A stretch of DNA of 64,000 nucleotides from an uncultured Actinomycetes bacterium (GTDB lineage: Bacteria > Actinomycetota > UBA4738 > HRBIN12), in NCBI GenBank assembly GCA_963704725.1, contig OY969934.1, positions 1,152,001 through 1,216,000 on the forward strand. Reading direction: 5' to 3'. The position numbers and the translations under genes were made by a program. The notes under the pieces were generated by a model that had not been told where the DNA came from, did no database searches, and saw only the letters and a program-made list of their open reading frames with translations. Positions 1 through 64,000 of this stretch are shown one piece after another; the first letter of the stretch is position 1, and each line of letters opens with the position of its first letter.

Positions 1-1726
1 ACGCTGGCCACGCCCAGCGACGAGGGCGTCGTCGCGGTGGAGACGGCGGCGGACGACCTCGACGCCGAGTCGGCGCCGGGGGCCATCCTGTTCATCCCGA
101 CGGGACGTTCCCGTACGACTTCGACCCGGACGCTGAACAGCGCCCAGTGCGGGAGCGCCACGAACACGAACACCACGTCGATCGTGGTGCTCGGCTCGCC
201 GAACGGTGACGAGTTCTTCGCCATCGACAACCTCGACGGCGCCGAGTTCAACACGGCCATCACGTGGGCCGTCGACATGGGTGGCAACACCGTCGGTGGG
301 ACGGACGAGTTCGAGATCGACGCCGCCGACCAGACCTCTGGCGGCGACAACATCGTCCTGACCAGCAGCACGTTCACCCTGAACGGCGGCGGTGGGCCGC
401 TGCTCGGCGTCGAGACCATCCAGGTCTTCGGCGGCGACGGCGACGACGTGGTCGACGGCTCGGCCGTCGGCGCCGGCACGACCCTGTTCCTCGAGGGCGA
501 CGCCGGAGACGACTGGCTCGCGCCCGGCCTCGCGGCACCGCAGACGGTGGCCGCGACGCCGATCGGCGACGAGGTCTTCGGCGGCGCCGGGACCGACACG
601 CTCAGCTACGGGACGCGGACCGACAGCACGGTCATCGACAACCGTCCGGGCCTCGCCGGCCACGACGCGAACGGTGACTGCGACGTGCTGGACATCGGCG
701 ACGAGGCCGACGTCCTGGACGACGTGTTCGAGATCCTGCAGACCGGCTCGGGCAACGACTGCCTGATCGGCGACGGCGGCGGGGTCGACGAGACGTTCAT
801 CCCCGGCGACGGTGACGACGACATCACCGGCGACGCTGCCGACGACGACGTCATCGACTGGTCGAGCTCCTCGGCCGCGATGTCGATCGACCCGGCCAAC
901 GGCACGGCCACCGGACAGGGCACCGACACCTACACCGACGTGTTCAACTTCGTCGGCTCGGCGTTCGACGACGTCCTGCTCTGGGACGGGACGACCGACG
1001 GGTTCGTCGGCGGCGACGGGGTCGACACGGTCGACGCCACGGCGGCGGTGACCGGCCAGGTCATCAACCTGGAGACGCTGGACAACCTGGGCGGCCTCGA
1101 GGTCGACACGCTCGAGAACGCGCTCGGTGGATCGGGCAACGACACGCTGACCGGCAACGACCTGCGGAACAACCTCGTGGGCAACGACGGCGACGACACG
1201 CTGAACGGTGCAGCCGGCAACGACTCGCTCGAAGGTGGGCTCGGCAACGACACCTTCTTCGGCGGCGTCGGGGCCGACCGGGTCAGCTTCGCCGCATCGG
1301 CGAACGGCGTGACGGCCGACCTCAGTCTCGGATTCGCCAGCGGCGAGGGCGATGACGCCTTCGGCCTGGACGTCGAGATCCTGGTCGGGTCCGACCACAA
1401 CGACACGTTCACCGGCGGCGGCGGGGCCACCACCCGGAACTTCCTGTTCCTGGGTGGCAAGGGCAACGACTCGCTGACGGGTTCGGGCAGCAACGACACG
1501 CTGCGCGGCGGTGGCGGCAACGACATCACCCGCGGCGCCAGTGGTGACGACACGATGTTCGGCGGCAAGGGCAACGACCGGATGTTCGGCGGTGCCGGCA
1601 CCGACATCGGCAAGGGCGGCCCTGGTGACGACGTCTGCAAGGGCGTCGAGATCGCCAAGAGCTGCGGAAGCCAGAGGCAACCCGGGTCGTACGGGCCTGG
1701 CTGCGCACGTCGCTCGCCTCGTCTAG
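1..1726 (+). CDS. Ca2+-binding RTX/hemolysin-type repeat protein, 5'-truncated; probable frameshift near 1670
   Basis: Frame open from base 1; many GGxGxDxL nonapeptides. The tracked ORF runs to 1851 through a terminator hairpin. Shifting frame at ~1670 gives ...KSCGS-RGNPGRTGLAAHVARLV* ending at TAG 1724-1726, just before the hairpin. Confidence 0.8.
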
Positions 1727-1747
1727 CACCACACAGCATCACGCACC

Positions 1748-1786
1748 GAACGGGACCGGCCCCCGAAAGGGGGCCGGTTCTGTTTG
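1748..1786 (+). terminator. Intrinsic terminator hairpin
   Basis: GGACCGGCCCCC-GAAA-GGGGGCCGGTTC followed by TGTTTG. Confidence 0.8.
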
Positions 1787-1971
1787 TGCGGAATGGGCGG
1801 CCCCGGACCGATCGCAGTGGGATCCAGTCGCAGGCAGCCGAACTACTGTAGACGCATGAGACGTCCCGATCGGTTCCCCGCAATCGGCCTTGATTCCCCG
1901 CACAACCCTGCATAGGGTGACCTGAACCCGGATGGGCCGATCCGGGACGCCTTCTCAAACGGGAGGTTCGC

Positions 1972-3846
1972 ATGCACAGAGCACGTTCGTTCACCCATGC
2001 CCGAGCGAGGCGCCGGCTCGGAGCGGCGCTATCCACCCTCGCGCTCGCGGCGTTCATCGTCGGTCTGACGGCGATCCCAGCGTTCGCGGCGGTCTCGTGC
2101 TCAGGTGGGGCGACGATGACGATCGACGTGACAGCCGGAACGGCGTTCACGATCTCTCTGAGCGGTGCACCGGCTCCGTTCGACATCGACGTGACCCCGA
2201 ACGATGGGTCGTGCGGCACATTCGACACTGGAACGGTGACATCGATCCACGTGAACGGGCTCGACGGCCAGAACGACAGCCTCACGATCGACCAGAGTGG
2301 AGCGGCAGCGTTCCCGGTGGGGAGCACCGCGACGTTCGTCCTCGCGATGGGGACGGGCACCGACTCGCTCGCGATCACGGGAGCAGCAGGCGCCGACGTC
2401 ATCGGGCTCGGCGCGAACGGCATCAGCCTCGATTCCGGACAGACTCCAGATGTGACGGGAACCGGCACCGTGGAGACCTTCACCGTGAACTCCGGGGCCG
2501 GCGACGATCAGGTCTCTGGGGCCGGAGGCGGCGGGCTCGGCGGCGTGTTCACGGCCGCGCTCGTGCTGAACGGCAGCGACGGGGCGGACAACCTGGCCGG
2601 CGGCAGCGGCGCCGACACCATCAACGGCGGGAACGGCAACGACACCCTGGCGGGCAACGACGGCAACGACACCGTCAACGGCGGGACCGACAGCGGCGCC
2701 GACTCGATGACCGGAGGTAACGGGACGGACACGCTGTCGTACTCCGGCGTGTCGGGTGCCGTGACGGTCAACCTCGCCACGACCACGGCGCAGACCACCG
2801 GCGGGGCGGGGAGCGACACGATCAACACGTTCGAGAATCTCGTCGGCGGGATCGGCGAGCCGACACGCTGACCGGCACCACGACCGACAACACGCTCACC
2901 GGAGGGAGCGGCAACGACACGCTCACCGGCGGGACCGGCAACGACTCGCTCCAGGGCGACGACGGCGACGACACGCTGGTCCCCGGCGCCGGCAACGACA
3001 TCGTGACCGGGGCCGCGGGGACCGACACCGTCAGCTACAGCGGATCAGACGGCCGCGATCACGGTCGACCTCAACATCGCGACCGGTCAGAACACCGTGG
3101 GAGCGGGCACCGACACGATCACGACGGTCGAGAACGCGACGGGCGGGACCGGCACGGACACGCTGCTCGGGAACTCCGGCGTGAACGTCCTGACCGGCGG
3201 CGACGGCAACGACCTGCTGAACGGGCGGGACGGGAACGACTCGATGGTCGGCGGGAACGGCACCGACACCGTCGACTTCTCGGCCGCGACGGCCGGGGTC
3301 ACCGTGAACCTCGGGGCGGGGACCGCGACGGGACTCGGCACCGACACGCTCTCGGGGATCGAGGCCGTGAACGGGTCCGCGTTCGACGACTCGCTCACCG
3401 GTGGCGCCGCCGCGGACATCCTTAACGGAGCCGCCGGCAACGACACGCTCGACGGCGCGGCCAGCGGCGACACGCTGAACGGCGGCGACGGCGATGACTC
3501 GCTGACGGGCGGCGACGGTGCCGACCATATGAACGGTGGCGCCGGCAACGACCTCTTCCTGGGCGTGGGCGGCAACGACGCCATGGTCGGTGGCGCCGGC
3601 AACGACCGGATGAACGGCGGCGACGGCAAGGACACCGCCACCGGCAGGTCCGGCAACGACACCCTCAAGGGGGGCAAGGGCAAGGACACGCTCTCCGGCG
3701 GCAAGGGCGACGACGGCCTCCGCGGCGGCAGCGGGAACGACAACCTGAGGGGCGGCGGCGGGAACGATACGCTCCGCGGCGGCCCCGGCACCGACACCTG
3801 CCGGCCGGGCCCCGGGAACGACTCCGAGGCGAGCTGCGAGAACTAG
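1972..3846 (+). CDS. Secreted Ca2+-binding RTX-repeat protein interrupted by two frameshifts (~2858, ~3048)
   Basis: GGAGG RBS; Sec signal (..IPAFA|AVSC); GGxGND repeats continue across three frames (1972-2858, 2860-3048, 3049-3846); ends DTC..SEASCEN. Confidence 0.75.
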
Positions 3847-3869
3847 GACCAGCGGATCGCGCGATCACG

Positions 3870-3897
3870 AGGGGCCGGGCGTCGCGCCCGGCCCCTT
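3870..3897 (+). terminator. GC-rich hairpin, probable terminator
   Basis: AGGGGCCGGGCG-TCG-CGCCCGGCCCCT shortly downstream of the stop. Confidence 0.65.
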
Positions 3898-4005
3898 GCG
3901 TATGAGCCGCCCGGATGCCGGATGCGCCGGGGCCGCCGTGTCGGTGGCTGCCGCCAGCTTCAACGGATCCCCCTTGTGACGCGCGGTTGTGTGGATTCGG
4001 TCTGG

Positions 4006-4305
4006 ATGGGGACAATTCCCGTAGATGACCGAGCCCGGCACTGCCTGTACCAGAAGCTGGAGGAGATTCTCGGGGCCGAGGAGGCCGGGACGTTGATGAA
4101 CCACTTGCCTCCCGCCGGTCTGGGCGATCTCGCCACGAAGGCGGACGTGCAGGGGCTGAGAACCGAGCTGCAGGCGCTCGAGCAACGGCTCACTGCCGAG
4201 TTCAGGGCACAGGTCGAGCAGGCCGGTCGTCGGCTCGTCATGTGGATGTCGTGCATGGTGCTCGCGACCGCCGCCCTCGCCTTCGCCGCCGGCCGGTTCG
4301 CATGA
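4006..4305 (+). CDS. Small DUF1640/CCDC90-like protein (head, LATKAD neck, coiled coil, C-terminal TM)
   Basis: L..KL..ILG.E.A.TLM..LPP...DLATKADV motif, heptad stretch, hydrophobic C-terminus. Confidence 0.7.
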   Translation: MGTIPVDDRARHCLYQKLEEILGAEEAGTLMNHLPPAGLGDLATKADVQGLRTELQALEQRLTAEFRAQVEQAGRRLVMWMSCMVLATAALAFAAGRFA

Positions 4306-4518
4306 CCTCGAGCGGCGAGACGCGCTCGACCATCAGTGGCCGGTGCTAGTGCCTCGTGAGTGAAGTCTTCTCACGCGCGGCCTTCCGAATCAACACGTCG
4401 GCCTCCTTGGTCCACTCGAAGGGTTTGCGCTGGCCCCTTAGGCGAGGCCGGCCCGGATCTGGGGCCGCCTTCTCGTTCTTGCCGGCGGTGGCGTCGCGAC
4501 ACGATCCGGGTTGACTCC

Positions 4519-5049
4519 ATGTCGTTCTCGGGTGCTAGCGTCCCGATCGTGGAAGGCGCGACCTGGACCGCGATCGGCCTGCTCGGAGGGACCCTGGTCG
4601 CCTTCCTCGGCGTCTTCTCCTTCTTCGGCTCCAAGATCGACGGTCTCGGCGCGCGACTCGACGCCAAGATCGACGGTCTCGGCGCGCGACTCGACGCCAG
4701 GATCGACGCGCAGGGTGCCGATCTCGGCGCCAGGATCGACGCGCAGGGTGCCGACCTCGGCGCCAGGATCGACGCGCAGGGTGCCGATCTCCACGCACAG
4801 GGCGCCGACCTCGGCGCCAGGATCGACGCGCAGGGCGCCGATCTCCACGCACAGGGCGCCGACCTCCGTGCCAGGATCGACGCGCAGGGCGCGGAGCTGG
4901 GCGGCAGGATCGACGCGCTGGGCTCCAACCTCGGCACCAGGATCGACGCCCTCGGTGCCCGAGTCGACACGTTGAGCGCGGACCTCGGCGGCAGGATCGA
5001 CGCGCTGAGCGCCCGGATGGACGATCACCTGCGGCACGCGGCCGGGTAG
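4519..5049 (+). CDS. Membrane-anchored hendecad-repeat coiled-coil protein
   Basis: N-terminal TM (WTAIGLLGGTLVAFLGVFSFF) then repeats of ARIDAQGADLG; alternative start GTG 4549. Confidence 0.7.
   Translation: MSFSGASVPIVEGATWTAIGLLGGTLVAFLGVFSFFGSKIDGLGARLDAKIDGLGARLDARIDAQGADLGARIDAQGADLGARIDAQGADLHAQGADLGARIDAQGADLHAQGADLRARIDAQGAELGGRIDALGSNLGTRIDALGARVDTLSADLGGRIDALSARMDDHLRHAAG
4636..5010 (+). repeat. Coding tandem repeat: 33-bp units with interspersed 21-bp units
   Basis: Repeated GCCAGGATCGACGCGCAGGGTGCCGATCTCGGC-like units; two units extended by CACGCACAGGGCGCCGACCTC. Confidence 0.85.
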
Positions 5050-5057
5050 CGAAGAAC

Positions 5058-6233
5058 CTAGGCTTCGCCGGGGTCCGGCCCCGGGAGCACGAGGATCGCG
5101 TTGCTGAGCTGACGCTGGCGGCGGTCCGAGGGATGGTTCACGACCTCGCCCTCCACCACCATCTCGGTGGAGCCGCCGCCGTCGAGGTTGAGGGCGTTCA
5201 CCGCGCCGAGGTCCCGCATGATGTGCGCGAACTGGTCCAGCGTCGGCCCCACCGACCAGCGCGGCTGCCGGCCGTCCACCACGACCATGAGGATCTTCCC
5301 CCCGGCGGTGACGCCGATCCCGGTCCGGGGCTGGGATCCGCATCCGGAGTTGCACTCCCCGAGGATCTGGCCGTCCTGGATCATCAGCGGCGCCCCGCCC
5401 ACCGCGTCGAGCACGCCCGGCCATCCCACGGTCCAGTGCATGCGGATCGGCGTTCCGGGCGCGAGGGCGAGGAGCTGCGTCGCCTCGTCCGTCGCGGGCG
5501 GCGCCGAGATCACGATGCCGCCGCCTCGGTCCATGAACGACTCGGTGCATGCCGCGGTGTCGACGACGAAGTCTCGGTTGATGCCCTCGTCCGGGGCGAG
5601 CCGGACCGGGTCCTGGGGCAGGAGCCGCACCGAGCACGCGAATCCCGGAGGCCGCTCCAGCGAACCGCCGAGCGGCGTGAATCCGGCGAGCTCGCCCGGG
5701 AGCGGCGCGCCGTCGTTCCATCGGTCGAGGCGGTACGTGACGCCGGTGGTTCGGTTGGTCATCGTGACGCGGACGGAGGGCGGCCCGACGAACACCGTGC
5801 TCTCGTCGGCGGAGATGGCGAACAGGCTCGCCCCCTGCGCGGACGTCTGCACGAGCTCGCCGTCCTGCATCATCGCGTGCACGGGCCGGCCGATGCCGTA
5901 GTCCCCGTTGATGGCGGCGATCGCGTCGTGCGCGTTCGCGATCCTGGTCAGCTCGCGGTGCGCGGGGAGCGTGGCCTCGGCGAGCGCGACGTCGAGCGTC
6001 ACGGCCTTCGCCGGGTCCATCTTGAGGATGAACGTGCGGCGCGGGACCTTGCGCTCGATGATCCTGATGAACGTCAGGCCGGGCGCGATCTTGCGCGTCT
6101 TGACGATCTTGCGGCTCGGCCGCGCGGCATCACGCGGTGCGCGGTCCGCCGCGGCGGGGACGCTCGCGAGCGATGCCGTCACGCAGGCCGCCAAGGCGGC
6201 GACGATCGCGCGACGACGGATGGTAGGTTTCAC
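5058..6233 (-). CDS. Secreted phosphodiester glycosidase (NAGPA-family) protein
   Basis: Signal peptide; AAINGDY, QPRTGIG, VVVDGR, ALNLDGGGST, ..PSD...RQLSNA motifs; start GTG 6233 or TTG 6242. Confidence 0.85.
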   Translation of the reverse strand: MKPTIRRRAIVAALAACVTASLASVPAAADRAPRDAARPSRKIVKTRKIAPGLTFIRIIERKVPRRTFILKMDPAKAVTLDVALAEATLPAHRELTRIANAHDAIAAINGDYGIGRPVHAMMQDGELVQTSAQGASLFAISADESTVFVGPPSVRVTMTNRTTGVTYRLDRWNDGAPLPGELAGFTPLGGSLERPPGFACSVRLLPQDPVRLAPDEGINRDFVVDTAACTESFMDRGGGIVISAPPATDEATQLLALAPGTPIRMHWTVGWPGVLDAVGGAPLMIQDGQILGECNSGCGSQPRTGIGVTAGGKILMVVVDGRQPRWSVGPTLDQFAHIMRDLGAVNALNLDGGGSTEMVVEGEVVNHPSDRRQRQLSNAILVLPGPDPGEA

Positions 6234-6256
6234 GGCAACCAATCCTAGAGGACGCC

Positions 6257-7489
6257 GTGCGTCGAGCCATCTCCATCGTGGTCATTGTGGTCTGCGCGTT
6301 CGCAATCGTGGACACAGACCGTGCACATGCGGCGTCATCGGCCTGGTCCTCCGCGAACGGCATCCTCGCGTTCCGCTCCGATCGCGACGGCGAGCCCGAC
6401 GTGTTCACCATGGACGCGACGGGCGCGAGCCAGACGAGCCTCACCGCGAACTCGGGCCTCGCCGACACGCAGCCCGCGTGGTCGCCGGACGGGCGGCGGA
6501 TCGCGTTCGTCCGCCGGACGGGCGAGCACGGCAAGCCGGACCTGTACTCGATCAGCAAGACCGGGTCGGGGCGCGCCCGCATCACGAGGACCAGCGTGCC
6601 CGAGCGCGATCCGGCGTGGTCGCCGGACGGCACGCACATCGCGTTCGCGGCGCGCACGAGCCTCGGCGGACCGTTCCGGATCTTCGTGACCCAGCCGGAC
6701 GGCGCCGGCATCGATCAGCTCACGACGCAGCCCGCCGGAACGGCCGATCGCTCGCCGGTGTGGTCGCCCGACGGCTCGAGGATCGCGTTCGTCTCGGACC
6801 GCAACGGTGGGTTCCCCGAGATCTACACGATGAACGCCGACGGCACGGGGGTGCACCGGTTGACGTCGAACTCGTTCGTCGACGGGAACCCGTCGTGGTC
6901 GCCCGACGGGACGAGGATCCTCGTCGAGCGCTGCTGCGAGGGCGGCTCCTCCGAGATCTACGCGATCGACCTCGCCACGCAAGCCGAGACCGACCTGACG
7001 AACACTCCCTCGTCGATGGACTTCGACCCCGTGTGGTCCCCGGACGGAGCGCAGATCGCCTTCGTCTCGTTCCTGGTCGGGGAGGGCAACCCCGACATCT
7101 GGACGATGAACGCGGACGGCTCGGGACAGACCCGGCTCACGAACGACCCGGCCGCCGACCTCGCGCCCGACTGGCAGCCCGATCCGAGGTGCACCATCCG
7201 CGGGACGCCGGGCCCCGACCCGGCTTTGGTCGGCACGGACGGCGACGACGTGATCTGCGCGCTGGCCGGCGACGATCTCGTGCAGGGCGGGCTCGGCAGG
7301 GATCTCATCCTGGGCGGCGCCGGCAACGACACCCTGAACGGCGACGACGACGCGGATCTGATCGTCGGCGGGGGTGGGGACGACACGCTGGACGGCGGCA
7401 ACGCCTTCGACGCCCTGGACGGCGAGCAGGGATTCGATACCTGCTTCCCCGGCCCGGACGGCGCGTTCTTCCGCCTCTGCGAGGCGTAG
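6257..7489 (+). CDS. TolB-like PD40 beta-propeller fused to C-terminal RTX-type Ca-binding repeats
   Basis: Signal peptide; repeated PxWSPDG..IAF; then CTIRGT..GDDVIC, GGAGND, C-terminal CEA. Confidence 0.85.
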   Translation: MRRAISIVVIVVCAFAIVDTDRAHAASSAWSSANGILAFRSDRDGEPDVFTMDATGASQTSLTANSGLADTQPAWSPDGRRIAFVRRTGEHGKPDLYSISKTGSGRARITRTSVPERDPAWSPDGTHIAFAARTSLGGPFRIFVTQPDGAGIDQLTTQPAGTADRSPVWSPDGSRIAFVSDRNGGFPEIYTMNADGTGVHRLTSNSFVDGNPSWSPDGTRILVERCCEGGSSEIYAIDLATQAETDLTNTPSSMDFDPVWSPDGAQIAFVSFLVGEGNPDIWTMNADGSGQTRLTNDPAADLAPDWQPDPRCTIRGTPGPDPALVGTDGDDVICALAGDDLVQGGLGRDLILGGAGNDTLNGDDDADLIVGGGGDDTLDGGNAFDALDGEQGFDTCFPGPDGAFFRLCEA

Positions 7490-7509
7490 CACGCTCGAGG
7501 ATCCAGATC

Positions 7510-7545
7510 ACTGTGGTAGACTGTGGCCCATGTCCCGGACTGTGG
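7510..7545 (+). promoter_or_regulatory. TA promoter/operator: three ACTGTGG repeats around a TAGACT -10
   Basis: ACTGTGG at 7510, 7520, 7539; TAGACT at 7517-7522. Confidence 0.5.
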
Positions 7546-7554
7546 AGCCAGACG

Positions 7555-7788
7555 ATGGCGAGGAAGAACCTGACCGTCCAGCTCGATGAGGACGTGATCC
7601 GTCGCGCCAAGGTGGTCGCCGCCAAGCGGGGCACGTCCGTCAGCGGTTTGGTGGCTCGAGACCTGGAGGAGCTGGTCGCGAACGACGCTCGCTACGAGGA
7701 GTCCTGGCGGCGTGCTCGCGACCTCATGACCGGGTCGATCCCCAGAGGCGGGAGGACCTGGCGCCGCGACGAGATCCACGAACGGTAG
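7555..7788 (+). CDS. vapB: RHH antitoxin (DUF6364/CopG-like)
   Basis: MARKNLTVQLDEDVIRRAKVVAAKRGTSVSGLV...WRRDEIHER, directly upstream of a PIN gene. Confidence 0.85.
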   Translation: MARKNLTVQLDEDVIRRAKVVAAKRGTSVSGLVARDLEELVANDARYEESWRRARDLMTGSIPRGGRTWRRDEIHER

Positions 7789-7793
7789 CGGCG

Positions 7794-8219
7794 GTGTCCC
7801 GTCGGGGCCCCACGTTCGTCGACACGAACGTGCTCGTCTACGCCCACGATCGCTCCGAGACGCAGAAGCAACCCGTCGCCCAGGGCGTTCTCGAACGGTT
7901 GTGGGCGGGGCGAGACGGGGTTCTCAGCACGCAGGTCCTTCAGGAGTTCTACGTGGTGGCCACCCGGAAGTTCGATCCTCGGATGACGCCGGCCGCCGCC
8001 CGCCGAATCGTGGCCCTGTACGGGGAATGGCCGACCGTCGAGATCGACGTCGCCCTGATCCTCGAAGCTTCCCGGCTCGAGGAGCGGCATACGCTTTCGT
8101 TCTGGGACGCCCTGATCGTGGAGGCTGCCCGCCGATCGGGGGCCGGGCGGCTCCTCACCGAGGATCTCCAGGGGGGACGCACGCTCGCCGGGGTCAGGAT
8201 CGAGAACCCCTTCGCTTGA
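7794..8219 (+). CDS. vapC: PIN-domain toxin
   Basis: FVDTNVLVY, STQVLQEF, SFWDALI, LLTED, NPF. Confidence 0.9.
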   Translation: MSRRGPTFVDTNVLVYAHDRSETQKQPVAQGVLERLWAGRDGVLSTQVLQEFYVVATRKFDPRMTPAAARRIVALYGEWPTVEIDVALILEASRLEERHTLSFWDALIVEAARRSGAGRLLTEDLQGGRTLAGVRIENPFA

Positions 8220-8259
8220 TCGATCGCGTGCGCGGGCTAGGGGAGGCGAAGCGCGGGCC

Positions 8260-8646
8260 TCAGAACAGCTCGATCTGTGCCTGGTGCCCCGGCGACGTGG
8301 CCAGACGGTGGTCACAAGTGATGAGCGGTACCGAGAGCGCCTCGCTCAGCGCAACGAACGCCGCGTCGTATGCGGTCAGGTAGTGCCGGAGCTCCCACAT
8401 CCGGTCCGACAACGGCTGATGGGGGTAGCGGACGATCGTCAGGTCCGCGAAGTCCGCTCGGGCGTCGGCGGCCGTGTCCTCACTGAGGTCAAGGGCTGCC
8501 ACGAGTCGCCGGAGCGAGTGGACCACCTCGACGTCGATCAGGTGAGGTGCGTGCAGCTCCTGGCCGCCGAGTCGGGCCACCAGCTTCGCGTCGACCGGCC
8601 GCCCGATCAGGGCGTCGAGCACCGCCGACGTGTCGACGACGAGCAC
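8260..8646 (-). CDS. vapC: PIN-domain toxin
   Basis: VVDTSA, APHLIDVEV, LTAYDAAFVALSE, LITCD; GTG start 2 nt after the antitoxin stop. Confidence 0.9.
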   Translation of the reverse strand: MLVVDTSAVLDALIGRPVDAKLVARLGGQELHAPHLIDVEVVHSLRRLVAALDLSEDTAADARADFADLTIVRYPHQPLSDRMWELRHYLTAYDAAFVALSEALSVPLITCDHRLATSPGHQAQIELF

Positions 8647-8648
8647 GC

Positions 8649-8879
8649 TCAGGGCCGGTCGCGGCCGGCCCGGACGGCCTCGACGATCTTCGACCGGTCG
8701 GTACCGCCGTGCCGGGCCCCAGATCGGGCGAGAACGTCGGCGACCGGCGGCCGATCGGCGACCCGCTCGATCTCGCGGAGCAGGTACTCGGAGAGGGAGA
8801 GCCCGGCCTGGGCCGCTCTCGAGCGGAGCGTGCGGTGCACGCCGTCGGGCACGTTGCGGATCTGGATCGTTCGGGCCAT
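8649..8879 (-). CDS. vapB: FitA-like RHH antitoxin
   Basis: MARTIQIRNVPDGVHRTLRSRAAQAGLSLSEYLLRE; upstream ATGCA/TGCAT repeats (8900-8927) are probable operators. Confidence 0.85.
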   Translation of the reverse strand: MARTIQIRNVPDGVHRTLRSRAAQAGLSLSEYLLREIERVADRPPVADVLARSGARHGGTDRSKIVEAVRAGRDRP

Positions 8880-8934
8880 GACCTCCAGGATACACGCCTT
8901 CTGCATGATCGCCATGCAATCTGCATGCGCGCCG

Positions 8935-9369
8935 TCAGCGATGGCGCAGCAAGGCCTGGACGAAGGCGACGACCGCCTCCGCGGTCCCCACGTCGTGCAG
9001 CACCTCGGCCCGGTCGAAGTCCCGCCCCTCGTACTCGGCCTGGTTTCGCGTTCGTCGCATCCGCTCGAGCCGGGCGAACACCTCGGCCCCGGCTGCCTCC
9101 GGGAAGAGGATCCGACAGGCCTCGACCAAGGCGGCGTGCGCGCCGGCGCCCTTCACCCGGAGCCCGCGGGACAGGAGCAGCGACGTGAGGGACTTCCGCG
9201 CCGCGTCGTAGGCGAGCTGGTACGCACCCGACAGGTCCTCGTCGAGCGCGGCTCTCGCGGTCCGGAGATGGAGCTTCGCGTCTTCGAGGAGCCGGTCGAT
9301 CGCGCGCTGGTCGATCTCGACGTCATGGATCGCGCCGCGGGAGCGCAGCCGCTCCATCCCGTCGGTCAC
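8935..9369 (-). CDS. HEPN-domain protein (putative toxin)
   Basis: AYQLAYDAARK, H.AL, RRTRNQAEY (R-X4-Y); GTGA overlap with the upstream MNT gene. Confidence 0.8.
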   Translation of the reverse strand: MTDGMERLRSRGAIHDVEIDQRAIDRLLEDAKLHLRTARAALDEDLSGAYQLAYDAARKSLTSLLLSRGLRVKGAGAHAALVEACRILFPEAAGAEVFARLERMRRTRNQAEYEGRDFDRAEVLHDVGTAEAVVAFVQALLRHR

Positions 9370-9950
9370 GCCGCCTCGACATCGAGGCGAACCAGGGGAC
9401 CCTTTCGGATCGTCCTCGCGAACGCGTCCTCGCCCTCGGCCCACCCGTTCGGCGTCCGGATCACGACATCCACCGGGAGCGCGAAGGCCCGCTCGGCCTC
9501 GGCAGCCGCCGCGTAGACCTGCTCTCGGTCGGGGTCACCGACCACCAGGACGTCGACGTCCGCAGGAGGCGGTCCCGGCCGTCCCAGGTATCGCTCCGCC
9601 CACGATCCGAAGAGGTACGCCTCACGGATGCCGGCGATCGGTCGGAGGGCGTCCTCGATGACGCGCGCGGGTCCGAACACCCGCAGGATCAGCGCCCGGA
9701 GCTCGGGCAGGTAGGTGGCGGCCGACCCCTGCCGCACGAGCCGGGAGCGACCCTCCCGGCGGCTCTCCAGGATCCCGGCCTCCTCGAGACGGTCGACCTC
9801 GCGTTGGACGGTCGCGACGTGCGCCCGGAGCCGGCGTGCGAGCTCGCTCACCGACTGTGGCTCCTCCGGCCGGGCGAAGACCAGCGCCAGGAGGCGTGCC
9901 TGGACGTCCGACCGGAAGATGGGGAGGAGCGCGGGGGCTGTCGTTCTCAT
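9366..9950 (-). CDS. Winged-HTH + minimal nucleotidyltransferase (MNT) antitoxin-like protein
   Basis: SVSELARRL..HVATVQREVDRLEEAGIL HTH; AYLFGSWA....ADVDVLVVGD; VDVVI. Confidence 0.85.
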   Translation of the reverse strand: MRTTAPALLPIFRSDVQARLLALVFARPEEPQSVSELARRLRAHVATVQREVDRLEEAGILESRREGRSRLVRQGSAATYLPELRALILRVFGPARVIEDALRPIAGIREAYLFGSWAERYLGRPGPPPADVDVLVVGDPDREQVYAAAAEAERAFALPVDVVIRTPNGWAEGEDAFARTIRKGPLVRLDVEAA

Positions 9951-9959
9951 TTCGGGCGA

Positions 9960-9987
9960 ATCATATTGCGTCAAGCGAGACTGTCAA
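9960..9987 (-). promoter_or_regulatory. Sigma70-type promoter of the MNT-HEPN operon
   Basis: TTGACA-16 nt-TATGAT on the minus strand, 9 nt before ATG 9950. Confidence 0.7.
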
Positions 9988-10808
9988 CGCTCCAGGCGAG
10001 CCTTCATCTCCTCCACGTCGAACCCGGGCTCCGGGTAGCGCGGGTCCATCTCCTCGAGGATCTCGAGCAGCAGGGAGCCGATGGCCCAGTTCCGGTACCA
10101 CTTGTGATCGGCCGGGAGCACGTACCACGGCGCGGCGGGGGTGGAGCACCGGGTGAGGGCGTCCTCGTAGGCCGCCTGGAACTCGTCCCACCGGGCTCGG
10201 TCGTCGAGGTCGCCGGGGTTGAACTTCCAGGTCTTCGTTGGGTCCTCCAGCCGGGCGAGCAGGCGCTCCCGCTGCTCCTTCCTCGAGATGTGGAGGAAGA
10301 CCTTGACCGTCCGGACGCCGGCCCCGGCCAGCTCGGCCTCGAACGCATCGATGAGGTCGTACCGAGCGGACCACTCGGCCGCCGGGACGAGCTCCTTCAC
10401 CCGCACGACCACCACGTCCTCGTAGTGGGAGCGGTTGAAGATGCCGATCTGGCCGGGCTCCGGCAGGGCGCGCCGGATCCGCCACAGGAAGTCGTGCGCG
10501 AGCTCCTCCTCGGTGGGGGCCTTGAACGCGCGGACCCGGATCGACGAGGGTGAGAGCCCGCGGAAGACGTGCGTGATCGCGCCGTCCTTGCCGCTCGTGT
10601 CCATGCCCTGGAGCACGAGCAGGAGGGCGCGTGAGCCCTCGGCCACGAGGCGTTCCTGAAGGGCGGCCAGGCGGGGGCCCTGCGCCGCAGCCTCCCGCTC
10701 GGCCCGCTTGCGCGAGCGCACGCCCGGCGTGGCGCCCGGGTCGCGCCCGGCGAGGCCGGCCGGGGAGCCGGGCTCGACGACCAGGCGCTCGCGGATCGTC
10801 TTCGCCAT
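9984..10808 (-). CDS. ppk2: Polyphosphate kinase 2 family (class III-like)
   Basis: LQGMDTSGKDG Walker A, FKAPT.EE..HDFLWR, FNRSHYED, WKFNPGD, PADHKWYR. Confidence 0.92.
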   Translation of the reverse strand: MAKTIRERLVVEPGSPAGLAGRDPGATPGVRSRKRAEREAAAQGPRLAALQERLVAEGSRALLLVLQGMDTSGKDGAITHVFRGLSPSSIRVRAFKAPTEEELAHDFLWRIRRALPEPGQIGIFNRSHYEDVVVVRVKELVPAAEWSARYDLIDAFEAELAGAGVRTVKVFLHISRKEQRERLLARLEDPTKTWKFNPGDLDDRARWDEFQAAYEDALTRCSTPAAPWYVLPADHKWYRNWAIGSLLLEILEEMDPRYPEPGFDVEEMKARLER

Positions 10809-10811
10809 CGC

Positions 10812-11675
10812 TCAGATCGGGAGCGGGATGCGGGCGGCCCGGCGCTCGCCGGCCGTGCGGCGCCGGTAGAACACGACGGCCACGCCGATGAGGATCGTCG
10901 AGGCGAACAGGGTGATGCTGGCCAGGGCGTTGACCGAGGGGAGCGGGCCCCGGCGGGCGGCGCTGTAGATCAGGATCGGCACGGTCTGCGTCTCGGCGCC
11001 CGAGGAGAGCTGTTGGCTGATCACGAAGTTGTCGATGCTGGCGGCGAACACGATCACGACGCTCGCGAGGATGGCGGGAGTGAGCAGCGGCAGCAACACG
11101 CGCCGGAGCGCGCCGATGGGCGTGGCGCCGAGGTCCATCGCCGCCTCCTCGTACTCCTTGCCGATCGAGAGCAGCCGCGCCCGCACCACGATGACCGGGT
11201 AGGCCATCATGTACATCGACAGACCGAGGAGCTGGGCCACGAACCCCGTCCCGATCCCGCCGACGAGCTGGGTGAAGAACAGGAACAGGGCGACGCCGAT
11301 CGCGATCTCGGGCGTGATGAACGAGAACAGCATGAGGAAGTTCGCCGTGCCGGCCCCGCGTCCCCGCCACCGGTCGAGCGCGAGCGCGAACGCCACCCCC
11401 AGCGGCACGGCGAGCACGACCGTGAGGCTCGCCAGCTTGAAGCTCTGCAGGAGGGCGTGACGCAGCTCGGGGTCGTCGAACACCGAGCTCACGTTGCCCG
11501 AGTACCACTGCGTGGAGAACCCCTGCCACGCCGTCAGGGAGCGCCCCCCGTTGAACGAGAACACGACCGCGATCACGACCGGCAGCAGCGTCCACAGGAG
11601 GTAGGCGATCGCGATCACCCACAGGAAGCGGGCCCGGGCCCACGGGTTGCGCAGCCACGCTCCGAGCCGGCTCAC
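10812..11675 (-). CDS. potC: Polyamine-type ABC permease (PotC-like)
   Basis: VFSFN....WQGFSTQWY; EEAAMDLGA EAA loop; GTGA overlap. Confidence 0.85.
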   Translation of the reverse strand: MSRLGAWLRNPWARARFLWVIAIAYLLWTLLPVVIAVVFSFNGGRSLTAWQGFSTQWYSGNVSSVFDDPELRHALLQSFKLASLTVVLAVPLGVAFALALDRWRGRGAGTANFLMLFSFITPEIAIGVALFLFFTQLVGGIGTGFVAQLLGLSMYMMAYPVIVVRARLLSIGKEYEEAAMDLGATPIGALRRVLLPLLTPAILASVVIVFAASIDNFVISQQLSSGAETQTVPILIYSAARRGPLPSVNALASITLFASTILIGVAVVFYRRRTAGERRAARIPLPI

Positions 11676-12595
11676 GAGCCCATCTCGAGCGCGCGCGAGC
11701 TCGCGCGCAGGTAGGCGAGCATCGGCAGGATCAGCAGCGCGATCAGGAGCAGCACGAGCGAGGCTCCCGTCTGCACGAGCGAGCTCTGGATCGACGTCAC
11801 GATGAGGTTGCCGATCATCGAGGTGTCGCGGGTGCCGGCGAGCAGCGTGGTCGTGAAGTAGTCGCCGAACATCGGCAGCGTCACGATCACGCATCCGGCC
11901 AGGATGGCCTGCCGCGACAGGGGCAGCGTGACCCGCAGGAACGTGGCGAGCTGCCCGGCCCCCAGATCCCGCGAGGCCTCGAGCATCGACACGTCGATCC
12001 GGTCGAGCGACCCGAACAGCGGCAGGATCATGTACGGCACGTAGCCGTACGCCAGGCCGAGGATCACGGTGGTCGGCCGGCCGGACAGCCACCCCACCGG
12101 GGCGCCGATCACGCCGGCGGACTCGAGCACCCGGTTCACCAGCCCCTCCGGCCGCAGCAGGTTGATCCACGCCAGCATCCGCATCATGTAGCTGATCCAG
12201 AACGGCGCGATGAACAGGACGAGGAACAGGGTCTTCCACCGCCCGGCGTGGCGCGCGATGAAGTACGCGACGGGGTACCCGATGGCCAGGCACAGCACGG
12301 TCGCGACGAGGACGTAGAGCAGGGTCCGTCCGAACGCCGCCTGGTAGATCGAGCCGCGGGTGAAGATGTCGCCGAGCAGGTCGCCGAACGCGCTCGTGTC
12401 CCATCGGATCGGGTCGTAGACGGGGATCGGGGTCAGGAAGATCTGGTCGAGGGCGCCGAACGCGATCGACAGGATCACGTAGAAGGGGACGACGAACAGC
12501 CCGAGGAGCCACAGCGACGCCGGCGTGGCGAACGACGGCCAGAACCACCGGGGGAACCACGCCCCGCGGGTCCCGGAGCCGGCTCCCGGTGGCAT
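11672..12595 (-). CDS. potB: Polyamine-type ABC permease (PotB-like)
   Basis: GYPVAY, PFWISYMMR..AW, YVPYMILP, LEASRDLGA. Confidence 0.85.
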   Translation of the reverse strand: MPPGAGSGTRGAWFPRWFWPSFATPASLWLLGLFVVPFYVILSIAFGALDQIFLTPIPVYDPIRWDTSAFGDLLGDIFTRGSIYQAAFGRTLLYVLVATVLCLAIGYPVAYFIARHAGRWKTLFLVLFIAPFWISYMMRMLAWINLLRPEGLVNRVLESAGVIGAPVGWLSGRPTTVILGLAYGYVPYMILPLFGSLDRIDVSMLEASRDLGAGQLATFLRVTLPLSRQAILAGCVIVTLPMFGDYFTTTLLAGTRDTSMIGNLIVTSIQSSLVQTGASLVLLLIALLILPMLAYLRASSRALEMGS

Positions 12596-12615
12596 GGGCT
12601 GGGACCCGGGCCGGC

Positions 12616-13900
12616 CTAGGCCCCGCCCGTCACCTCGGTGTAGATCTGCTGCCAGAGCTGGTTGGTGGCCGGCGCGAGCTCGAGCTCCTGGACGCCGAGC
12701 GTGAAGTCGTCCTCGACGATGAGGACGTTGGCCAGGTTCTCGGGCACCAGCTCCTCGGCCATGATCGAGTCCGGCGTGACGCCGTTGATCGGCGGCTGGA
12801 ACCCCTCGTAGGAGTAGTTCTGCAGGGCGTGGTCGGGATCGGAGAGCCAGTCGATCATGGCGTGCGCGAGCACGGGGCTCGCGCGCGCCCTTGGGGATCG
12901 CGAACATGTCGTTCGTGATGATGCCGCTCCTGCCCCCGCCCGCCTTGGGCGGCCACACGTAGCTGAATACGTCGATCGAGAGGTCCTTCGGCAGGTAGTA
13001 CTGGTAGTAGACGACCTGGCCCGACCAAGTCTGGTGGATGGCGAACGTCCCCAGCTCGTTGTAGTCGGTATGGTCGAACTTCCAGTTCATCGTGTCCACC
13101 CCGTCGAGCAGCATCTGCTTGGCCGCGTCGAGCACCGTGGGGTCGTCGGTGTTCACGTCCTCGCCCATCCGCAGGAGCGCGGCCGAGAGCGTGTCGCGCG
13201 CGCCGTTCAGCAGGTGGACGCCGTCGCCCGCGTACGCCGCGTCCCACAGGACGTCGTAGGGGTTGTCCATCGCCCCCACGTCCTCGGTCACGATGTCGTG
13301 CCGGTAGCCGATGCCGGTCGTGTACACGGTGTAGGGGACCGTGTACTGCGCGCCCTGGTCGTAGTAGGGGTCGTGGTAGGTGGCCCAGACGTTGGAGAAG
13401 TTGGGGAGATAGGTCTTGTTCAGCGGCTGGATCAGCTCGCCGAACGCGAGCTTGCCGACGTTCTCGAGGGTCACGGTGACGATCAGGTCGAAGTCGGACC
13501 CGCTCGACTGGAGCTTGGAGACCATCTCCTCCGGCGTGTCGAACACCGTGTACTCCACGTCCACGCCGTACTCCGCCGAGAACTGGTTGCGGACCTTCTT
13601 CCAGATGTAGTCGTTGTAGCCGAAGACCTTGAGCGGCCCGGCCTCTGGCGACAGGCCGTCCGCGATCGGGGGGTTGGAGTCCGAGATCGGGAGCGTGACG
13701 GGGTTGCCCGGCCGGGCGAGCCGGAGCTCCTGCCCGCCGCCGCCGTCGTCGCCCGTGAGGCCCGAGCCGCCGCCCTCGTCGTTGCCGCAGGCCGCGAGCA
13801 CCGCGGCCAGGCTCGGCAGGGCGATGCCCGTCGCCCCGGCCCGGGCCAGGAACTCGCGGCGGCTGATCGGTCGGCGGTGCTCCCTCGGACGACGGCTCAT
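12616..13900 (-). CDS. potD: Polyamine-type ABC substrate-binding lipoprotein (PotD/F-like), Tat signal; frameshift near 12885
   Basis: SRREFL Tat motif, LAAC lipobox, YNDYI, YTVPY...TGIGY. After IPKGA the frame shifts in a GC run to (A)SPVLAHAMIDWL...WQQIYTEVTGGA*. Confidence 0.8.
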
Positions 13901-13982
13901 GCTTCCCCCCGTGTCGGCGCGCGTTCGGAGCAAGCTACCCCGAACGCGGGCGGGGCGCGAGGCAGCCGCCGGAGACCCCTCG

Positions 13983-14492
<510 letters not shown>

Positions 14493-14527
14493 CGGGAGCC
14501 TCCTGTCGGACCGGGGGAGCGGGCAGT

Positions 14528-15640
14528 CTACCGCCCGGTCGCGGCCGACCGGGCTCCCCGCCGGAGCCAGGGGAGAGCCGGCGGGATGTAGTGCGCGTCG
14601 TCGTACCGGTCGGACGACCACGGCGTCCGGGGCGCCATCGTCAGCCTGGCCAGCTCGATCAGGGCGACGTCGTAGTTGACCCGCCATCCGGCGAAGTCGC
14701 GCCAGCACTGGTCGCGATCCGCCCGCACGGGCACGCCGGAGTCACGCAGGCGCTCGTACGCCCCGTCGAACTCCTCCCGCGTGATCGAGATGGGGTCGTC
14801 CGGCTTCGGGTCGTCGTCCACCCGGACGAAGAAGAACCTGGCCAGGTGGCGCAGGCACAGGTACCCGGACCGGATCATGTACTGGGGCTCGGGGATCCGC
14901 TCGATGTCGACGGTGGAGTCGTACAGCGCGGCGCCGTCGAGGATGGCCCCCGCCGCCGAGACCCACGAGTGCTCCGGTTGCGTGGATCGGAAGAAGACGA
15001 GCGACGGGAACGTGCTGTGGCTTTCGTCGACGTCGGTGAACCAGTCCTCCCACTCCGCCCACAGTCCCTTCAGGTTCCCCAGCCGGCCCACCGTCCAGGC
15101 CAGCTGGATGAGGTAGACGCCCGTGGGGGGCTCGCCGGCCCGGACCTCGAGCTTGGACACGCCGCGCTCCCGCCGCTGGAACCCGGCGTACAGGCTCGGC
15201 AGGTAGGTGATGAACAGCGCGAGCATGACGAGCCCGGTGCCGGCGCCGGAGATCGTCACCGCGATCGACGCGTAGTCGTCGCGGGTCGCGAAGCCCAGGG
15301 TGAACAGCGAGGACCCGGCGAACGCGAACGCCTCGACCGGCGACCGGCCGCCGAGCGCGAAGAACATGGCGGTGAAGCCGGCGACCAGGAACACGACCCA
15401 CAGCGTGAGGAGCGCGAGGAGCGCGACCGGCGCGTAGTAGGCCATGATCCGATCGCGGTCGGCGAAGGGACGGGATCCCCGGGCCCAGATACGGAACACG
15501 CGCCGCACGGTGACGAACACCGCCCGGGCCACGTAGGCCTGCAGCGCCCGGGGAACGAGGAACGTCCGGACCACGGAGCGGACCGTGAGCAGCACGACCG
15601 CGGCCCCCAAGAGGAACAGCAGCACGCGCAGGACGATCAC
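14528..15640 (-). CDS. Membrane protein with K+-channel-like pore segment
   Basis: TM helices flanking GSSLFTLGF; LFITYLP.LY..F.RRE; ESH..FP.L.FFRS. Confidence 0.65.
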   Translation of the reverse strand: MIVLRVLLFLLGAAVVLLTVRSVVRTFLVPRALQAYVARAVFVTVRRVFRIWARGSRPFADRDRIMAYYAPVALLALLTLWVVFLVAGFTAMFFALGGRSPVEAFAFAGSSLFTLGFATRDDYASIAVTISGAGTGLVMLALFITYLPSLYAGFQRRERGVSKLEVRAGEPPTGVYLIQLAWTVGRLGNLKGLWAEWEDWFTDVDESHSTFPSLVFFRSTQPEHSWVSAAGAILDGAALYDSTVDIERIPEPQYMIRSGYLCLRHLARFFFVRVDDDPKPDDPISITREEFDGAYERLRDSGVPVRADRDQCWRDFAGWRVNYDVALIELARLTMAPRTPWSSDRYDDAHYIPPALPWLRRGARSAATGR

Positions 15641-15682
15641 GACCGGGCGAGCCTACCGGGGTGCGCCGCGTCCCGCTCCGGC

Positions 15683-15820
15683 CTACGGGGCGCCGAAGCG
15701 GGTCACCGACCGCCGCGTGCTGGTCCGGCGGGAACGCCGGACGAACCGCTCGTTCCGCGCGCGGTCCAGGAGCTCGCGCTCGCGCGCCCTGGCCAGCTCG
15801 GCTCCGATCGATGTGTGCAT
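15683..15820 (-). CDS. 45-aa Arg-rich small protein
   Basis: GGAGG RBS, TGATG coupling to the SRPBCC stop; MHTSIGAELARARERELLDRAR. Confidence 0.5.
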   Translation of the reverse strand: MHTSIGAELARARERELLDRARNERFVRRSRRTSTRRSVTRFGAP

Positions 15821-16293
15821 CACGCCACCTCCCGCTCGACGACCTGCACGAACAGACCCAGCGACTGCGTCCACCCCGCGCCGTACTGTGCCCGCGCCGC
15901 CTCGGCGAGCTCGCCGAGTCGCTCCCACCCGCGGTGCTCCAGCTCGACCAACGTCCCGTCGCCCTGCGGCGTGAAACGGACCTCGAGCTCGGTCGGCGGG
16001 AACGGGCTCGCATTCGGCTTCCACGCCAGGACGAAGCGCGCCGGCGGCTCCCACTCGAGCACCTCCGCCCAGGGCAGGACCTCGCCGTTGGACAGGTGCT
16101 CGAGCACGCGCCCACCCGGCCGGCCCTGGAACTCGACGCGCTCGGCCCGCACGCCCCGGCCCTCGAACTGGTCGACGGCCCGCGAGTAGTCCTCGAGCGG
16201 CCACCAGGTGTCGATCCGCAGCGTGAAGACCTCGAACGCGTGCGCCGGGTCGGTCCGCACCGTGACGCTCGAGCGGATCGGTTCGATCGTCAT
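15820..16293 (-). CDS. SRPBCC/AHSA1-like domain protein
   Basis: AFEVFT....WWP, WEPPARFVLAW, TELEVRF, TLVELEHRGW, GW. Confidence 0.9.
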   Translation of the reverse strand: MTIEPIRSSVTVRTDPAHAFEVFTLRIDTWWPLEDYSRAVDQFEGRGVRAERVEFQGRPGGRVLEHLSNGEVLPWAEVLEWEPPARFVLAWKPNASPFPPTELEVRFTPQGDGTLVELEHRGWERLGELAEAARAQYGAGWTQSLGLFVQVVEREVA

Positions 16294-16637
16294 CCCTTGC
16301 CTCCCTCCTCGTCCGGGCCCTCGGCGGCCTCCTTGAACGCCGCGAGCGCCGTGTCCCAGTAGGTCTCGAGGTACGCGCGCAGGGCGGCGAGCCCCGTCGC
16401 GTCCACGCCGTACAGGCGCCTCGTCCCCTCCTGTCGGTCGTGCACGAGCCCCGCCTCCTTCAGGACGCGCAGGTGCTGGGACACCGCGGGCCGGCTCACC
16501 GGAAGGCGCTCGGCGATCCGGCCCACCGGCTTCGGTCCCTCCCGGAGGAGCTCGAGGACCGCCCGCCGGGTCGGGTCTCCCAGCGCGTCGAGCACCCTGG
16601 CCGTGGCTTCCCGATGAACGGCAATTCGGTAACTCAT
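16290..16637 (-). CDS. ArsR/SmtB-family regulator
   Basis: ALGDPTRRAVLE.L, SRPAVSQHLRVLKEAGLV. Confidence 0.9.
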   Translation of the reverse strand: MSYRIAVHREATARVLDALGDPTRRAVLELLREGPKPVGRIAERLPVSRPAVSQHLRVLKEAGLVHDRQEGTRRLYGVDATGLAALRAYLETYWDTALAAFKEAAEGPDEEGGKG

Positions 16638-16661
16638 GACTTACGGTAAGTTAGCGCTTAC
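16629..16661. promoter_or_regulatory. Tandem palindromic operator (2x GTAA-N8-TTAC) over the arsR start
   Basis: GTAA-ctcatgac-TTAC 16629-16644 and GTAA-gttagcgc-TTAC 16646-16661. Confidence 0.75.
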
Positions 16662-16730
16662 CGCTTGGATCGTCAAGCCGCCATCCTCAGCTTCGCCCGC
16701 CCCCTCGGCCGACGGCCCGAGGCTCCCCGC

Positions 16731-18767
<2,037 letters not shown>

Positions 18768-18861
18768 GAGCCGGCGGCGACGCGCTCGAGGCTCGGCGCT
18801 GCGCGGGAAGGGCACTGCACGATCCGCCCAGTCTACGGCCGGCTCCACTACGCTTCGGCGC

Positions 18862-20049
18862 GTGGGGACCACCGCCCGCTCGGCGCGGATCGGGCTCGGG
18901 TTCGTGCTGGTCGCAACCCTGTTCACGCTGTTCCTGGGGTTCACGCACAAGTCGCTGTGCCTGATGGGCGACGGCTTCGATGCGCGCGCCTACCGGCTGG
19001 AGTGCTACAACGACCTCGTCCCCCTGTACCGCGACGAGGGGTTCCTGGCGGGGCGGTTCCCGTACCTCGACGCCCCGAACGAGTACCCCGTGGGGACCGC
19101 CCTGCTGATGTGGACGGCGTCGCAGTACGGACGCGGTGAGGGCGCGTTCTTCCTGGCCAACGCGGCGCTGCTCGCGGTGCTCGCGCTCGTCACGTCGTGG
19201 GCTCTGTTCCGGGCCACCGGGAGCCGGGCGCTGTACTTCGCGTTCGCGCCGACGCTCGCCGTGTACGCCTTCCTCAACTGGGACCTGCTGGCGGTCGCCC
19301 TGGCCACGGCGGCCACCCTCGCGTTCCTGCGGCGCCGCGACCCGCTGGCCGGCGTCCTGCTCGGGCTCGGCGTCGCGTCCAAGCTCTACCCGATCCTGCT
19401 GCTCGTCCCGTTCGCGCTGGAGCGTCGGCGGACGGGGGACGGCAAGGCGGCGATCCGGCTGTGCGCGTGGGCGGCGGGAGCCTGGCTGCTGCTGGACCTC
19501 CCGTTCATGGCCCTGGCGTTCCACCGGTGGAGCGAGGTGTTCCGGTTCAACGCCTCGCGCCCCGTCGACTGGGGCACCCTGTGGTTCGCGGGATGCCGCG
19601 CGCTCACAGGGCGGCTCGACTGCGGGCACGTGCGGCTCGTGAACGGCCTGTCGCTCGTCGTGTTCGCGGCGGGCGCGGCCTGGGTGTGGCGCGCCACGGC
19701 CGCCCGCCACGCTTCTCGGTGGGCGCTGGCCTTTCCCCTGCTGATCCTGTTCCTGCTGACCACGAAGGTGTACTCGCCGCAGTACTCGCTGTGGCTCGTC
19801 CCGTGGTTCGCGTTGGTGCTTCCCGACCTCCGGCTGTTCATCGCGTTCGAGGCGGCGGACCTGGCGGTGTTCGTCACCGAGTTCTCCTGGCTCGGCCGGC
19901 ACTTCGGTGGGGACGGGCTGCCGGTCGGCGCCGTCGAGATCGCGGTCCTGCTCCGGGCGGCCGTCCTCGTGGCCGTCCTCGTGGCCTTCGTGCGTCGTCC
20001 GACGGAGCGTCTCGCCTCCGGGGCCACGCCCGAAATGGCCATCGGCTGA
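18862..20049 (+). CDS. Glycosyltransferase family 87 (GT-C) membrane protein
   Basis: CYNDL..LY, PY....EYPVGT, NWDLLAV, KLYP, KVYSPQY.LW. Confidence 0.88.
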
Positions 20050-20100
20050 CCCCCGCCCCTCAGGTTTGGGTCGAGAGGGACCGATGGAACCACGACAGCC

Positions 20101-20793
20101 ATGCAGCCTGTACCGGACGAGACGACGACCGTGCTCGTGGTCGACGACCACGCGGTGTTCTCCGACGCCGTGGCCATGCTCCTCGAGCAGCAGCCGGACG
20201 TGCGGCTGGTGGGAGCGGCGCGCGACGCCGACGAGGCCATCCGCCTGATCAACCTGGATCCCGACGAGCAGCCGGACGTCGTCCTCGTGGACCTCGACCT
20301 CCCCGGGATCGACGGCATCCAGGCGACGCGGCGGATCCGCGAGCTCTCGCCCGACTCGAAGGTCGTGGTCCTCACGGCTCTGCAGGACCCCGAGGTCATC
20401 GCCGACGCCCTCGCCGCGGGGGCGTGCGGATACGTGCCCAAGACCCGCGCCGTCGAGGAGCTCATGGACGTCGTGCGGCGGGCCGCGGCGGGCGAGCTCG
20501 TGATGCCGGTGCGGGACCTCGCCCCGGTCCTGGAGCAGCTCCGGAGCGCCCACGGCCGCCCCGAGGGAGACCTGCTGCTCCGCCGTCTCACGGTGCGCGA
20601 GACCGAGATCCTCCGCTTCCTGGCCTCGGGCGAGACGACGAGCCAGGTCGCCGACCGTCTGCAGATCAGCGCCCTCACGGTGCAGAGCCACGTCAAGAGC
20701 ATCCTGGCCAAGCTCGGCGTCCACTCGAAGATCGAGGCCGTGACGCTGGCCTGGCGCAGCGGCCTGGCGAACACCGAGAAGCCCGCGGGCTGA
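20101..20793 (+). CDS. NarL/LuxR response regulator 1
   Basis: VVDDH, DVVLVD.DLPG.DG, VLTA, YVPK; LTVRETEIL...TVQSHVKSILAKLG. Confidence 0.92.
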   Translation: MQPVPDETTTVLVVDDHAVFSDAVAMLLEQQPDVRLVGAARDADEAIRLINLDPDEQPDVVLVDLDLPGIDGIQATRRIRELSPDSKVVVLTALQDPEVIADALAAGACGYVPKTRAVEELMDVVRRAAAGELVMPVRDLAPVLEQLRSAHGRPEGDLLLRRLTVRETEILRFLASGETTSQVADRLQISALTVQSHVKSILAKLGVHSKIEAVTLAWRSGLANTEKPAG

Positions 20794-21500
20794 TGGGCGA
20801 GGCCGCCGTGGCCGCCACGCCCGCCCGCACCGAGCTGGGATCGCCGGTCCGGGTGCTCGTCGTCGAGGACCACGCCGTCATCCGCGGCGTGATCCGGCTC
20901 GCGTGCGAGCACGCGTTCGGGCTCAAGGTGATCGGGGAGGTGGAGACCGGCGAGGAGGCGCTCGAGCGCTGCCACGCCGATCCGCCGGACGTGATCGTCC
21001 TCGACCTGGCGCTCCCCGGCAGGGTCCAGGGGCTCGACGTCGCCCGGCAGCTCCGCGCCGAGGGCCACCCCGCCAAGATCCTCGTCCTCACGGGCCTGAC
21101 GGACGAGCACGTGCTCTTCGAGAGCATCCGGGCGGGGGTGGACGGCTACCTGGAGAAGACCGCCGGCGTCCGGTTCGTGGCCGACGCCCTGTGGCGTGTG
21201 GCGCGAGGGGAGCGGGTGTTCTCCCGCGACCAGGAGCGGGTCGCCGTGGCCGAGCTGGGACGCCTGGCCCGGCTGACCCGCGCGGCCTCCGGGGCCCAAC
21301 AGGTCCTGAGCGACCGCGAGATCGAGATCCTCGACCTGGTGGCGACGGGCCTGACCGTGAAGCAGGTGGGGTCGCGCCTGCGCCTGTCGCCGCGCACGGT
21401 CGAGACGCACCTGTCGAAGCTCTACCGCAAGCTCGGCGCGCGGAATCGGGTCCAGGCCCTGTCGCGCGCCGCCGGTCTCGGCCTCATCGACCTCGGCTGA
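20793..21500 (+). CDS. NarL/LuxR response regulator 2
   Basis: TGATG coupling; VVEDH, DVIVLD..LPG, VLTG, YLEK; LSDREIEIL...TVETHLSKLYRKLG. Confidence 0.92.
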   Translation: MGEAAVAATPARTELGSPVRVLVVEDHAVIRGVIRLACEHAFGLKVIGEVETGEEALERCHADPPDVIVLDLALPGRVQGLDVARQLRAEGHPAKILVLTGLTDEHVLFESIRAGVDGYLEKTAGVRFVADALWRVARGERVFSRDQERVAVAELGRLARLTRAASGAQQVLSDREIEILDLVATGLTVKQVGSRLRLSPRTVETHLSKLYRKLGARNRVQALSRAAGLGLIDLG

Positions 21501-21573
21501 TCAGGGCCTTGTGGATATCCCTCAACGGGCCGTACAGACTTCCCGGCCCGCGGCCGATACCTCCTTCGAGAGA

Positions 21574-21589
21574 TACGCATGACCCCGTA
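21574..21589. promoter_or_regulatory. TACG-N8-CGTA palindrome upstream of regulator 3
   Basis: TACG-catgaccc-CGTA; same motif as in the flp promoter region. Confidence 0.55.
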
Positions 21590-21605
21590 CGTGGGTGGGG
21601 GTGAC

Positions 21606-22328
21606 ATGGCCAGCAGGGCGATCGCGGACCAATCGGAACAGGTGGCGATGCTGCGACCGCAGAAACGGCGGCTGGGCGTGATCCTCGTGGACCCGCTCGC
21701 GGTCGTGCGAGCGGGGATGTCCCTCCTCATCGAGGACCGCCCCGACCTCGAGGTCATCGCGGAGGCGGGGACCGCGGAGGAGACGCTGCTCGCCCTGGCC
21801 CGGATCCGCCGCCTGTCGGTCGTGGTGGTCGTCGGCCTCAACCTGGAGGGAGAGCACGACGCCTACTGGCTGATCCGCGCCATCCGGGAGCGGTTCCCCG
21901 CGCTCGCCGTGCTCGCGTGCGGCGCGCGGTCCGACCCGATGGCGATCTCCCGGGCCCTGTTCCTCGGGGCGGACGGCTACGTGGACAAGACCATCGACCC
22001 GGTGGAGTTCCTGCAGACGATCCGCCAGGCCGCCGACGGCGAGATGGTGCTCGCCGGACCTCCGAACGAGTGGGTGGGCGCGATCGCCGACGGCCTCGAG
22101 CAGCGCCGGGAGGTCGAGACCCGGCTCACCGACCGCGAGCGGCAGGTGCTGAGCGTGGCCGCCGAGGGCCTCACCGCCCGGGAGATCGGGGGCCGCCTCG
22201 GCGTCCGCGAACGGACGGTCACGACGCACCTCGGCCGGATCTACGGGAAGCTCGGGGTCGGGACCCGGGTCGCGGCGATCCGCGTCGCCGCGCAGTCCGG
22301 GCTCGTCTCGGTCGGCGCGCCCGAGTAG
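21606..22328 (+). CDS. LuxR regulator 3 with atypical (Asp-less) receiver
   Basis: ILVDP, VVVVVGLNL (Gly at the phospho-Asp position), LACG, YVDK; intact HTH LTDRERQVL...TVTTHLGRIYGKLG. Confidence 0.88.
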   Translation: MASRAIADQSEQVAMLRPQKRRLGVILVDPLAVVRAGMSLLIEDRPDLEVIAEAGTAEETLLALARIRRLSVVVVVGLNLEGEHDAYWLIRAIRERFPALAVLACGARSDPMAISRALFLGADGYVDKTIDPVEFLQTIRQAADGEMVLAGPPNEWVGAIADGLEQRREVETRLTDRERQVLSVAAEGLTAREIGGRLGVRERTVTTHLGRIYGKLGVGTRVAAIRVAAQSGLVSVGAPE

Positions 22329-22329
22329 C

Positions 22330-23811
22330 TCAGCTCGCGGCGTCGCACGGCGGGAGCGGGGCTGGCGGGGCGCGGCCCTCACGGACGTAGATCAGCCCGT
22401 CGGCGTCCGCGTACACCTTCGTCCATCCCTCGGCCGAGGTCAGGGCGGCGACCAGCGGCTCCTCCGTGCTCCGGTCGACCACGAGCACGCGGACCCCAAG
22501 CGCGTCGAGCCGTCGCTCCCAGCCCGGCGCGGCCTCGGCCAGGTCGAGCGACGCCCGGACGACATCGTCCGGGAGCACCTCGAAGCGCGAGTCGACGGAC
22601 ACGGGGTGCCCGGGTAGCTCCAGCTCGAACCACGATCCCCACGCCTGGGGGTTGGCGAAGGGCTCGCCCGGCTCCAGCACCGACCGCAGCTCGGCCGCGA
22701 GCCGGCTCGGCGCGTGGGCGACCAGCCCTGGCGGCGGGCGGTCGCCCTCGTACGGCAACCAGCGGACGAGCGTGACCAGTGGAACAACGGCGACCGCCAC
22801 GCCGATCACGGTGTTCGCCCGGTTCCGGACGTCGACGGCGGGCCGGCGGCTCGCCCACGGCAGGCCCGAGAGCGTGACGGCGAGCACGATCACCCACCAG
22901 TGGACCGCTCGGCTCGAGGTTGCGGCGAGTGCGAGGAACACGACGAGCTGGACCCACCGGGTCCACGTCGGCTCACGGCGGTTCCGCCAGAGCACGACGA
23001 TCGCGAGTCCGACCGACACGAAGAAGGCCGCGCCCGTGTAGGTCCCGACCGAGGGGGGGCGCCACTCGCGGACGACCTCCCGGATCGTCGGGTCGGTGGA
23101 GAGCTCGACCACGTAGGTCCAGACGCGAGCCCCGAAGGGGGTGACGAAGGTCGCGAGCGACGCCAGCACGAGGACGCCGAGCGCGGAGCGTCCGCCGGCT
23201 CGTCTCCGGTCCTCGAGCCAGGTGACGAAGAGCAGGAAGACGCCGAGGGGGAAGCTGCCGTGGACGTTCGCCCACACGAGCAGGACGGGGACGGCCCACC
23301 AGAGCCGTTGGGGATGGATCTCCCGCCCCTCCAGGATCCACAGCAGGGCCGCGAAGAGCACCAGCCCCAGCAACTGCGCTCGCAGCTGCAGGCCGCCGAG
23401 CATCGCGAGGCACGCGACGAGCGTCGCCCATGCGGCCGCCCGGCTGACCGCGCCGGTGTGACGGCACGCCGCGTACAGGAAACCCGCGAGGGCGCCGACG
23501 AGCACCCCGCGAGCGAGCGCGAGCCCCAGCCATCCGAGCGCGTCGAACGCCCCGGCCAGGAGGAGCTCACCGCCCCACTGCTGGTTGACCCAAGGTGCGC
23601 AGTGGGCCGTGAACGTGAAGGGGTCGACCCGCAGCACCCCGCCGGACTCCAGCATGACGTGGCCGGCTCGGACGGCGTAGGCGAGATCGACGCTGGACAT
23701 GGCGCCGAAGGCCAGGGTCACCGGGAGGGCCACGGCCGCGAGGACCCACACGGTCGAGAGCCGGAGGCCCGCGCCGGAACGGATGGGCGCGGCGGGGTCC
23801 CGGGTGCTCAT
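22330..23811 (-). CDS. Polytopic membrane protein, putative GT-C glycosyltransferase
   Basis: DLAYAVRAG, DPFTFT...W....W, LRAQ, WANVHGSF, REW.PP; multiple TMs and a C-terminal extracellular domain. Confidence 0.7.
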   Translation of the reverse strand: MSTRDPAAPIRSGAGLRLSTVWVLAAVALPVTLAFGAMSSVDLAYAVRAGHVMLESGGVLRVDPFTFTAHCAPWVNQQWGGELLLAGAFDALGWLGLALARGVLVGALAGFLYAACRHTGAVSRAAAWATLVACLAMLGGLQLRAQLLGLVLFAALLWILEGREIHPQRLWWAVPVLLVWANVHGSFPLGVFLLFVTWLEDRRRAGGRSALGVLVLASLATFVTPFGARVWTYVVELSTDPTIREVVREWRPPSVGTYTGAAFFVSVGLAIVVLWRNRREPTWTRWVQLVVFLALAATSSRAVHWWVIVLAVTLSGLPWASRRPAVDVRNRANTVIGVAVAVVPLVTLVRWLPYEGDRPPPGLVAHAPSRLAAELRSVLEPGEPFANPQAWGSWFELELPGHPVSVDSRFEVLPDDVVRASLDLAEAAPGWERRLDALGVRVLVVDRSTEEPLVAALTSAEGWTKVYADADGLIYVREGRAPPAPLPPCDAAS

Positions 23812-23847
23812 CGCGCACATCGTAGGCGTCGGCCCGACCTCGCCTCG

Positions 23848-23877
23848 TACGTTCGCGACCGTACGTAGAACGACGTA
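23848..23877. promoter_or_regulatory. Two overlapping TACG-N8-CGTA palindromes in the divergent GT-C/flp intergenic region
   Basis: TACG-ttcgcgac-CGTA 23848-23863 and TACG-tagaacga-CGTA 23862-23877. Confidence 0.65.
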
Positions 23878-23990
23878 CCCGTCCTCCGTGGAACTCGGAA
23901 TACCAACTGGGCCATGTCAGGCCCACCATGGGGTTCGCACGGCCAGCTCGATGAGACGACGGCGACGGACGCTGGAGGGAGGTGCAAGGA

Positions 23991-24188
23991 ATGCTGGATC
24001 TGGTTTTCGCGGGCGTCAACTTCCTGCGGGCGCGGTTCCCACGTGAGGACGGCGCGGTGGCCACGGAGTATGGCCTCCTGCTGGTCCTGATCGCTCTCGT
24101 GATCGCTGCGGGTGCAACGGCCCTCGGGATCACGCTGAACAACGTGTTCAACAACGCTGACAGCTCGCTGGGCGGCGCAGCCTCCTAG
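23991..24188 (+). CDS. flp: Flp family type IVb pilin
   Basis: REDG|AVATEYGLLLVLIA (G cleavage site, E5, Y6); alternative start GTG 23982. Confidence 0.92.
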   Translation: MLDLVFAGVNFLRARFPREDGAVATEYGLLLVLIALVIAAGATALGITLNNVFNNADSSLGGAAS

Positions 24189-24386
24189 CCACCACCCGCA
24201 CCAGAGCGGCCTTTCGTCGGCCGCTCACTCCCCCCCGCCGAAGGAGGGAGCGAGGGGCCGACGAACGATCGTCGGCACGACGTCGGGATACGTCCTGCTC
24301 CGGCTCACACCCCGGTGCCAGCGGGCGCCGGGGAACGCGGATCGCAGGTCGTGCCGATGCCGACTGAATCGAACAGGGGGATACGC

Positions 24387-25190
24387 ATGAGGTCTCGAGG
24401 ACTCGTCGTGGTGCTCGCGCTGATCCTCGCCACGCTCGCGACGGCGGGGGTCTTCCTGTACTCGCAGGGCGTCAAGGAGGATGCCGTCAACGGCGGCGAC
24501 ATGGTGACCGTCGTGGTGTCCAAGGTGGACGTCCCGGCGAACACCGACCTGAACCAGCTGGTCGCCGACGACCAGTTCCGCACGCTCGAGGTGCCGCGCG
24601 ACGCCGTCATCGCCGACGCGGTGACCGAGGTCGCCCAGCTCGAAGGGCGCCGGAACAGCGTGTTCATCTTCGAGGGCGAGCAGATCCCCATCGGCCGCGT
24701 CCAGGGCGGAGAGGTCCCGGGCGGCCTCCTCAGCATCCCCGAGGGCTACCAGGCCATCACGGTCGCGCTCGAGGCTCCGGCGGCGATCTCCGGAACGCTC
24801 GCCGGCGGTGACATGGTCACGATCTACGCGACGTTCACCCAGGTCCAGATCGTGAGGCTGAACAAGAAGTTCGAGCCGGCGGCCGATCCATCGGCCGACC
24901 AGAGGCAGGCCTTCGACACGACCGTGGTGCTCGTCCCACAGGCGCAGGTGCTCCGGGTGATCCGCGAGGACGTGGGAGGTGTGGCTGGCGATGCCCAGGA
25001 TGCGACCGCGTCGTCGGCGATCCAGGTCATCCTGGCGCTCACGCCGGAGGACGCGCAGAAGTTCGTGTTCGCGCTCGAGCTGGGCAAGCCCTACATGTCG
25101 CTGCTGCCGCCGGACGGCGAGGGCGTCTCGCTCGATCCGCTGACGGCCGCCAGGATCCTGGTTCCCAGGCAGCCCGAGCAGGGGAACTAG
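24387..25190 (+). CDS. cpaB: Flp pilus assembly protein CpaB/RcpC
   Basis: N-terminal TM, SAF domain (VVVSKVDVPA), IPEGYQAITV, GDMVTI, LALTPEDA. Confidence 0.88.
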   Translation: MRSRGLVVVLALILATLATAGVFLYSQGVKEDAVNGGDMVTVVVSKVDVPANTDLNQLVADDQFRTLEVPRDAVIADAVTEVAQLEGRRNSVFIFEGEQIPIGRVQGGEVPGGLLSIPEGYQAITVALEAPAAISGTLAGGDMVTIYATFTQVQIVRLNKKFEPAADPSADQRQAFDTTVVLVPQAQVLRVIREDVGGVAGDAQDATASSAIQVILALTPEDAQKFVFALELGKPYMSLLPPDGEGVSLDPLTAARILVPRQPEQGN

Positions 25191-25198
25191 GGGCAACC

Positions 25199-26419
25199 AT
25201 GGCCGAGTCGGTCATCGCCGTCGGAACGCCGCAGGGGTTCAGGACGACGGTCGCGCGGGCTCTGGAGGTCGAGGCCGATGACATCGGCTGGGCCCAGTCG
25301 GTCACGGCGGCGGAGGAGATCCTCGTCGAGTCCGGGGACCCGGTCGGGGTGCTCGTGCTCTCGCCCGAGGTGAAGGAGCCCGACGCGCTCGGCCTGGCCG
25401 AGTTCGTCAGTCGCACGGCCCCGATGACCTCGATCGTCCTGGTCCGCGACAAGACCTGGAACGGGTTGCTGCCCGCCGCGATGCGGGCCGGGATCCGTGA
25501 CGTGGTCGACCTGACGCAGGGCAGCGAGGAGATCCGCGACGCCGTCGAACGCGCCCTGATCTGGGCGGAGAGCCTGCAGCAGGTGCGCGGCGACATGCGG
25601 ATGAGGCCGTCGGTGCGCGGCGTGGTCATCTCGGTCTTCTCCTCCAAGGGCGGGACCGGCAAGACGTTCCTGACGACGAACCTTGCCGCGGCGATCGCGG
25701 AGCTCTCGGGCAAGGACACGGCCGTCGTCGACCTCGACGTCGACATGGGCGACGTGTTCAGCTACTTCGGATCCGAGCCCACCAAGCAGGTGGGCGACCT
25801 GATCGCGCTCGGGGAGGGCGCCGATCGCGACACGGTGATCGGCAGCTCCGCGCGGTTCGGGGAGCACCTGTACGGCTTCGGCGCCGTTCCCGATCCGGCC
25901 ATGCAGCCGCCGGCCGGCGAGGCCGTCGGCAAGTACCTGCGCGTCCTGCGGAACAACTTCGCGTACGTCGTCGTCGACGCGTCGGCCGACTACACGGACC
26001 TGGCGCTGGCGTGCTTCGACCTCTCGGACGCGATCTGCCTGGTCACCGGTCTCGACGTCGTCGGCGTGAAGCACCTGTCGAAGGCGCTGGAGACGCTCCT
26101 GACGATCGGCCTGCCCCGGGAGCGGTTCCGGATCGTGCTCAACCGGGCGGACAGCAAGGTGGGGCTCGACTCCGGCGACGTCGAGCGCGTCATGAAGATC
26201 GAGGTCGACACGCTGATCCCTTCGAGCCGCGCGGTGCCGACCTCCCTGAACAAGGGCCGGCCCGTCGTCTGGGAGGAACCGAACTCCGACGTGTCGGTCA
26301 GCATCCGCCGGCTCGCCGAGCGGTTCACGTCGCCGGCGCCCGAGGCGGAGATGAACGGAAGCGATCCGGCCGAGCAGGACGCGGAGCCCAGGCGGCGACG
26401 CGGCCTGTTCCGCCGTTGA
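25199..26419 (+). CDS. cpaE: CpaE/TadZ pseudo-receiver + MinD-like ATPase
   Basis: AMRAGIRD, SSKGGTGKT, VDLD...GD, VLNR. Confidence 0.9.
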   Translation: MAESVIAVGTPQGFRTTVARALEVEADDIGWAQSVTAAEEILVESGDPVGVLVLSPEVKEPDALGLAEFVSRTAPMTSIVLVRDKTWNGLLPAAMRAGIRDVVDLTQGSEEIRDAVERALIWAESLQQVRGDMRMRPSVRGVVISVFSSKGGTGKTFLTTNLAAAIAELSGKDTAVVDLDVDMGDVFSYFGSEPTKQVGDLIALGEGADRDTVIGSSARFGEHLYGFGAVPDPAMQPPAGEAVGKYLRVLRNNFAYVVVDASADYTDLALACFDLSDAICLVTGLDVVGVKHLSKALETLLTIGLPRERFRIVLNRADSKVGLDSGDVERVMKIEVDTLIPSSRAVPTSLNKGRPVVWEEPNSDVSVSIRRLAERFTSPAPEAEMNGSDPAEQDAEPRRRRGLFRR

Positions 26420-26434
26420 CGAGGAGGCTGAAGG

Positions 26435-27757
26435 ATGTCGCTCGCAGATCGACTCGCGAAGGCCAGCCAGCGGGACCGGATCGCCGAGATCCGCATGCAC
26501 GTCCAGGAGCGCCTGGTCGAGGTGCTCGGTCCGCGCCTGTACGACGCCTCCATGTCGGACACCGAGCTCGAGGGCCTCGTCCACCAGCGGCTGCGTGAGC
26601 TGCTGGACGACGAGGAGCCGGGTCTGTCCGCGCAGGAGAAGCTGCTGATCGTCCGTCAGATCGGCGACAGCGTCCTCGGTCTGGGGCCGCTCGAGCCGTT
26701 CGTCCGCGACCCGGAGGTCACGGAGATCATGGCGAACGGCTGGGACTCGATCTACGTGGAGCGCGCCGGCAAGCTGTACTGGACCGGCGCGAAGTTCCAC
26801 GACGACGCCCAGCTCCGGCGCACGATCGACAAGATCGTGGGCAAGGTCGGCCGGCGCATCGACGAGTCCTCGCCCTACTGCGACGCGCGCCTGCCCGACG
26901 GCTCGCGCGTGAACGCGATCATCCCGCCGCTGGCGGTCGACGGCCCGGCGCTCACGATCCGCAAGTTCGCCGCCGACCCCTACCAGGCCGAGGACCTGAT
27001 CGGATTCGGGACGATGACGCGGCAGGTCGTCGAGCTGCTCGAGGCGTGCGTCCGGGGGCGCGTCAACATGCTGGTGTCGGGTGGGACCGGCGCGGGGAAG
27101 ACGACGACCCTGAACGTCCTGTCATCGTTCCTGCCCGACGACGAGCGCATCGTGACGATCGAGGACGCTGCGGAGCTCCGCCTCCAGCAGCCGCACACCG
27201 TGCGCCTCGAGGCCCGGCCGCCGAACATCGAGGGGCGCGGCGAGGTCACGATCCGCGACCTCGTCCGCAACTCCCTGCGCATGCGCCCCGACCGCATCGT
27301 CGTCGGCGAGGTCCGGGGCGGCGAGGCCCTGGACATGATGCAGGCCATGAACACGGGCCACGACGGCTCGATCAGCACGATCCACAGCAACTCGCCGAGG
27401 GACGCGCTCTCCCGTCTGGAGACGATGTGCCTGATGTCCGGGATGGACATCGGCATCCGAGCCATCCGCGAGCAGATCTCCTCGGCCCTCCAGCTGATCG
27501 TGCACCAGTCGCGGATGAAGGACGGCTCCCGCCGCATCACACACGTGACCGAGATCGTGGGCATGGAGGGCGACGTCATCACGCTCCAAGACCTGTTCCT
27601 GTTCGACTACAGCGCCGGGGTCGACTCGGAGGGGAAGTTCCTCGGAGGTGTCAAGGCCACCGGACTGCGCCCCCACTTCGTCGAGAAGATGCAGGAGCGG
27701 GGGATCGTGGTCCCCGCCGAGGTCTTCGCGCCCGTCACCGGGGGGCGAGCCGCGTGA
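26435..27757 (+). CDS. cpaF: Tad secretion ATPase CpaF/TadA
   Basis: [51 protein letters not shown]. Confidence 0.96.
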
Positions 27758-28746
27758 TGCTCTCGGTCACGTTCTGGGGTTCCGACGCCGCGCTGCTCGC
27801 CGTGCTGGGCTCGTCCTTCGTGGCCGTGTTCCTGGTGGCCACGTTCCTGATGGGATCGCGCGCCCGCAGCCGTCGCGACCGGAGCCTGGCGCTGCGCTTC
27901 GGGGGCAGGAAGCGGTCCGAGAAGGACGAGGAGCCCGTTCCCACGCAGTGGGTCCCCGAGGCGTTCGCGCAGGCCGGGCAGCGGTTCGCCACGGCCACGG
28001 GCTTCAGCGCGGCCCTCGAGCTTCGCCTGGAGCAATCCGGCGTGCCGATCCTGGCCGGCGAGTTCGTCGCGCTGACGGCCGCGAGCGCGCTCGTGGGCGC
28101 GGTCGTGGCCGCCATCTTCCTCCCCAACATCGTCTTCATCCTGATGATCGCCGGCGTGGTCGCGCTGATCCCCTACACGTTCGTCCTGCGGGCCCATCGC
28201 AAGCGCAAGGGCCTGATGGTCGAGCAGCTCGCCGACACGATGTCGATCCTCGCCACCTCCCTGCGCGCCGGGTACTCGTTCCTTCAGGCGCTGGACACCG
28301 TGTCCAAGGAGATCGGAGAGCCGTCGGCCGGCGAGTTCCAGCGCGTCGTCGCCGAGATCCGGCTGGGCCGCCCCGTCGACGAGGCGCTCATGGCCATGGC
28401 GGAGCGCGTGGACAGCGAGGACATGAAGTGGGCCGTCATCGCCATCGGCGTCCAGCGCCAGGTCGGCGGCAACCTGGCGGAGGTGCTCGACATCGTGGCG
28501 TCCACGGTGCGAGAGCGCGCCTACATCCGCCGGCAGATCAACGTGCTGTCGGCCGAGGGACGCCTCTCGGTCGTCATCCTGTCCGTCATCCCGTTCCTGC
28601 TGCTCGCCTATCTCGCCGTCGTGAACCCCGACTATCTCTCGCCGCTGTTCAGCACGACGGCCGGCATCGTGATGATCGCCGCCGGAAGCGTGTTCATGAC
28701 CATGGGGATCTTCATCATGACCAGGATCATCAAGATCGATGTCTAG
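27757..28746 (+). CDS. tadB: TadB (T2SS F family)
   Basis: SLRAGYSF.QAL, QRQVGGNLAEVL, LSAEGRLS. Confidence 0.92.
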   Translation: MLSVTFWGSDAALLAVLGSSFVAVFLVATFLMGSRARSRRDRSLALRFGGRKRSEKDEEPVPTQWVPEAFAQAGQRFATATGFSAALELRLEQSGVPILAGEFVALTAASALVGAVVAAIFLPNIVFILMIAGVVALIPYTFVLRAHRKRKGLMVEQLADTMSILATSLRAGYSFLQALDTVSKEIGEPSAGEFQRVVAEIRLGRPVDEALMAMAERVDSEDMKWAVIAIGVQRQVGGNLAEVLDIVASTVRERAYIRRQINVLSAEGRLSVVILSVIPFLLLAYLAVVNPDYLSPLFSTTAGIVMIAAGSVFMTMGIFIMTRIIKIDV

Positions 28747-29680
28747 TCTCTGGCTCGCTCTCGCGCTCGTCGGGACGTTCCTCACCATCTTCATGGTCGG
28801 CGTCGTCGTCGACATGCTCCTGCGTGAGCGGAACCGTCCCGTGACCCTGCTTCAGTCCCAGCTCGGGCAGGTGCCCGACGCCCCCGACTTCCGCACCAAC
28901 CCACAGCTCGAGGGCTCGGTCCTGGAACGCGTCCTCATGCCGGGCGTCAAGCGACTGGGGCGCGGCCTCGTCCGCCTCACGCCCTTCGACCTGAACGCTC
29001 GGATCGTCGAGCTGCTCGTGCTCTCCGGCAACCCGCCGGCGTGGGACGCCGAGCGCGTCGTCGCCCTGAAGATCATCGGCGGCGTGGGGGGCGTGGTCGG
29101 CGGATCGATGCTGATGTCCCTCCTCCCGGTGCCGTTCCTGGTGAAGGTCGTCTTCGTCGTCGTGCTCGGGCTGCTCGGGTACACGATCCCGAGCGTGCAT
29201 CTGCGGGCCATGGCCAACGCCCGGCAGAAGAAGATCCAGCGGCAGCTCCCCGACGTGATGGACCTGCTGACGATCAGCGTGGAGGCCGGGCTGGGGCTCG
29301 ACGCCGCGATGGCGCAGGTGGTCCGCAACGTCCCGGGGCCGCTGGCCGAGGAGCTCTCGCGCCTGTCGCAGGAGATCAACATCGGCGTCTCGCGGTCGGA
29401 TTCGTTCCGTCACCTGGGGGAGCGCACCACCGTGCAGGAGCTCCGGGGGTTCGTCCTGTCGATGGTCCAGGCCGACCTGTTCGGGGTCTCCATCGCGAAC
29501 GTCCTGCGGGCGCAGTCCCGCGAGCTCCGGCAGAAACGGCGTCAGCGGGCGGAGGAGATCGCCCAGAAGATCCCGGTGAAGCTGCTGTTCCCGATGATCT
29601 TCCTGGTCCTTCCGGCGACCTTCATCATCATCCTCGGCCCCGGCGTCATCAAGATCTTCCAGCAGTTCTCCGGCAGCTGA
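28739..29680 (+). CDS. tadC: TadC (T2SS F family)
   Basis: LPDVMDLLTISVEAGLGLDAA, R.KRRQRAEE.AQKIPVKLLFP. Confidence 0.92.
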   Translation: MSSLWLALALVGTFLTIFMVGVVVDMLLRERNRPVTLLQSQLGQVPDAPDFRTNPQLEGSVLERVLMPGVKRLGRGLVRLTPFDLNARIVELLVLSGNPPAWDAERVVALKIIGGVGGVVGGSMLMSLLPVPFLVKVVFVVVLGLLGYTIPSVHLRAMANARQKKIQRQLPDVMDLLTISVEAGLGLDAAMAQVVRNVPGPLAEELSRLSQEINIGVSRSDSFRHLGERTTVQELRGFVLSMVQADLFGVSIANVLRAQSRELRQKRRQRAEEIAQKIPVKLLFPMIFLVLPATFIIILGPGVIKIFQQFSGS

Positions 29681-29762
29681 TCGGCTCCCGCTCCTGCGTC
29701 GACGACCCGTCCCTGCGGGCCTCGACGCAGGTCGCCGGCGGACCGCTTGCTAGGCTGCGGCC

Positions 29763-30587
29763 GTGTCCACCATCGCCTATCAGGGAGAGCCGGGCGCCTA
29801 CAGCGAGCGAGCGGTGCTCTCGCTGTTCCCGGACGCCGAGCCGATGCCGTGCGAGACGATCCGCCTGGCGTTCTCGCGCGTGACGAGTGGGGAGGCCGAT
29901 CACGGCGTCGTCCCCGTCGAGAACTCCCAGGCCGGATCGGTCAACGAGACGTACGAGCTTCTCCTGCGCTCGAGCATGGTCCACATCACCGGCGAGGTCG
30001 TGCTCCGCGTCGACCACGCGCTGCTCGGCCCGCCGGGGGCGCGGCTCGAAGGCATCCGCCGCGCCTACTCGCACTGGCAGGCCCTCGCCCAGTGTGAGGA
30101 GTTCCTGACGGCGCACCGGATCGATCCGGTTCCGGTGCACGACACGGCGGGGGGCGCGCGGATGGTCGCCGAGCGAGCCGGGGCCGACGAGGCCGCGATC
30201 GCGAGCGTCGAGGCGGGGACCCGGCTCGGCCTGACCGTGCTCGCCGAGCACATCCAGACCTACCCCGACAACTTCACGAAGTTCGCCGTCATCGGGACTC
30301 GGGACGCCGAGCTCGGGACGCCGAACAAGACGTCGCTGGTGATGGCGGGTGACGACCGGCCCGGATCGCTGTTCCGGTCCCTGAAGCCGCTCGCCGAGGC
30401 CGGCGTGAACCTCACGAAGCTCGAGTCCCGGCCCCGCCGCGGCGCCCCGTTCGAGTACGTCTTCTACATCGACCTCGACGGGTCGCTCGAGGAACCCCGC
30501 GTGGCCGCCGCGCTCGACGAGGTCCGGCTCCACACGTCGATGCTGAAGGTCCTGGGGTCCTATCCCGCGTCCAAGGGCCCCGTCTGA
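29763..30587 (+). CDS. pheA: Prephenate dehydratase
   Basis: AYQGEPGAYSE, VPVENS..GSV, SH.QALAQC, ACT domain NLTKLESRP. Confidence 0.95.
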   Translation: MSTIAYQGEPGAYSERAVLSLFPDAEPMPCETIRLAFSRVTSGEADHGVVPVENSQAGSVNETYELLLRSSMVHITGEVVLRVDHALLGPPGARLEGIRRAYSHWQALAQCEEFLTAHRIDPVPVHDTAGGARMVAERAGADEAAIASVEAGTRLGLTVLAEHIQTYPDNFTKFAVIGTRDAELGTPNKTSLVMAGDDRPGSLFRSLKPLAEAGVNLTKLESRPRRGAPFEYVFYIDLDGSLEEPRVAAALDEVRLHTSMLKVLGSYPASKGPV

Positions 30588-30685
30588 GCGAGTCCGCCTC
30601 CGCCATCCGGCGGGCGAGCGTTCGCCCGGGACCGAGCCCGTCCGACCGATAGGAGCGCCCGGGGGACGGGGCTACGCTACGAAGC

Positions 30686-31513
30686 GTGCCTTCCTCCCTG
30701 CGGGAACGGCTCGCCCGGCGCCTCGAGGAGATGCGGGACGGCGCGGGGTTCGGGCCCACGTCGGGCGCGCCGGCCGAACCGGAGCCGACGGCCCTCGGCG
30801 CGATCGCCCTCGACGACGACGACGCTCGCGGCTGGCTCCTCGCCCACCAGCGCGAGGACGGCGGCTTCGGGCTCGTCGCCGGCCCCGTCAATAGCGACGC
30901 GCCCACCTCGCTCGCCGCGCTGGCCCTTCCTCCGGGCGAGGCCAGGGAGCGGACCCTCGACTACCTGGTGGAGCATCGCGTCGACCGGTCGCCCTCCTAC
31001 GACGTCGCGCCCCACGATCCGAAGACGCGGGGGTGGGGATGGACACGGGGCACGTTCGGATGGATCGAGCCCACGGCCCGCGCCCTGCTCGCGCTCCGCC
31101 GGTACCGGCCGGAGGCCTCCGAGGAGATCGACGACGGGCTCGCCGTGATCGCCGACCGCGAGTGCCGCGGCGGGGGTTGGAACTTCGGGAACTCGATCGT
31201 CTACGACGTGCCGCTCCCTCCCTACGCGCAGACCACCGCCATGGCCCTGATCGGGATCCGGGGCGCGCTGGCGGATCAGGCCGCCCGCGGGCTCGAGGTC
31301 CTCCGCACGCTGTGGTCGCGGGAGCCCGGCGTCCTCGGCCTGGCCCTGTCGCTGGCGGCGTTCCGGCTCGCCGGCGACGCCGAGGCCGACGCGGTCGAGC
31401 GGACGTTGGAGCGCCGCCTCGACGAGGAGGTCCTCCACGACGACGTCGTGGCGGCGGCGTGGGCGGCGATCGCGACGGGCGACGGGCTCCACGCGCTCGA
31501 GGTGCCGCCGTGA
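30686..31513 (+). CDS. Prenyltransferase/squalene-oxidase repeat (alpha-barrel) protein
   Basis: WLLAHQREDGGFG, GWGW..GTFGWIEPTA, GGGWNFGN. Confidence 0.75.
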   Translation: MPSSLRERLARRLEEMRDGAGFGPTSGAPAEPEPTALGAIALDDDDARGWLLAHQREDGGFGLVAGPVNSDAPTSLAALALPPGEARERTLDYLVEHRVDRSPSYDVAPHDPKTRGWGWTRGTFGWIEPTARALLALRRYRPEASEEIDDGLAVIADRECRGGGWNFGNSIVYDVPLPPYAQTTAMALIGIRGALADQAARGLEVLRTLWSREPGVLGLALSLAAFRLAGDAEADAVERTLERRLDEEVLHDDVVAAAWAAIATGDGLHALEVPP

Positions 31514-32631
31514 CCGGCCATCGCCATCCGCCCGATCCTGTCGGGTCCGAGCCCCGGACGCTGGATCGGCGGACGTTCATCAAGCGAGCCGCCCAGGTCG
31601 CGGTGGGATCGGCCGCGCTCGGCACCGCGGGCGGCGTGCTGGTGCCGAGGCTCCTCGACCGGCTCCGTCGTCCGTGGGACGCAGGAGCCTTCCCGCCGCC
31701 GGGGACCCCGCCCGTCGCCGTGGTGCGGGCCGCCTCGTACGACGGCGACCTGGAGGCCCTCGTGCTCGACGGGCTGCGCGAGATCGGGGCCGACGTGGCC
31801 GGCCGGTCGGTGTTGCTGAAGCCGAACCTCGTCGAGTTCGATCCCGCCACGGTGATCAACACCGACCCCAGGCTGGTCGCGGCCACGGTGTCGGCGATGC
31901 GCCGCCTCGGAGCGGCCTCCGTCGTCGTCGGCGAGGGGCCGGGACACCGCCGGGACACGGGGTACGTGATCGGCGCGTCGGGGCTGCGAGACGCCCTCGC
32001 CTCCGTCGAGGCCCCGTTCGTCGACCTCAACACGGCGGCGCTGGTCCGCGTGCCGCTCGACACCTCCTTCACCTCCCTGGCCGAGCTCTGGCTCCCCGCT
32101 CCCGTGGTCGAGGCGGACGTGGTCGTCTCGATGCCCAAGCTCAAGACGCACCACTGGGCCGGGGCGACGCTTTCGTTGAAGAACTGCTTCGGGTGCGTCC
32201 CCGGTCGCGTCTACGGCTGGCCGAAGAACACCCTGCACTGGGCGGGGCTCACCGAGGCGATCGTCGACGTCGCGGCGGCCGTCCGCCCCCGGATCCAGAT
32301 CGTCGACGGCATCGTCGGCATGCAGGGCAACGGGCCGATCCAGGGCACGCCGATCTCCGCCGGGGTGCTGGTGTTCGGCCTCGACCCCGTGGCCACGGAC
32401 GCGACGGCGGCCAGGATCATGGGGTTCGACCCGTCGCGGATGGCCTACCTGCACGAGGCCGCCCGGTTCCTGGGGCAGGGCGATCTCGAGCGCATCCGGC
32501 AGGTGGGCGAGGACCCGGAGCGGTCGACGTCGGACTTCGAGGTCCTCCCGGCGTTCGAGGCCCTCAAGGTCGGATCGACGTCCGATCCCGGCGCCGAGGG
32601 CGGTGCGAACCCCGCCGCCGGACCCGTCTGA
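31510..32631 (+). CDS. DUF362-domain protein with Tat-like leader
   Basis: DRRTFIK; VLLKPNLVE, NTDP, GEGPG, PKLKTHHW.GATLSLKN.FG, VDG..GM.GNGP; GTGA coupling. Confidence 0.85.
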   Translation: MTGHRHPPDPVGSEPRTLDRRTFIKRAAQVAVGSAALGTAGGVLVPRLLDRLRRPWDAGAFPPPGTPPVAVVRAASYDGDLEALVLDGLREIGADVAGRSVLLKPNLVEFDPATVINTDPRLVAATVSAMRRLGAASVVVGEGPGHRRDTGYVIGASGLRDALASVEAPFVDLNTAALVRVPLDTSFTSLAELWLPAPVVEADVVVSMPKLKTHHWAGATLSLKNCFGCVPGRVYGWPKNTLHWAGLTEAIVDVAAAVRPRIQIVDGIVGMQGNGPIQGTPISAGVLVFGLDPVATDATAARIMGFDPSRMAYLHEAARFLGQGDLERIRQVGEDPERSTSDFEVLPAFEALKVGSTSDPGAEGGANPAAGPV

Positions 32632-32673
32632 CGCCGGTCCCGCGGGTCGTCGGGTTCGGCCGCGGCGCGTGGG

Positions 32674-34260
32674 ATGATGCGCCCGATGCCAACGCGCCGC
32701 CGGGCGCGCCACGCCGCCCGATCCCGGTTCCCGTTCGCGGCGCTCGCCACCGTCCTCGTCCTCGCGGTCGCGGCGATCGTGGCGGTGCAGCTCGGCGCGT
32801 TCGAGGGTGACGATGGCGGAGAGGCCGCGGCGACGTCGTCGCCCTCGCCCTCGGTCGAGCCCTCGACCGGCACGCCGACGCCCACGCTCTCGCCGAGCCC
32901 GACCCCCACCCCCACGCCGACGCCCGGGCCCATCAACGCCACGTTCACGGGCATGACGACGTTCCGCGGCAACGCCACGCGGAGCTGGTACGGCGAGGGT
33001 CCCGTGCCGCGCGACCCGAGGATCCTGTGGCGCTACCCGGCCACCGGGGCGATGTGCTCGATCTCGTCGGACCAGCACGGGCCTCGGCAATGGTGCGGCA
33101 CCGGGTGGACCGGCCAGCCGAACGTGATCGTCGGCGACGACGGATCGATCGAGGTCCGGATCAACGCGTACGACGGCGCCTACCACTTCATCGACGGACG
33201 CACGGGCGAGCAGATCCGCCCCAACCTGCAAACGGGTGACCTGGCCAAGGGCTCCGCCTCGAGCGACCCGGATGGGTATCCGCTGTACTACGCGGGCTCG
33301 CGCGACAACTTCCTGCGGGTGATCGCGCTCGACCGCGAGGAGCCGACCGTCCTGTGGCAGCTCAACGCCGAGACGAGCGTCCCCAACCCCGTCTGGAACA
33401 ACGACTGGGACGGCGCTCCGTTGATCATCGGCGACTACATGCTCGAGGGCGGCGAGAACTCCTGGTTCTACGTGATCCGGCTCAACCGCGGCTACGAGCC
33501 GAACGGGCTCGTGACGGTGGATCCGGAGGTGGTGACGGCCGTGCCGGGCTTCGACGACGAGCTCATGGCCGCCCTGCCCGACACGGACGTCTCGATCGAG
33601 AACTCCGTGGCCTTCTTCGACGGCGTGGCGTACTTCGCGAACTCCGGCGGGCTGGTCCAGGGGTGGGACGTGTCGAGGGCGCTCGCCGGCGGGCGGTCGA
33701 TCCACCGGGTGTTCCGGTTCTGGACCGGCGACGACACCGACGCCAGCGTCGCGATCGACGAGGAGGGCTTCCTCTACGTCGGCAGCGAGCTCGAGCGCTA
33801 CGACGCCCGGTCGGCCGAGATCGGCCAGGTCATGAAGCTCGACCCCTCCAAGCCGAAGGATCCGCTCGTGTGGTCGTTCCCCGTGACCGAGCGCGGTGCT
33901 GAGGGCGCCGGAGGGGTCTGGGCCACGCCGGCCATCTCCGGGGACATGGTGTACGTCGCGACGAACTACGGCGACCTCATCGGGGTCGAGCGCGACACGG
34001 GCCGGGAGCGGTGGCGGATCCACCTGGCCGGGCCCACGTGGTCCTCGCCGGTCCCCGTCGACGACGTCCTGCTCGAGGGCGACTGCGGAGGGACGCTCCA
34101 CGCGTTCGACATCTCCAAGCCGTTCCGAGATCCCCCGGAGCTGTGGTCGCTCTCCCTCGGCAGCTGCATCGAGTCCACGCCGACGGTGCTCGACGGGATG
34201 ATCTGGGTGGGAACGCGCGGCGGCGGGGTCTATGGGATCGGAGACCGTCCTCGCGGGTGA
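32674..34260 (+). CDS. Membrane-anchored PQQ-like beta-propeller protein with PT linker
   Basis: TM, (PT)n linker, TFRGN..R, WTGQP, repeated ESS/WATP/ESTP blades. Confidence 0.75.
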   Translation: MMRPMPTRRRARHAARSRFPFAALATVLVLAVAAIVAVQLGAFEGDDGGEAAATSSPSPSVEPSTGTPTPTLSPSPTPTPTPTPGPINATFTGMTTFRGNATRSWYGEGPVPRDPRILWRYPATGAMCSISSDQHGPRQWCGTGWTGQPNVIVGDDGSIEVRINAYDGAYHFIDGRTGEQIRPNLQTGDLAKGSASSDPDGYPLYYAGSRDNFLRVIALDREEPTVLWQLNAETSVPNPVWNNDWDGAPLIIGDYMLEGGENSWFYVIRLNRGYEPNGLVTVDPEVVTAVPGFDDELMAALPDTDVSIENSVAFFDGVAYFANSGGLVQGWDVSRALAGGRSIHRVFRFWTGDDTDASVAIDEEGFLYVGSELERYDARSAEIGQVMKLDPSKPKDPLVWSFPVTERGAEGAGGVWATPAISGDMVYVATNYGDLIGVERDTGRERWRIHLAGPTWSSPVPVDDVLLEGDCGGTLHAFDISKPFRDPPELWSLSLGSCIESTPTVLDGMIWVGTRGGGVYGIGDRPRG

Positions 34261-34270
34261 GGTGGCGGGC

Positions 34271-35215
34271 TTACCGCAGGCCGAGGCAGGCCCGAGCGGC
34301 GTTCACGCACTGGTCGAACCCGGGGATCTGCTGGATGTCGTTCGTCCGCCAGATCACCAGGCCGATCCCCACGGCCACCAGGGCCGCGAACCCCGCGATC
34401 TGGATCATCCGGCGCTGGCTGCGCGGGCCCCAGCCCTCGGCGATGGCGCCGGCGGCCACCCCCGACACGAGGCCGCCCAGGTGGGCGCGCCAGTCGATCG
34501 TGCCGAAGCCGAAGGTGAGGAGCGCGTTCAGGACGAGCATCGTGGCCGCCCACCGCAGGTTGGCCGACGACATCGCCAGATGCCGGCGACGGTAGTTGTA
34601 GGCGATGAACGCGCCGAAGATGCCGAAGATGGCTCCCGAGGCGCCCACACCCACGACCCCCACCGAACCGAACGCGTAGGACGCGGCGCTCGCGACGAAG
34701 CCCGTCACGAAGTAGATCAGCGCCATCCGCGTCCTGCCCAGGTTGGATTCGATGAACGTCCCGAACAGGTAGAGCGCATAGCCGTTGAACGCGATGTGCA
34801 GGAGGTTCGCGTGCAGGAACATCGCCGTGAACAGCCGCCAGTACTCGCCGGTGGCGATGAGGAGCGGCTGCATCGCGCCGAGGTCGATGAGGCGCCGGTT
34901 GCTCGGCTCGTTGAGCAGCGAGCCGACCCCCCCGACGGCGAGCTCGAGGACGAAGACCGCGATGATGGTCGCCAGCAAGGCGCGGGTGACGCTGACGCCC
35001 CCGCGGAACGGCCGGCCGGGCCCCCGCCGGAACTCGCGGCGGGCCTGGTCGACGCACTCGGGGCACTGGTAGCCCACCGGCGCGGGGATCATGCACTGCG
35101 GGCAGATGGGGCGGCCGCACCGGGTGCAGTGCACCCGCGTCTCCTCGCGGGGGTGCCGGTAGCAGACCTCGACGGTCGGCGCCGGCGGCGGCGAGGGGAG
35201 CTGGTCGTCGGGCAT
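34271..35215 (-). CDS. Rhomboid intramembrane protease with N-terminal Zn finger
   Basis: CYRHP....CTRC..PIC..C...CPEC; WRLFT..FLH..HI.FN; GASG; AHLGG. Confidence 0.93.
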   Translation of the reverse strand: MPDDQLPSPPPAPTVEVCYRHPREETRVHCTRCGRPICPQCMIPAPVGYQCPECVDQARREFRRGPGRPFRGGVSVTRALLATIIAVFVLELAVGGVGSLLNEPSNRRLIDLGAMQPLLIATGEYWRLFTAMFLHANLLHIAFNGYALYLFGTFIESNLGRTRMALIYFVTGFVASAASYAFGSVGVVGVGASGAIFGIFGAFIAYNYRRRHLAMSSANLRWAATMLVLNALLTFGFGTIDWRAHLGGLVSGVAAGAIAEGWGPRSQRRMIQIAGFAALVAVGIGLVIWRTNDIQQIPGFDQCVNAARACLGLR

Positions 35216-35239
35216 GCCGCTCATCCTACGGGTGGGTCC

Positions 35240-36202
35240 CTACTTCATCTTCGGCAGGGACCGCAGCTCGGCCGCCACCTCGTCCTGCCGGAACAGGGTG
35301 GCCCACCGGTCCAGGATGGTGCCGTCCGGGCCGATCAGGTAGACCCACGGTTCGGTGAGATTGTTGCCGCGGAGCAACCAGTCGGCGGCCGCCTGGTTGA
35401 TGACCTGGTTCTGGTAGTCGCGCCAGATCTCCACGTGGATGAACACCGCGCGGTCGTCGTAGCGCGAGGCCAGATCCTCGACCAGGTCGGTGACCGGGCC
35501 GCAGAACTGGCTCACGCAGTACACGGGCGTCGAGAACACCACGAGCGCGGGTCGTCCCTGTGCGATCGCGTCGGCGATCGTCCACCGATGGAGGTCGAGG
35601 TCGGGGATCCGCCCCCCGTTCGCGGCGCGCGAGTCGATCGCTTCCGGCGGCGCGTCCGGCGAGTCCACGGTGAGGTTCTCGGTGTGTGGCGCCGGGTCTC
35701 CCGGCGCGGGGTAGGCGGCGTGGTCGAGCACGGTGACGGTCGTCTTCGAGCGCCGGACGCCGAGACCCTGGACGTCGGCCGTCACGTCGAGCTGCCAGAA
35801 GCCGGCTCGGTCGAACGTCACGTCCTCGGCCTGGTAGACGCCTCGGGCCTCCGAGGGAAGCGTCACCACCGGCCCGCTGGCCTCGTCCGGCGTCCCCGGC
35901 GTGGGGACGTACACCGCGGTGGCCGAGGGGCCGGGCTCCGCCGCGACCGGCGCGTCGGCCGTGCCCCGGTAGGAGAAGGCGAAGTCGACCGAGCCGAAGC
36001 TGACGAGCCGGTTGTCGGGCAGGACCAGCCCGGCCGAGATCCGCTGAGGCGCGCCGGCGTAGTGGTCGGAGGTGGCCAGGGCCACCGACACCTGCGTGCC
36101 CTGCGCGGCCGAGGGATCGGGTGCGGGCTCGCCGTCCGAGGTGCACGACGCGGCCAGCGTGCCGAGGGCGAGCGCGAGGGGAACGAGGAGCGGGCGTCGC
36201 AT
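35240..36202 (-). CDS. Lipoprotein with C-terminal thioredoxin-like fold (CxxxxC)
   Basis: LAASC lipobox; LVVFSTPVYCVSQFCGP; FIHVEI; EPWVYLI..DG. Confidence 0.75.
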   Translation of the reverse strand: MRRPLLVPLALALGTLAASCTSDGEPAPDPSAAQGTQVSVALATSDHYAGAPQRISAGLVLPDNRLVSFGSVDFAFSYRGTADAPVAAEPGPSATAVYVPTPGTPDEASGPVVTLPSEARGVYQAEDVTFDRAGFWQLDVTADVQGLGVRRSKTTVTVLDHAAYPAPGDPAPHTENLTVDSPDAPPEAIDSRAANGGRIPDLDLHRWTIADAIAQGRPALVVFSTPVYCVSQFCGPVTDLVEDLASRYDDRAVFIHVEIWRDYQNQVINQAAADWLLRGNNLTEPWVYLIGPDGTILDRWATLFRQDEVAAELRSLPKMK

Positions 36203-36234
36203 GGGCCCATCTTCCCGCGCCGGTCCGGGTTTCG

Positions 36235-36660
36235 TCAGGCCGGGCACGGCGGGGCGTCGAGGCCGAGCACGCCCAGCGCGCCGCGCGTGGCGTCCAGCAG
36301 CGTGCCGATGTCGTCGCCGAACCCGTCCGGTAGGACGGGCTCGGTCAGGTCCGCCTCGATCACCTGCTTCGCCTCGAGGAGCCGCGCCGTCGCCGCCCGG
36401 TCCACGGCGTCGGTCGCGGCGGCGATCACGTGGAGGGTCTGGTGGGAGCGGTCGAAGAACACCATCGCCGCGGCGTCTCGGTCCGTCTCGGTCACCATCT
36501 GGCACAGCCCGCGTACCGCCGCGCCGGCCGCGGCGGGCGTGACCACTCCGAGTGACCCGGAGGGCAGTGGGGAACGCTCGGCGCCCTCGCCCGGGTCTCC
36601 GCACGACCCGGCCGCGAACGTGACTGCCGCGAGGAGCAGGGCGATCGCGCGGCGGCTCAC
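36235..36660 (-). CDS. Hypothetical lipoprotein
   Basis: VSRRAIALLL...AGSC; FFDRSH..LH.IAA; LLEAKQ..E; two Cys. Confidence 0.65.
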   Translation of the reverse strand: MSRRAIALLLAAVTFAAGSCGDPGEGAERSPLPSGSLGVVTPAAAGAAVRGLCQMVTETDRDAAAMVFFDRSHQTLHVIAAATDAVDRAATARLLEAKQVIEADLTEPVLPDGFGDDIGTLLDATRGALGVLGLDAPPCPA

Positions 36661-36698
36661 CCGGCCATCTTCCCATCGGGGCCCGCGCACGCCGGCGC

Positions 36699-37304
36699 TC
36701 AGCCCCCGGTCGCGCCCTCCAGGTCGAGGAGGAAGCGCTTGCGCCACTCCTGGCCCCCGTACTTGCCGATCCCGCCGCTCGAGGGCACCACCCGGTGGCA
36801 CGGGACGACGATCGGCACGGGGTTGTCGTGCAGGGCGTTCCCGGCGGCGCGGGCGGCGCGGGGGCTGCCCGCCACCTTGGCCACCGTGCCGTAGGTGGAC
36901 ACGGCCCCGAACGGGATCCGCGCCGTGGCCTCGAGCACTCGGCGGAAGAACCCCGGCGACGTGAGCGCCCAGTCCACCTTGGTCCGGAACCCGCGCAAGC
37001 GTCCCTCGAAGTACGCGTCGAGCTGGCGCCGGACCGCGTCGGTCATGGCGGCCGACTCGAGCACGCGGGGCGAGAGCGTCGCCGCCAGCTCCTCGAGCAC
37101 GTGGTCCTCGCTCTCCTCGGGGAACGCGATCCGCACGAGGCCCTCCCTGGTGGAGGCGACGAGCAGCCGTCCGACCGGCGAGTCCACGCCCGCGTAGCCC
37201 ACGTCGACGAGCCCGGAGCGCCGGGCCCGGGCGGCGACCGAGGAGGCCGCGCGCCGCGAGGCCGCCTCGAGCTCGCCGGTCCACCGGATCGTCAGGTCCT
37301 TCAT
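36699..37304 (-). CDS. ogt: Methylated-DNA-protein-cysteine S-methyltransferase
   Basis: IPFG..STYG..A, AARAAG.A, NPVPIVVPCHRV. Confidence 0.93.
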   Translation of the reverse strand: MKDLTIRWTGELEAASRRAASSVAARARRSGLVDVGYAGVDSPVGRLLVASTREGLVRIAFPEESEDHVLEELAATLSPRVLESAAMTDAVRRQLDAYFEGRLRGFRTKVDWALTSPGFFRRVLEATARIPFGAVSTYGTVAKVAGSPRAARAAGNALHDNPVPIVVPCHRVVPSSGGIGKYGGQEWRKRFLLDLEGATGG

Positions 37305-37771
37305 GCGTTCGCTCCCTGCATCTCGCGGAGCTTCCTCCGCCCTTCGTACGCGTTCGCCCGCGCCGCCTCCTCCGTGCATCCCAGGGCCGCCGCGACGTCG
37401 GCGTACGTCAGATCGAGCACGTAGCGGTGGATCACCGCCGCGCGCTGCATCGGCGGCAGCTCGCCGACGGCGTGCCACAGCTCGGGCTCGCCGTCCGCGC
37501 GTTCGGGCGCGGGGCGCTCGGGCAGCGACTCGACGGGGATCGGCCGGCGCTTGGACGACCGCCAGTGGTCCATCGCCTTGTTGGTGGCGATCGTGAACAG
37601 CCAACCGCGCAGGTTCTCGTCGTCCTGCAGCGTGGCGTAGGCGCGCAGCGCCGCGAGGAACGTCTCCTGGAAGCAGTCCTCGGCCTCCTGCGGTCCGACG
37701 GCGGCGACCAGGAACCGGTACACGGCCACGCGATGCTCCTCGAGCAGTCGTTGGAAGGGCGGCAGCTCCAT
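37301..37771 (-). CDS. ECF sigma factor
   Basis: AEDCFQETFL, GWLFTIATNKAMD, LPPMQR, YADVA; ATGA overlap with ogt. Confidence 0.9.
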   Translation of the reverse strand: MELPPFQRLLEEHRVAVYRFLVAAVGPQEAEDCFQETFLAALRAYATLQDDENLRGWLFTIATNKAMDHWRSSKRRPIPVESLPERPAPERADGEPELWHAVGELPPMQRAAVIHRYVLDLTYADVAAALGCTEEAARANAYEGRRKLREMQGANA

Positions 37772-37809
37772 CTGCCGTTCCGAACGCCGGGGGGCCCGGG
37801 GACGTGAGA

Positions 37810-38529
37810 TCACACCACCGGCCACGGGTAGGGCCGGCCGGGGCCCGGCTCGGGGAACCGGCCGTCGGCGATCAGGCCGGCCAGCCGGCGGCCGATGTCG
37901 TCGACCTCGGCGAGCGACAGGAGGGAGCACAGCCGCTCGCGCGTCGGGCCGTGGTCGAGCTCGTCCTGCAGGGCCCGGAGGTCCGCGAGCATCGGCGGGG
38001 GGATCGGCTCCGACGCGAAGTCCCAGATCACGGTCCGCAGCTTCGGCTCCTCGGAGAAGCACACGCCGTGGTCGACGACGAAGATCTCCCCGTCCTCGGC
38101 AAGGAGGCAGTGGCCGGCCTTGCGGTCGGCGTTGTTGGCCACGACGTCGAACAGCGCGACCCGCCGGAAGTCGTCCGGGCGGTCCTCGAGCATCGTGAAG
38201 TAGTGGTGCTGGGGGTCGAACCGCAGGAACCGCTGGACCGACCCGATCCCCTGCGGCCCGTCCCGCAGGATCGTGGGCGGCACGCGGGGCCACCCCAGCG
38301 CGTCGGCCAGCACGTACGCGGCGACCTCGCGGCGGCACAGCGTCCCCTCGGGGAAGTCCCACAGCGGCGCCTCGCCCGAGCGCGGCTTGTACACCGCGAG
38401 CAGCTCGTCGCCGTCCTCGTCGCGGACGCGGCACAGGAACGTGTAGTTCGAGGACCGGGGGAGCAGGCCGAGGGGTTCGAGCGCCCCGCGCTCGAGGCGG
38501 CGCAGGAGCTCGGCGTCCGCGCCCCTCAC
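37810..38529 (-). CDS. SCO1664 family (PI3/4-kinase-like) protein
   Basis: SSNYTF, VYKP..GEAPLWDFP.GTL..REVAAY, NNADRK.GH, DHG, YPWP. Confidence 0.9.
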   Translation of the reverse strand: MRGADAELLRRLERGALEPLGLLPRSSNYTFLCRVRDEDGDELLAVYKPRSGEAPLWDFPEGTLCRREVAAYVLADALGWPRVPPTILRDGPQGIGSVQRFLRFDPQHHYFTMLEDRPDDFRRVALFDVVANNADRKAGHCLLAEDGEIFVVDHGVCFSEEPKLRTVIWDFASEPIPPPMLADLRALQDELDHGPTRERLCSLLSLAEVDDIGRRLAGLIADGRFPEPGPGRPYPWPVV

Positions 38530-39071
38530 CCTCGCGTCGGCGACCGGTGCCCGTTCATCGCCGGGCACGTGTGTCCCTCCGGGTCCATCGGGTTGCCGCA
38601 GAACTGGCACCTGGGTCGGCCCTTCGCGGCGACCTCGGAGCCGTGCCGCGAGAGCGCCAGCATCTGCTCCCGCGTCGCCCACACCCGGAGGCGGTCCGGG
38701 TCGGGGAGCTCGGGGGGCTCGATCTCGGTCTCCTCGTCGTCCTCGTCCACTTCCGGCTCGGGCACCATCTCCTCCAGCTCGAGGAGCATGAGGTCGCGCT
38801 CCTCGCTGTAGCCGATGGACAGCCTCCCGGCGCGCCACAGCGGTTCGAGCGGCGCCTCCAGCTCGAGCTGCTGGTCCGGTGGGCCCTCGCCGGTCTCCTT
38901 GTCGACCGTGGCCAGGATCTCCAGGATCGAGGACGAGAGGAGCTCCACCTGCTCCTTCTCCACCGTGATCGTGACGAGGCGCTCGCCGGCCCGGGCCTGG
39001 ACGAAGAAGACGCGCTCCCCGGGCTCGCCGACCGCCCCCGCGGTGACCTTGTCCGCCGGGTCGAGATCCAT
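38526..39071 (-). CDS. DUF3090 family protein
   Basis: GAVGEPGERVFFVQA, EKEQV, GRPRCQFCG.P.DPEGH.CP..NGH. Confidence 0.9.
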   Translation of the reverse strand: MDLDPADKVTAGAVGEPGERVFFVQARAGERLVTITVEKEQVELLSSSILEILATVDKETGEGPPDQQLELEAPLEPLWRAGRLSIGYSEERDLMLLELEEMVPEPEVDEDDEETEIEPPELPDPDRLRVWATREQMLALSRHGSEVAAKGRPRCQFCGNPMDPEGHTCPAMNGHRSPTRG

Positions 39072-39075
39072 CTCC

Positions 39076-39714
39076 CTATCCTGCCACCTTCCGTCGCGCC
39101 CCCCGGGCGCGCAGCGACTCGAGGCCCCCGGTGTCGTTCACTTTCATCACGCGAACCGCACCGTCGGACATGGCGAGGACGCTCACGGACGCGGGCTCGA
39201 CCGCGAGCCGCTGGAGCTCGTCGAGGTGCATCCCGGCGAAGTGCATGAGGACCAGCCGGACGACGTCGGCATGGGTGACGACGGCCACGACGTCCTTCGG
39301 GTGTGCGAGCGCGATCCGCTCGACCTCGGCCACGGCGCGCGCCTGCACCTCGAGCAGGCTCTCGCCGCCGGGGAAGCGGATGCGGGAGGGGGCCTGCTGG
39401 ACGACGCGCCACAGCTTCGTCCGCCGGAGGCCGGCGATCGTCCGCCCCGTCCACTCCCCGTAGTCGACCTCCAGGAGCCCTCGGCGCACCGAGGTGCCCA
39501 GCCCACGGGCCCGGGCCAGCGGCGCCGCGGTCTCGCGGCACCGCTCGAGCGGGCTGCAGTAGATGGCGCGGACCGGCACGCCCTCGAGCCGCTCGGCCAG
39601 GGCCGTCGCCTCTGCTCGCCCCCGGTCGTTCAGGCGGACGCCGCGAGCCCATCCCGTCAGCCGTTTGCCCGCGGTGTCGGTGTGCGCGTGCCGGATGAGG
39701 AGCAGGACGGTCAT
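39076..39714 (-). CDS. Histidine phosphatase (MSMEG_4193-like phosphomutase)
   Basis: LIRHA, SPLERC.ETA, EVDYGEW.G, FPGGES, THADV. Confidence 0.88.
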   Translation of the reverse strand: MTVLLLIRHAHTDTAGKRLTGWARGVRLNDRGRAEATALAERLEGVPVRAIYCSPLERCRETAAPLARARGLGTSVRRGLLEVDYGEWTGRTIAGLRRTKLWRVVQQAPSRIRFPGGESLLEVQARAVAEVERIALAHPKDVVAVVTHADVVRLVLMHFAGMHLDELQRLAVEPASVSVLAMSDGAVRVMKVNDTGGLESLRARGARRKVAG

Positions 39715-39744
39715 CGGCGCAAGCCTAGCCGCGCTGCGGGTCCC

Positions 39745-40917
39745 TCATCCCGAGCCGGTGCGGCGCTCGGCCGCCACGGCGGGCAGGCGCACCTCGAACC
39801 GCGTGCCCCGCCCCAGCTCGGAGTCCACCGAGATCCGCCCGCCGTGGTTCTCCACGATGTGGCGCACGATCGACAGGCCGAGCCCGGTGCCGCCGGTCTC
39901 GCGCGAGCGGGCCCGGTCCACCCGGTAGAAGCGCTCGAAGATCCGGGGCAGGTCCCGCTTGGGGATGCCGAGGCCGGTGTCGCTCACGGTCAGCACGACC
40001 TCGCCGTCCTCGGCCCCGAGCGCCACCTCGACCCGGCCGCCCGATCGCGTGTACCGGATCGCGTTGTCGACGAGGTTGCGGACCAGGAGCACGAGATCGC
40101 GCGCCGAGCCCCGGACACGGGGGACGACGTCCGCCCGGATCGTCAGCTCGACCCCGGCCTCCGCGGCCGGGTCCTCGAATCGCTCCGCCTCGTCGCGGAG
40201 CACGGCGTCGAACGCCACGGCCTCGTCGAGCTCGCTGCCCGACTCGAGCCGCGACAGGTCGAGCAGGTCGCTCACGATCCGGGAGAGCCGGACCGCCTCG
40301 CGCTCGAGCTGGGCGGCGAACCGCGGGATCACCGCCGGGTCGTCCAGCGAAGCCGTCTGGATCGTCTCCGCGGCCGCCTGGATCGAGGCGGCGGGCGTCT
40401 TGAGCTCGTGCGAGGCGTTGGCCACGAAGTCCCGGCGGATCGCGTCGAGGCGCTTGGACTCCGTGACGTCGCGGACCACGAGGAGCACCGTCCCATCCTC
40501 GCCCACCGGGACGGCCTGCGCCCGCAGCCACCGGGACGGCGAGCCGACCTCGGCGTCGGCGCTCGCCGCCTGGCGCAGGCCGGAGGCTCGCCGGGCCGAC
40601 TCCTGGATCGCGAGCGGCAGGATGGTGGAGACCGAGCGCGGGACGGCGCCCAGGAGGCGCTCGGCGGCCGGGTTCGCGAACACCGACTGGCCGTCGCGCC
40701 CGAACAGGATCACACCCTCGAGCATCGAGGACAGGACCAGGTCCATCCGGCGCCGATCCTCGGCCCCACTTCGCAGGCGCTCGGCGGAGTCCTCTTCCTG
40801 ACGGGCAAGAGCGGCAGCCGTTGCCTCGGAGCGGGTTCGCGCTCGCCGCCGGCCGAGCCAGCCACCCAGCACGAACGCGACGACGGCCACAGCGACCAGC
40901 CACAACGCCACGTTCAC
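39745..40917 (-). CDS. senX3: Phosphate-regulon sensor histidine kinase (SenX3/PhoR-like)
   Basis: N-terminal TM, PAS-like domain, RRDFVANASHELKTP, NLVDNAIRY, IFERFYRVD.ARSRETGGTGLGL. Confidence 0.88.
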   Translation of the reverse strand: MNVALWLVAVAVVAFVLGGWLGRRRARTRSEATAAALARQEEDSAERLRSGAEDRRRMDLVLSSMLEGVILFGRDGQSVFANPAAERLLGAVPRSVSTILPLAIQESARRASGLRQAASADAEVGSPSRWLRAQAVPVGEDGTVLLVVRDVTESKRLDAIRRDFVANASHELKTPAASIQAAAETIQTASLDDPAVIPRFAAQLEREAVRLSRIVSDLLDLSRLESGSELDEAVAFDAVLRDEAERFEDPAAEAGVELTIRADVVPRVRGSARDLVLLVRNLVDNAIRYTRSGGRVEVALGAEDGEVVLTVSDTGLGIPKRDLPRIFERFYRVDRARSRETGGTGLGLSIVRHIVENHGGRISVDSELGRGTRFEVRLPAVAAERRTGSG

Positions 40918-40945
40918 GATCGGAGTGTAGGGGCCGGAGGGCGCC

Positions 40946-40978
40946 GTTCATTGCGCGTTCCTGCAACCTTCCGACGTT
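40946..40978 (+). promoter_or_regulatory. PHO-box-like 11-bp repeats between senX3 and the Zn-ribbon gene
   Basis: GTTCAT 40946, GTTCCT 40957, CTTCCG 40968. Confidence 0.5.
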
Positions 40979-41030
40979 CGCCAGACGGGAACCGCGGCAC
41001 GGCCTCCCCGCGGGCGTACGGTCGGCGCAC

Positions 41031-41366
41031 ATGGTGGGCGTTTCGGACTCGGCCACGGACTGCCCCGACTGTGGGGCGACGGGTTCCGTTCGGGCCGGGG
41101 TGTGCGACCTGTGCTTCGCCGATCTCGGGGAGCGCCGGTGGTCCGCTCGACGCGGCCCCGTTACGACGGCCCTCGATCCGAACGGCCTCCGGTTCAGCGA
41201 CGTCGTGGACGAGCTTCGCGCCCTGGTCGCCCTGGCGCGCGAGATGGACGACGGCTCGCCGGTCGCCGCCGCGGGGGTCCGGGCCGAGCTGCTCCTCGGG
41301 TCGCTCCGGACCCAGTTCCTGCGGGACCTGGGACTTCCCGTGCTCGGAGCCGCCGGCGCCGAGTGA
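41031..41366 (+). CDS. Small Zn-ribbon protein
   Basis: CPDC-x10-CDLC then a helical C-terminal part; GC-biased codon usage; fills the gap between senX3 and pstS. Confidence 0.65.
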   Translation: MVGVSDSATDCPDCGATGSVRAGVCDLCFADLGERRWSARRGPVTTALDPNGLRFSDVVDELRALVALAREMDDGSPVAAAGVRAELLLGSLRTQFLRDLGLPVLGAAGAE

Positions 41367-41385
41367 GCGCCGGGCGTCTCGGAAC

Positions 41386-41458
41386 GTTCACGCTTCGCCG
41401 CTCGTTCACGCCGCGTTCACACGCGGGACCGCTCTCGTTTACGGGGGCTGACTAGCGT
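41386..41458 (+). promoter_or_regulatory. PHO boxes and -10 of pstS
   Basis: GTTCAC at 41404 and 41415, GTTTAC 41437, CTTCGC 41393 (11-bp phase), extra GTTCAC 41386; TAGCGT 41453. Resembles the actinobacterial GTTCA PHO repeat. Confidence 0.8.
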
Positions 41459-41506
41459 GCCCGCCCGGGAGCAGGCCCGACCGGCCGGCGAGTCAAGGAG
41501 GGCTAC

Positions 41507-42634
41507 ATGGGGAAGCGTAGGACGTGGGCCGTCGTGGCTCTGATCGCCACGCTGGCGATCGTCGCGGCGGCGTGCTCGAGCGACGACGACGGCAACAGCG
41601 GATCGAGCGGGACGACCAGCACCACCACCGGGGGAGCCGCGTTCACCGGGACCTCGCTGACCGGTGCCGGGGCGACGTTCCCCGACCCGATCTACGAGGT
41701 CTGGTTCCAGCAGTTCCGGGACGTCGAGTCCGACGCGAAGATCAACTACCAGGCCATCGGCTCGGGCGGCGGCATCGAGCAGTTCACGCAGCAGACGGTG
41801 GACTTCGGCGCCTCGGACGCCCCGCTGCAGGACGACGAGATCGCTGCGCTTCCGACGGACTACATCGAGCTCCCGACGGTGCTCGGCGGCGTGGTGTTCG
41901 CCTACAACGTGTCCGGTTTGGACAGCGGGCTCAAGCTCGACGGAACAACCGGCGCGGACATCTTCCTCGGCAAGATCACGACGTGGAACGATCCGGCGAT
42001 CGCGGCGTTGAACCCGGATCTCGACCTTCCCGACACCCCGATCTCGGTCGTGCACCGCGCCGACGAGTCCGGCACCACGTTCGTGTTCACGTCCTGGCTC
42101 GCCTCGCAGAGCCCCGAATGGGAGACCCAGGTCGGCGCCGACAAGGACGTCAACTGGCCGGTGGGAACCGGCGGCGACGGCAACGACGGGGTCGCGGCCG
42201 GCATCCAGCAGACGGACGGCGCGATCGGCTATCTTTCGTTCGACTTCGCCGTGACCGGGAACCTCGGCATCGCCGATGTCGCGAGGGAGGACGGGACGTA
42301 CGTGACGCCGTCGCTGGATTCGATCAGCGCCGCCGGCGGCGCGCTGAGCCTTCCGATCGCACCCGACACCAACGTCCTGAACTCCCCCGCAGACGGGGCC
42401 TATCCCATCGCGAGCACGACCTACCTGCTGCTCTACAAGGACTTGGCCGACCACGACAAGGCCCAGACCGTCTTCGACTTCGTGACATGGGCGCTGACGG
42501 CCGGGCAGGCGAGCACCGCGCAGGTCAACTACTCACCGCTGCCGACGGAGGTCGCCCAGCAGGCGCTCGACGCCTTGGCCGAGATGACGTCCGGCGGCCA
42601 GGCCCTGACGGCGTCGCCGGGCGTCTCCGGCTAG
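41507..42634 (+). CDS. pstS: Phosphate-binding lipoprotein
   Basis: AAAC lipobox; GAGATFP, YQAIGSGGG, DFGASD, HRADESGTT, YPI. Confidence 0.96.
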   Translation: MGKRRTWAVVALIATLAIVAAACSSDDDGNSGSSGTTSTTTGGAAFTGTSLTGAGATFPDPIYEVWFQQFRDVESDAKINYQAIGSGGGIEQFTQQTVDFGASDAPLQDDEIAALPTDYIELPTVLGGVVFAYNVSGLDSGLKLDGTTGADIFLGKITTWNDPAIAALNPDLDLPDTPISVVHRADESGTTFVFTSWLASQSPEWETQVGADKDVNWPVGTGGDGNDGVAAGIQQTDGAIGYLSFDFAVTGNLGIADVAREDGTYVTPSLDSISAAGGALSLPIAPDTNVLNSPADGAYPIASTTYLLLYKDLADHDKAQTVFDFVTWALTAGQASTAQVNYSPLPTEVAQQALDALAEMTSGGQALTASPGVSG

Positions 42635-42636
42635 GC

Positions 42637-43662
42637 TTGACGACGATCGACACGACCACGGGACCGGGAGCGGCGCGCTCGCGCCGCTCCCGGCTCGTGG
42701 ATCGCGCGTTCGGGGGGAGCACCTGGCTGATCTCGCTGCTTCTGATCGGCCTGCTCGTCGCGCTCCTGGTCGTTCTCTTGGACGGCTCGTGGCGGGTGTT
42801 CTCGAGGTTCGGGTTCGGGTTCTTCACCGGAACGACCTGGGATCCCGTCCCCGGGCGTGAGAAGTTCGGGGCGCTCCCGTTCGTGTTCGGGACGCTCGTC
42901 ACGTCGGCGGTCGCGATCGTGATCGCCGTGCCGGTCTCCGTCGGCGTCGCGATCCTCTTGAACGAAGTGCGCCGCTCGATCGCGAACCCGCTCGCGATCT
43001 TCGTCGACATCCTGGCCGCGATCCCGAGCGTGGTGTACGGACTCTGGGGGCTCTACGTGCTCAAGCCCTTCTTCGATGACCACGTCGAGCCGTTCCTGAT
43101 CTCCTCCGTCGGCAGGGTGCCGCTGCTCGGTGCGCTGTTCCACGGCAAGGCCCAGGGTCCGGACATGTTCACGGCCGGTGTGATCCTCGCGATCATGATC
43201 CTGCCGATCGTCACGGCGGTGACCCGTGAGGTCATCGCCGTCGTCCCGCGCGACCTCCGAGAGGCAGCCCTCGCCCTCGGCTCCACCCGCTGGGAGGCCA
43301 CACGGTTGGCCGTTCTGCCGTACGCGCGGAGTGGCGTCGTCGGTGCCACGATGCTCGGATTGGGTCGAGCGTTGGGGGAGACGATCGCCGTCACCATGGT
43401 GATCGGGAACACCACGCAGATCAAAGCGTCGCTGATGGATCCGGCCGCCACCATCCCGTCCAAGATCGCGGCCGCGTTCCGAGAGGCGAGCAGTGTCGGG
43501 CTTCACCATTCTGCGTTGCTGGGCCTCGCGGTCACCCTCGTCGTCATGGCGTTCATCCTGGCGCTGCTCTCGCGGCTTCTGGTTCGTCGCACCAGCGGCC
43601 TGGTGGGGGGTCCGACGGCGGAGGAGGCGGCCTCCGAAGCCGCATGGAGGATCAGCGGATGA
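42637..43662 (+). CDS. pstC: Phosphate ABC permease
   Basis: LAAIPSVVYGLWG, ILAIMILP, REAALALG.TRWE, LGRALGET.AV. Confidence 0.95.
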   Translation: MTTIDTTTGPGAARSRRSRLVDRAFGGSTWLISLLLIGLLVALLVVLLDGSWRVFSRFGFGFFTGTTWDPVPGREKFGALPFVFGTLVTSAVAIVIAVPVSVGVAILLNEVRRSIANPLAIFVDILAAIPSVVYGLWGLYVLKPFFDDHVEPFLISSVGRVPLLGALFHGKAQGPDMFTAGVILAIMILPIVTAVTREVIAVVPRDLREAALALGSTRWEATRLAVLPYARSGVVGATMLGLGRALGETIAVTMVIGNTTQIKASLMDPAATIPSKIAAAFREASSVGLHHSALLGLAVTLVVMAFILALLSRLLVRRTSGLVGGPTAEEAASEAAWRISG

Positions 43663-44531
43663 GCGCCGTCGCTTCGGTGTCGCTCGGACGAGTCGTCGGT
43701 GCCCGACGTGTCAAGAACTCCCTGTTCACCGCGTTCCTGTGGGGGTGCGGCGTTCTCGCACTGGTCCCGCTGATCGTGATCGCGACCTACGTGGCCTCGA
43801 AGGGCTATCAGGTGATCGGGGTGAACTTCTTCACGAAGGAGCCCGATGCCATCAATCCACCCGCGGGCGGCATCGTCCAGTCGTTCATCGGAACCGGCGT
43901 CATCGTGGGGATCGCGACGGCGATCGCGGTGCCGATCGGCGCGATGACCGGCGTGTATCTCGCCGAGTACGGGCGGGGGCGATTCGCGAGCGCGGTTCGC
44001 CTCGTCGCAGAGGTTCTGCTCTCCACCCCATCCATCGTGGCGGGCGCGTTCATCTGGGCGACGGTCGTCGTTGCGTTGGGCAACTTCTCCGCGCTGGCCG
44101 GAGGATTGTCCCTGGTCGTGCTGATGTGGCCGATCGTCGCGCGAGCCATGGAGGAGGTGCTTCGTCTCGTTCCGCAAGAGCTGCGCGAGGGCGCGCTCGC
44201 GCTGGGCCTGCCACGCTGGCGGATGATCGTTCGGGTGGTGATCCCCACCGCAGGCGCCGGGCTGCTCACCGCCATCATGCTGGCGATCGCGCGGGCTCTC
44301 GGTGAGACGGCGCCCATCCTCCTCACGGCCCTCGGCAACGACTTCATGAACGTCGACGTCTTCCAGCCGACGGACGCCGTGCCGTTGCGGATCTTCTCCG
44401 ACGCCCGGACGCCCGTCGAGGCACTGCACCAGTTCGCATGGGGAGGGGCGCTGGTCCTTCTCGTGGTCGTATTGTTCCTGTCCATCGGCGCCCGGGTGCT
44501 GGCCACCCGCCAACAGAAGAGGATCGCGTGA
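43659..44531 (+). CDS. pstA: Phosphate ABC permease
   Basis: [30 protein letters not shown]. Confidence 0.95.
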
Positions 44532-45286
44532 GCAAGATGGAGGTCAGCGGCCTGGACGCCTGGTTCGGCTCCATGCACGTCCTGAAGGGCATCAACGTCA
44601 AGACCGAGCCGGGCGAGGTGACCGCGATCATCGGTCCCTCCGGCTGCGGGAAGTCGACGCTGATCCGGTGCCTGAACCGGATGCACGAGGAGGTGCGGGG
44701 AGCCAGCGTGAAGGGCAAGGTGCTGTTCGACGGCATGGACATCTACGCTCCCGACGTGGACCCCGTGGCCGTCCGCCGGAGGATCGGCATGGTGTTCCAG
44801 CGGCCGAACCCGTTCCCCACGATGAGCATCCTCGACAACACGCTCGCCGGGCTCCGCCTCGCCGGCGACCGCATGAACCGCGACGAGCAGATGCGGCACG
44901 CGGAGCAGGCGCTGTCCGCCGCCGGACTGTGGAACGAGGTCAAGGACCGTCTCCAGGAGCCGGGCGGAAAGCTGTCCGGCGGCCAGCAGCAGCGGCTGTG
45001 CATCGCGCGAGCGCTGGCCGTCGAGCCCGACGTGCTGCTCATGGACGAGCCTGCGTCGGCGCTGGACCCGGCCTCGACGCTGCGGATCGAGGAGCTGGTG
45101 GGCGAGCTCAAGAGCTCGTACACGGTCATCATCGTGACGCACAACATGCAGCAGGCGGCGCGTGTCTCCGACTGGACCTTGTTCATGCTGTACGGGGAAG
45201 TGGTGGAGTTCGGCCCGACGGAACGGATCTTCACCTCTCCCGAGGACAAGCGGACCGAGGATTACGTGACCGGGAGGTTCGGCTGA
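44528..45286 (+). CDS. pstB: Phosphate ABC ATPase
   Basis: [48 protein letters not shown]. Confidence 0.97.
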
Positions 45287-45984
45287 TGGCCGACACGCGC
45301 CGACGATTCCACGACGAGCTCGCCGACATGGAGCTCCGCCTGCTCACGCTGGGCGAGCTCGCTGGGGACGCCGTCCGCAGGTCCGTGGAGGGTGTCGAGC
45401 AGCACTCCGACGAGATCGCGGAGGCGGTCATCGCCGGGGACGACGAGGTCGACCGGGTCTACATCGAGCTGGATCAGGGGATGATCTCCCTGATCGCCCT
45501 GCAGACGCCGGTCGCCGCCGATCTCCGCCTGGTGTCCGTGATCCTGCACTCGGCCCTGCACCTGGAGCGGATCGGGGATCAGGCGGTGAACGTCGCGAAG
45601 ACCTATCTGTTGACCAGGGATCTGCCGGCGAGCGCCCCCATCGTCCAGGTGATCGGCGAGATGGGTCGCCTCGTCGTCGAGATGGTCCGCACCGCGATGG
45701 AGTCGCTCCGCCAACGCGATCGGGACCTGTGCCTCAAGCTCCCGGAGATGGACGACCCCGTCGACCGGCTGAACCGGAACATGCACTTCGAGGTGGCCAA
45801 GCTCGCCGGGGACCCGCAGGCGCTCGAGTGGGGGATGCACATGAACCTGGCGGCTCGCGCGCTGGAGCGCGTGGGCGACAACGCCGTGGACATCGGGGAG
45901 CAGGTCTCGTATCTGCTGACAGGGGAGTTCCGTGAGTTCACCGACGCATCCCATCCCGGCGACGTCGTTGCCGACACCGACTGA
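45286..45984 (+). CDS. phoU: Phosphate signalling protein PhoU
   Basis: LQTPVAADLR, LERIGD, DDPVD, LERVGDNA. Confidence 0.95.
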   Translation: MADTRRRFHDELADMELRLLTLGELAGDAVRRSVEGVEQHSDEIAEAVIAGDDEVDRVYIELDQGMISLIALQTPVAADLRLVSVILHSALHLERIGDQAVNVAKTYLLTRDLPASAPIVQVIGEMGRLVVEMVRTAMESLRQRDRDLCLKLPEMDDPVDRLNRNMHFEVAKLAGDPQALEWGMHMNLAARALERVGDNAVDIGEQVSYLLTGEFREFTDASHPGDVVADTD

Positions 45985-46672
45985 CGGCACGCGGATCCTC
46001 GTCGTCGAGGACGAGGAGTCCCTGGCCGACTCGGTCCGGTACAACCTGGAGCGTGAGGGATACGGCGTCAGCGTGGCCGTCGACGGGCGGCGCGCCCTCG
46101 AGCGATTCCGTGTGGAACGACCATCGCTCGTGATCCTCGATCTCATGCTGCCCGAGGTCTCGGGCCTCGACGTGTGCCGCACCATCCGGGCCGAGTCCGA
46201 CGTCCCCATCATCATGGTGACCGCGAAGGACTCGGAGGCCGACAAGGTGACGGGACTCGAGCTCGGAGCCGACGATTACGTCACCAAGCCGTTCTCGATG
46301 CGCGAGCTGGTCTCGCGCGTGCGCGCCAACCTGCGCAGGATCCGGCCGGCATCGGTCCCCGAGACGGTCGAGGAGATCCTCGCCGGCGGGCCGGTGCGGA
46401 TGGACGTCGCCCGGCACGAGGTCGCCGTGCGGGGCGACTCGGTCTCGCTTCCCCCCAAGGAGTTCGAGCTCCTCGAGACCTTCCTCCGTCGGAAGGGGCG
46501 CCTCCTGACCCGCGACTTCCTTATCGAGGAGGTCTGGGGCGCCGACTACTTCGGAGACACGCGCACCCTCGATGTACACGTGAAGCGGTTGCGCCGCAAG
46601 CTCGAGACGGACCCGCATCATCCCGACCACTTGCAGACGGTGCGAGGCCTCGGCTACAAGTTCGTCGAATAG
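45968..46672 (+). CDS. regX3: OmpR-family response regulator (RegX3/PhoB-like)
   Basis: VVEDEES, LDLMLP, VTAKDSE.DKV.GLELGADDYVTKPF, VWGADY.GDT.TLDVHVKRLR; start uncertain. Confidence 0.9.
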   Translation: MPTPTDGTRILVVEDEESLADSVRYNLEREGYGVSVAVDGRRALERFRVERPSLVILDLMLPEVSGLDVCRTIRAESDVPIIMVTAKDSEADKVTGLELGADDYVTKPFSMRELVSRVRANLRRIRPASVPETVEEILAGGPVRMDVARHEVAVRGDSVSLPPKEFELLETFLRRKGRLLTRDFLIEEVWGADYFGDTRTLDVHVKRLRRKLETDPHHPDHLQTVRGLGYKFVE

Positions 46673-46740
46673 CGGGACTTTCGTCCGCGCTCCGCCCCCC
46701 GGCCAGGTGATATATCAGCCACGCAACGGGGGGTATCCGC

Positions 46741-47367
46741 ATGCCGATGCCGAGGTTCCGTCTCGTCCCGCGCGACGAGAGTTTCTTCAAGTTGTTCGTC
46801 CGCCAGGCGGAGAACGTGGAGGTTGCCGCGCAGGCCCTCTTCGAGCTGATCTCCGAGTACCACGGCGTGAAGTCCAAGGCGGCTCACCTCGGGAAGCTCG
46901 AGCACGAGGGCGACGAGATCACGCACGAGATCATGCGCCGGCTCAACACCGTCTTCGTGACCCCCCTCGACCACGAGGACATCCATCATCTGACGTCCAC
47001 GCTGGACGACGTCCTCGATCACATGGAGGCCGCCGCCGACCTGTTCGTGCTTCACAAGATCGACCACCCGCTGCCCGAGATGAAGGCGCAAGCCGACGTT
47101 CTGGTCCGGGCTACCAAGACGATCCGCGAGGCGCTCGAGCAGCTGCCGCGCTACAAGGAGCTGCCGCCGTACTGGATCGAGGTGGACCGTCTCGAGAACG
47201 AGGGAGACCGCGTCTACCGCCAGGCGCTCGCCGACCTGTTCGGCGGCGACTACAAGGCGATGGACGTCCTCAAATGGCGGGACATCCTCGACGAGCTCGA
47301 GGCGGCGATCGACCGGGCGGAGGACCTGTCCGACATCCTCGAGGGCATCGCCTTGAAGCAGGCCTGA
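46741..47367 (+). CDS. DUF47 (PhoU-like) Pit accessory protein
   Basis: FF.LF, EHEGD.ITH, F.TP.D.EDI..L...LDDV.D, ENEGD. Confidence 0.92.
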   Translation: MPMPRFRLVPRDESFFKLFVRQAENVEVAAQALFELISEYHGVKSKAAHLGKLEHEGDEITHEIMRRLNTVFVTPLDHEDIHHLTSTLDDVLDHMEAAADLFVLHKIDHPLPEMKAQADVLVRATKTIREALEQLPRYKELPPYWIEVDRLENEGDRVYRQALADLFGGDYKAMDVLKWRDILDELEAAIDRAEDLSDILEGIALKQA

Positions 47368-48363
47368 ATGCCGCTCTGGCTCGTCCTGATCCTCGCCTAC
47401 TCCTTCGAGTTCGCGAACGGGTGGACCGATGCGCCCAACTCCATCGCGACCGTGGTCTCGACCCGGGTGCTTCGCCCCTTCCAAGCCGTCCTCATGGCCG
47501 GGGCGCTCAACCTCACCGGCGCGCTGATCGGCACCGAGGTCGCCAAGACGATCGCGAACGGGATCGTCGACCCGAGGTTCGTGACCCTCACCACGATCGG
47601 GGCCGCCGTCCTCGCCGCGACGATCTGGGCGCTCGGAGCGCAGTTCTACGGGTTGCCTTCGAGCGAGTCGCATGCGCTCGTCGCGGCCCTCCTCGGGGCA
47701 GGGTTCGCCGCCGGTGGGCTCGACGCGCTCCGCTGGTCGGGGACGAGCAAGTCCCTGAGCGGACTGCTCATCTCGCCGATCGGTGGGTTCCTCGCCGGGT
47801 TGATCCTGATGGTCCTGATCTACCGACTGTTCGCCCGGGCGCGGGCATCGACCGTCCGGCGGTTCTTCGGCAAGGCGCAGATCGGGTCGGCGGCCTTCAT
47901 GGCGCTCAGCCACGGGCTGAACGACGCTCAGAAGACCATGGGCGTCATCACGCTGGCCGTGCTGCTGAGCGACGCCGGCACCGGGAACAAGGTGCCCGAG
48001 GAGTTCGGCATCCCGATCTGGGTGATCGTCTCCGCCGCGCTCGTCATCGGTTTCGGGACGATGGTCGGAGGCTGGAGGGTCATCCGGACGATGGGATTGC
48101 GCCTGACCAAGCTGGAGCCCGTGAACGGGTTCGCCGCCGAGACCGGCGCGGCGCTGGTGATCACGGGCGCCGCCTCGTTGGGCATCCCCATCTCGACGAC
48201 CCACGCCATCGGGACCGCCATCATGGGGGTGGGGGCCACGAAGCGCCTGTCGGCGGTCCGGTGGGGGGTGGCCGGGCAGGTGGTGGGCGCCTGGATCCTC
48301 ACCTGGCCCTCGTGCATGATCCTCGGATACCTGCTGGGCAAGGGTCTCGGGACGCTGTTCTGA
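47368..48363 (+). CDS. pit: Inorganic phosphate transporter (PiT family)
   Basis: NGWTDAPNSIATVVSTR, PSSESHAL, HGLNDAQKTMG, PISTTH. Confidence 0.95.
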   Translation: MPLWLVLILAYSFEFANGWTDAPNSIATVVSTRVLRPFQAVLMAGALNLTGALIGTEVAKTIANGIVDPRFVTLTTIGAAVLAATIWALGAQFYGLPSSESHALVAALLGAGFAAGGLDALRWSGTSKSLSGLLISPIGGFLAGLILMVLIYRLFARARASTVRRFFGKAQIGSAAFMALSHGLNDAQKTMGVITLAVLLSDAGTGNKVPEEFGIPIWVIVSAALVIGFGTMVGGWRVIRTMGLRLTKLEPVNGFAAETGAALVITGAASLGIPISTTHAIGTAIMGVGATKRLSAVRWGVAGQVVGAWILTWPSCMILGYLLGKGLGTLF

Positions 48364-48437
48364 TGTGAACAACCGTCTGCAAGCCGTCCAACCCTTGTCC
48401 CGCCTCGCGCTTGCGGTTTAGCATCGATGCCCTTCCC

Positions 48438-50504
48438 ATGGATGCCCGCGAACCCCTTCCCGACGACCCCGACCTCCGGTACCTCAACCGGGAGCTGTCC
48501 TGGCTGGAGTTCAATGCGCGGGTCCTGGCGATCGCCGAGGACGCCTCCCTCCCGCTGCTCGAGCGAGTCAAGTTCGTTGCCATCTTCAGTAACAACCTCG
48601 ACGAGTTCTTCCAGGTCCGGGTGGCGGGCATCCAGGAGCAGGTCGAGGCGGGCGTGACGAAGCGCTCGCCCGACGGCCGAACCCCCGCCGAGCAGCTCGA
48701 GGGGATCCGGTCTCGCACCCAGGAGCTCACCGCGCACGCCGCCGACCTGTTCATGTCGGAGCTGGCGCCGGCGCTCGAGAAGGAGCGGATCCGCATCGTG
48801 CGGTCGGTCGACGGCCTCGCGCCGGCCGACGTCGCGTACCTGGAGGGCGAGTTCGCGGAGCGCATCTTCCCGGTCCTCACGCCGCTGTCGGTGGACCCGG
48901 CGCACCCGTTCCCGTACATCTCGGACCTGTCGCTCAACCTCGCGGCGATCGTGCGCGACCCCATGACCGGCGGCCGGCGATTCGCCCGCGTGAAGGTGCC
49001 GCCGCTGCTGCCGCGGTTCGTGGCGCTGCCGGACGGCGAGCGGTTCGTGCCGCTCGAGGTCGTGATCGCGGCGTACCTGGATCGCCTGTTCCCGGGGATG
49101 GAGATCGCGACCCACCACGTCTTCCGCGTGACCCGGGACGCCGACGTCGAGGTGGAGGAGGACGAGGCCGGGGACCTGCTCGAGCAGATCCAGAGCGTCC
49201 TCCGCCGGCGTCGCCGGGGCGCCAGCTCGGTGCGCCTCGAGGTCGACGAGACGATGACGCCCGAGGTGCTCTCCCTGCTCCGGCGCGAGTTGGATCTGGA
49301 GGAGACCGAGGTGTTCCAGACCATCGGTCTGCTGGATCTGACGGCGTTGTGGTTCTTCGCCGGCCTGGACCGGCCCGAGCTCAAGCTCGATCCGTGGGTG
49401 CCGGTGACGCAGCCGCGTCTCACCAACGGCGGGTCGCCGGACCTGTTCCGCGTGCTCCGCAGCGGGGACGTCCTCGTCCACCACCCGTACGACTCCTTCT
49501 CCTCCTCGGTCGAGGCGTTCGTCGAGCAGGCGGCGCACGACCCGGACGTGCTCGCGATCAAGCAGACGATGTACCGGACCTCGGGCGAGGAGAGCCCGAT
49601 CATCCGCTCGCTGATCCGGGCCGCGGAGCTCGGCAAGCAGGTCGTGGCGCTCGTCGAGCTGAAGGCCCGGTTCGACGAGGAGGCCAACATCACGTACGCG
49701 CTCGAGCTCGAGCAGGCCGGCGTGCACGTGGTCTACGGCGTCGTCGGCCTGAAGACCCACGCCAAGATCTCGCTCGTCGTCCGGCGCGAGCAGGGTGGCG
49801 TGCGCCGGTACGCCCACGTGGGGACGGGCAACTACAACCCCGTCACGGCCAGGCTGTACGAGGACATCGGGCTGCTCACCGCCGACCCGGACGTCGGCGC
49901 CGACCTCACGGACCTGTTCAACCTCCTGACCGGCTACAGCCGGCAGCGCGAGTACCGCAAGCTGCTCGTCGCGCCGCACTACCTGCGCCCGCGGCTGCTC
50001 GACCTGATCCGCCGGCAGGCCCGGGAGGGCGGCCGGATCGTGATGAAGATGAACTCCCTGGTCGACCCCGACATGGTGGACGCGCTCTACGAGGCGTCCC
50101 AGGCCGGCGCCGAGGTGCATCTGTTCATCCGGGGGATCTGCTGCCTGCGCCCCCAGGTCCCCGGGCTGTCCGACAACATCCGCGCGCGTTCCGTCGTCGG
50201 CCGGTATCTGGAGCACTCCCGGATCTTCCGGTTCGGCGAGCGCGACGAGGCGCAGTACTACATCGGCTCCGCGGACCTGATGCAGCGCAACCTCGACCGC
50301 CGCGTGGAGGCGGTCGTCCCGGTGACCGATCCCGCCCTCACGGCGAGGCTGGACGAGATCCTCGCCGTTGATCTCGAGGACGACACGCTCGCCTGGGCCC
50401 TCGGCGCGGACGGGTCCTGGACGAAGGTGCCGACGGAACGGGGCTCGAACACCCACCTGCGCCTGCAGGAGCTGGCGGTCGAGCGGGCCCACGCGGTGCG
50501 ATGA
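48438..50504 (+). CDS. ppk1: Polyphosphate kinase 1
   Basis: NRELSWLEFNARV, NLDEFFQVRVA, HHPYDSF, ELKARFDE, KTHAK, GTGNYN, SADLM.RNLDRRVE. Confidence 0.97.
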   Translation: MDAREPLPDDPDLRYLNRELSWLEFNARVLAIAEDASLPLLERVKFVAIFSNNLDEFFQVRVAGIQEQVEAGVTKRSPDGRTPAEQLEGIRSRTQELTAHAADLFMSELAPALEKERIRIVRSVDGLAPADVAYLEGEFAERIFPVLTPLSVDPAHPFPYISDLSLNLAAIVRDPMTGGRRFARVKVPPLLPRFVALPDGERFVPLEVVIAAYLDRLFPGMEIATHHVFRVTRDADVEVEEDEAGDLLEQIQSVLRRRRRGASSVRLEVDETMTPEVLSLLRRELDLEETEVFQTIGLLDLTALWFFAGLDRPELKLDPWVPVTQPRLTNGGSPDLFRVLRSGDVLVHHPYDSFSSSVEAFVEQAAHDPDVLAIKQTMYRTSGEESPIIRSLIRAAELGKQVVALVELKARFDEEANITYALELEQAGVHVVYGVVGLKTHAKISLVVRREQGGVRRYAHVGTGNYNPVTARLYEDIGLLTADPDVGADLTDLFNLLTGYSRQREYRKLLVAPHYLRPRLLDLIRRQAREGGRIVMKMNSLVDPDMVDALYEASQAGAEVHLFIRGICCLRPQVPGLSDNIRARSVVGRYLEHSRIFRFGERDEAQYYIGSADLMQRNLDRRVEAVVPVTDPALTARLDEILAVDLEDDTLAWALGADGSWTKVPTERGSNTHLRLQELAVERAHAVR

Positions 50505-51985
50505 CCCTCGAGCGCGAGAGCAAGCTCCAAGCGCCCCCCGCCTTCCGGCTGCCCGACCTGGGGGGTGACGGACTCGTCGTGGCCGAGCGGGAGCCCCGGC
50601 GGATGGTGACCGTCTATCTGGACACCCCGGACCTGCGGATCGCGCGGTGGGGATGCAGCCTGCGGCACCGCGGGGGTGAGGGGTGGACGGTGAAGCTCCC
50701 GCCGGTCGAGGAGGGCGCCCTGTTCGTGCGGGCCGAGCACGTCTTCCCGGGCGAGGACCCCCGGAAGCTCCCGGTCGCCGCGGCCGACCTGCTGCGCGCG
50801 TACGTTCGGGGCGGCGACCTCGCCCCGGTCGTCCGGCTCCAGACCCTTCGGCGCGGCGTCGAGGTGCTCGACGAGCTCCGCCGGCCGCTCGCGACCGTCA
50901 CGGACGACGAGGTGTCGGTCATGGACGGACGACGGGTCGCCACGCGGTTCCGGGAGATCGAGGTCGAGCTCGACCCCGGCGCCCCGGCCGACGTCGCCGA
51001 CGCCCTGCTCTCGCGCCTGCGGGAGGCGGGAGCGGGCGCCGTGGACAACGTCCCCAAGCTCGTGCGGGCGCTCGGCGCGCGGGCCTCGGCCCCGCCCGAG
51101 CTCGCCGTTCCCGAGGTCGATGCGGATTCCACGGTCGGCGACGTCGTGCGGCGGGCCGTCTCGGCGTCCGTGGTCCGGCTGCTCCGGCACGACGCCGGCG
51201 TCCGCCTCGGCGAGGACCCCGAGGCGGTGCACCAGGCGCGCGTGGCCACCCGGCGGATCCGATCGGACCTGCGGGCGTTCCGCGACGTCGTCGAGCCGTC
51301 CTGGTCGATCCCGCTCCGGGAGGAGCTCCGGTGGCTGGGCGGCGAGCTCGGCGCCGTGCGCGACGCGGAGGTCCTGCGGGACCGGCTCCGCGGCCGCGAG
51401 GAGCGGCTGGCGCCCGTCGATCGCCGCGGCGCCGAGCGGCTCCTGGCCGGGCTGGACGCGCGACGGGACGAGGCTCGCGAGCACCTCCTGGCCTCGATGC
51501 GCGAGCCGCGATACGTGGCCCTCCTCGACGCGCTCGTCGAGGCGGCCGCCCGGCCGGCGATCCCCGAGGAGCTGGCGGCCGCGCCGGCGGCGACCGCCCT
51601 GCGGCCCACGCTCGAGGGTCCCTGGAAGCACCTCGAGACGGCGATCGGCCGTGTTCGGGAGGATCCGTCGGACGAGGCCCTGCACGCGGCGAGGATCCGG
51701 GCCAAGCGGGTCCGGTACGCGTCGGAGGCCGTCGCGCCCGTGTTCGGGAAGCGGGCCAGGGCGTTCGCCGAGTCGGCCGTGGGGTTGCAGGACGTGCTTG
51801 GCGAGCACCAGGACGCCGTCGTCGCCGCGGCGTGGCTCCGGGAGGCGGCGAAGCGATCGGCCGCGCTGGCGTTCGTGGCCGGCCAGCTCGTCGCGATCGA
51901 AGCCGACGCCGCCCGCGCCTCGCGTGCGGCGTGGCCGGGCGCGTGGAAGTCCGTGTCCCGCAAGAAGATCCGCTTCTGGTCGTGA
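50501..51985 (+). CDS. CYTH + CHAD domain protein
   Basis: ERESK (ExExK), EIEVE; HQARVATRR.RS, VRD.EV, LH..RI.AKR.RY, LQD.LGEHQD. Confidence 0.92.
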   Translation: MTLERESKLQAPPAFRLPDLGGDGLVVAEREPRRMVTVYLDTPDLRIARWGCSLRHRGGEGWTVKLPPVEEGALFVRAEHVFPGEDPRKLPVAAADLLRAYVRGGDLAPVVRLQTLRRGVEVLDELRRPLATVTDDEVSVMDGRRVATRFREIEVELDPGAPADVADALLSRLREAGAGAVDNVPKLVRALGARASAPPELAVPEVDADSTVGDVVRRAVSASVVRLLRHDAGVRLGEDPEAVHQARVATRRIRSDLRAFRDVVEPSWSIPLREELRWLGGELGAVRDAEVLRDRLRGREERLAPVDRRGAERLLAGLDARRDEAREHLLASMREPRYVALLDALVEAAARPAIPEELAAAPAATALRPTLEGPWKHLETAIGRVREDPSDEALHAARIRAKRVRYASEAVAPVFGKRARAFAESAVGLQDVLGEHQDAVVAAAWLREAAKRSAALAFVAGQLVAIEADAARASRAAWPGAWKSVSRKKIRFWS

Positions 51986-52854
51986 GCTCCTTCCCCACCG
52001 TCCGGGCCGCCGGAGGACTCGTCCTCCGCGGCGACGCAGAGGCGCGGGAGGTCGCCGTCGTGCACCGGCCCAAGTACGACGACTGGAGCTTCCCCAAGGG
52101 CAAGCTCCTGGACGGCGAGCCCGAGGAGGTGGCGGCGCTCCGCGAGGTGCAGGAGGAGACCGGGCTTCGATGCCGCCTCGGGGCGCCGGTCGGTGCGGTG
52201 ACCTACGCCGACCGCAACGGGCGGCCCAAGATCGTCCGCTACTGGGTGATGACGCCGGAGGGGGGAGCGTTCGAGCCCGGCGACGAGGTCGACGAGCTCC
52301 GCTGGATGCGGCTGGACGAGGCCGAGGGCATCCTGACCTATCGGCACGACCGGGACCTGCTGCAGGCCGTGATCGTGCCGGGGACGCAGCCGCCGATCTA
52401 CGTCGTGCGTCACGCCAAGGCCGGCCTGCGGACCAGATGGAGCGGTCCGGACGAGGCGCGTCCGCTCACGCGGCGAGGCCGGCGCCAGGCGCGGCGCCTC
52501 GTCGAGCGGTTCCGCGGGCTCGACATCGACCGGATCGTCTCGAGCCCGTTCGATCGGTGCGTCCAATCGGTCGAGCCGCTGGCGAGGGCGCGCGGGCTGG
52601 AGCTCGAGACGGCGCCGGAGCTCGGCGAGGGCCGCGAGCTCGAGGCGGCGGTCGCGCTGATCCGCTCGCTGCCGCCGATGTCGACGGTGATCTGCGGACA
52701 CGGACGAGAGATCGAGGGCCTGGTGCGGACGTTCGAGGGCGGCGGGGCCGAGGTGGAGGGCCGGCGCGGCATCGCCAAGGGGTCCGTGTGGGTGCTCGAG
52801 CGACGCGACGGACGCGTGACCTCGGCCCGTTACCTTCCCGCGCCGCCGGGATGA
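51982..52854 (+). CDS. NUDIX + histidine phosphatase fusion (MutT1-like)
   Basis: HRPKYDDWSFPKGK....E....A.REVQEETG; VRHAKAG, SSP..RC.Q. Confidence 0.9.
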   Translation: MSSFPTVRAAGGLVLRGDAEAREVAVVHRPKYDDWSFPKGKLLDGEPEEVAALREVQEETGLRCRLGAPVGAVTYADRNGRPKIVRYWVMTPEGGAFEPGDEVDELRWMRLDEAEGILTYRHDRDLLQAVIVPGTQPPIYVVRHAKAGLRTRWSGPDEARPLTRRGRRQARRLVERFRGLDIDRIVSSPFDRCVQSVEPLARARGLELETAPELGEGRELEAAVALIRSLPPMSTVICGHGREIEGLVRTFEGGGAEVEGRRGIAKGSVWVLERRDGRVTSARYLPAPPG

Positions 52855-54413
52855 GCCCCGAGCAGGGCGCCGTCCGCGCGCCGCGGCTCGCGGTCCTCGA
52901 CCTCGGCAGCACGACCTTCCAGCTCCTGGTGGCCGACGCCGGTCCGGACGGCTCGCTCACCCCGGTGCTCCGCGACCGGGTCGTCACGAACCTCGGCCTG
53001 GTGCTCGCCGGGCGGGGCCGGATCCCCACCGACGTGGCAGAGCGGGCGGCCGAGACCGCCCGGTGGCTGAACGGCATCGCCGTCCGCACCGGCGCCGAAC
53101 GGGTTCTGCCCATCGCCACGAGCGCGCTGCGGGACAGCCCCAACCGCAAGGAGCTCGCGACGCTCCTGCACGACGCCGTGGGCCGGCGCGTCCGGTTCAT
53201 CGACGGACGGGAGGAGGCCCGTCTCACCTACACCGGCGTCGCGGCGAGCGTGGCGATCGGCGCCGGATCGACCCTGCTGCTCGATCTCGGAGGCGGCAGC
53301 CTCGAGGTCGCGCTGGCCGACGAGGGAGGCCTGCGGTGGGGGACCAGCCTTCCCGTCGGCGCCGGGCGCCTCACCGGGCAGCTCGTTCGGCACGACCCGC
53401 CCACCCGCGCCGAGCGCAAGCAGATCCGCACGGCCGTCGAGGACGCCGTCTCGCGCATCGCCGGCGACGTCGAGGCGGCGCGGCCGCGCCGGTGCATCGC
53501 GAGCGGCGGCACGGCCGGGGCACTGGCGAGGTTGATCTCGGCGCGCCGGTGGCCTTCCCCGCCCGCGTCCCTGAACCAGTTCGTCGTGACGGTCGAGGAG
53601 CTGCGCGAGCTCACCCGGGAGCTCTCGGGGCTCACGCTCGCCGAGCGCCTCCGCCTGCCGGGCATCGACGAGCGCCGGGCCGAGCTGCTGCCCGCCGGAG
53701 GATGGATCCTCACCGCCGCGGCCGGTGCGCTCGGCGCGTCCGAGCTCGTCCACTCGGAGTGGGGGCTGCGCGAGGGCGCCGTCCTGAACGAGCTGGGACT
53801 GGCCGATCGGCCCGCGCCCGACCCCTCGGACCTGCGGCGGCGCTCCGTGCAGCGGCTCGTCCGGGCGTGGGGCGAGGACCCGGCGCACGTCGGGCTCGTG
53901 GCCCGGATCGCCGGCCGGCTGTTCGACGAGACCGCAGACCTCCACCGGCTCGGCCCGGTAGAGCGCGGATGGCTGGAGCACGCCGCGTGGCTCCACGAGA
54001 TCGGCACCACCATCTCGCCGGCCCGCTTCCACAAGCACGGGGCCTACCTGGTCGAGCACGGCGGGCTCCGCGGCTTCGCGCCGCACGAGATCGCGGCGAT
54101 CGCGTCCATCGTGCGGTTCCAGCGCGGCAAGGACCCCCGGCCCGTCTATCCGGCGTTCGCGGCGCTCACCGACGTCCAGCGCGACGCGTGCATCGCGCTG
54201 ACCGGGATGCTGCGGCTCGCGCACGCGATCGCGCGGGGTCCGGAGGACGAGGCCCTCGACGTCTCGGTGAAGGCCCGGGACGGCCGGCTGCGGATCCGGG
54301 TCCGCGGCTCGACGAACCCGGACGCCGCGGTGTCGGAGGCCCGGCTCTCGGCGGCGCTGCTCGAGCGCGCGCTCGATCGCGACGCGGAGATCGAGGCCGC
54401 TCCCACGGTCTAG
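52851..54413 (+). CDS. ppx: Ppx/GppA exopolyphosphatase with HD-like C-terminus
   Basis: DLGSTTF, ATSALRD, G.EEARL, DLGGGSLE, GLREG, LHEIG. Confidence 0.9.
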   Translation: MSPEQGAVRAPRLAVLDLGSTTFQLLVADAGPDGSLTPVLRDRVVTNLGLVLAGRGRIPTDVAERAAETARWLNGIAVRTGAERVLPIATSALRDSPNRKELATLLHDAVGRRVRFIDGREEARLTYTGVAASVAIGAGSTLLLDLGGGSLEVALADEGGLRWGTSLPVGAGRLTGQLVRHDPPTRAERKQIRTAVEDAVSRIAGDVEAARPRRCIASGGTAGALARLISARRWPSPPASLNQFVVTVEELRELTRELSGLTLAERLRLPGIDERRAELLPAGGWILTAAAGALGASELVHSEWGLREGAVLNELGLADRPAPDPSDLRRRSVQRLVRAWGEDPAHVGLVARIAGRLFDETADLHRLGPVERGWLEHAAWLHEIGTTISPARFHKHGAYLVEHGGLRGFAPHEIAAIASIVRFQRGKDPRPVYPAFAALTDVQRDACIALTGMLRLAHAIARGPEDEALDVSVKARDGRLRIRVRGSTNPDAAVSEARLSAALLERALDRDAEIEAAPTV

Positions 54414-55183
54414 CTCTCCTCGGGGCCGAGGTCGGAGATCCAGCTTGCGATCTGCGTGGTGCGCGCGAACGCGATCGATTCGTACAGGCGGGCGGCGGGG
54501 CCGTCGGGTTCGGCGAGCAGGTACGTGCGCTCGGCGCCCGCGGCGGCGGCCTCGGCCACGGCGCGAAGGGTCAGGGCGCGGGCGAACCCCCGCCGGCGCG
54601 ACCGGGGGAACGTGACGACGTGGTCCACGTATCCCACGCCCTCCAGGACGAGGAGGGCGGCGAGCGCCTCGAGCCCGGCCTCGCCGCGCACGCCGAACCA
54701 GCGACGGCCGGCCGGGACGAGGACGTCGCGCTCGATCGCCTGGAGCTGGTCCACGACCCGTGGGTCCGTGACGTCGAACCACCGCAGCGACTCCCGGTGC
54801 GCGCCCCAGAAGGCGTCGTCGAGCGGGTCGAGCTCGGCCGCCGCGCCTTCGCCGGGGTCGGCGCCGCCCCGATGCTCCATCACCAGGTCCCACACGAGCC
54901 GCTCGCCGCGCGAGCTGGCCTCGACGAGGAGCTCGGTCTGCCGCTCCGGCAAGAACACCACGACGTGGGCCCGGCGGCAGCGGGCGCGCCGCATCCCCGG
55001 CACCAGCAGCTCCTCGACCTCGGACAGCCGGACGGCCTGCGCCGTCTCCACCCGGGCGTAGTTCGGCTCCTGGATGCTCGGGTAGCGGGGGTCGGAGACG
55101 ACGGCGCCCCACCACGACTGCTCGACGCGGTCGAACAGATCGTCCTGCGCCCGCCAGAAGCGCATCAGCGGCTCGAGATCCAC
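54410..55183 (-). CDS. GNAT family acetyltransferase
   Basis: VVTFPRSRRRGFA, AARLYESIAF. Confidence 0.8.
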   Translation of the reverse strand: MDLEPLMRFWRAQDDLFDRVEQSWWGAVVSDPRYPSIQEPNYARVETAQAVRLSEVEELLVPGMRRARCRRAHVVVFLPERQTELLVEASSRGERLVWDLVMEHRGGADPGEGAAAELDPLDDAFWGAHRESLRWFDVTDPRVVDQLQAIERDVLVPAGRRWFGVRGEAGLEALAALLVLEGVGYVDHVVTFPRSRRRGFARALTLRAVAEAAAAGAERTYLLAEPDGPAARLYESIAFARTTQIASWISDLGPEES

Positions 55184-55252
55184 GGCCCGTCATGTTCGCA
55201 GGACGCCGGGGCGGGAGTCCCCGCCCCCCGCCTGCGCTAGGCTCCGGCCGCC

Positions 55253-56224
55253 GTGATCACGAGCCGCGTGTACCGGGGCGGCAAGCTCGAGGAGGAGTCG
55301 GGGTTCGACCCCTCGGCGTTCGAGGCGTGCCGGGCCTCGGGCGAGCATCGCATGTGGATCGACGTCGTCGAACCCTCCGAGGAGGAGCTCGCCCTGCTCC
55401 AGGGCACGCTCGGGCTCCACGAGCTCTCGGTCGAGGACAGCCGTCGCTGGGGTCAGCGCCCCAAGGTCGAGTTCTACCCCGACTACGTCTTCGTCGTCCT
55501 GCACAGCCTGCGGATGCAGGACGACGACGACCTGGTCGACTCCGAGCTCCACCTGTTCGCGGGCCAGAAGTTCTACCTGCTCACGATCCGCCGACGGCCG
55601 CTGTTCGACTTCGAGCAGGCGGTGACGCGGGCCGGACGGGACACGGGCATCGTCCACGAGGGGATCGGGTTCCAGCTCTACCTGCTGCTCGACGAGGTCG
55701 TCGACGGATACCTCGACGTCATCGACCGGCTCGAGGACCTGTCCGACGACGTCGAGGAGCGGGTGTTCCGCGAGGAGGAGGCCGACGAGCTGCAGGAGCA
55801 GGTGTTCCGGCTCAAGCGCAAGGTCGTCCGCTTCCGGCGCGCCGTCGCTCCGATGCGCGAGGTGCTCGACCTGGTCGCCGAGCAGGGCGACGTTGTCACA
55901 CCGCAGCTCGCCCCGTACTACCGCGACGTCCAGGACCATGTGATCCGGGCGATCGAGCTCACCGACAACATCCGCGAGCTCCTCACCTCGGCGCTCGAGA
56001 CGCGGCTCGTCCAGACGTCGAACCGCCTCAACGTGGTGATGAAGCACCTGTCCGGATGGGCCGCGATCATCCTCGTCCCCACGCTGATCGCGGGCATCTA
56101 CGGCATGAACTTCGGCCACATGCCCGAGCTCGACTGGAGGCTCGGGTACCCGTTCGCGCTCGCGATGATGGTCGTCTCGGCGGTCGTGCTGTACCGCGTC
56201 TTCAAGAAGCGGGACTGGCTGTAG
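55253..56224 (+). CDS. corA: Mg/Co transporter CorA
   Basis: LH.L.VED...QRPKVE.Y, YYRDVQDH, IYGMNF.HMPEL. Confidence 0.95.
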   Translation: MITSRVYRGGKLEEESGFDPSAFEACRASGEHRMWIDVVEPSEEELALLQGTLGLHELSVEDSRRWGQRPKVEFYPDYVFVVLHSLRMQDDDDLVDSELHLFAGQKFYLLTIRRRPLFDFEQAVTRAGRDTGIVHEGIGFQLYLLLDEVVDGYLDVIDRLEDLSDDVEERVFREEEADELQEQVFRLKRKVVRFRRAVAPMREVLDLVAEQGDVVTPQLAPYYRDVQDHVIRAIELTDNIRELLTSALETRLVQTSNRLNVVMKHLSGWAAIILVPTLIAGIYGMNFGHMPELDWRLGYPFALAMMVVSAVVLYRVFKKRDWL

Positions 56225-56226
56225 CG

Positions 56227-56556
56227 GTGTGCCGGGCGCTCAAGGTGCTGTGTGTGGCGGAGGACGCCGCGTTGCTCGCGGCGCTGAAGCGCGCCGCGGT
56301 GTCGGCGGGGTGGGAGCTCACGCCGGGGGCCGCCTCCGAGGGGGAGGCGCTCCGCCAGCTCCACGAGGAGCGCCCGCTGGTCGTGGTGGTGTTCGGGGCG
56401 TTCGAGGCGTTCGTGGGCACGGCCCTGGACGCCTATCCCAACCTCCGCGTCGTGGCGGACCGGGACCTGCCCGGGGCGAGCGCCGTCGTGGGGTCGCTCG
56501 AGGACGTCCGGGACGCCGTCGTCTCGCGCCCGCGCCCGGGCGGTCCGGTCCGCTGA
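56227..56556 (+). CDS. Small degenerate receiver-like protein
   Basis: LKVLCVAED...EAL.QL...RP.VVVV; alternating beta/alpha pattern; starts 2 nt after corA. Confidence 0.55.
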   Translation: MCRALKVLCVAEDAALLAALKRAAVSAGWELTPGAASEGEALRQLHEERPLVVVVFGAFEAFVGTALDAYPNLRVVADRDLPGASAVVGSLEDVRDAVVSRPRPGGPVR

Positions 56557-56566
56557 TCGGGTTCCC

Positions 56567-57007
56567 TCAGGCGCACCCGGCCCAGGCGCTCCACGACCCC
56601 GAGGCGGCCGCCATGCGGATCGACACGATGGCGTTGGCGCGGCCGTTGAACACCGATCGGTCGGGCTGGCCCCAGCGGTCGGCGCGATCGGGCCAGTACG
56701 GCTGCGCCTGCTGGAAGAGCCCCGCGTACCCGTTGGGGTTGTAGGCCTCGGGTCGGAGCTCCGACTCGCACGCCGCGACGGCGACCGCGTGCGCCGGACT
56801 CCCGGGGCTGTCCCACCGGGCCGCCACGCATCGGATCAGCTGCTTGATCTGCCAGGTGCCCCGCCGCCAGTCGTAGTCGCAGACCCTGCCGGGGACCCGA
56901 GGCGCGGCGCCGGCCGTCCCGATCGTCGCCGGGAACAGGAGCGCCGCGATGAGCGCCGCGAGCAGCGCGCGGCGGATGTGGATGGCTCGAACCATGATGC
57001 GTCTCAC
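56567..57007 (-). CDS. Secreted lysozyme-fold/lytic-transglycosylase-like protein
   Basis: Signal peptide (AGA|AP); VAACES...P.A.N....AGLFQ....W; W.AW. Confidence 0.75.
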
Positions 57008-57045
57008 CCCCGCGATGGGCTCCGGCCGGCTGCCGGGCCCGCGCC

Positions 57046-57246
57046 GGTCCGGCGTGCGCCGGACCCGCTCGCGTCAGGTCGTGGGTGCCCGATCACCTCC
57101 TTCGGTCTCGGTGGCTGGATCGACCTGTTGACGCGCGCGACGCGCCCGGCCCGCTCCGACTCCCTCCGGGCGCTCGGTCCGTCGCCGGACGCGCAGGACC
57201 AAGCGTGGAGGGGGAGGGAGGATCGGGCCGAACGCCCGTTCGCGTC
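57046..57246 (-). ncRNA. Candidate structured ncRNA or 5' leader
   Basis: TAGGGT -10 at 57258-57253; three consecutive stem-loops (57246-57139, 57135-57070, 57065-57046); no convincing ORF. Confidence 0.55.
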
Positions 57247-57348
57247 CCGACGACCCTAGCGGGCGCCGGTGACGATCGGCAATGCACTCCCGTGCAACGT
57301 GTTCGAGTCGGTCGGCGGGCTCCCGGCGGCGCCTCGTACGATGGGGTG

Positions 57349-58269
57349 GTGGCACACAAGGTCCTGCTGGCGGCCCCGCGCGGCTACTGCGCCGGCGTCG
57401 AGCGCGCCGTGGACGCCGTCGAGCGCGCCCTCCTCGCGCACGGCGCGCCCGTGTACGTGCGCAAGCAGATCGTGCACAACGCCCACGTCGTCCGGGACCT
57501 CGAGGCCAAGGGCGCGGTGTTCGTGGACGCGGAGTCCGAGGTGCCGGAGGGCGCGGTGGTGGTGCTGTCCGCGCACGGGGTGGCGCCCGAGGTCTACGAG
57601 AACGCCCGGGCCCGCCGGCTCACCGTGCTCGACGCCACCTGTCCGCTCGTGACGAAGGTGCATCTCGAGGCCCGCCGGTTCGCCGGCGACGCGCGGACGA
57701 TCGTGCTCATCGGCCACGCCGGGCACGAGGAGGTCGTCGGGACGACGGGCCAGGCGCCCGACCGGACGGTCCTCGTGCAGACCGTCGCCGAGGCCCGGAC
57801 GGTCGAGGTCCCCGACCCCGATCGCCTGTCCTACCTGACGCAGACGACCCTGTCGGTGGACGAGACCGACGAGATCATCGCCGCCCTCCGCGAGCGCTTC
57901 CCGGCCATCCAGAGCCCGCCCCGAGAGGACATCTGCTACGCCACCCAGAACCGCCAGGACGCGGTGAAGGAGGTGGCCCGGCGCTCCGACGTCGTCCTGG
58001 TGATCGGCTCGGACAACTCGTCGAACTCGAATCGGCTGGCCGAGGTGGCCCGCGAGCTCGGCACGCCGGCCCATCTCGTGGACGACGAGACCGAGGTCGA
58101 CCCGGCGTGGCTCGACGGCGTCGAGGTGGTCGGCCTCACCTCCGGGGCCAGCGCCCCCGACTGGCTGGTCGAGCGGATGCTCGGGTGGCTGGCCTCGCTC
58201 GGCGCGACGGAGGTCGAAGAGGTCCGCCTGGCCGAGGAGCATCTGCGCTTCTCGGACGTGCGCCTGTAG
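57349..58269 (+). CDS. ispH: 4-hydroxy-3-methylbut-2-enyl diphosphate reductase
   Basis: [51 protein letters not shown]. Confidence 0.97.
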
Positions 58270-58281
58270 CGGGGGGCGAGC

Positions 58282-58842
58282 TCAGCTCCAGGCCGAGAAC
58301 TGGTCGCGGTCCTCGTCGTCGGACGGGAACTGCGGCACGGCGACGAGCGTGTTCGTCGACCGGACCCCCTCGATGCGATGGATCCGATCGAGCACGACCC
58401 GGGCCGTCTCCTCCCATCCCAGGGCGATCTCGGCCAGGATGTCGTGGTCGCCGGCGACGAGCGAGATGCCGGAGATCTCGTCCATCTCCGCCAGGAGCTC
58501 GAAGACGTGACTGCTCGTCCCGGGCTCCGTCCGGATCCGGACGAACGAGGCCTCGCCCGCCCGCTGCATCGGCGCGGCGACGGCAAGCCCGCCTCCCGCG
58601 ATGCCCGACACGTGGGCCGGGACGACCGGCGTGGTCAGCGTCCGCTCCACGCCCTCGATCACGTGGATGGCTCGAAGGATGTGGTACGCGATCCCGGTGA
58701 GATCGGGGCCGTGGACCGAGGCCAGCACGTCCCAGTCGCCGACGACGGTCACCGCGCGGCGCAAGTCCTTCGTGCCGAGCAGCTGGGTGACGACGTCCTC
58801 GACCCGCCCGGGCCTCACCCGCACGTAGACGAAGGCGTCCAC
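58282..58842 (-). CDS. Tandem Lrp/AsnC ligand-binding (RAM) domains without HTH
   Basis: Two units of AFV..R..PG...V.G..D.L....I..IEGV..T.T. Confidence 0.75.
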   Translation of the reverse strand: MDAFVYVRVRPGRVEDVVTQLLGTKDLRRAVTVVGDWDVLASVHGPDLTGIAYHILRAIHVIEGVERTLTTPVVPAHVSGIAGGGLAVAAPMQRAGEASFVRIRTEPGTSSHVFELLAEMDEISGISLVAGDHDILAEIALGWEETARVVLDRIHRIEGVRSTNTLVAVPQFPSDDEDRDQFSAWS

Positions 58843-58909
58843 GTGGCGAGGCTAGGTCCGGGCGGCTTTCGGTGCAAGGACCCGCCCCGCGGCGGCGCGG
58901 CCTCTCCGG

Positions 58910-60103
58910 TCAGCCCTCGAGCGCCGGGGCGGCGATCCGGCACAGCCGCTCGAGCTCCTCGGCGCCCTCCTCGGGTCCGACGGCGATGAGGCGGTCGCCC
59001 GCCCGGAGCTGGAAGGGGCCTCGGGGCCGATAGATCCACCGGGGGCCGCGCTGGACGGCGAGCACGAACATGCCCGTCTCGGTCTCCAGCCGAAGGTCCT
59101 TCAGCGTTCGCCCGTCGGCCTGCGCGCCGCCCTCGACGAGCGTCTCCGCGCTCGTCTCCTCGGTCTCCTCCAGCGCCATCTGCACCACGGGGTGCAGCGG
59201 CTCGCCCTGCTCCACGTACCACGTCATGTCGCGCGCGGCGTCGCACATCGACTCGCTGGCGCTGGCCAGTCGCAGCAGGCCGCGGAGCTCGTCGGGGTGA
59301 CGGGCCTCCGGCGCCGACCGCAGCACCCACGACTCGAGCTCGTCGTGCAGCGCGTCGCTGCGCTCCTCGAGCGCCGCGACCTCGGCGGCGAGCGAGCGGT
59401 TGTTGAACAGCAGCGTCGAGTACGCGAGCCCAACCGCCGCCTCCGACAGGTCCTTGAGCTCGACCAGCAGGTCGACCGCCCGGTCGAGCTCGGACAGGGG
59501 TGGGAGCTCGTCCTCCGGAGGCTCCGGCAGCACCGGAGCGCCGGCGAGCTCCCGGACCAGGTTCACGCCCTCCTCCGGGCCCCGCACCAGCAGGACGTCG
59601 CGCTCGGTGACGACGTCGTCGGGGCCGGGGTCGAACTGCCAGTCGATCCCGCTGCGGATGGCCATCACCCACATGCCGGTTTCGGTGGGCAGCGACAGGT
59701 CGCGCAGCGACTGCCCGATCATCGTGGAGCCCTCGCGAACCTTCACGCGCGCGGTCATCTCGTCGGCGTGGCGGAGGTCCCGGCGCAGCGCGTCCGGGAT
59801 GCCGAGCTTGGCCTCGACGACCCGGCCGATGTCGGACGCCGCGTCGCCGATCTTCTCGATGGCGTCGGCGATCCACAGCACGCCGGCCATGCCCTCGGCG
59901 TCCTCGGGGGAGCGGGCGGCCAGCATGGCCATCATGCGGAGACGGCGGAGGTAGTCGTTCAACCGTTCCTCGAGGCGCTCGACCTCGCGGGCGAGCTTGC
60001 CCTCGTCGAAGAACACGGCCGCGTACGCCAGGTCGACCATCAGCTCGGAGGCGTCCTTGGCTTCGACCAGGAGGTCCTTGACGCTCTTCGGTTGGTCATC
60101 CAT
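58910..60103 (-). CDS. Duplicated PhoU + TrkA_C (RCK_C) protein, COG3273-like
   Basis: KDASELMVDLAYAAV...EKIGDAA, then L.TETGM.V.AI; the whole unit repeats (KDLSEAAVGLAYS...ESMCDAA...LETETGM). Confidence 0.85.
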   Translation of the reverse strand: MDDQPKSVKDLLVEAKDASELMVDLAYAAVFFDEGKLAREVERLEERLNDYLRRLRMMAMLAARSPEDAEGMAGVLWIADAIEKIGDAASDIGRVVEAKLGIPDALRRDLRHADEMTARVKVREGSTMIGQSLRDLSLPTETGMWVMAIRSGIDWQFDPGPDDVVTERDVLLVRGPEEGVNLVRELAGAPVLPEPPEDELPPLSELDRAVDLLVELKDLSEAAVGLAYSTLLFNNRSLAAEVAALEERSDALHDELESWVLRSAPEARHPDELRGLLRLASASESMCDAARDMTWYVEQGEPLHPVVQMALEETEETSAETLVEGGAQADGRTLKDLRLETETGMFVLAVQRGPRWIYRPRGPFQLRAGDRLIAVGPEEGAEELERLCRIAAPALEG

Positions 60104-60254
60104 GCAGGCTCACCCCCGATACTGCCATACCGGGGACGAAGGCGACGACGCCCGCCGCCCGGGCCGGGCGGTTGAGGCCACATCGACCGCGAGGGATACT
60201 GCCCCGGGCCCGACGGGCCCGTTGCGAGGGAGACCGATCGATGGCGGGTGCCAG

Positions 60255-61475
60255 ATGCGGCCGAAGGTGGGGCGTGTCCTCGCCCACTGGCGGGCGGAGC
60301 GCCGCACGATCCGCCAGGGGTTCGTCGCGCTCGTCATCGCCGACCTGGGCAGCCTGGTCGCCGGGCTCGTCCTCGGCTCGATAACCCACCGCCTCGAGGC
60401 CCTCCCGAGCCTCATGGTCATGATCCCCGCCGCCATCGGCATGCGCGGGAACATCTTCGGCGCGCTCGGCTCCCGGCTCGGCACCAGCATCCACTCGGGC
60501 GCATACCAGCCGAGCCGGGAGCGCGGGGGGCTCCTGTACCAGAACGCGTACGCGGTCAGCGCCCTCACGCTCGCCGTGTCGCTGTCCCTCGGCGTCCTGG
60601 CCGAGACGTTCTCCGTCGCGTTCGGGTTGCGGTCCATCTCGCTCGTGGACTTCGTCGTCATCTCGATCATCGGGGGCGTGCTGTCGAGCGTCGTGGTCGG
60701 GATGTTCACCCTCGCCCTGTCCCGGCGGGCGTTCCGCAGGGGTTGGGACCTCGACAGCGTCGCGGCGCCGCTCGTCACCGCGGCGGGAGACATGGTGACG
60801 CTCCCGTCCCTGTTCGTCGCGACGTTCCTCGTGGGCATCCCCTGGGTCACGCCGGCGATCGCGATCCTGGCGGCGATCGTCACCGTCGTGTTCACCGCCC
60901 GAAGCCTGGTCACCGATCTGCCGCTCACCCGCCGCGTGATGCGCGAGAGCATCCCGATCCTGCTCGTGGCGGGATCCGTCGACATCATCGCCGGCCTGGT
61001 GGTCGAGTCGCGCCTCGACCGGTTCCTCGTGTACCCGGCCCTGCTCGTCCTTGTGCCGCCGTTCCTGGAGAGCGCCGGCGCCCTCGGCGGGATCCTGTCG
61101 GCACGCCTGTCTTCGAAGCTCCACCTCGGCGTCCTCACGCCTCGAGGGCGGCCCGAGGCCGCGGCGCTCCTCGACGCCTCGATCATCTTCCTGTTCGCGT
61201 TGCGATCGTTCACGGTCGTGGCGATCACGGCGACGATCAGCTCGGCCATCGTCGGCCTGGCGAGCCCCGGCGTGCTCGAGATGATCGGGATCAGCCTGCT
61301 CGCGGGTCTCATGGCGACGATCCTCGCGGTCGCGGTCGCCTACTACACGGCCATGGCCACGTACCGGGTGGGCCTGGATCCCGACAACCACGGCGTCGCC
61401 ATGATCACAAGCTCGATGGACCTCGTCGGGGTCCTGTGCCTCGTCGTCGCGCTGCTGGCGTTCGGCGTGGGGTGA
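60255..61475 (+). CDS. SLC41/MgtE-type divalent cation transporter (two MgtE membrane repeats)
   Basis: PAAIGMRGNIFG, DLDSVAAPLVTAAGD, PPFL..AGALGG, DPDN....ITS.MD. Confidence 0.88.
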   Translation: MRPKVGRVLAHWRAERRTIRQGFVALVIADLGSLVAGLVLGSITHRLEALPSLMVMIPAAIGMRGNIFGALGSRLGTSIHSGAYQPSRERGGLLYQNAYAVSALTLAVSLSLGVLAETFSVAFGLRSISLVDFVVISIIGGVLSSVVVGMFTLALSRRAFRRGWDLDSVAAPLVTAAGDMVTLPSLFVATFLVGIPWVTPAIAILAAIVTVVFTARSLVTDLPLTRRVMRESIPILLVAGSVDIIAGLVVESRLDRFLVYPALLVLVPPFLESAGALGGILSARLSSKLHLGVLTPRGRPEAAALLDASIIFLFALRSFTVVAITATISSAIVGLASPGVLEMIGISLLAGLMATILAVAVAYYTAMATYRVGLDPDNHGVAMITSSMDLVGVLCLVVALLAFGVG

Positions 61476-61488
61476 GCGCGGAGGCGTC

Positions 61489-62721
61489 TCAGGCGCCGGT
61501 CACTCCGAGGGCGGTCATGGCAACGAGGAACGCCGCGACGCCGGCCAGATCCATCACGCTCGTGATGATCGGGACGCCCGCGTTGTCGGGATCCAGGCCG
61601 AAGCGCGACGTGAGGATGGCGACCTCGTAGCTGAGGGCGAGCGTGAGGGGGACCGTCACCGCTCCCGCGAGCAGCGTCCCGCCGATCATGGTTCCGGCTC
61701 CCGGATGGGGAAGGTGCGTCGTCACGGCCAGCGCGAGCGCGACAACGCCGATGATCGTGAAGACGGCCAGGCCGAGCACCGCGACGAGGGACGCGTCGAC
61801 GAGCGCCGGCGCCTCCGGCCATCCGGTCGGACGGATCAGGCCGAGATGCAGCTTCGACGCGATCCGGGAGGAGAAGATCCCGCCGAGCGCGCCGGCCTGG
61901 GACACGAGCGGCGGGATCACCAGCAGCAGGGCGGGGAAGGCCAGGAGCCGCGCCTCGTGCCCCTGCAGGAGTCCGCCGGCGAGGACGTCGAGGATCGGGG
62001 TGAGCAGGATCACCGGGGTCATCTCCAGCACGATCCTTCGCACGCCGGGGATCGGGGAGGTGTACGAGCGGAACGCCGCGACCAGGGCGGCCGCGACACA
62101 GATCGCCGAGACGACCGCGTTCGCCACATGGGACTCGAGCAGCAGGGACGCCAGGAACAGGGTCGGCAGCGTGGCCATGTCGCCGAGCGCCGTCACCATC
62201 GGCGTCGAGACCGAGTCCAGGTCCCACCCCCTGCGGAACGACAGCGTCGACAAGCCGATCGTGACGAGCAGGATCAGGACGGACCCGAGCACGCCGCCGA
62301 CGACGGAGATCGTCACGAGGCTCCAGATCGAGATCGACGGGTGACCGAACGCGGCGCCGGCCACCTTGGCCAGCGCGGCGAGCCACAGCGAGGACGAGAA
62401 GGTCGTGACGATCGCCACCTCGACGTTGCGGTACAGGAGGCCGTCGCGATCGAGGGTCGACTCGAACGTGCCCGCCGCGGTCGCGGTGCCGAGGCGCGCG
62501 CCGATCGCACCGAAGATCGTGCCGCGCATGCCGACGGCGGCCGGGATCAGGACCAAGAGGCCGGGGAGGCTGTCGAGGCGGCCCGTGAGGTGCGCGAGGG
62601 TCAGCCCGGCGACGAAGCCGGCGACCGTGCTGAGGATGAGCGCGACCAGTCCCTGGCGGAGCGTGCGTCGCTCGGCACGGAAGGATGCCAGGAGGCGGCG
62701 AGGACGGCGGCGGAAGGCCAT
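61489..62721 (-). CDS. Second SLC41/MgtE-type transporter paralog
   Basis: PAAVGMRGTIFG, DLDSVSTPMVTALGD, PPL.SQAGALGG, DPDNAGVPIITSVMD. Confidence 0.88.
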   Translation of the reverse strand: MAFRRRPRRLLASFRAERRTLRQGLVALILSTVAGFVAGLTLAHLTGRLDSLPGLLVLIPAAVGMRGTIFGAIGARLGTATAAGTFESTLDRDGLLYRNVEVAIVTTFSSSLWLAALAKVAGAAFGHPSISIWSLVTISVVGGVLGSVLILLVTIGLSTLSFRRGWDLDSVSTPMVTALGDMATLPTLFLASLLLESHVANAVVSAICVAAALVAAFRSYTSPIPGVRRIVLEMTPVILLTPILDVLAGGLLQGHEARLLAFPALLLVIPPLVSQAGALGGIFSSRIASKLHLGLIRPTGWPEAPALVDASLVAVLGLAVFTIIGVVALALAVTTHLPHPGAGTMIGGTLLAGAVTVPLTLALSYEVAILTSRFGLDPDNAGVPIITSVMDLAGVAAFLVAMTALGVTGA

Positions 62722-62813
62722 AACGGCTCGCTCATCGGATCGACCTCTTTCGCTCCACGGGGACCGGGCCGAAGCCCGGGGCAGTATCCGTCCGCGGGAG
62801 CTTGCGCCACAAC

Positions 62814-63749
62814 CTAGGGGGGTTGCGTCTCCTCGACCCAGTCGCGGGTGATGAACAGCCAGAACGCGAGGCCCGCGTAGGCCCCGTAGCGGCGGAACCG
62901 CCGTTCCATGGCGGCGTCGGTCACGGTCTTGCGGCCCACGGTCTTCGCGTACGTCGGCCGCGTCCACGAGTCCAGGATCAGCCGGTGGTAGCGGCCGAGC
63001 GTCATCATGATGTGCGCCGCGGCGTACGGGCCGACCCCCGGCAGGGCGAGCAGCCGCTCCTCGAGCTCGTGGTCCGGCAGCTCCCCGGTGCCGGCGCGCC
63101 CGAACCACTCGAGATCGACGTCGCCATCTGCCACCGAGCGCGCCAGCGAGAGCAGGTACGCCCTGCGATAGCCGGCTCGCGCGACGTCGCGGTAGAACGC
63201 CTCCCCGGCCTCGGCCATCGCGGCGGGGGTGGGGAACGCCCGGCCCCACGGCTCGTCGCCGGGGGCACCGGGGGCCGGCTCGCCAAGGTGCTGGACGATC
63301 GCGAACACCATGCGGCGCGTGGCGGACCACGCGCAGTTCGTGGTGCAGATCGTCTTCACAACGTCCTCGAACACGCTGGGGCTCCGGATCATCCGCCCGG
63401 CGCCCGTCGTGACCCAGGCGAGCGCGGGGTCGGACGCCGCCGCCGCGTAGAAGGGGGAGAGGTCGGCGTCCAGGCGCAGGACGTGGCGGAGGGTGGCGAC
63501 CAGATCGTCGGCCACGGCGTCCGACGGCCGGGCGCCGAGCACCGTCATCGTGGCCCGACCGTCCCGGCCGGGCTCCACCCGGACGCGGCGGGGCCGGCCC
63601 CGCCGGGGTCGAAGCGTGAGCTCCATCGCCCGGTAGTCGGGATCGGGCCGCATCGGCGGGAGGTCGACGAACCCGTGCGAGTTCAGCGTCCGGGTCAGGT
63701 CGACGGGCTCGCCGCCGGCACCGACCAACGTGAGCTCACGCGTCGACAT
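62814..63749 (-). CDS. HhH-GPD DNA glycosylase (AlkA/Ogg-like)
   Basis: FEDVVKTICTTN, FPTP, GYR, LLALPGVGPYAA, D.W. Confidence 0.85.
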   Translation of the reverse strand: MSTRELTLVGAGGEPVDLTRTLNSHGFVDLPPMRPDPDYRAMELTLRPRRGRPRRVRVEPGRDGRATMTVLGARPSDAVADDLVATLRHVLRLDADLSPFYAAAASDPALAWVTTGAGRMIRSPSVFEDVVKTICTTNCAWSATRRMVFAIVQHLGEPAPGAPGDEPWGRAFPTPAAMAEAGEAFYRDVARAGYRRAYLLSLARSVADGDVDLEWFGRAGTGELPDHELEERLLALPGVGPYAAAHIMMTLGRYHRLILDSWTRPTYAKTVGRKTVTDAAMERRFRRYGAYAGLAFWLFITRDWVEETQPP

Positions 63750-64000
63750 CGACCTGGTGGCGCTCGCGCCACGCCCGGACCTTGGCCCGGTTGCCGCACG
63801 CCGACATGGAGCACCACCGTCCGGAGTGGTTCTTCGACCGGTCGTAGAAGACCGAGGCGCAGCCGTCGTAGGCGCACTCCTTCAGGTGCTCCCACGATCC
63901 ATCCAGCTCCGCGAGGAACGCGATCGCCACCAGCCGTCCGAGCGCCCCGTCGACCCCCTTCGCGCTCGGGGCCAGGACGGGGCCCTCGCGCTCGAAGCGG
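63736..64000 (-). CDS. CGNR zinc finger (ABATE/DUF1470) protein, 5'-truncated
   Basis: LKEC....C...FYDRSKN.SGRWCSM..CGNRAKVR. Confidence 0.9.
   Translation of the reverse strand, partial: RFEREGPVLAPSAKGVDGALGRLVAIAFLAELDGSWEHLKECAYDGCASVFYDRSKNHSGRWCSMSACGNRAKVRAWRERHQVDVDA

Follow-up and report, generated by a model that had tools for sequence, protein, structure and literature searches.

The minus strand between ispH and a small gene for a secreted SLT/lysozyme-like protein carries a structured 5' leader (57246-56993; positions are those of the window, the whole 64,000-nt stretch of DNA analyzed). This leader is new: it is lineage-wide, supported by covariation, and matches no Rfam family. 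We lean towards the reading (probability about 0.55) that it is a lineage-specific, cis-acting RNA of ~250 nt that gates translation initiation and acts, in each genome, on a single gene for a secreted peptidoglycan-cleaving enzyme. The leader has two domains, a closed 5' domain and a 3' domain in which hairpin P1 is followed by P2 around variable hairpins. A preliminary description of the locus had suggested a new riboswitch or leader. What we find before the SD and AUG of the gene is a covarying leader, with a riboswitch as the candidate function.

Position and fold of the leader

Promoter-like hexamers precede the leader. A -10-like TAGGGT (57258-57253, minus strand) is followed 7 nt on by the GACGCG at 57246, as had been described, and a -35-like TTGCCG (57282-57277) lies 18 nt upstream of the -10. 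Relatives have TTGYCG-like hexamers with equal spacing. Of 76 loci with 300 nt or more of upstream sequence, 42 have exact TAGGGT at the equivalent position; TANNNT hexamers occur in most of the others, and 13 have none by the regular expression used. A scan with the E. coli promoter consensus, which is uninformative for an actinobacterial TANNNT promoter, returned no sites. From these features we predict the promoter, the 5' end, and the transcription of the leader. A search of public sequencing runs gave no RNA run but eight with word shares of at most 0.10, one of them labelled metatranscriptomic though probably DNA. A palindrome, TGACY-N3-6-RGTCA, separates ispH from the predicted promoter and is a putative protein-binding site.

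Folding of 57246-56990 gave a minimum free energy (MFE) of -156.5 kcal/mol, compared with -133.2 +/- 5.3 kcal/mol for 200 shuffles, none of which was equally stable (z = -4.43). Folded together with its flanks, the leader had a z of -3.37. The MFE fold recovers the ~108-nt irregular hairpin, the second stem (CAGGTCG/CGACCTG), and the GC hairpin (57065-57046) that had been noticed before. The element continues past the interval first assigned to it (57010..57260), as far as the gene's real SD (57011-57004) and ATG (56995-56993). The search for terminator-like sites in 56500-57500 found none, which fits translational control.

In the MFE folds, the 5' domain (57246-57139, 108 nt) is closed by GACGCG (57246-57241) and CGCGTC (57144-57139), and a C-rich strand (57223-57207) pairs with a G-rich strand. 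Duplexes between the 5' and 3' ends were more stable for cognate (mean -25.2 kcal/mol) than for non-cognate strands (-17.8 kcal/mol), with the cognate better in 72/80 cases. Closing-stem columns in an alifold analysis of 63 long-form sequences carry several pair types (e.g., CG 23, UA 11, AU 11, UG 5, GC 3). A small 5'-proximal hairpin, Pa (CGGGC-GUUCG-GCCCG, 57238-57224), was read from the sequence; by eye rather than by formal count, relatives have CGGAC/GUCCG, GCGGA/UCCGC, or GAACGG/CCGUUC at this site.

It had been proposed that GCCCGATC (57228-57221) pairs alternatively with GATCGGGC (57094-57087). This complementarity exists but is not robustly conserved: the cognate pairing was better in 49/80 relatives (p = 0.03), a weak trend among related sequences. 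This alternative fold was rejected, together with any pairing of the loop or the linker with the 5' domain, as 49/80 was the best result of the cognate versus non-cognate comparisons and the others gave nothing.

Covarying helices

We set the helices by hand and then tested them on alignment A1 (52 sequences), in which 89.6% of cells were paired and 11 of 24 pairs had changes on both sides. This level was matched by none of 500 shuffles, a figure that, like the Wilcoxon figures, overstates independence because the sequences are phylogenetically related; slid controls reached 36-48% pairing. In alignment A3 (89 distinct sequences, fitted to the covariance model), 88.6% were paired and both-side changes occurred in 15 of 19 pairs, including all six of P2 and all seven of P4. 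RNAalifold on a MAFFT alignment recovered fragments of the structure only. The alignments indicate covariation in P1, P2, and P4 and in the stem that closes the 108-nt 5' domain. The leader thereby has the conserved, covarying structure in a 5' UTR that is expected of a riboswitch.

P1 pairs AGGTCG (57126-57121) with CGACCT (57081-57076), and GACCU is present in 50 of the 56 copies that were ascertained independently of the sequence-pattern scan. It was 90.2% paired in A1, with both-side changes in two of six pairs, and 87.1% paired in A3. Support for P1 is weak in distant families, where the middle U-A becomes G.A, A.A, or C.A without compensation. P1 is the inner part of a stem drawn in the preliminary description, and this part is conserved, whereas the outer part (CGCGT/ACGCG) is genome-specific and competes with the conserved P2. 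The loop of P1 includes an A-rich, G-poor linker (57120-57103), recognized by composition and predicted unpaired probability. Across 89 unique copies, the linker is 34.5% A and 22.7% G, compared with 20.8% A and 34.0% G for the whole element.

P2 begins one nucleotide past P1 and pairs CGCGA (57073-57069) with TCGCG (57015-57011). It was 95.4% paired in A3 and 96.4% in A1, and this genome has an A-U where most relatives have a G-C. An alternative, proximal partner of the P2 5' strand (A1 columns 79-83/147-151) was 74.2% paired, a value reached by 357/500 shuffles, and the distal partner was kept.

Inside P2 are two hairpins. P3 (GGTCCGGC-GCAC-GCCGGACC, 57065-57046), seen in the sequence and the MFE fold, is GC-rich and differs among relatives in length and sequence. 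P4 (CCGGC-AGCCG-GCCGG, 57036-57022) has the family-typical NGCCR loop, and six of its seven pairs changed on both sides in A1 as well. Distant families have a single hairpin with the loop GCNGAUAA in place of P3 and P4, so that the P2-enclosed domain is a three-way junction in some families and a single hairpin in others. Such a change would be unusual for a ligand pocket and counts against the riboswitch reading.

A start-less SD and the real SD

The P1 loop contains AAGGAGGTGATC (57102-57091), which exactly complements the 16S 3' tail of its own genome, GGATCACCTCCTTTCT. No ATG, GTG, or TTG was found at normal spacing after it. Both points had been made in the preliminary description and were confirmed. 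Within the list returned by our script, complementary runs of at least 12 bases occurred at two genomic sites besides the complement of the rRNA gene. The 56 independently ascertained copies have GGAGG (56), GGAGGUG (55), and AGGAGGUGA (48) at this start-less SD, and the conserved block A-GGAGG-UGA-(U) conforms to the tail complement. Over 10-12 nt, the start-less SD complements the 16S tail; some 145 nt separate it from the inferred 5' end, and the real SD follows about 85-90 nt further 3'. A start-less, SD-like sequence complementary to the 16S 3' end within a 5' UTR is also the sequence hallmark of a STAB-SD.

An anti-SD-like pentamer, CACCC (57087-57083), lies 6-7 nt 3' of the start-less SD, with 1-2 nt between it and the P1 3' strand that follows, and is present in 54/56 copies. 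The segment GGGCACCCACG, once likened to Ms1-type RNAs, includes this invariant pentamer and thus a complement to the SD of the gene itself. That SD is GGGGGTGA (57011-57004), the first G of which closes P2 in the common register; the complementary GGGTG occupies 57009-57005. GGGUG is found in all 56 copies and GGGGGUG in 50, and in 51 the start codon follows GGGUG at a distance of 8-11 nt. In 54/56 copies, an AUG opens the muralytic gene exactly at the end of the model. One locus (L200) has a disrupted ORF together with three substitutions in the core blocks.

Predicted duplexes with the 16S tail were -23.2 kcal/mol for the start-less SD and -17.0 kcal/mol for the real SD, or -10.4 kcal/mol with P2 formed. 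CACCC is predicted to pair more stably with GGGUG of the real SD (-10.2 kcal/mol) than with the start-less SD (-6.9 kcal/mol), and CACCC and GGGUG can form an H-type pseudoknot by complementarity. Both sets of columns are almost invariant and show no covariation, so the comparison neither supports nor refutes this pseudoknot. In nested ensembles, the predicted mean unpaired probability was 0.41 overall, and among these segments it was highest in the linker (0.58), lower in the start-less SD (0.38), and lowest in the real SD (0.20).

Downstream genes and neighbors

The predicted target of the leader is a gene for a 142-aa protein (56995-56567, minus strand) with a hydrophobic, signal-like N-terminal segment, as read from the sequence. 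The protein scored 19.0 bits against Pfam SLT, under the cut-off of 21.3, and three of the scanned orthologues passed it (22.1-22.5 bits). Searched singly against PDB sequences, the protein had no matches; a profile of 36 orthologues matched the catalytic region of C-type lysozymes weakly (E = 0.004).

By script, the genes behind 89 unique leader copies comprise 68 SLT-like, 8 Rpf-type, and 8 DPBB (RlpA-like) genes and 5 without assignment. Pfam searches of 26 scanned downstream proteins identified PF06737 (Rpf-type) in 8 and PF03330 (DPBB) in 8. On the other side, ispH (LytB; 57352-58269, plus strand; Pfam LYTB E = 9.4e-96) is the divergent upstream neighbor in 70 of the 71 unique copies with at least 450 nt upstream. 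As expected of a riboswitch, the leader stands before several functionally related gene families, here three muralytic families at one syntenic locus. Because ispH marks the same locus throughout, the three families represent replacements at one locus rather than independent recruitments. The finding of three enzyme families behind one leader favors a signal-sensing RNA and disfavors autoregulation by the product.

Distribution and search for known families

The covariance model detected the leader in 90/151 genomes for the order and 104/151 for the class, almost always once per genome and once in this genome. For family f1, the corresponding figures were 69/79 and 95/115. No convincing match was obtained elsewhere in the phylum with this model; two matches in genomes G220 and G268 (26-28 bits) were rejected, as they have neither the start-less SD nor CACCC. 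The pattern scan gave at least 120 matches. Among the 120 listed, 62 are leaders (41 by a regular-expression filter and 21 by the covariance model, at least 34 bits), and the other 58 are chance or partial matches (at most 28 bits).

Rfam at gathering thresholds gave no matches in the whole window, and a scan of 56900-57420 at E<=10 gave three chance-level matches only (E = 2.3-4.6). No family reached E<=1 here or at the loci of 19 relatives. The observation in the preliminary description that ydaO signatures are missing holds: the ydaO family was absent from these results at the gathering threshold in the window and at E<=10 in 56900-57420. A search with the ydaO model (RF00379), which detected the family in the controls B. 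subtilis and C. glutamicum, found none in this genome and none in 81 genomes of the order. The same genomes have no DAC-domain cyclase (PF02457; 0 in this genome, 0/81 in the order), a domain present in 66 of 94 other sampled genomes of the phylum.

A description of the motif was not found in open-access main texts. The nearest items were the mycobacterial rpfB switch (PMC6009663) and a Streptococcus YjbJ motif (PMC11109978).

Discussion

We propose that the two SD sequences are coupled through the fold. The real SD GGGGGUGA, 8-11 nt before the AUG, would start inside or right after the P2 3' strand, and its GGGUG would pair with CACCC of the P1 loop in an H-type pseudoknot. The SD would then be masked in the fully folded RNA. 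On the A-rich, weakly structured linker, the P1 loop may meanwhile offer the start-less SD for standby or decoy binding. A 30S subunit bound at this site would hide CACCC, and the abutment of P1 and P2 would place the subunit beside the real SD; opening of the pseudoknot could then turn standby binding into initiation. The balance of open and closed states would most likely be set by a small-molecule or second-messenger ligand, other than c-di-AMP, on the conserved core, which would make the leader a new riboswitch class. A start-less SD so strong could equally trap ribosomes and repress.

Parts of this arrangement have precedents. In E. coli tisB, a sequestered ribosome binding site is reported to be served from a site ~100 nt upstream, by a mechanism that requires an RNA pseudoknot (PMC7708055). 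Similarly, the start-less SD here is about 85-90 nt 5' of a putatively masked SD, and P1 and P2 would bring the two together. However, the tisB standby site, as that report presents it, is a single-stranded region rather than a perfect SD, in an enterobacterial type I toxin mRNA activated by mRNA processing. There is no homology, and the standby function of our leader is a prediction. In preQ1-class riboswitches, the SD is described as part of an H-type pseudoknot, and how stable this pseudoknot is determines whether ribosomes gain access (PMC9410914). The leader would share this feature, but those aptamers are small and match Rfam, whereas the RNA here is ~250 nt with two domains.

Two further systems resemble the leader in placement. 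Leaders of the ydaO type are reported before six to seven Streptomyces genes for cell-wall hydrolases, including rpfA (PMC10117811), and in C. glutamicum a c-di-AMP riboswitch is reported before a cell-wall peptidase (PMC9960051). Our leader is likewise a structured Actinomycetota 5' leader before secreted cell-wall hydrolases, including Rpf-type genes. It differs from ydaO in its two domains, its start-less SD, and its predicted SD-masking pseudoknot, and it probably acts on translation, whereas termination regulates rpfA. The M. tuberculosis rpfB switch is described as a transcriptional attenuator in the 5' UTR, restricted to pathogenic mycobacteria (PMC6009663). Like our leader, it precedes an Rpf gene from within the 5' UTR and has an isoprenoid (MEP-pathway) gene nearby (rpfB-ksgA-ispE there, divergent ispH here). 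That description sets it apart from the present leader, which has no terminator-like sites in 56500-57500 and belongs to a different, uncultured class.

A more specific version of our reading is tentative, and we think it rather less than evenly probable. It holds that the leader is a new riboswitch class, with aptamer and expression platform, that takes over control of Rpf, RlpA, and SLT genes in a class without c-di-AMP synthesis or ydaO. It would sense another signal and couple it to a start-less SD that pre-loads the 30S subunit by a pseudoknot-masked start. Candidate signals are cAMP, c-di-GMP, and (p)ppGpp, all messengers within the synthetic capacity of this genome, or a cell-wall or isoprenoid precursor. 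The genome encodes 22 class-III cyclase domains (cAMP) and 13 GGDEF domains (c-di-GMP), and the precursor is suggested by the universal linkage to ispH.

The leader could instead be a constitutive mRNA stabilizer without a switch, which we consider unlikely. The 5'-end stem and a 30S subunit held at the start-less SD would block 5'-end-dependent decay, as in a STAB-SD, with the rest of the RNA as a scaffold. The closing stem does begin at the inferred 5' end, and a start-less SD that matches the 16S tail over 10-12 nt would suit such a role. There are also precedents: a STAB-SD was reportedly described in Bacillus by Agaisse and Lereclus in 1996. In mycobacteria, a polypurine sequence is reported to stabilize katG mRNA (PMC2358910). 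However, the distance from the inferred 5' end to the start-less SD is ~145 nt, with a large structured domain in between. The start-less SD also lies deep within conserved, covarying structure and, unlike in a STAB-SD, is directly followed by the anti-SD-like CACCC. The stabilizer leaves unexplained the invariance of this CACCC, 1-2 nt from P1 and complementary to the real SD. It also leaves unexplained the covarying P2/P4 junction directly before the SD, and the restriction of so elaborate an element to muralytic genes at one locus.

Operation of the leader by a trans-acting macromolecule is a rather improbable alternative. The effector might be an RNA-binding protein or else a small RNA, rich in C, that pairs with the G-rich SD-like blocks. 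The invariant blocks are long, single-strand-like motifs (GGAGGUGA, CACCCA, GACCUACC, GGGGGUGA) typical of protein or RNA recognition sites, and the P2-enclosed domain is replaceable. On the other hand, the locus has ispH as its constant neighbor and no linked gene for a candidate partner, and a multi-helix, pseudoknot-capable architecture with conserved loops exceeds the needs of a simple binding site.

We regard an RNA thermometer or general folding barrier, in which temperature or another physical cue melts the SD mask without a specific effector, as very improbable. The real SD is predicted to be mostly paired (0.20 unpaired, against 0.41 overall) and the pseudoknot helix is short (-10.2 kcal/mol), but the invariant nucleotides, about 30 in all, and the covariation across two multi-helix domains go far beyond what known thermometers need, and a structure of such high G+C content (-156.5 kcal/mol) would not melt physiologically. 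The earlier suggestion of a divergent, trans-acting Ms1/6S-like small RNA drew on the resemblance of GGGCACCCACG and suits a large, highly structured element, but is contradicted by the lack of any Rfam family at E<=1 here or in the 19 relatives, by the SD and AUG of a muralytic gene at the end of the element in 54/56 copies, and by the lack of a terminator-like site between element and ORF.

Rpf, RlpA, and other muralytic enzymes can be lethal to their own producer, and in studied Actinomycetota a c-di-AMP (ydaO) riboswitch restrains them. The sampled genomes of this uncultured class are without c-di-AMP, yet in them such genes are preceded by a different RNA that is larger and no less conserved. 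The leader is thereby well defined as an orphan riboswitch candidate, and its regulon is clear. For a new Rfam family, the covariance models R1 and R2 and the alignments A1 and A3 could serve as the seed. A near-perfect start-less SD folded beside a putatively masked SD would be a natural case for standby or decoy ribosome binding beyond enterobacterial toxin mRNAs, and the leader bears on what replaces c-di-AMP in the control of cell-wall hydrolysis.

A structured leader between ispH and a muralytic gene

The leader (57246-56993, minus strand) occupies a 350-nt spacer between the divergent genes ispH/lytB (about 57352-58269, plus strand; Pfam LYTB, E = 9.4e-96) and a 142-aa ORF (minus strand; ATG at 56995, stop at 56567). 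Its predicted product begins with a signal-like segment and contains ES...GLFQ, the motif of lysozyme-like transglycosylases. It scored 19.0 bits against Pfam SLT, slightly below the cut-off of 21.3, and three scanned orthologues exceeded that cut-off (22.1-22.5 bits). A profile from 36 orthologues weakly matched the catalytic region of C-type lysozyme (E = 0.004). The genes on either side are ordinary: 55253-56224 (plus strand) encodes a CorA-type Mg2+ transporter, and the product of 58282-58842 (minus strand) contains two ligand-binding domains of the Lrp/AsnC type.

All of the features listed in the preliminary description, including the inverted repeats, were found in the sequence. The putative promoter element TAGGGT would place the 5' end 7 nt downstream, at 57246. 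From there to just beyond the ATG, the RNA has a predicted folding energy of -156.5 kcal/mol vs -133.2 +/- 5.3 for shuffles (z = -4.43; none of 200 equally stable). A palindrome (TGACY-N3-6-RGTCA) lies immediately 5' of the -35 in 46/76 loci, about 35-60 nt upstream of the -10 in relatives, and this genome carries TGCAC-GGGA-GTGCA at the matching position (57283-57296, minus strand). It is probably an operator common to both divergent promoters.

Two conserved and covarying domains

The leader is conserved, covaries, comprises two domains and ends in a Shine-Dalgarno (SD) sequence and AUG. The 5' domain is the 108-nt hairpin (57246-57139) noted previously. The first nucleotides of the RNA pair with the segment immediately before helix P1, forming a closing stem for which cognate duplexes averaged -25.2 vs -17.8 kcal/mol with mismatched partners (cognate better in 72/80), and an alifold of 63 sequences gave three to five pair types per closing-stem column.

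In the 3' domain (57126-56993), P1 (AGGUCG/CGACCU) is followed after one nucleotide by P2, which is CGCGA/UCGCG here and CCGCGG/CCGCGG in most relatives. P2 encloses a variable hairpin, P3, and a hairpin with a conserved NGCCR loop, P4. Among 52 MAFFT-aligned sequences, 89.6% of cells were paired and 11/24 pairs changed on both sides, a result that 0/500 shuffles matched (partner-slid controls, 36-48%), and because the sequences are phylogenetically related, such statistics overstate independence. Both sides changed in 15/19 pairs of 89 distinct model-aligned sequences (P2, 6/6; P4, 7/7; P1, 2/6), an alignment biased towards the model; one of two C-G variants at the outer P1 pair is from a genome flagged as unpublished (G011, locus L006). 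More distant families keep P1 poorly and replace P3 and P4 with a single hairpin, whose loop is GCNGAUAA. A proximal alternative partner for P2 was rejected, as the comparison gives it no support.

Two SD sequences and an invariant core

The 12-mer AAGGAGGTGATC (57102-57091), which has no start codon at normal spacing, is the exact complement of the 16S rRNA 3' tail of the same genome. Apart from the complement of the rRNA gene itself, the genome has one other site with at least 12 bases complementary to the tail (AGGAGGTGATCC, about 1646567 on the plus strand of contig G000:C1, outside the window). Also outside the window, a string of ~39 nt recurs about ten times at a spacing of roughly 300 nt (G000:C1, about 2.9528-2.9556 Mb), probably a tandem-repeat protein gene.

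We counted core blocks in 56 unique copies found by protein homology or model, not by pattern. GGAGG was present in 56/56 and GGAGGUG in 55/56, within a block, A-GGAGG-UGA-(U), that tracks the 16S-tail complement. CACCC (54/56) is part of the P1 loop; it sits 1-2 nt from the 3' strand of this helix and, in 49 copies, 6-7 nt downstream of that block. GACCU was found in 50/56. GGGUG (56/56), directly 3' of the P2 3' strand, is followed by AUG in 54 copies, at 8-11 nt in 51.

The start-less SD is predicted to pair with the 16S tail at -23.2 kcal/mol. For the real SD (57011-57004), the value is -17.0 kcal/mol, or -10.4 once P2 has formed. CACCC would pair with the real SD at -10.2 and with the start-less SD at -6.9 kcal/mol. 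Pairing of CACCC with GGGUG would give an H-type pseudoknot that, with P2, would bury the whole SD; the comparison neither confirms nor refutes this pairing because both blocks are invariant. Of all parts of the leader, the linker 5' of the start-less SD, which is rich in A and poor in G, has the lowest predicted degree of pairing.

Distribution

By protein search, the SLT-like gene is present in 26/41 related genomes, and nhmmer matched the leader to DNA just 5' of this gene in 16/29 other fetched loci, with long invariant blocks in the alignment. Three of these blocks served as an exact pattern in a scan of about 185,000 species genomes, which returned at least 120 stretches; among the 120 listed, 62 were accepted as true copies on the basis of a regex or the covariance model, and those with titles were all MAGs whose only label was Actinomycetota, Actinomycetes or Actinobacteria bacterium.

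The covariance model R1 found exactly one copy in this genome and copies in 90/151 genomes of the order (69/79 in family f1). It found copies in 104/151 genomes of the class, all genomes drawn for that search being labelled as no more distant than the same order. With the broader model R2, matches appeared in 10/151 genomes drawn from the whole phylum; eight of these belong to the class, and the two others (26-28 bits) lacked the core blocks on inspection and were rejected. Genomes are samples of their groups, and absence refers to those searched. Genomes flagged as unpublished (G011, G029, G075, G103, G158, G182 and G037) contribute rows and enter the tallies for the SLT-like gene, order, class and phylum and the 81-genome searches below. 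One f1 genome has a second, partial leader copy (L213:1501-1587, plus strand; 24 bits) that carries AGGUC, GGGAGGUG, GACCUACCG and an AUG and lacks CACCC and GGGUGA.

One locus, three muralytic gene types

Three gene types stand behind the 89 unique leader copies: SLT-like genes (68 by BLAST and a 69th, at L010, by tblastn), Rpf-type transglycosylases (8/89) and RlpA-like DPBB genes (8/89, three of these from the flagged genomes G029 (L197) and G075 (L190, two copies)); 4/89 were truncated or disrupted. Pfam confirmed the Rpf-type domain PF06737 in 8/26 scanned proteins and the DPBB domain PF03330 in another 8/26. Among unique copies for which 450 nt or more of upstream sequence is available (L001-L205), ispH is the divergent upstream neighbour in 70/71, whichever muralytic family follows; the exception is the second member of a tandem pair. 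The leader has thus kept a single genomic position, and the enzyme that it precedes has been exchanged. The adjacency to ispH recalls the rpfB-ksgA-ispE linkage of M. tuberculosis (PMC6009663).

The tandem copies (L190:481-595 and 1163-1285, plus strand), an observation wholly from G075, precede two DPBB genes, each with its own 3' domain; only the first adjoins ispH. The copy at L200:686-827 (minus strand) has core-block substitutions (GGAGGAG, CACCAA and GACGU) and precedes a 96-aa proline/arginine-rich ORF, not a muralytic gene, and this is probably a decaying locus.

Possible mechanism and signalling context

We propose that structure would gate translation. P2 and the pseudoknot would mask the real SD, and the start-less SD beside it may bind the 30S subunit as a standby or decoy site. 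An effector, most likely a small ligand, would set the balance between open and closed states. Rival explanations are a pure mRNA stabiliser of the STAB-SD type, a leader operated by a protein or sRNA, and a thermometer. The alternative suggested at first, a Ms1/6S-type sRNA, is contradicted by the SD and AUG ending, by a scan that found no terminator-like site in 56500-57500 and by Rfam 15, which gave no family match in the region or in the loci of 19 relatives, none above a gathering threshold anywhere in the 64-kb window, and chance-level matches only (E = 2.3-4.6) in the region at E<=10.

According to PMC10117811, the ydaO/c-di-AMP riboswitch typically precedes such genes in other Actinomycetota. 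Neither this riboswitch nor the DAC cyclase domain was detected in 81 genomes (this one and 80 others of the order); DAC was present in 66/94 other genomes sampled in the phylum. This genome (3.45 Mb) encodes RelA/SpoT along with 22 class-III nucleotide cyclase domains and 13 GGDEF domains; these cyclase and GGDEF numbers amount to a large commitment to cyclic-nucleotide signalling. No description of the motif was found in the literature searched. Cis-regulatory leaders and riboswitch candidates are a known kind of element; as far as our searches reach, what is new is this leader family, the start-less SD within its fold and the part it would play in a class without c-di-AMP.
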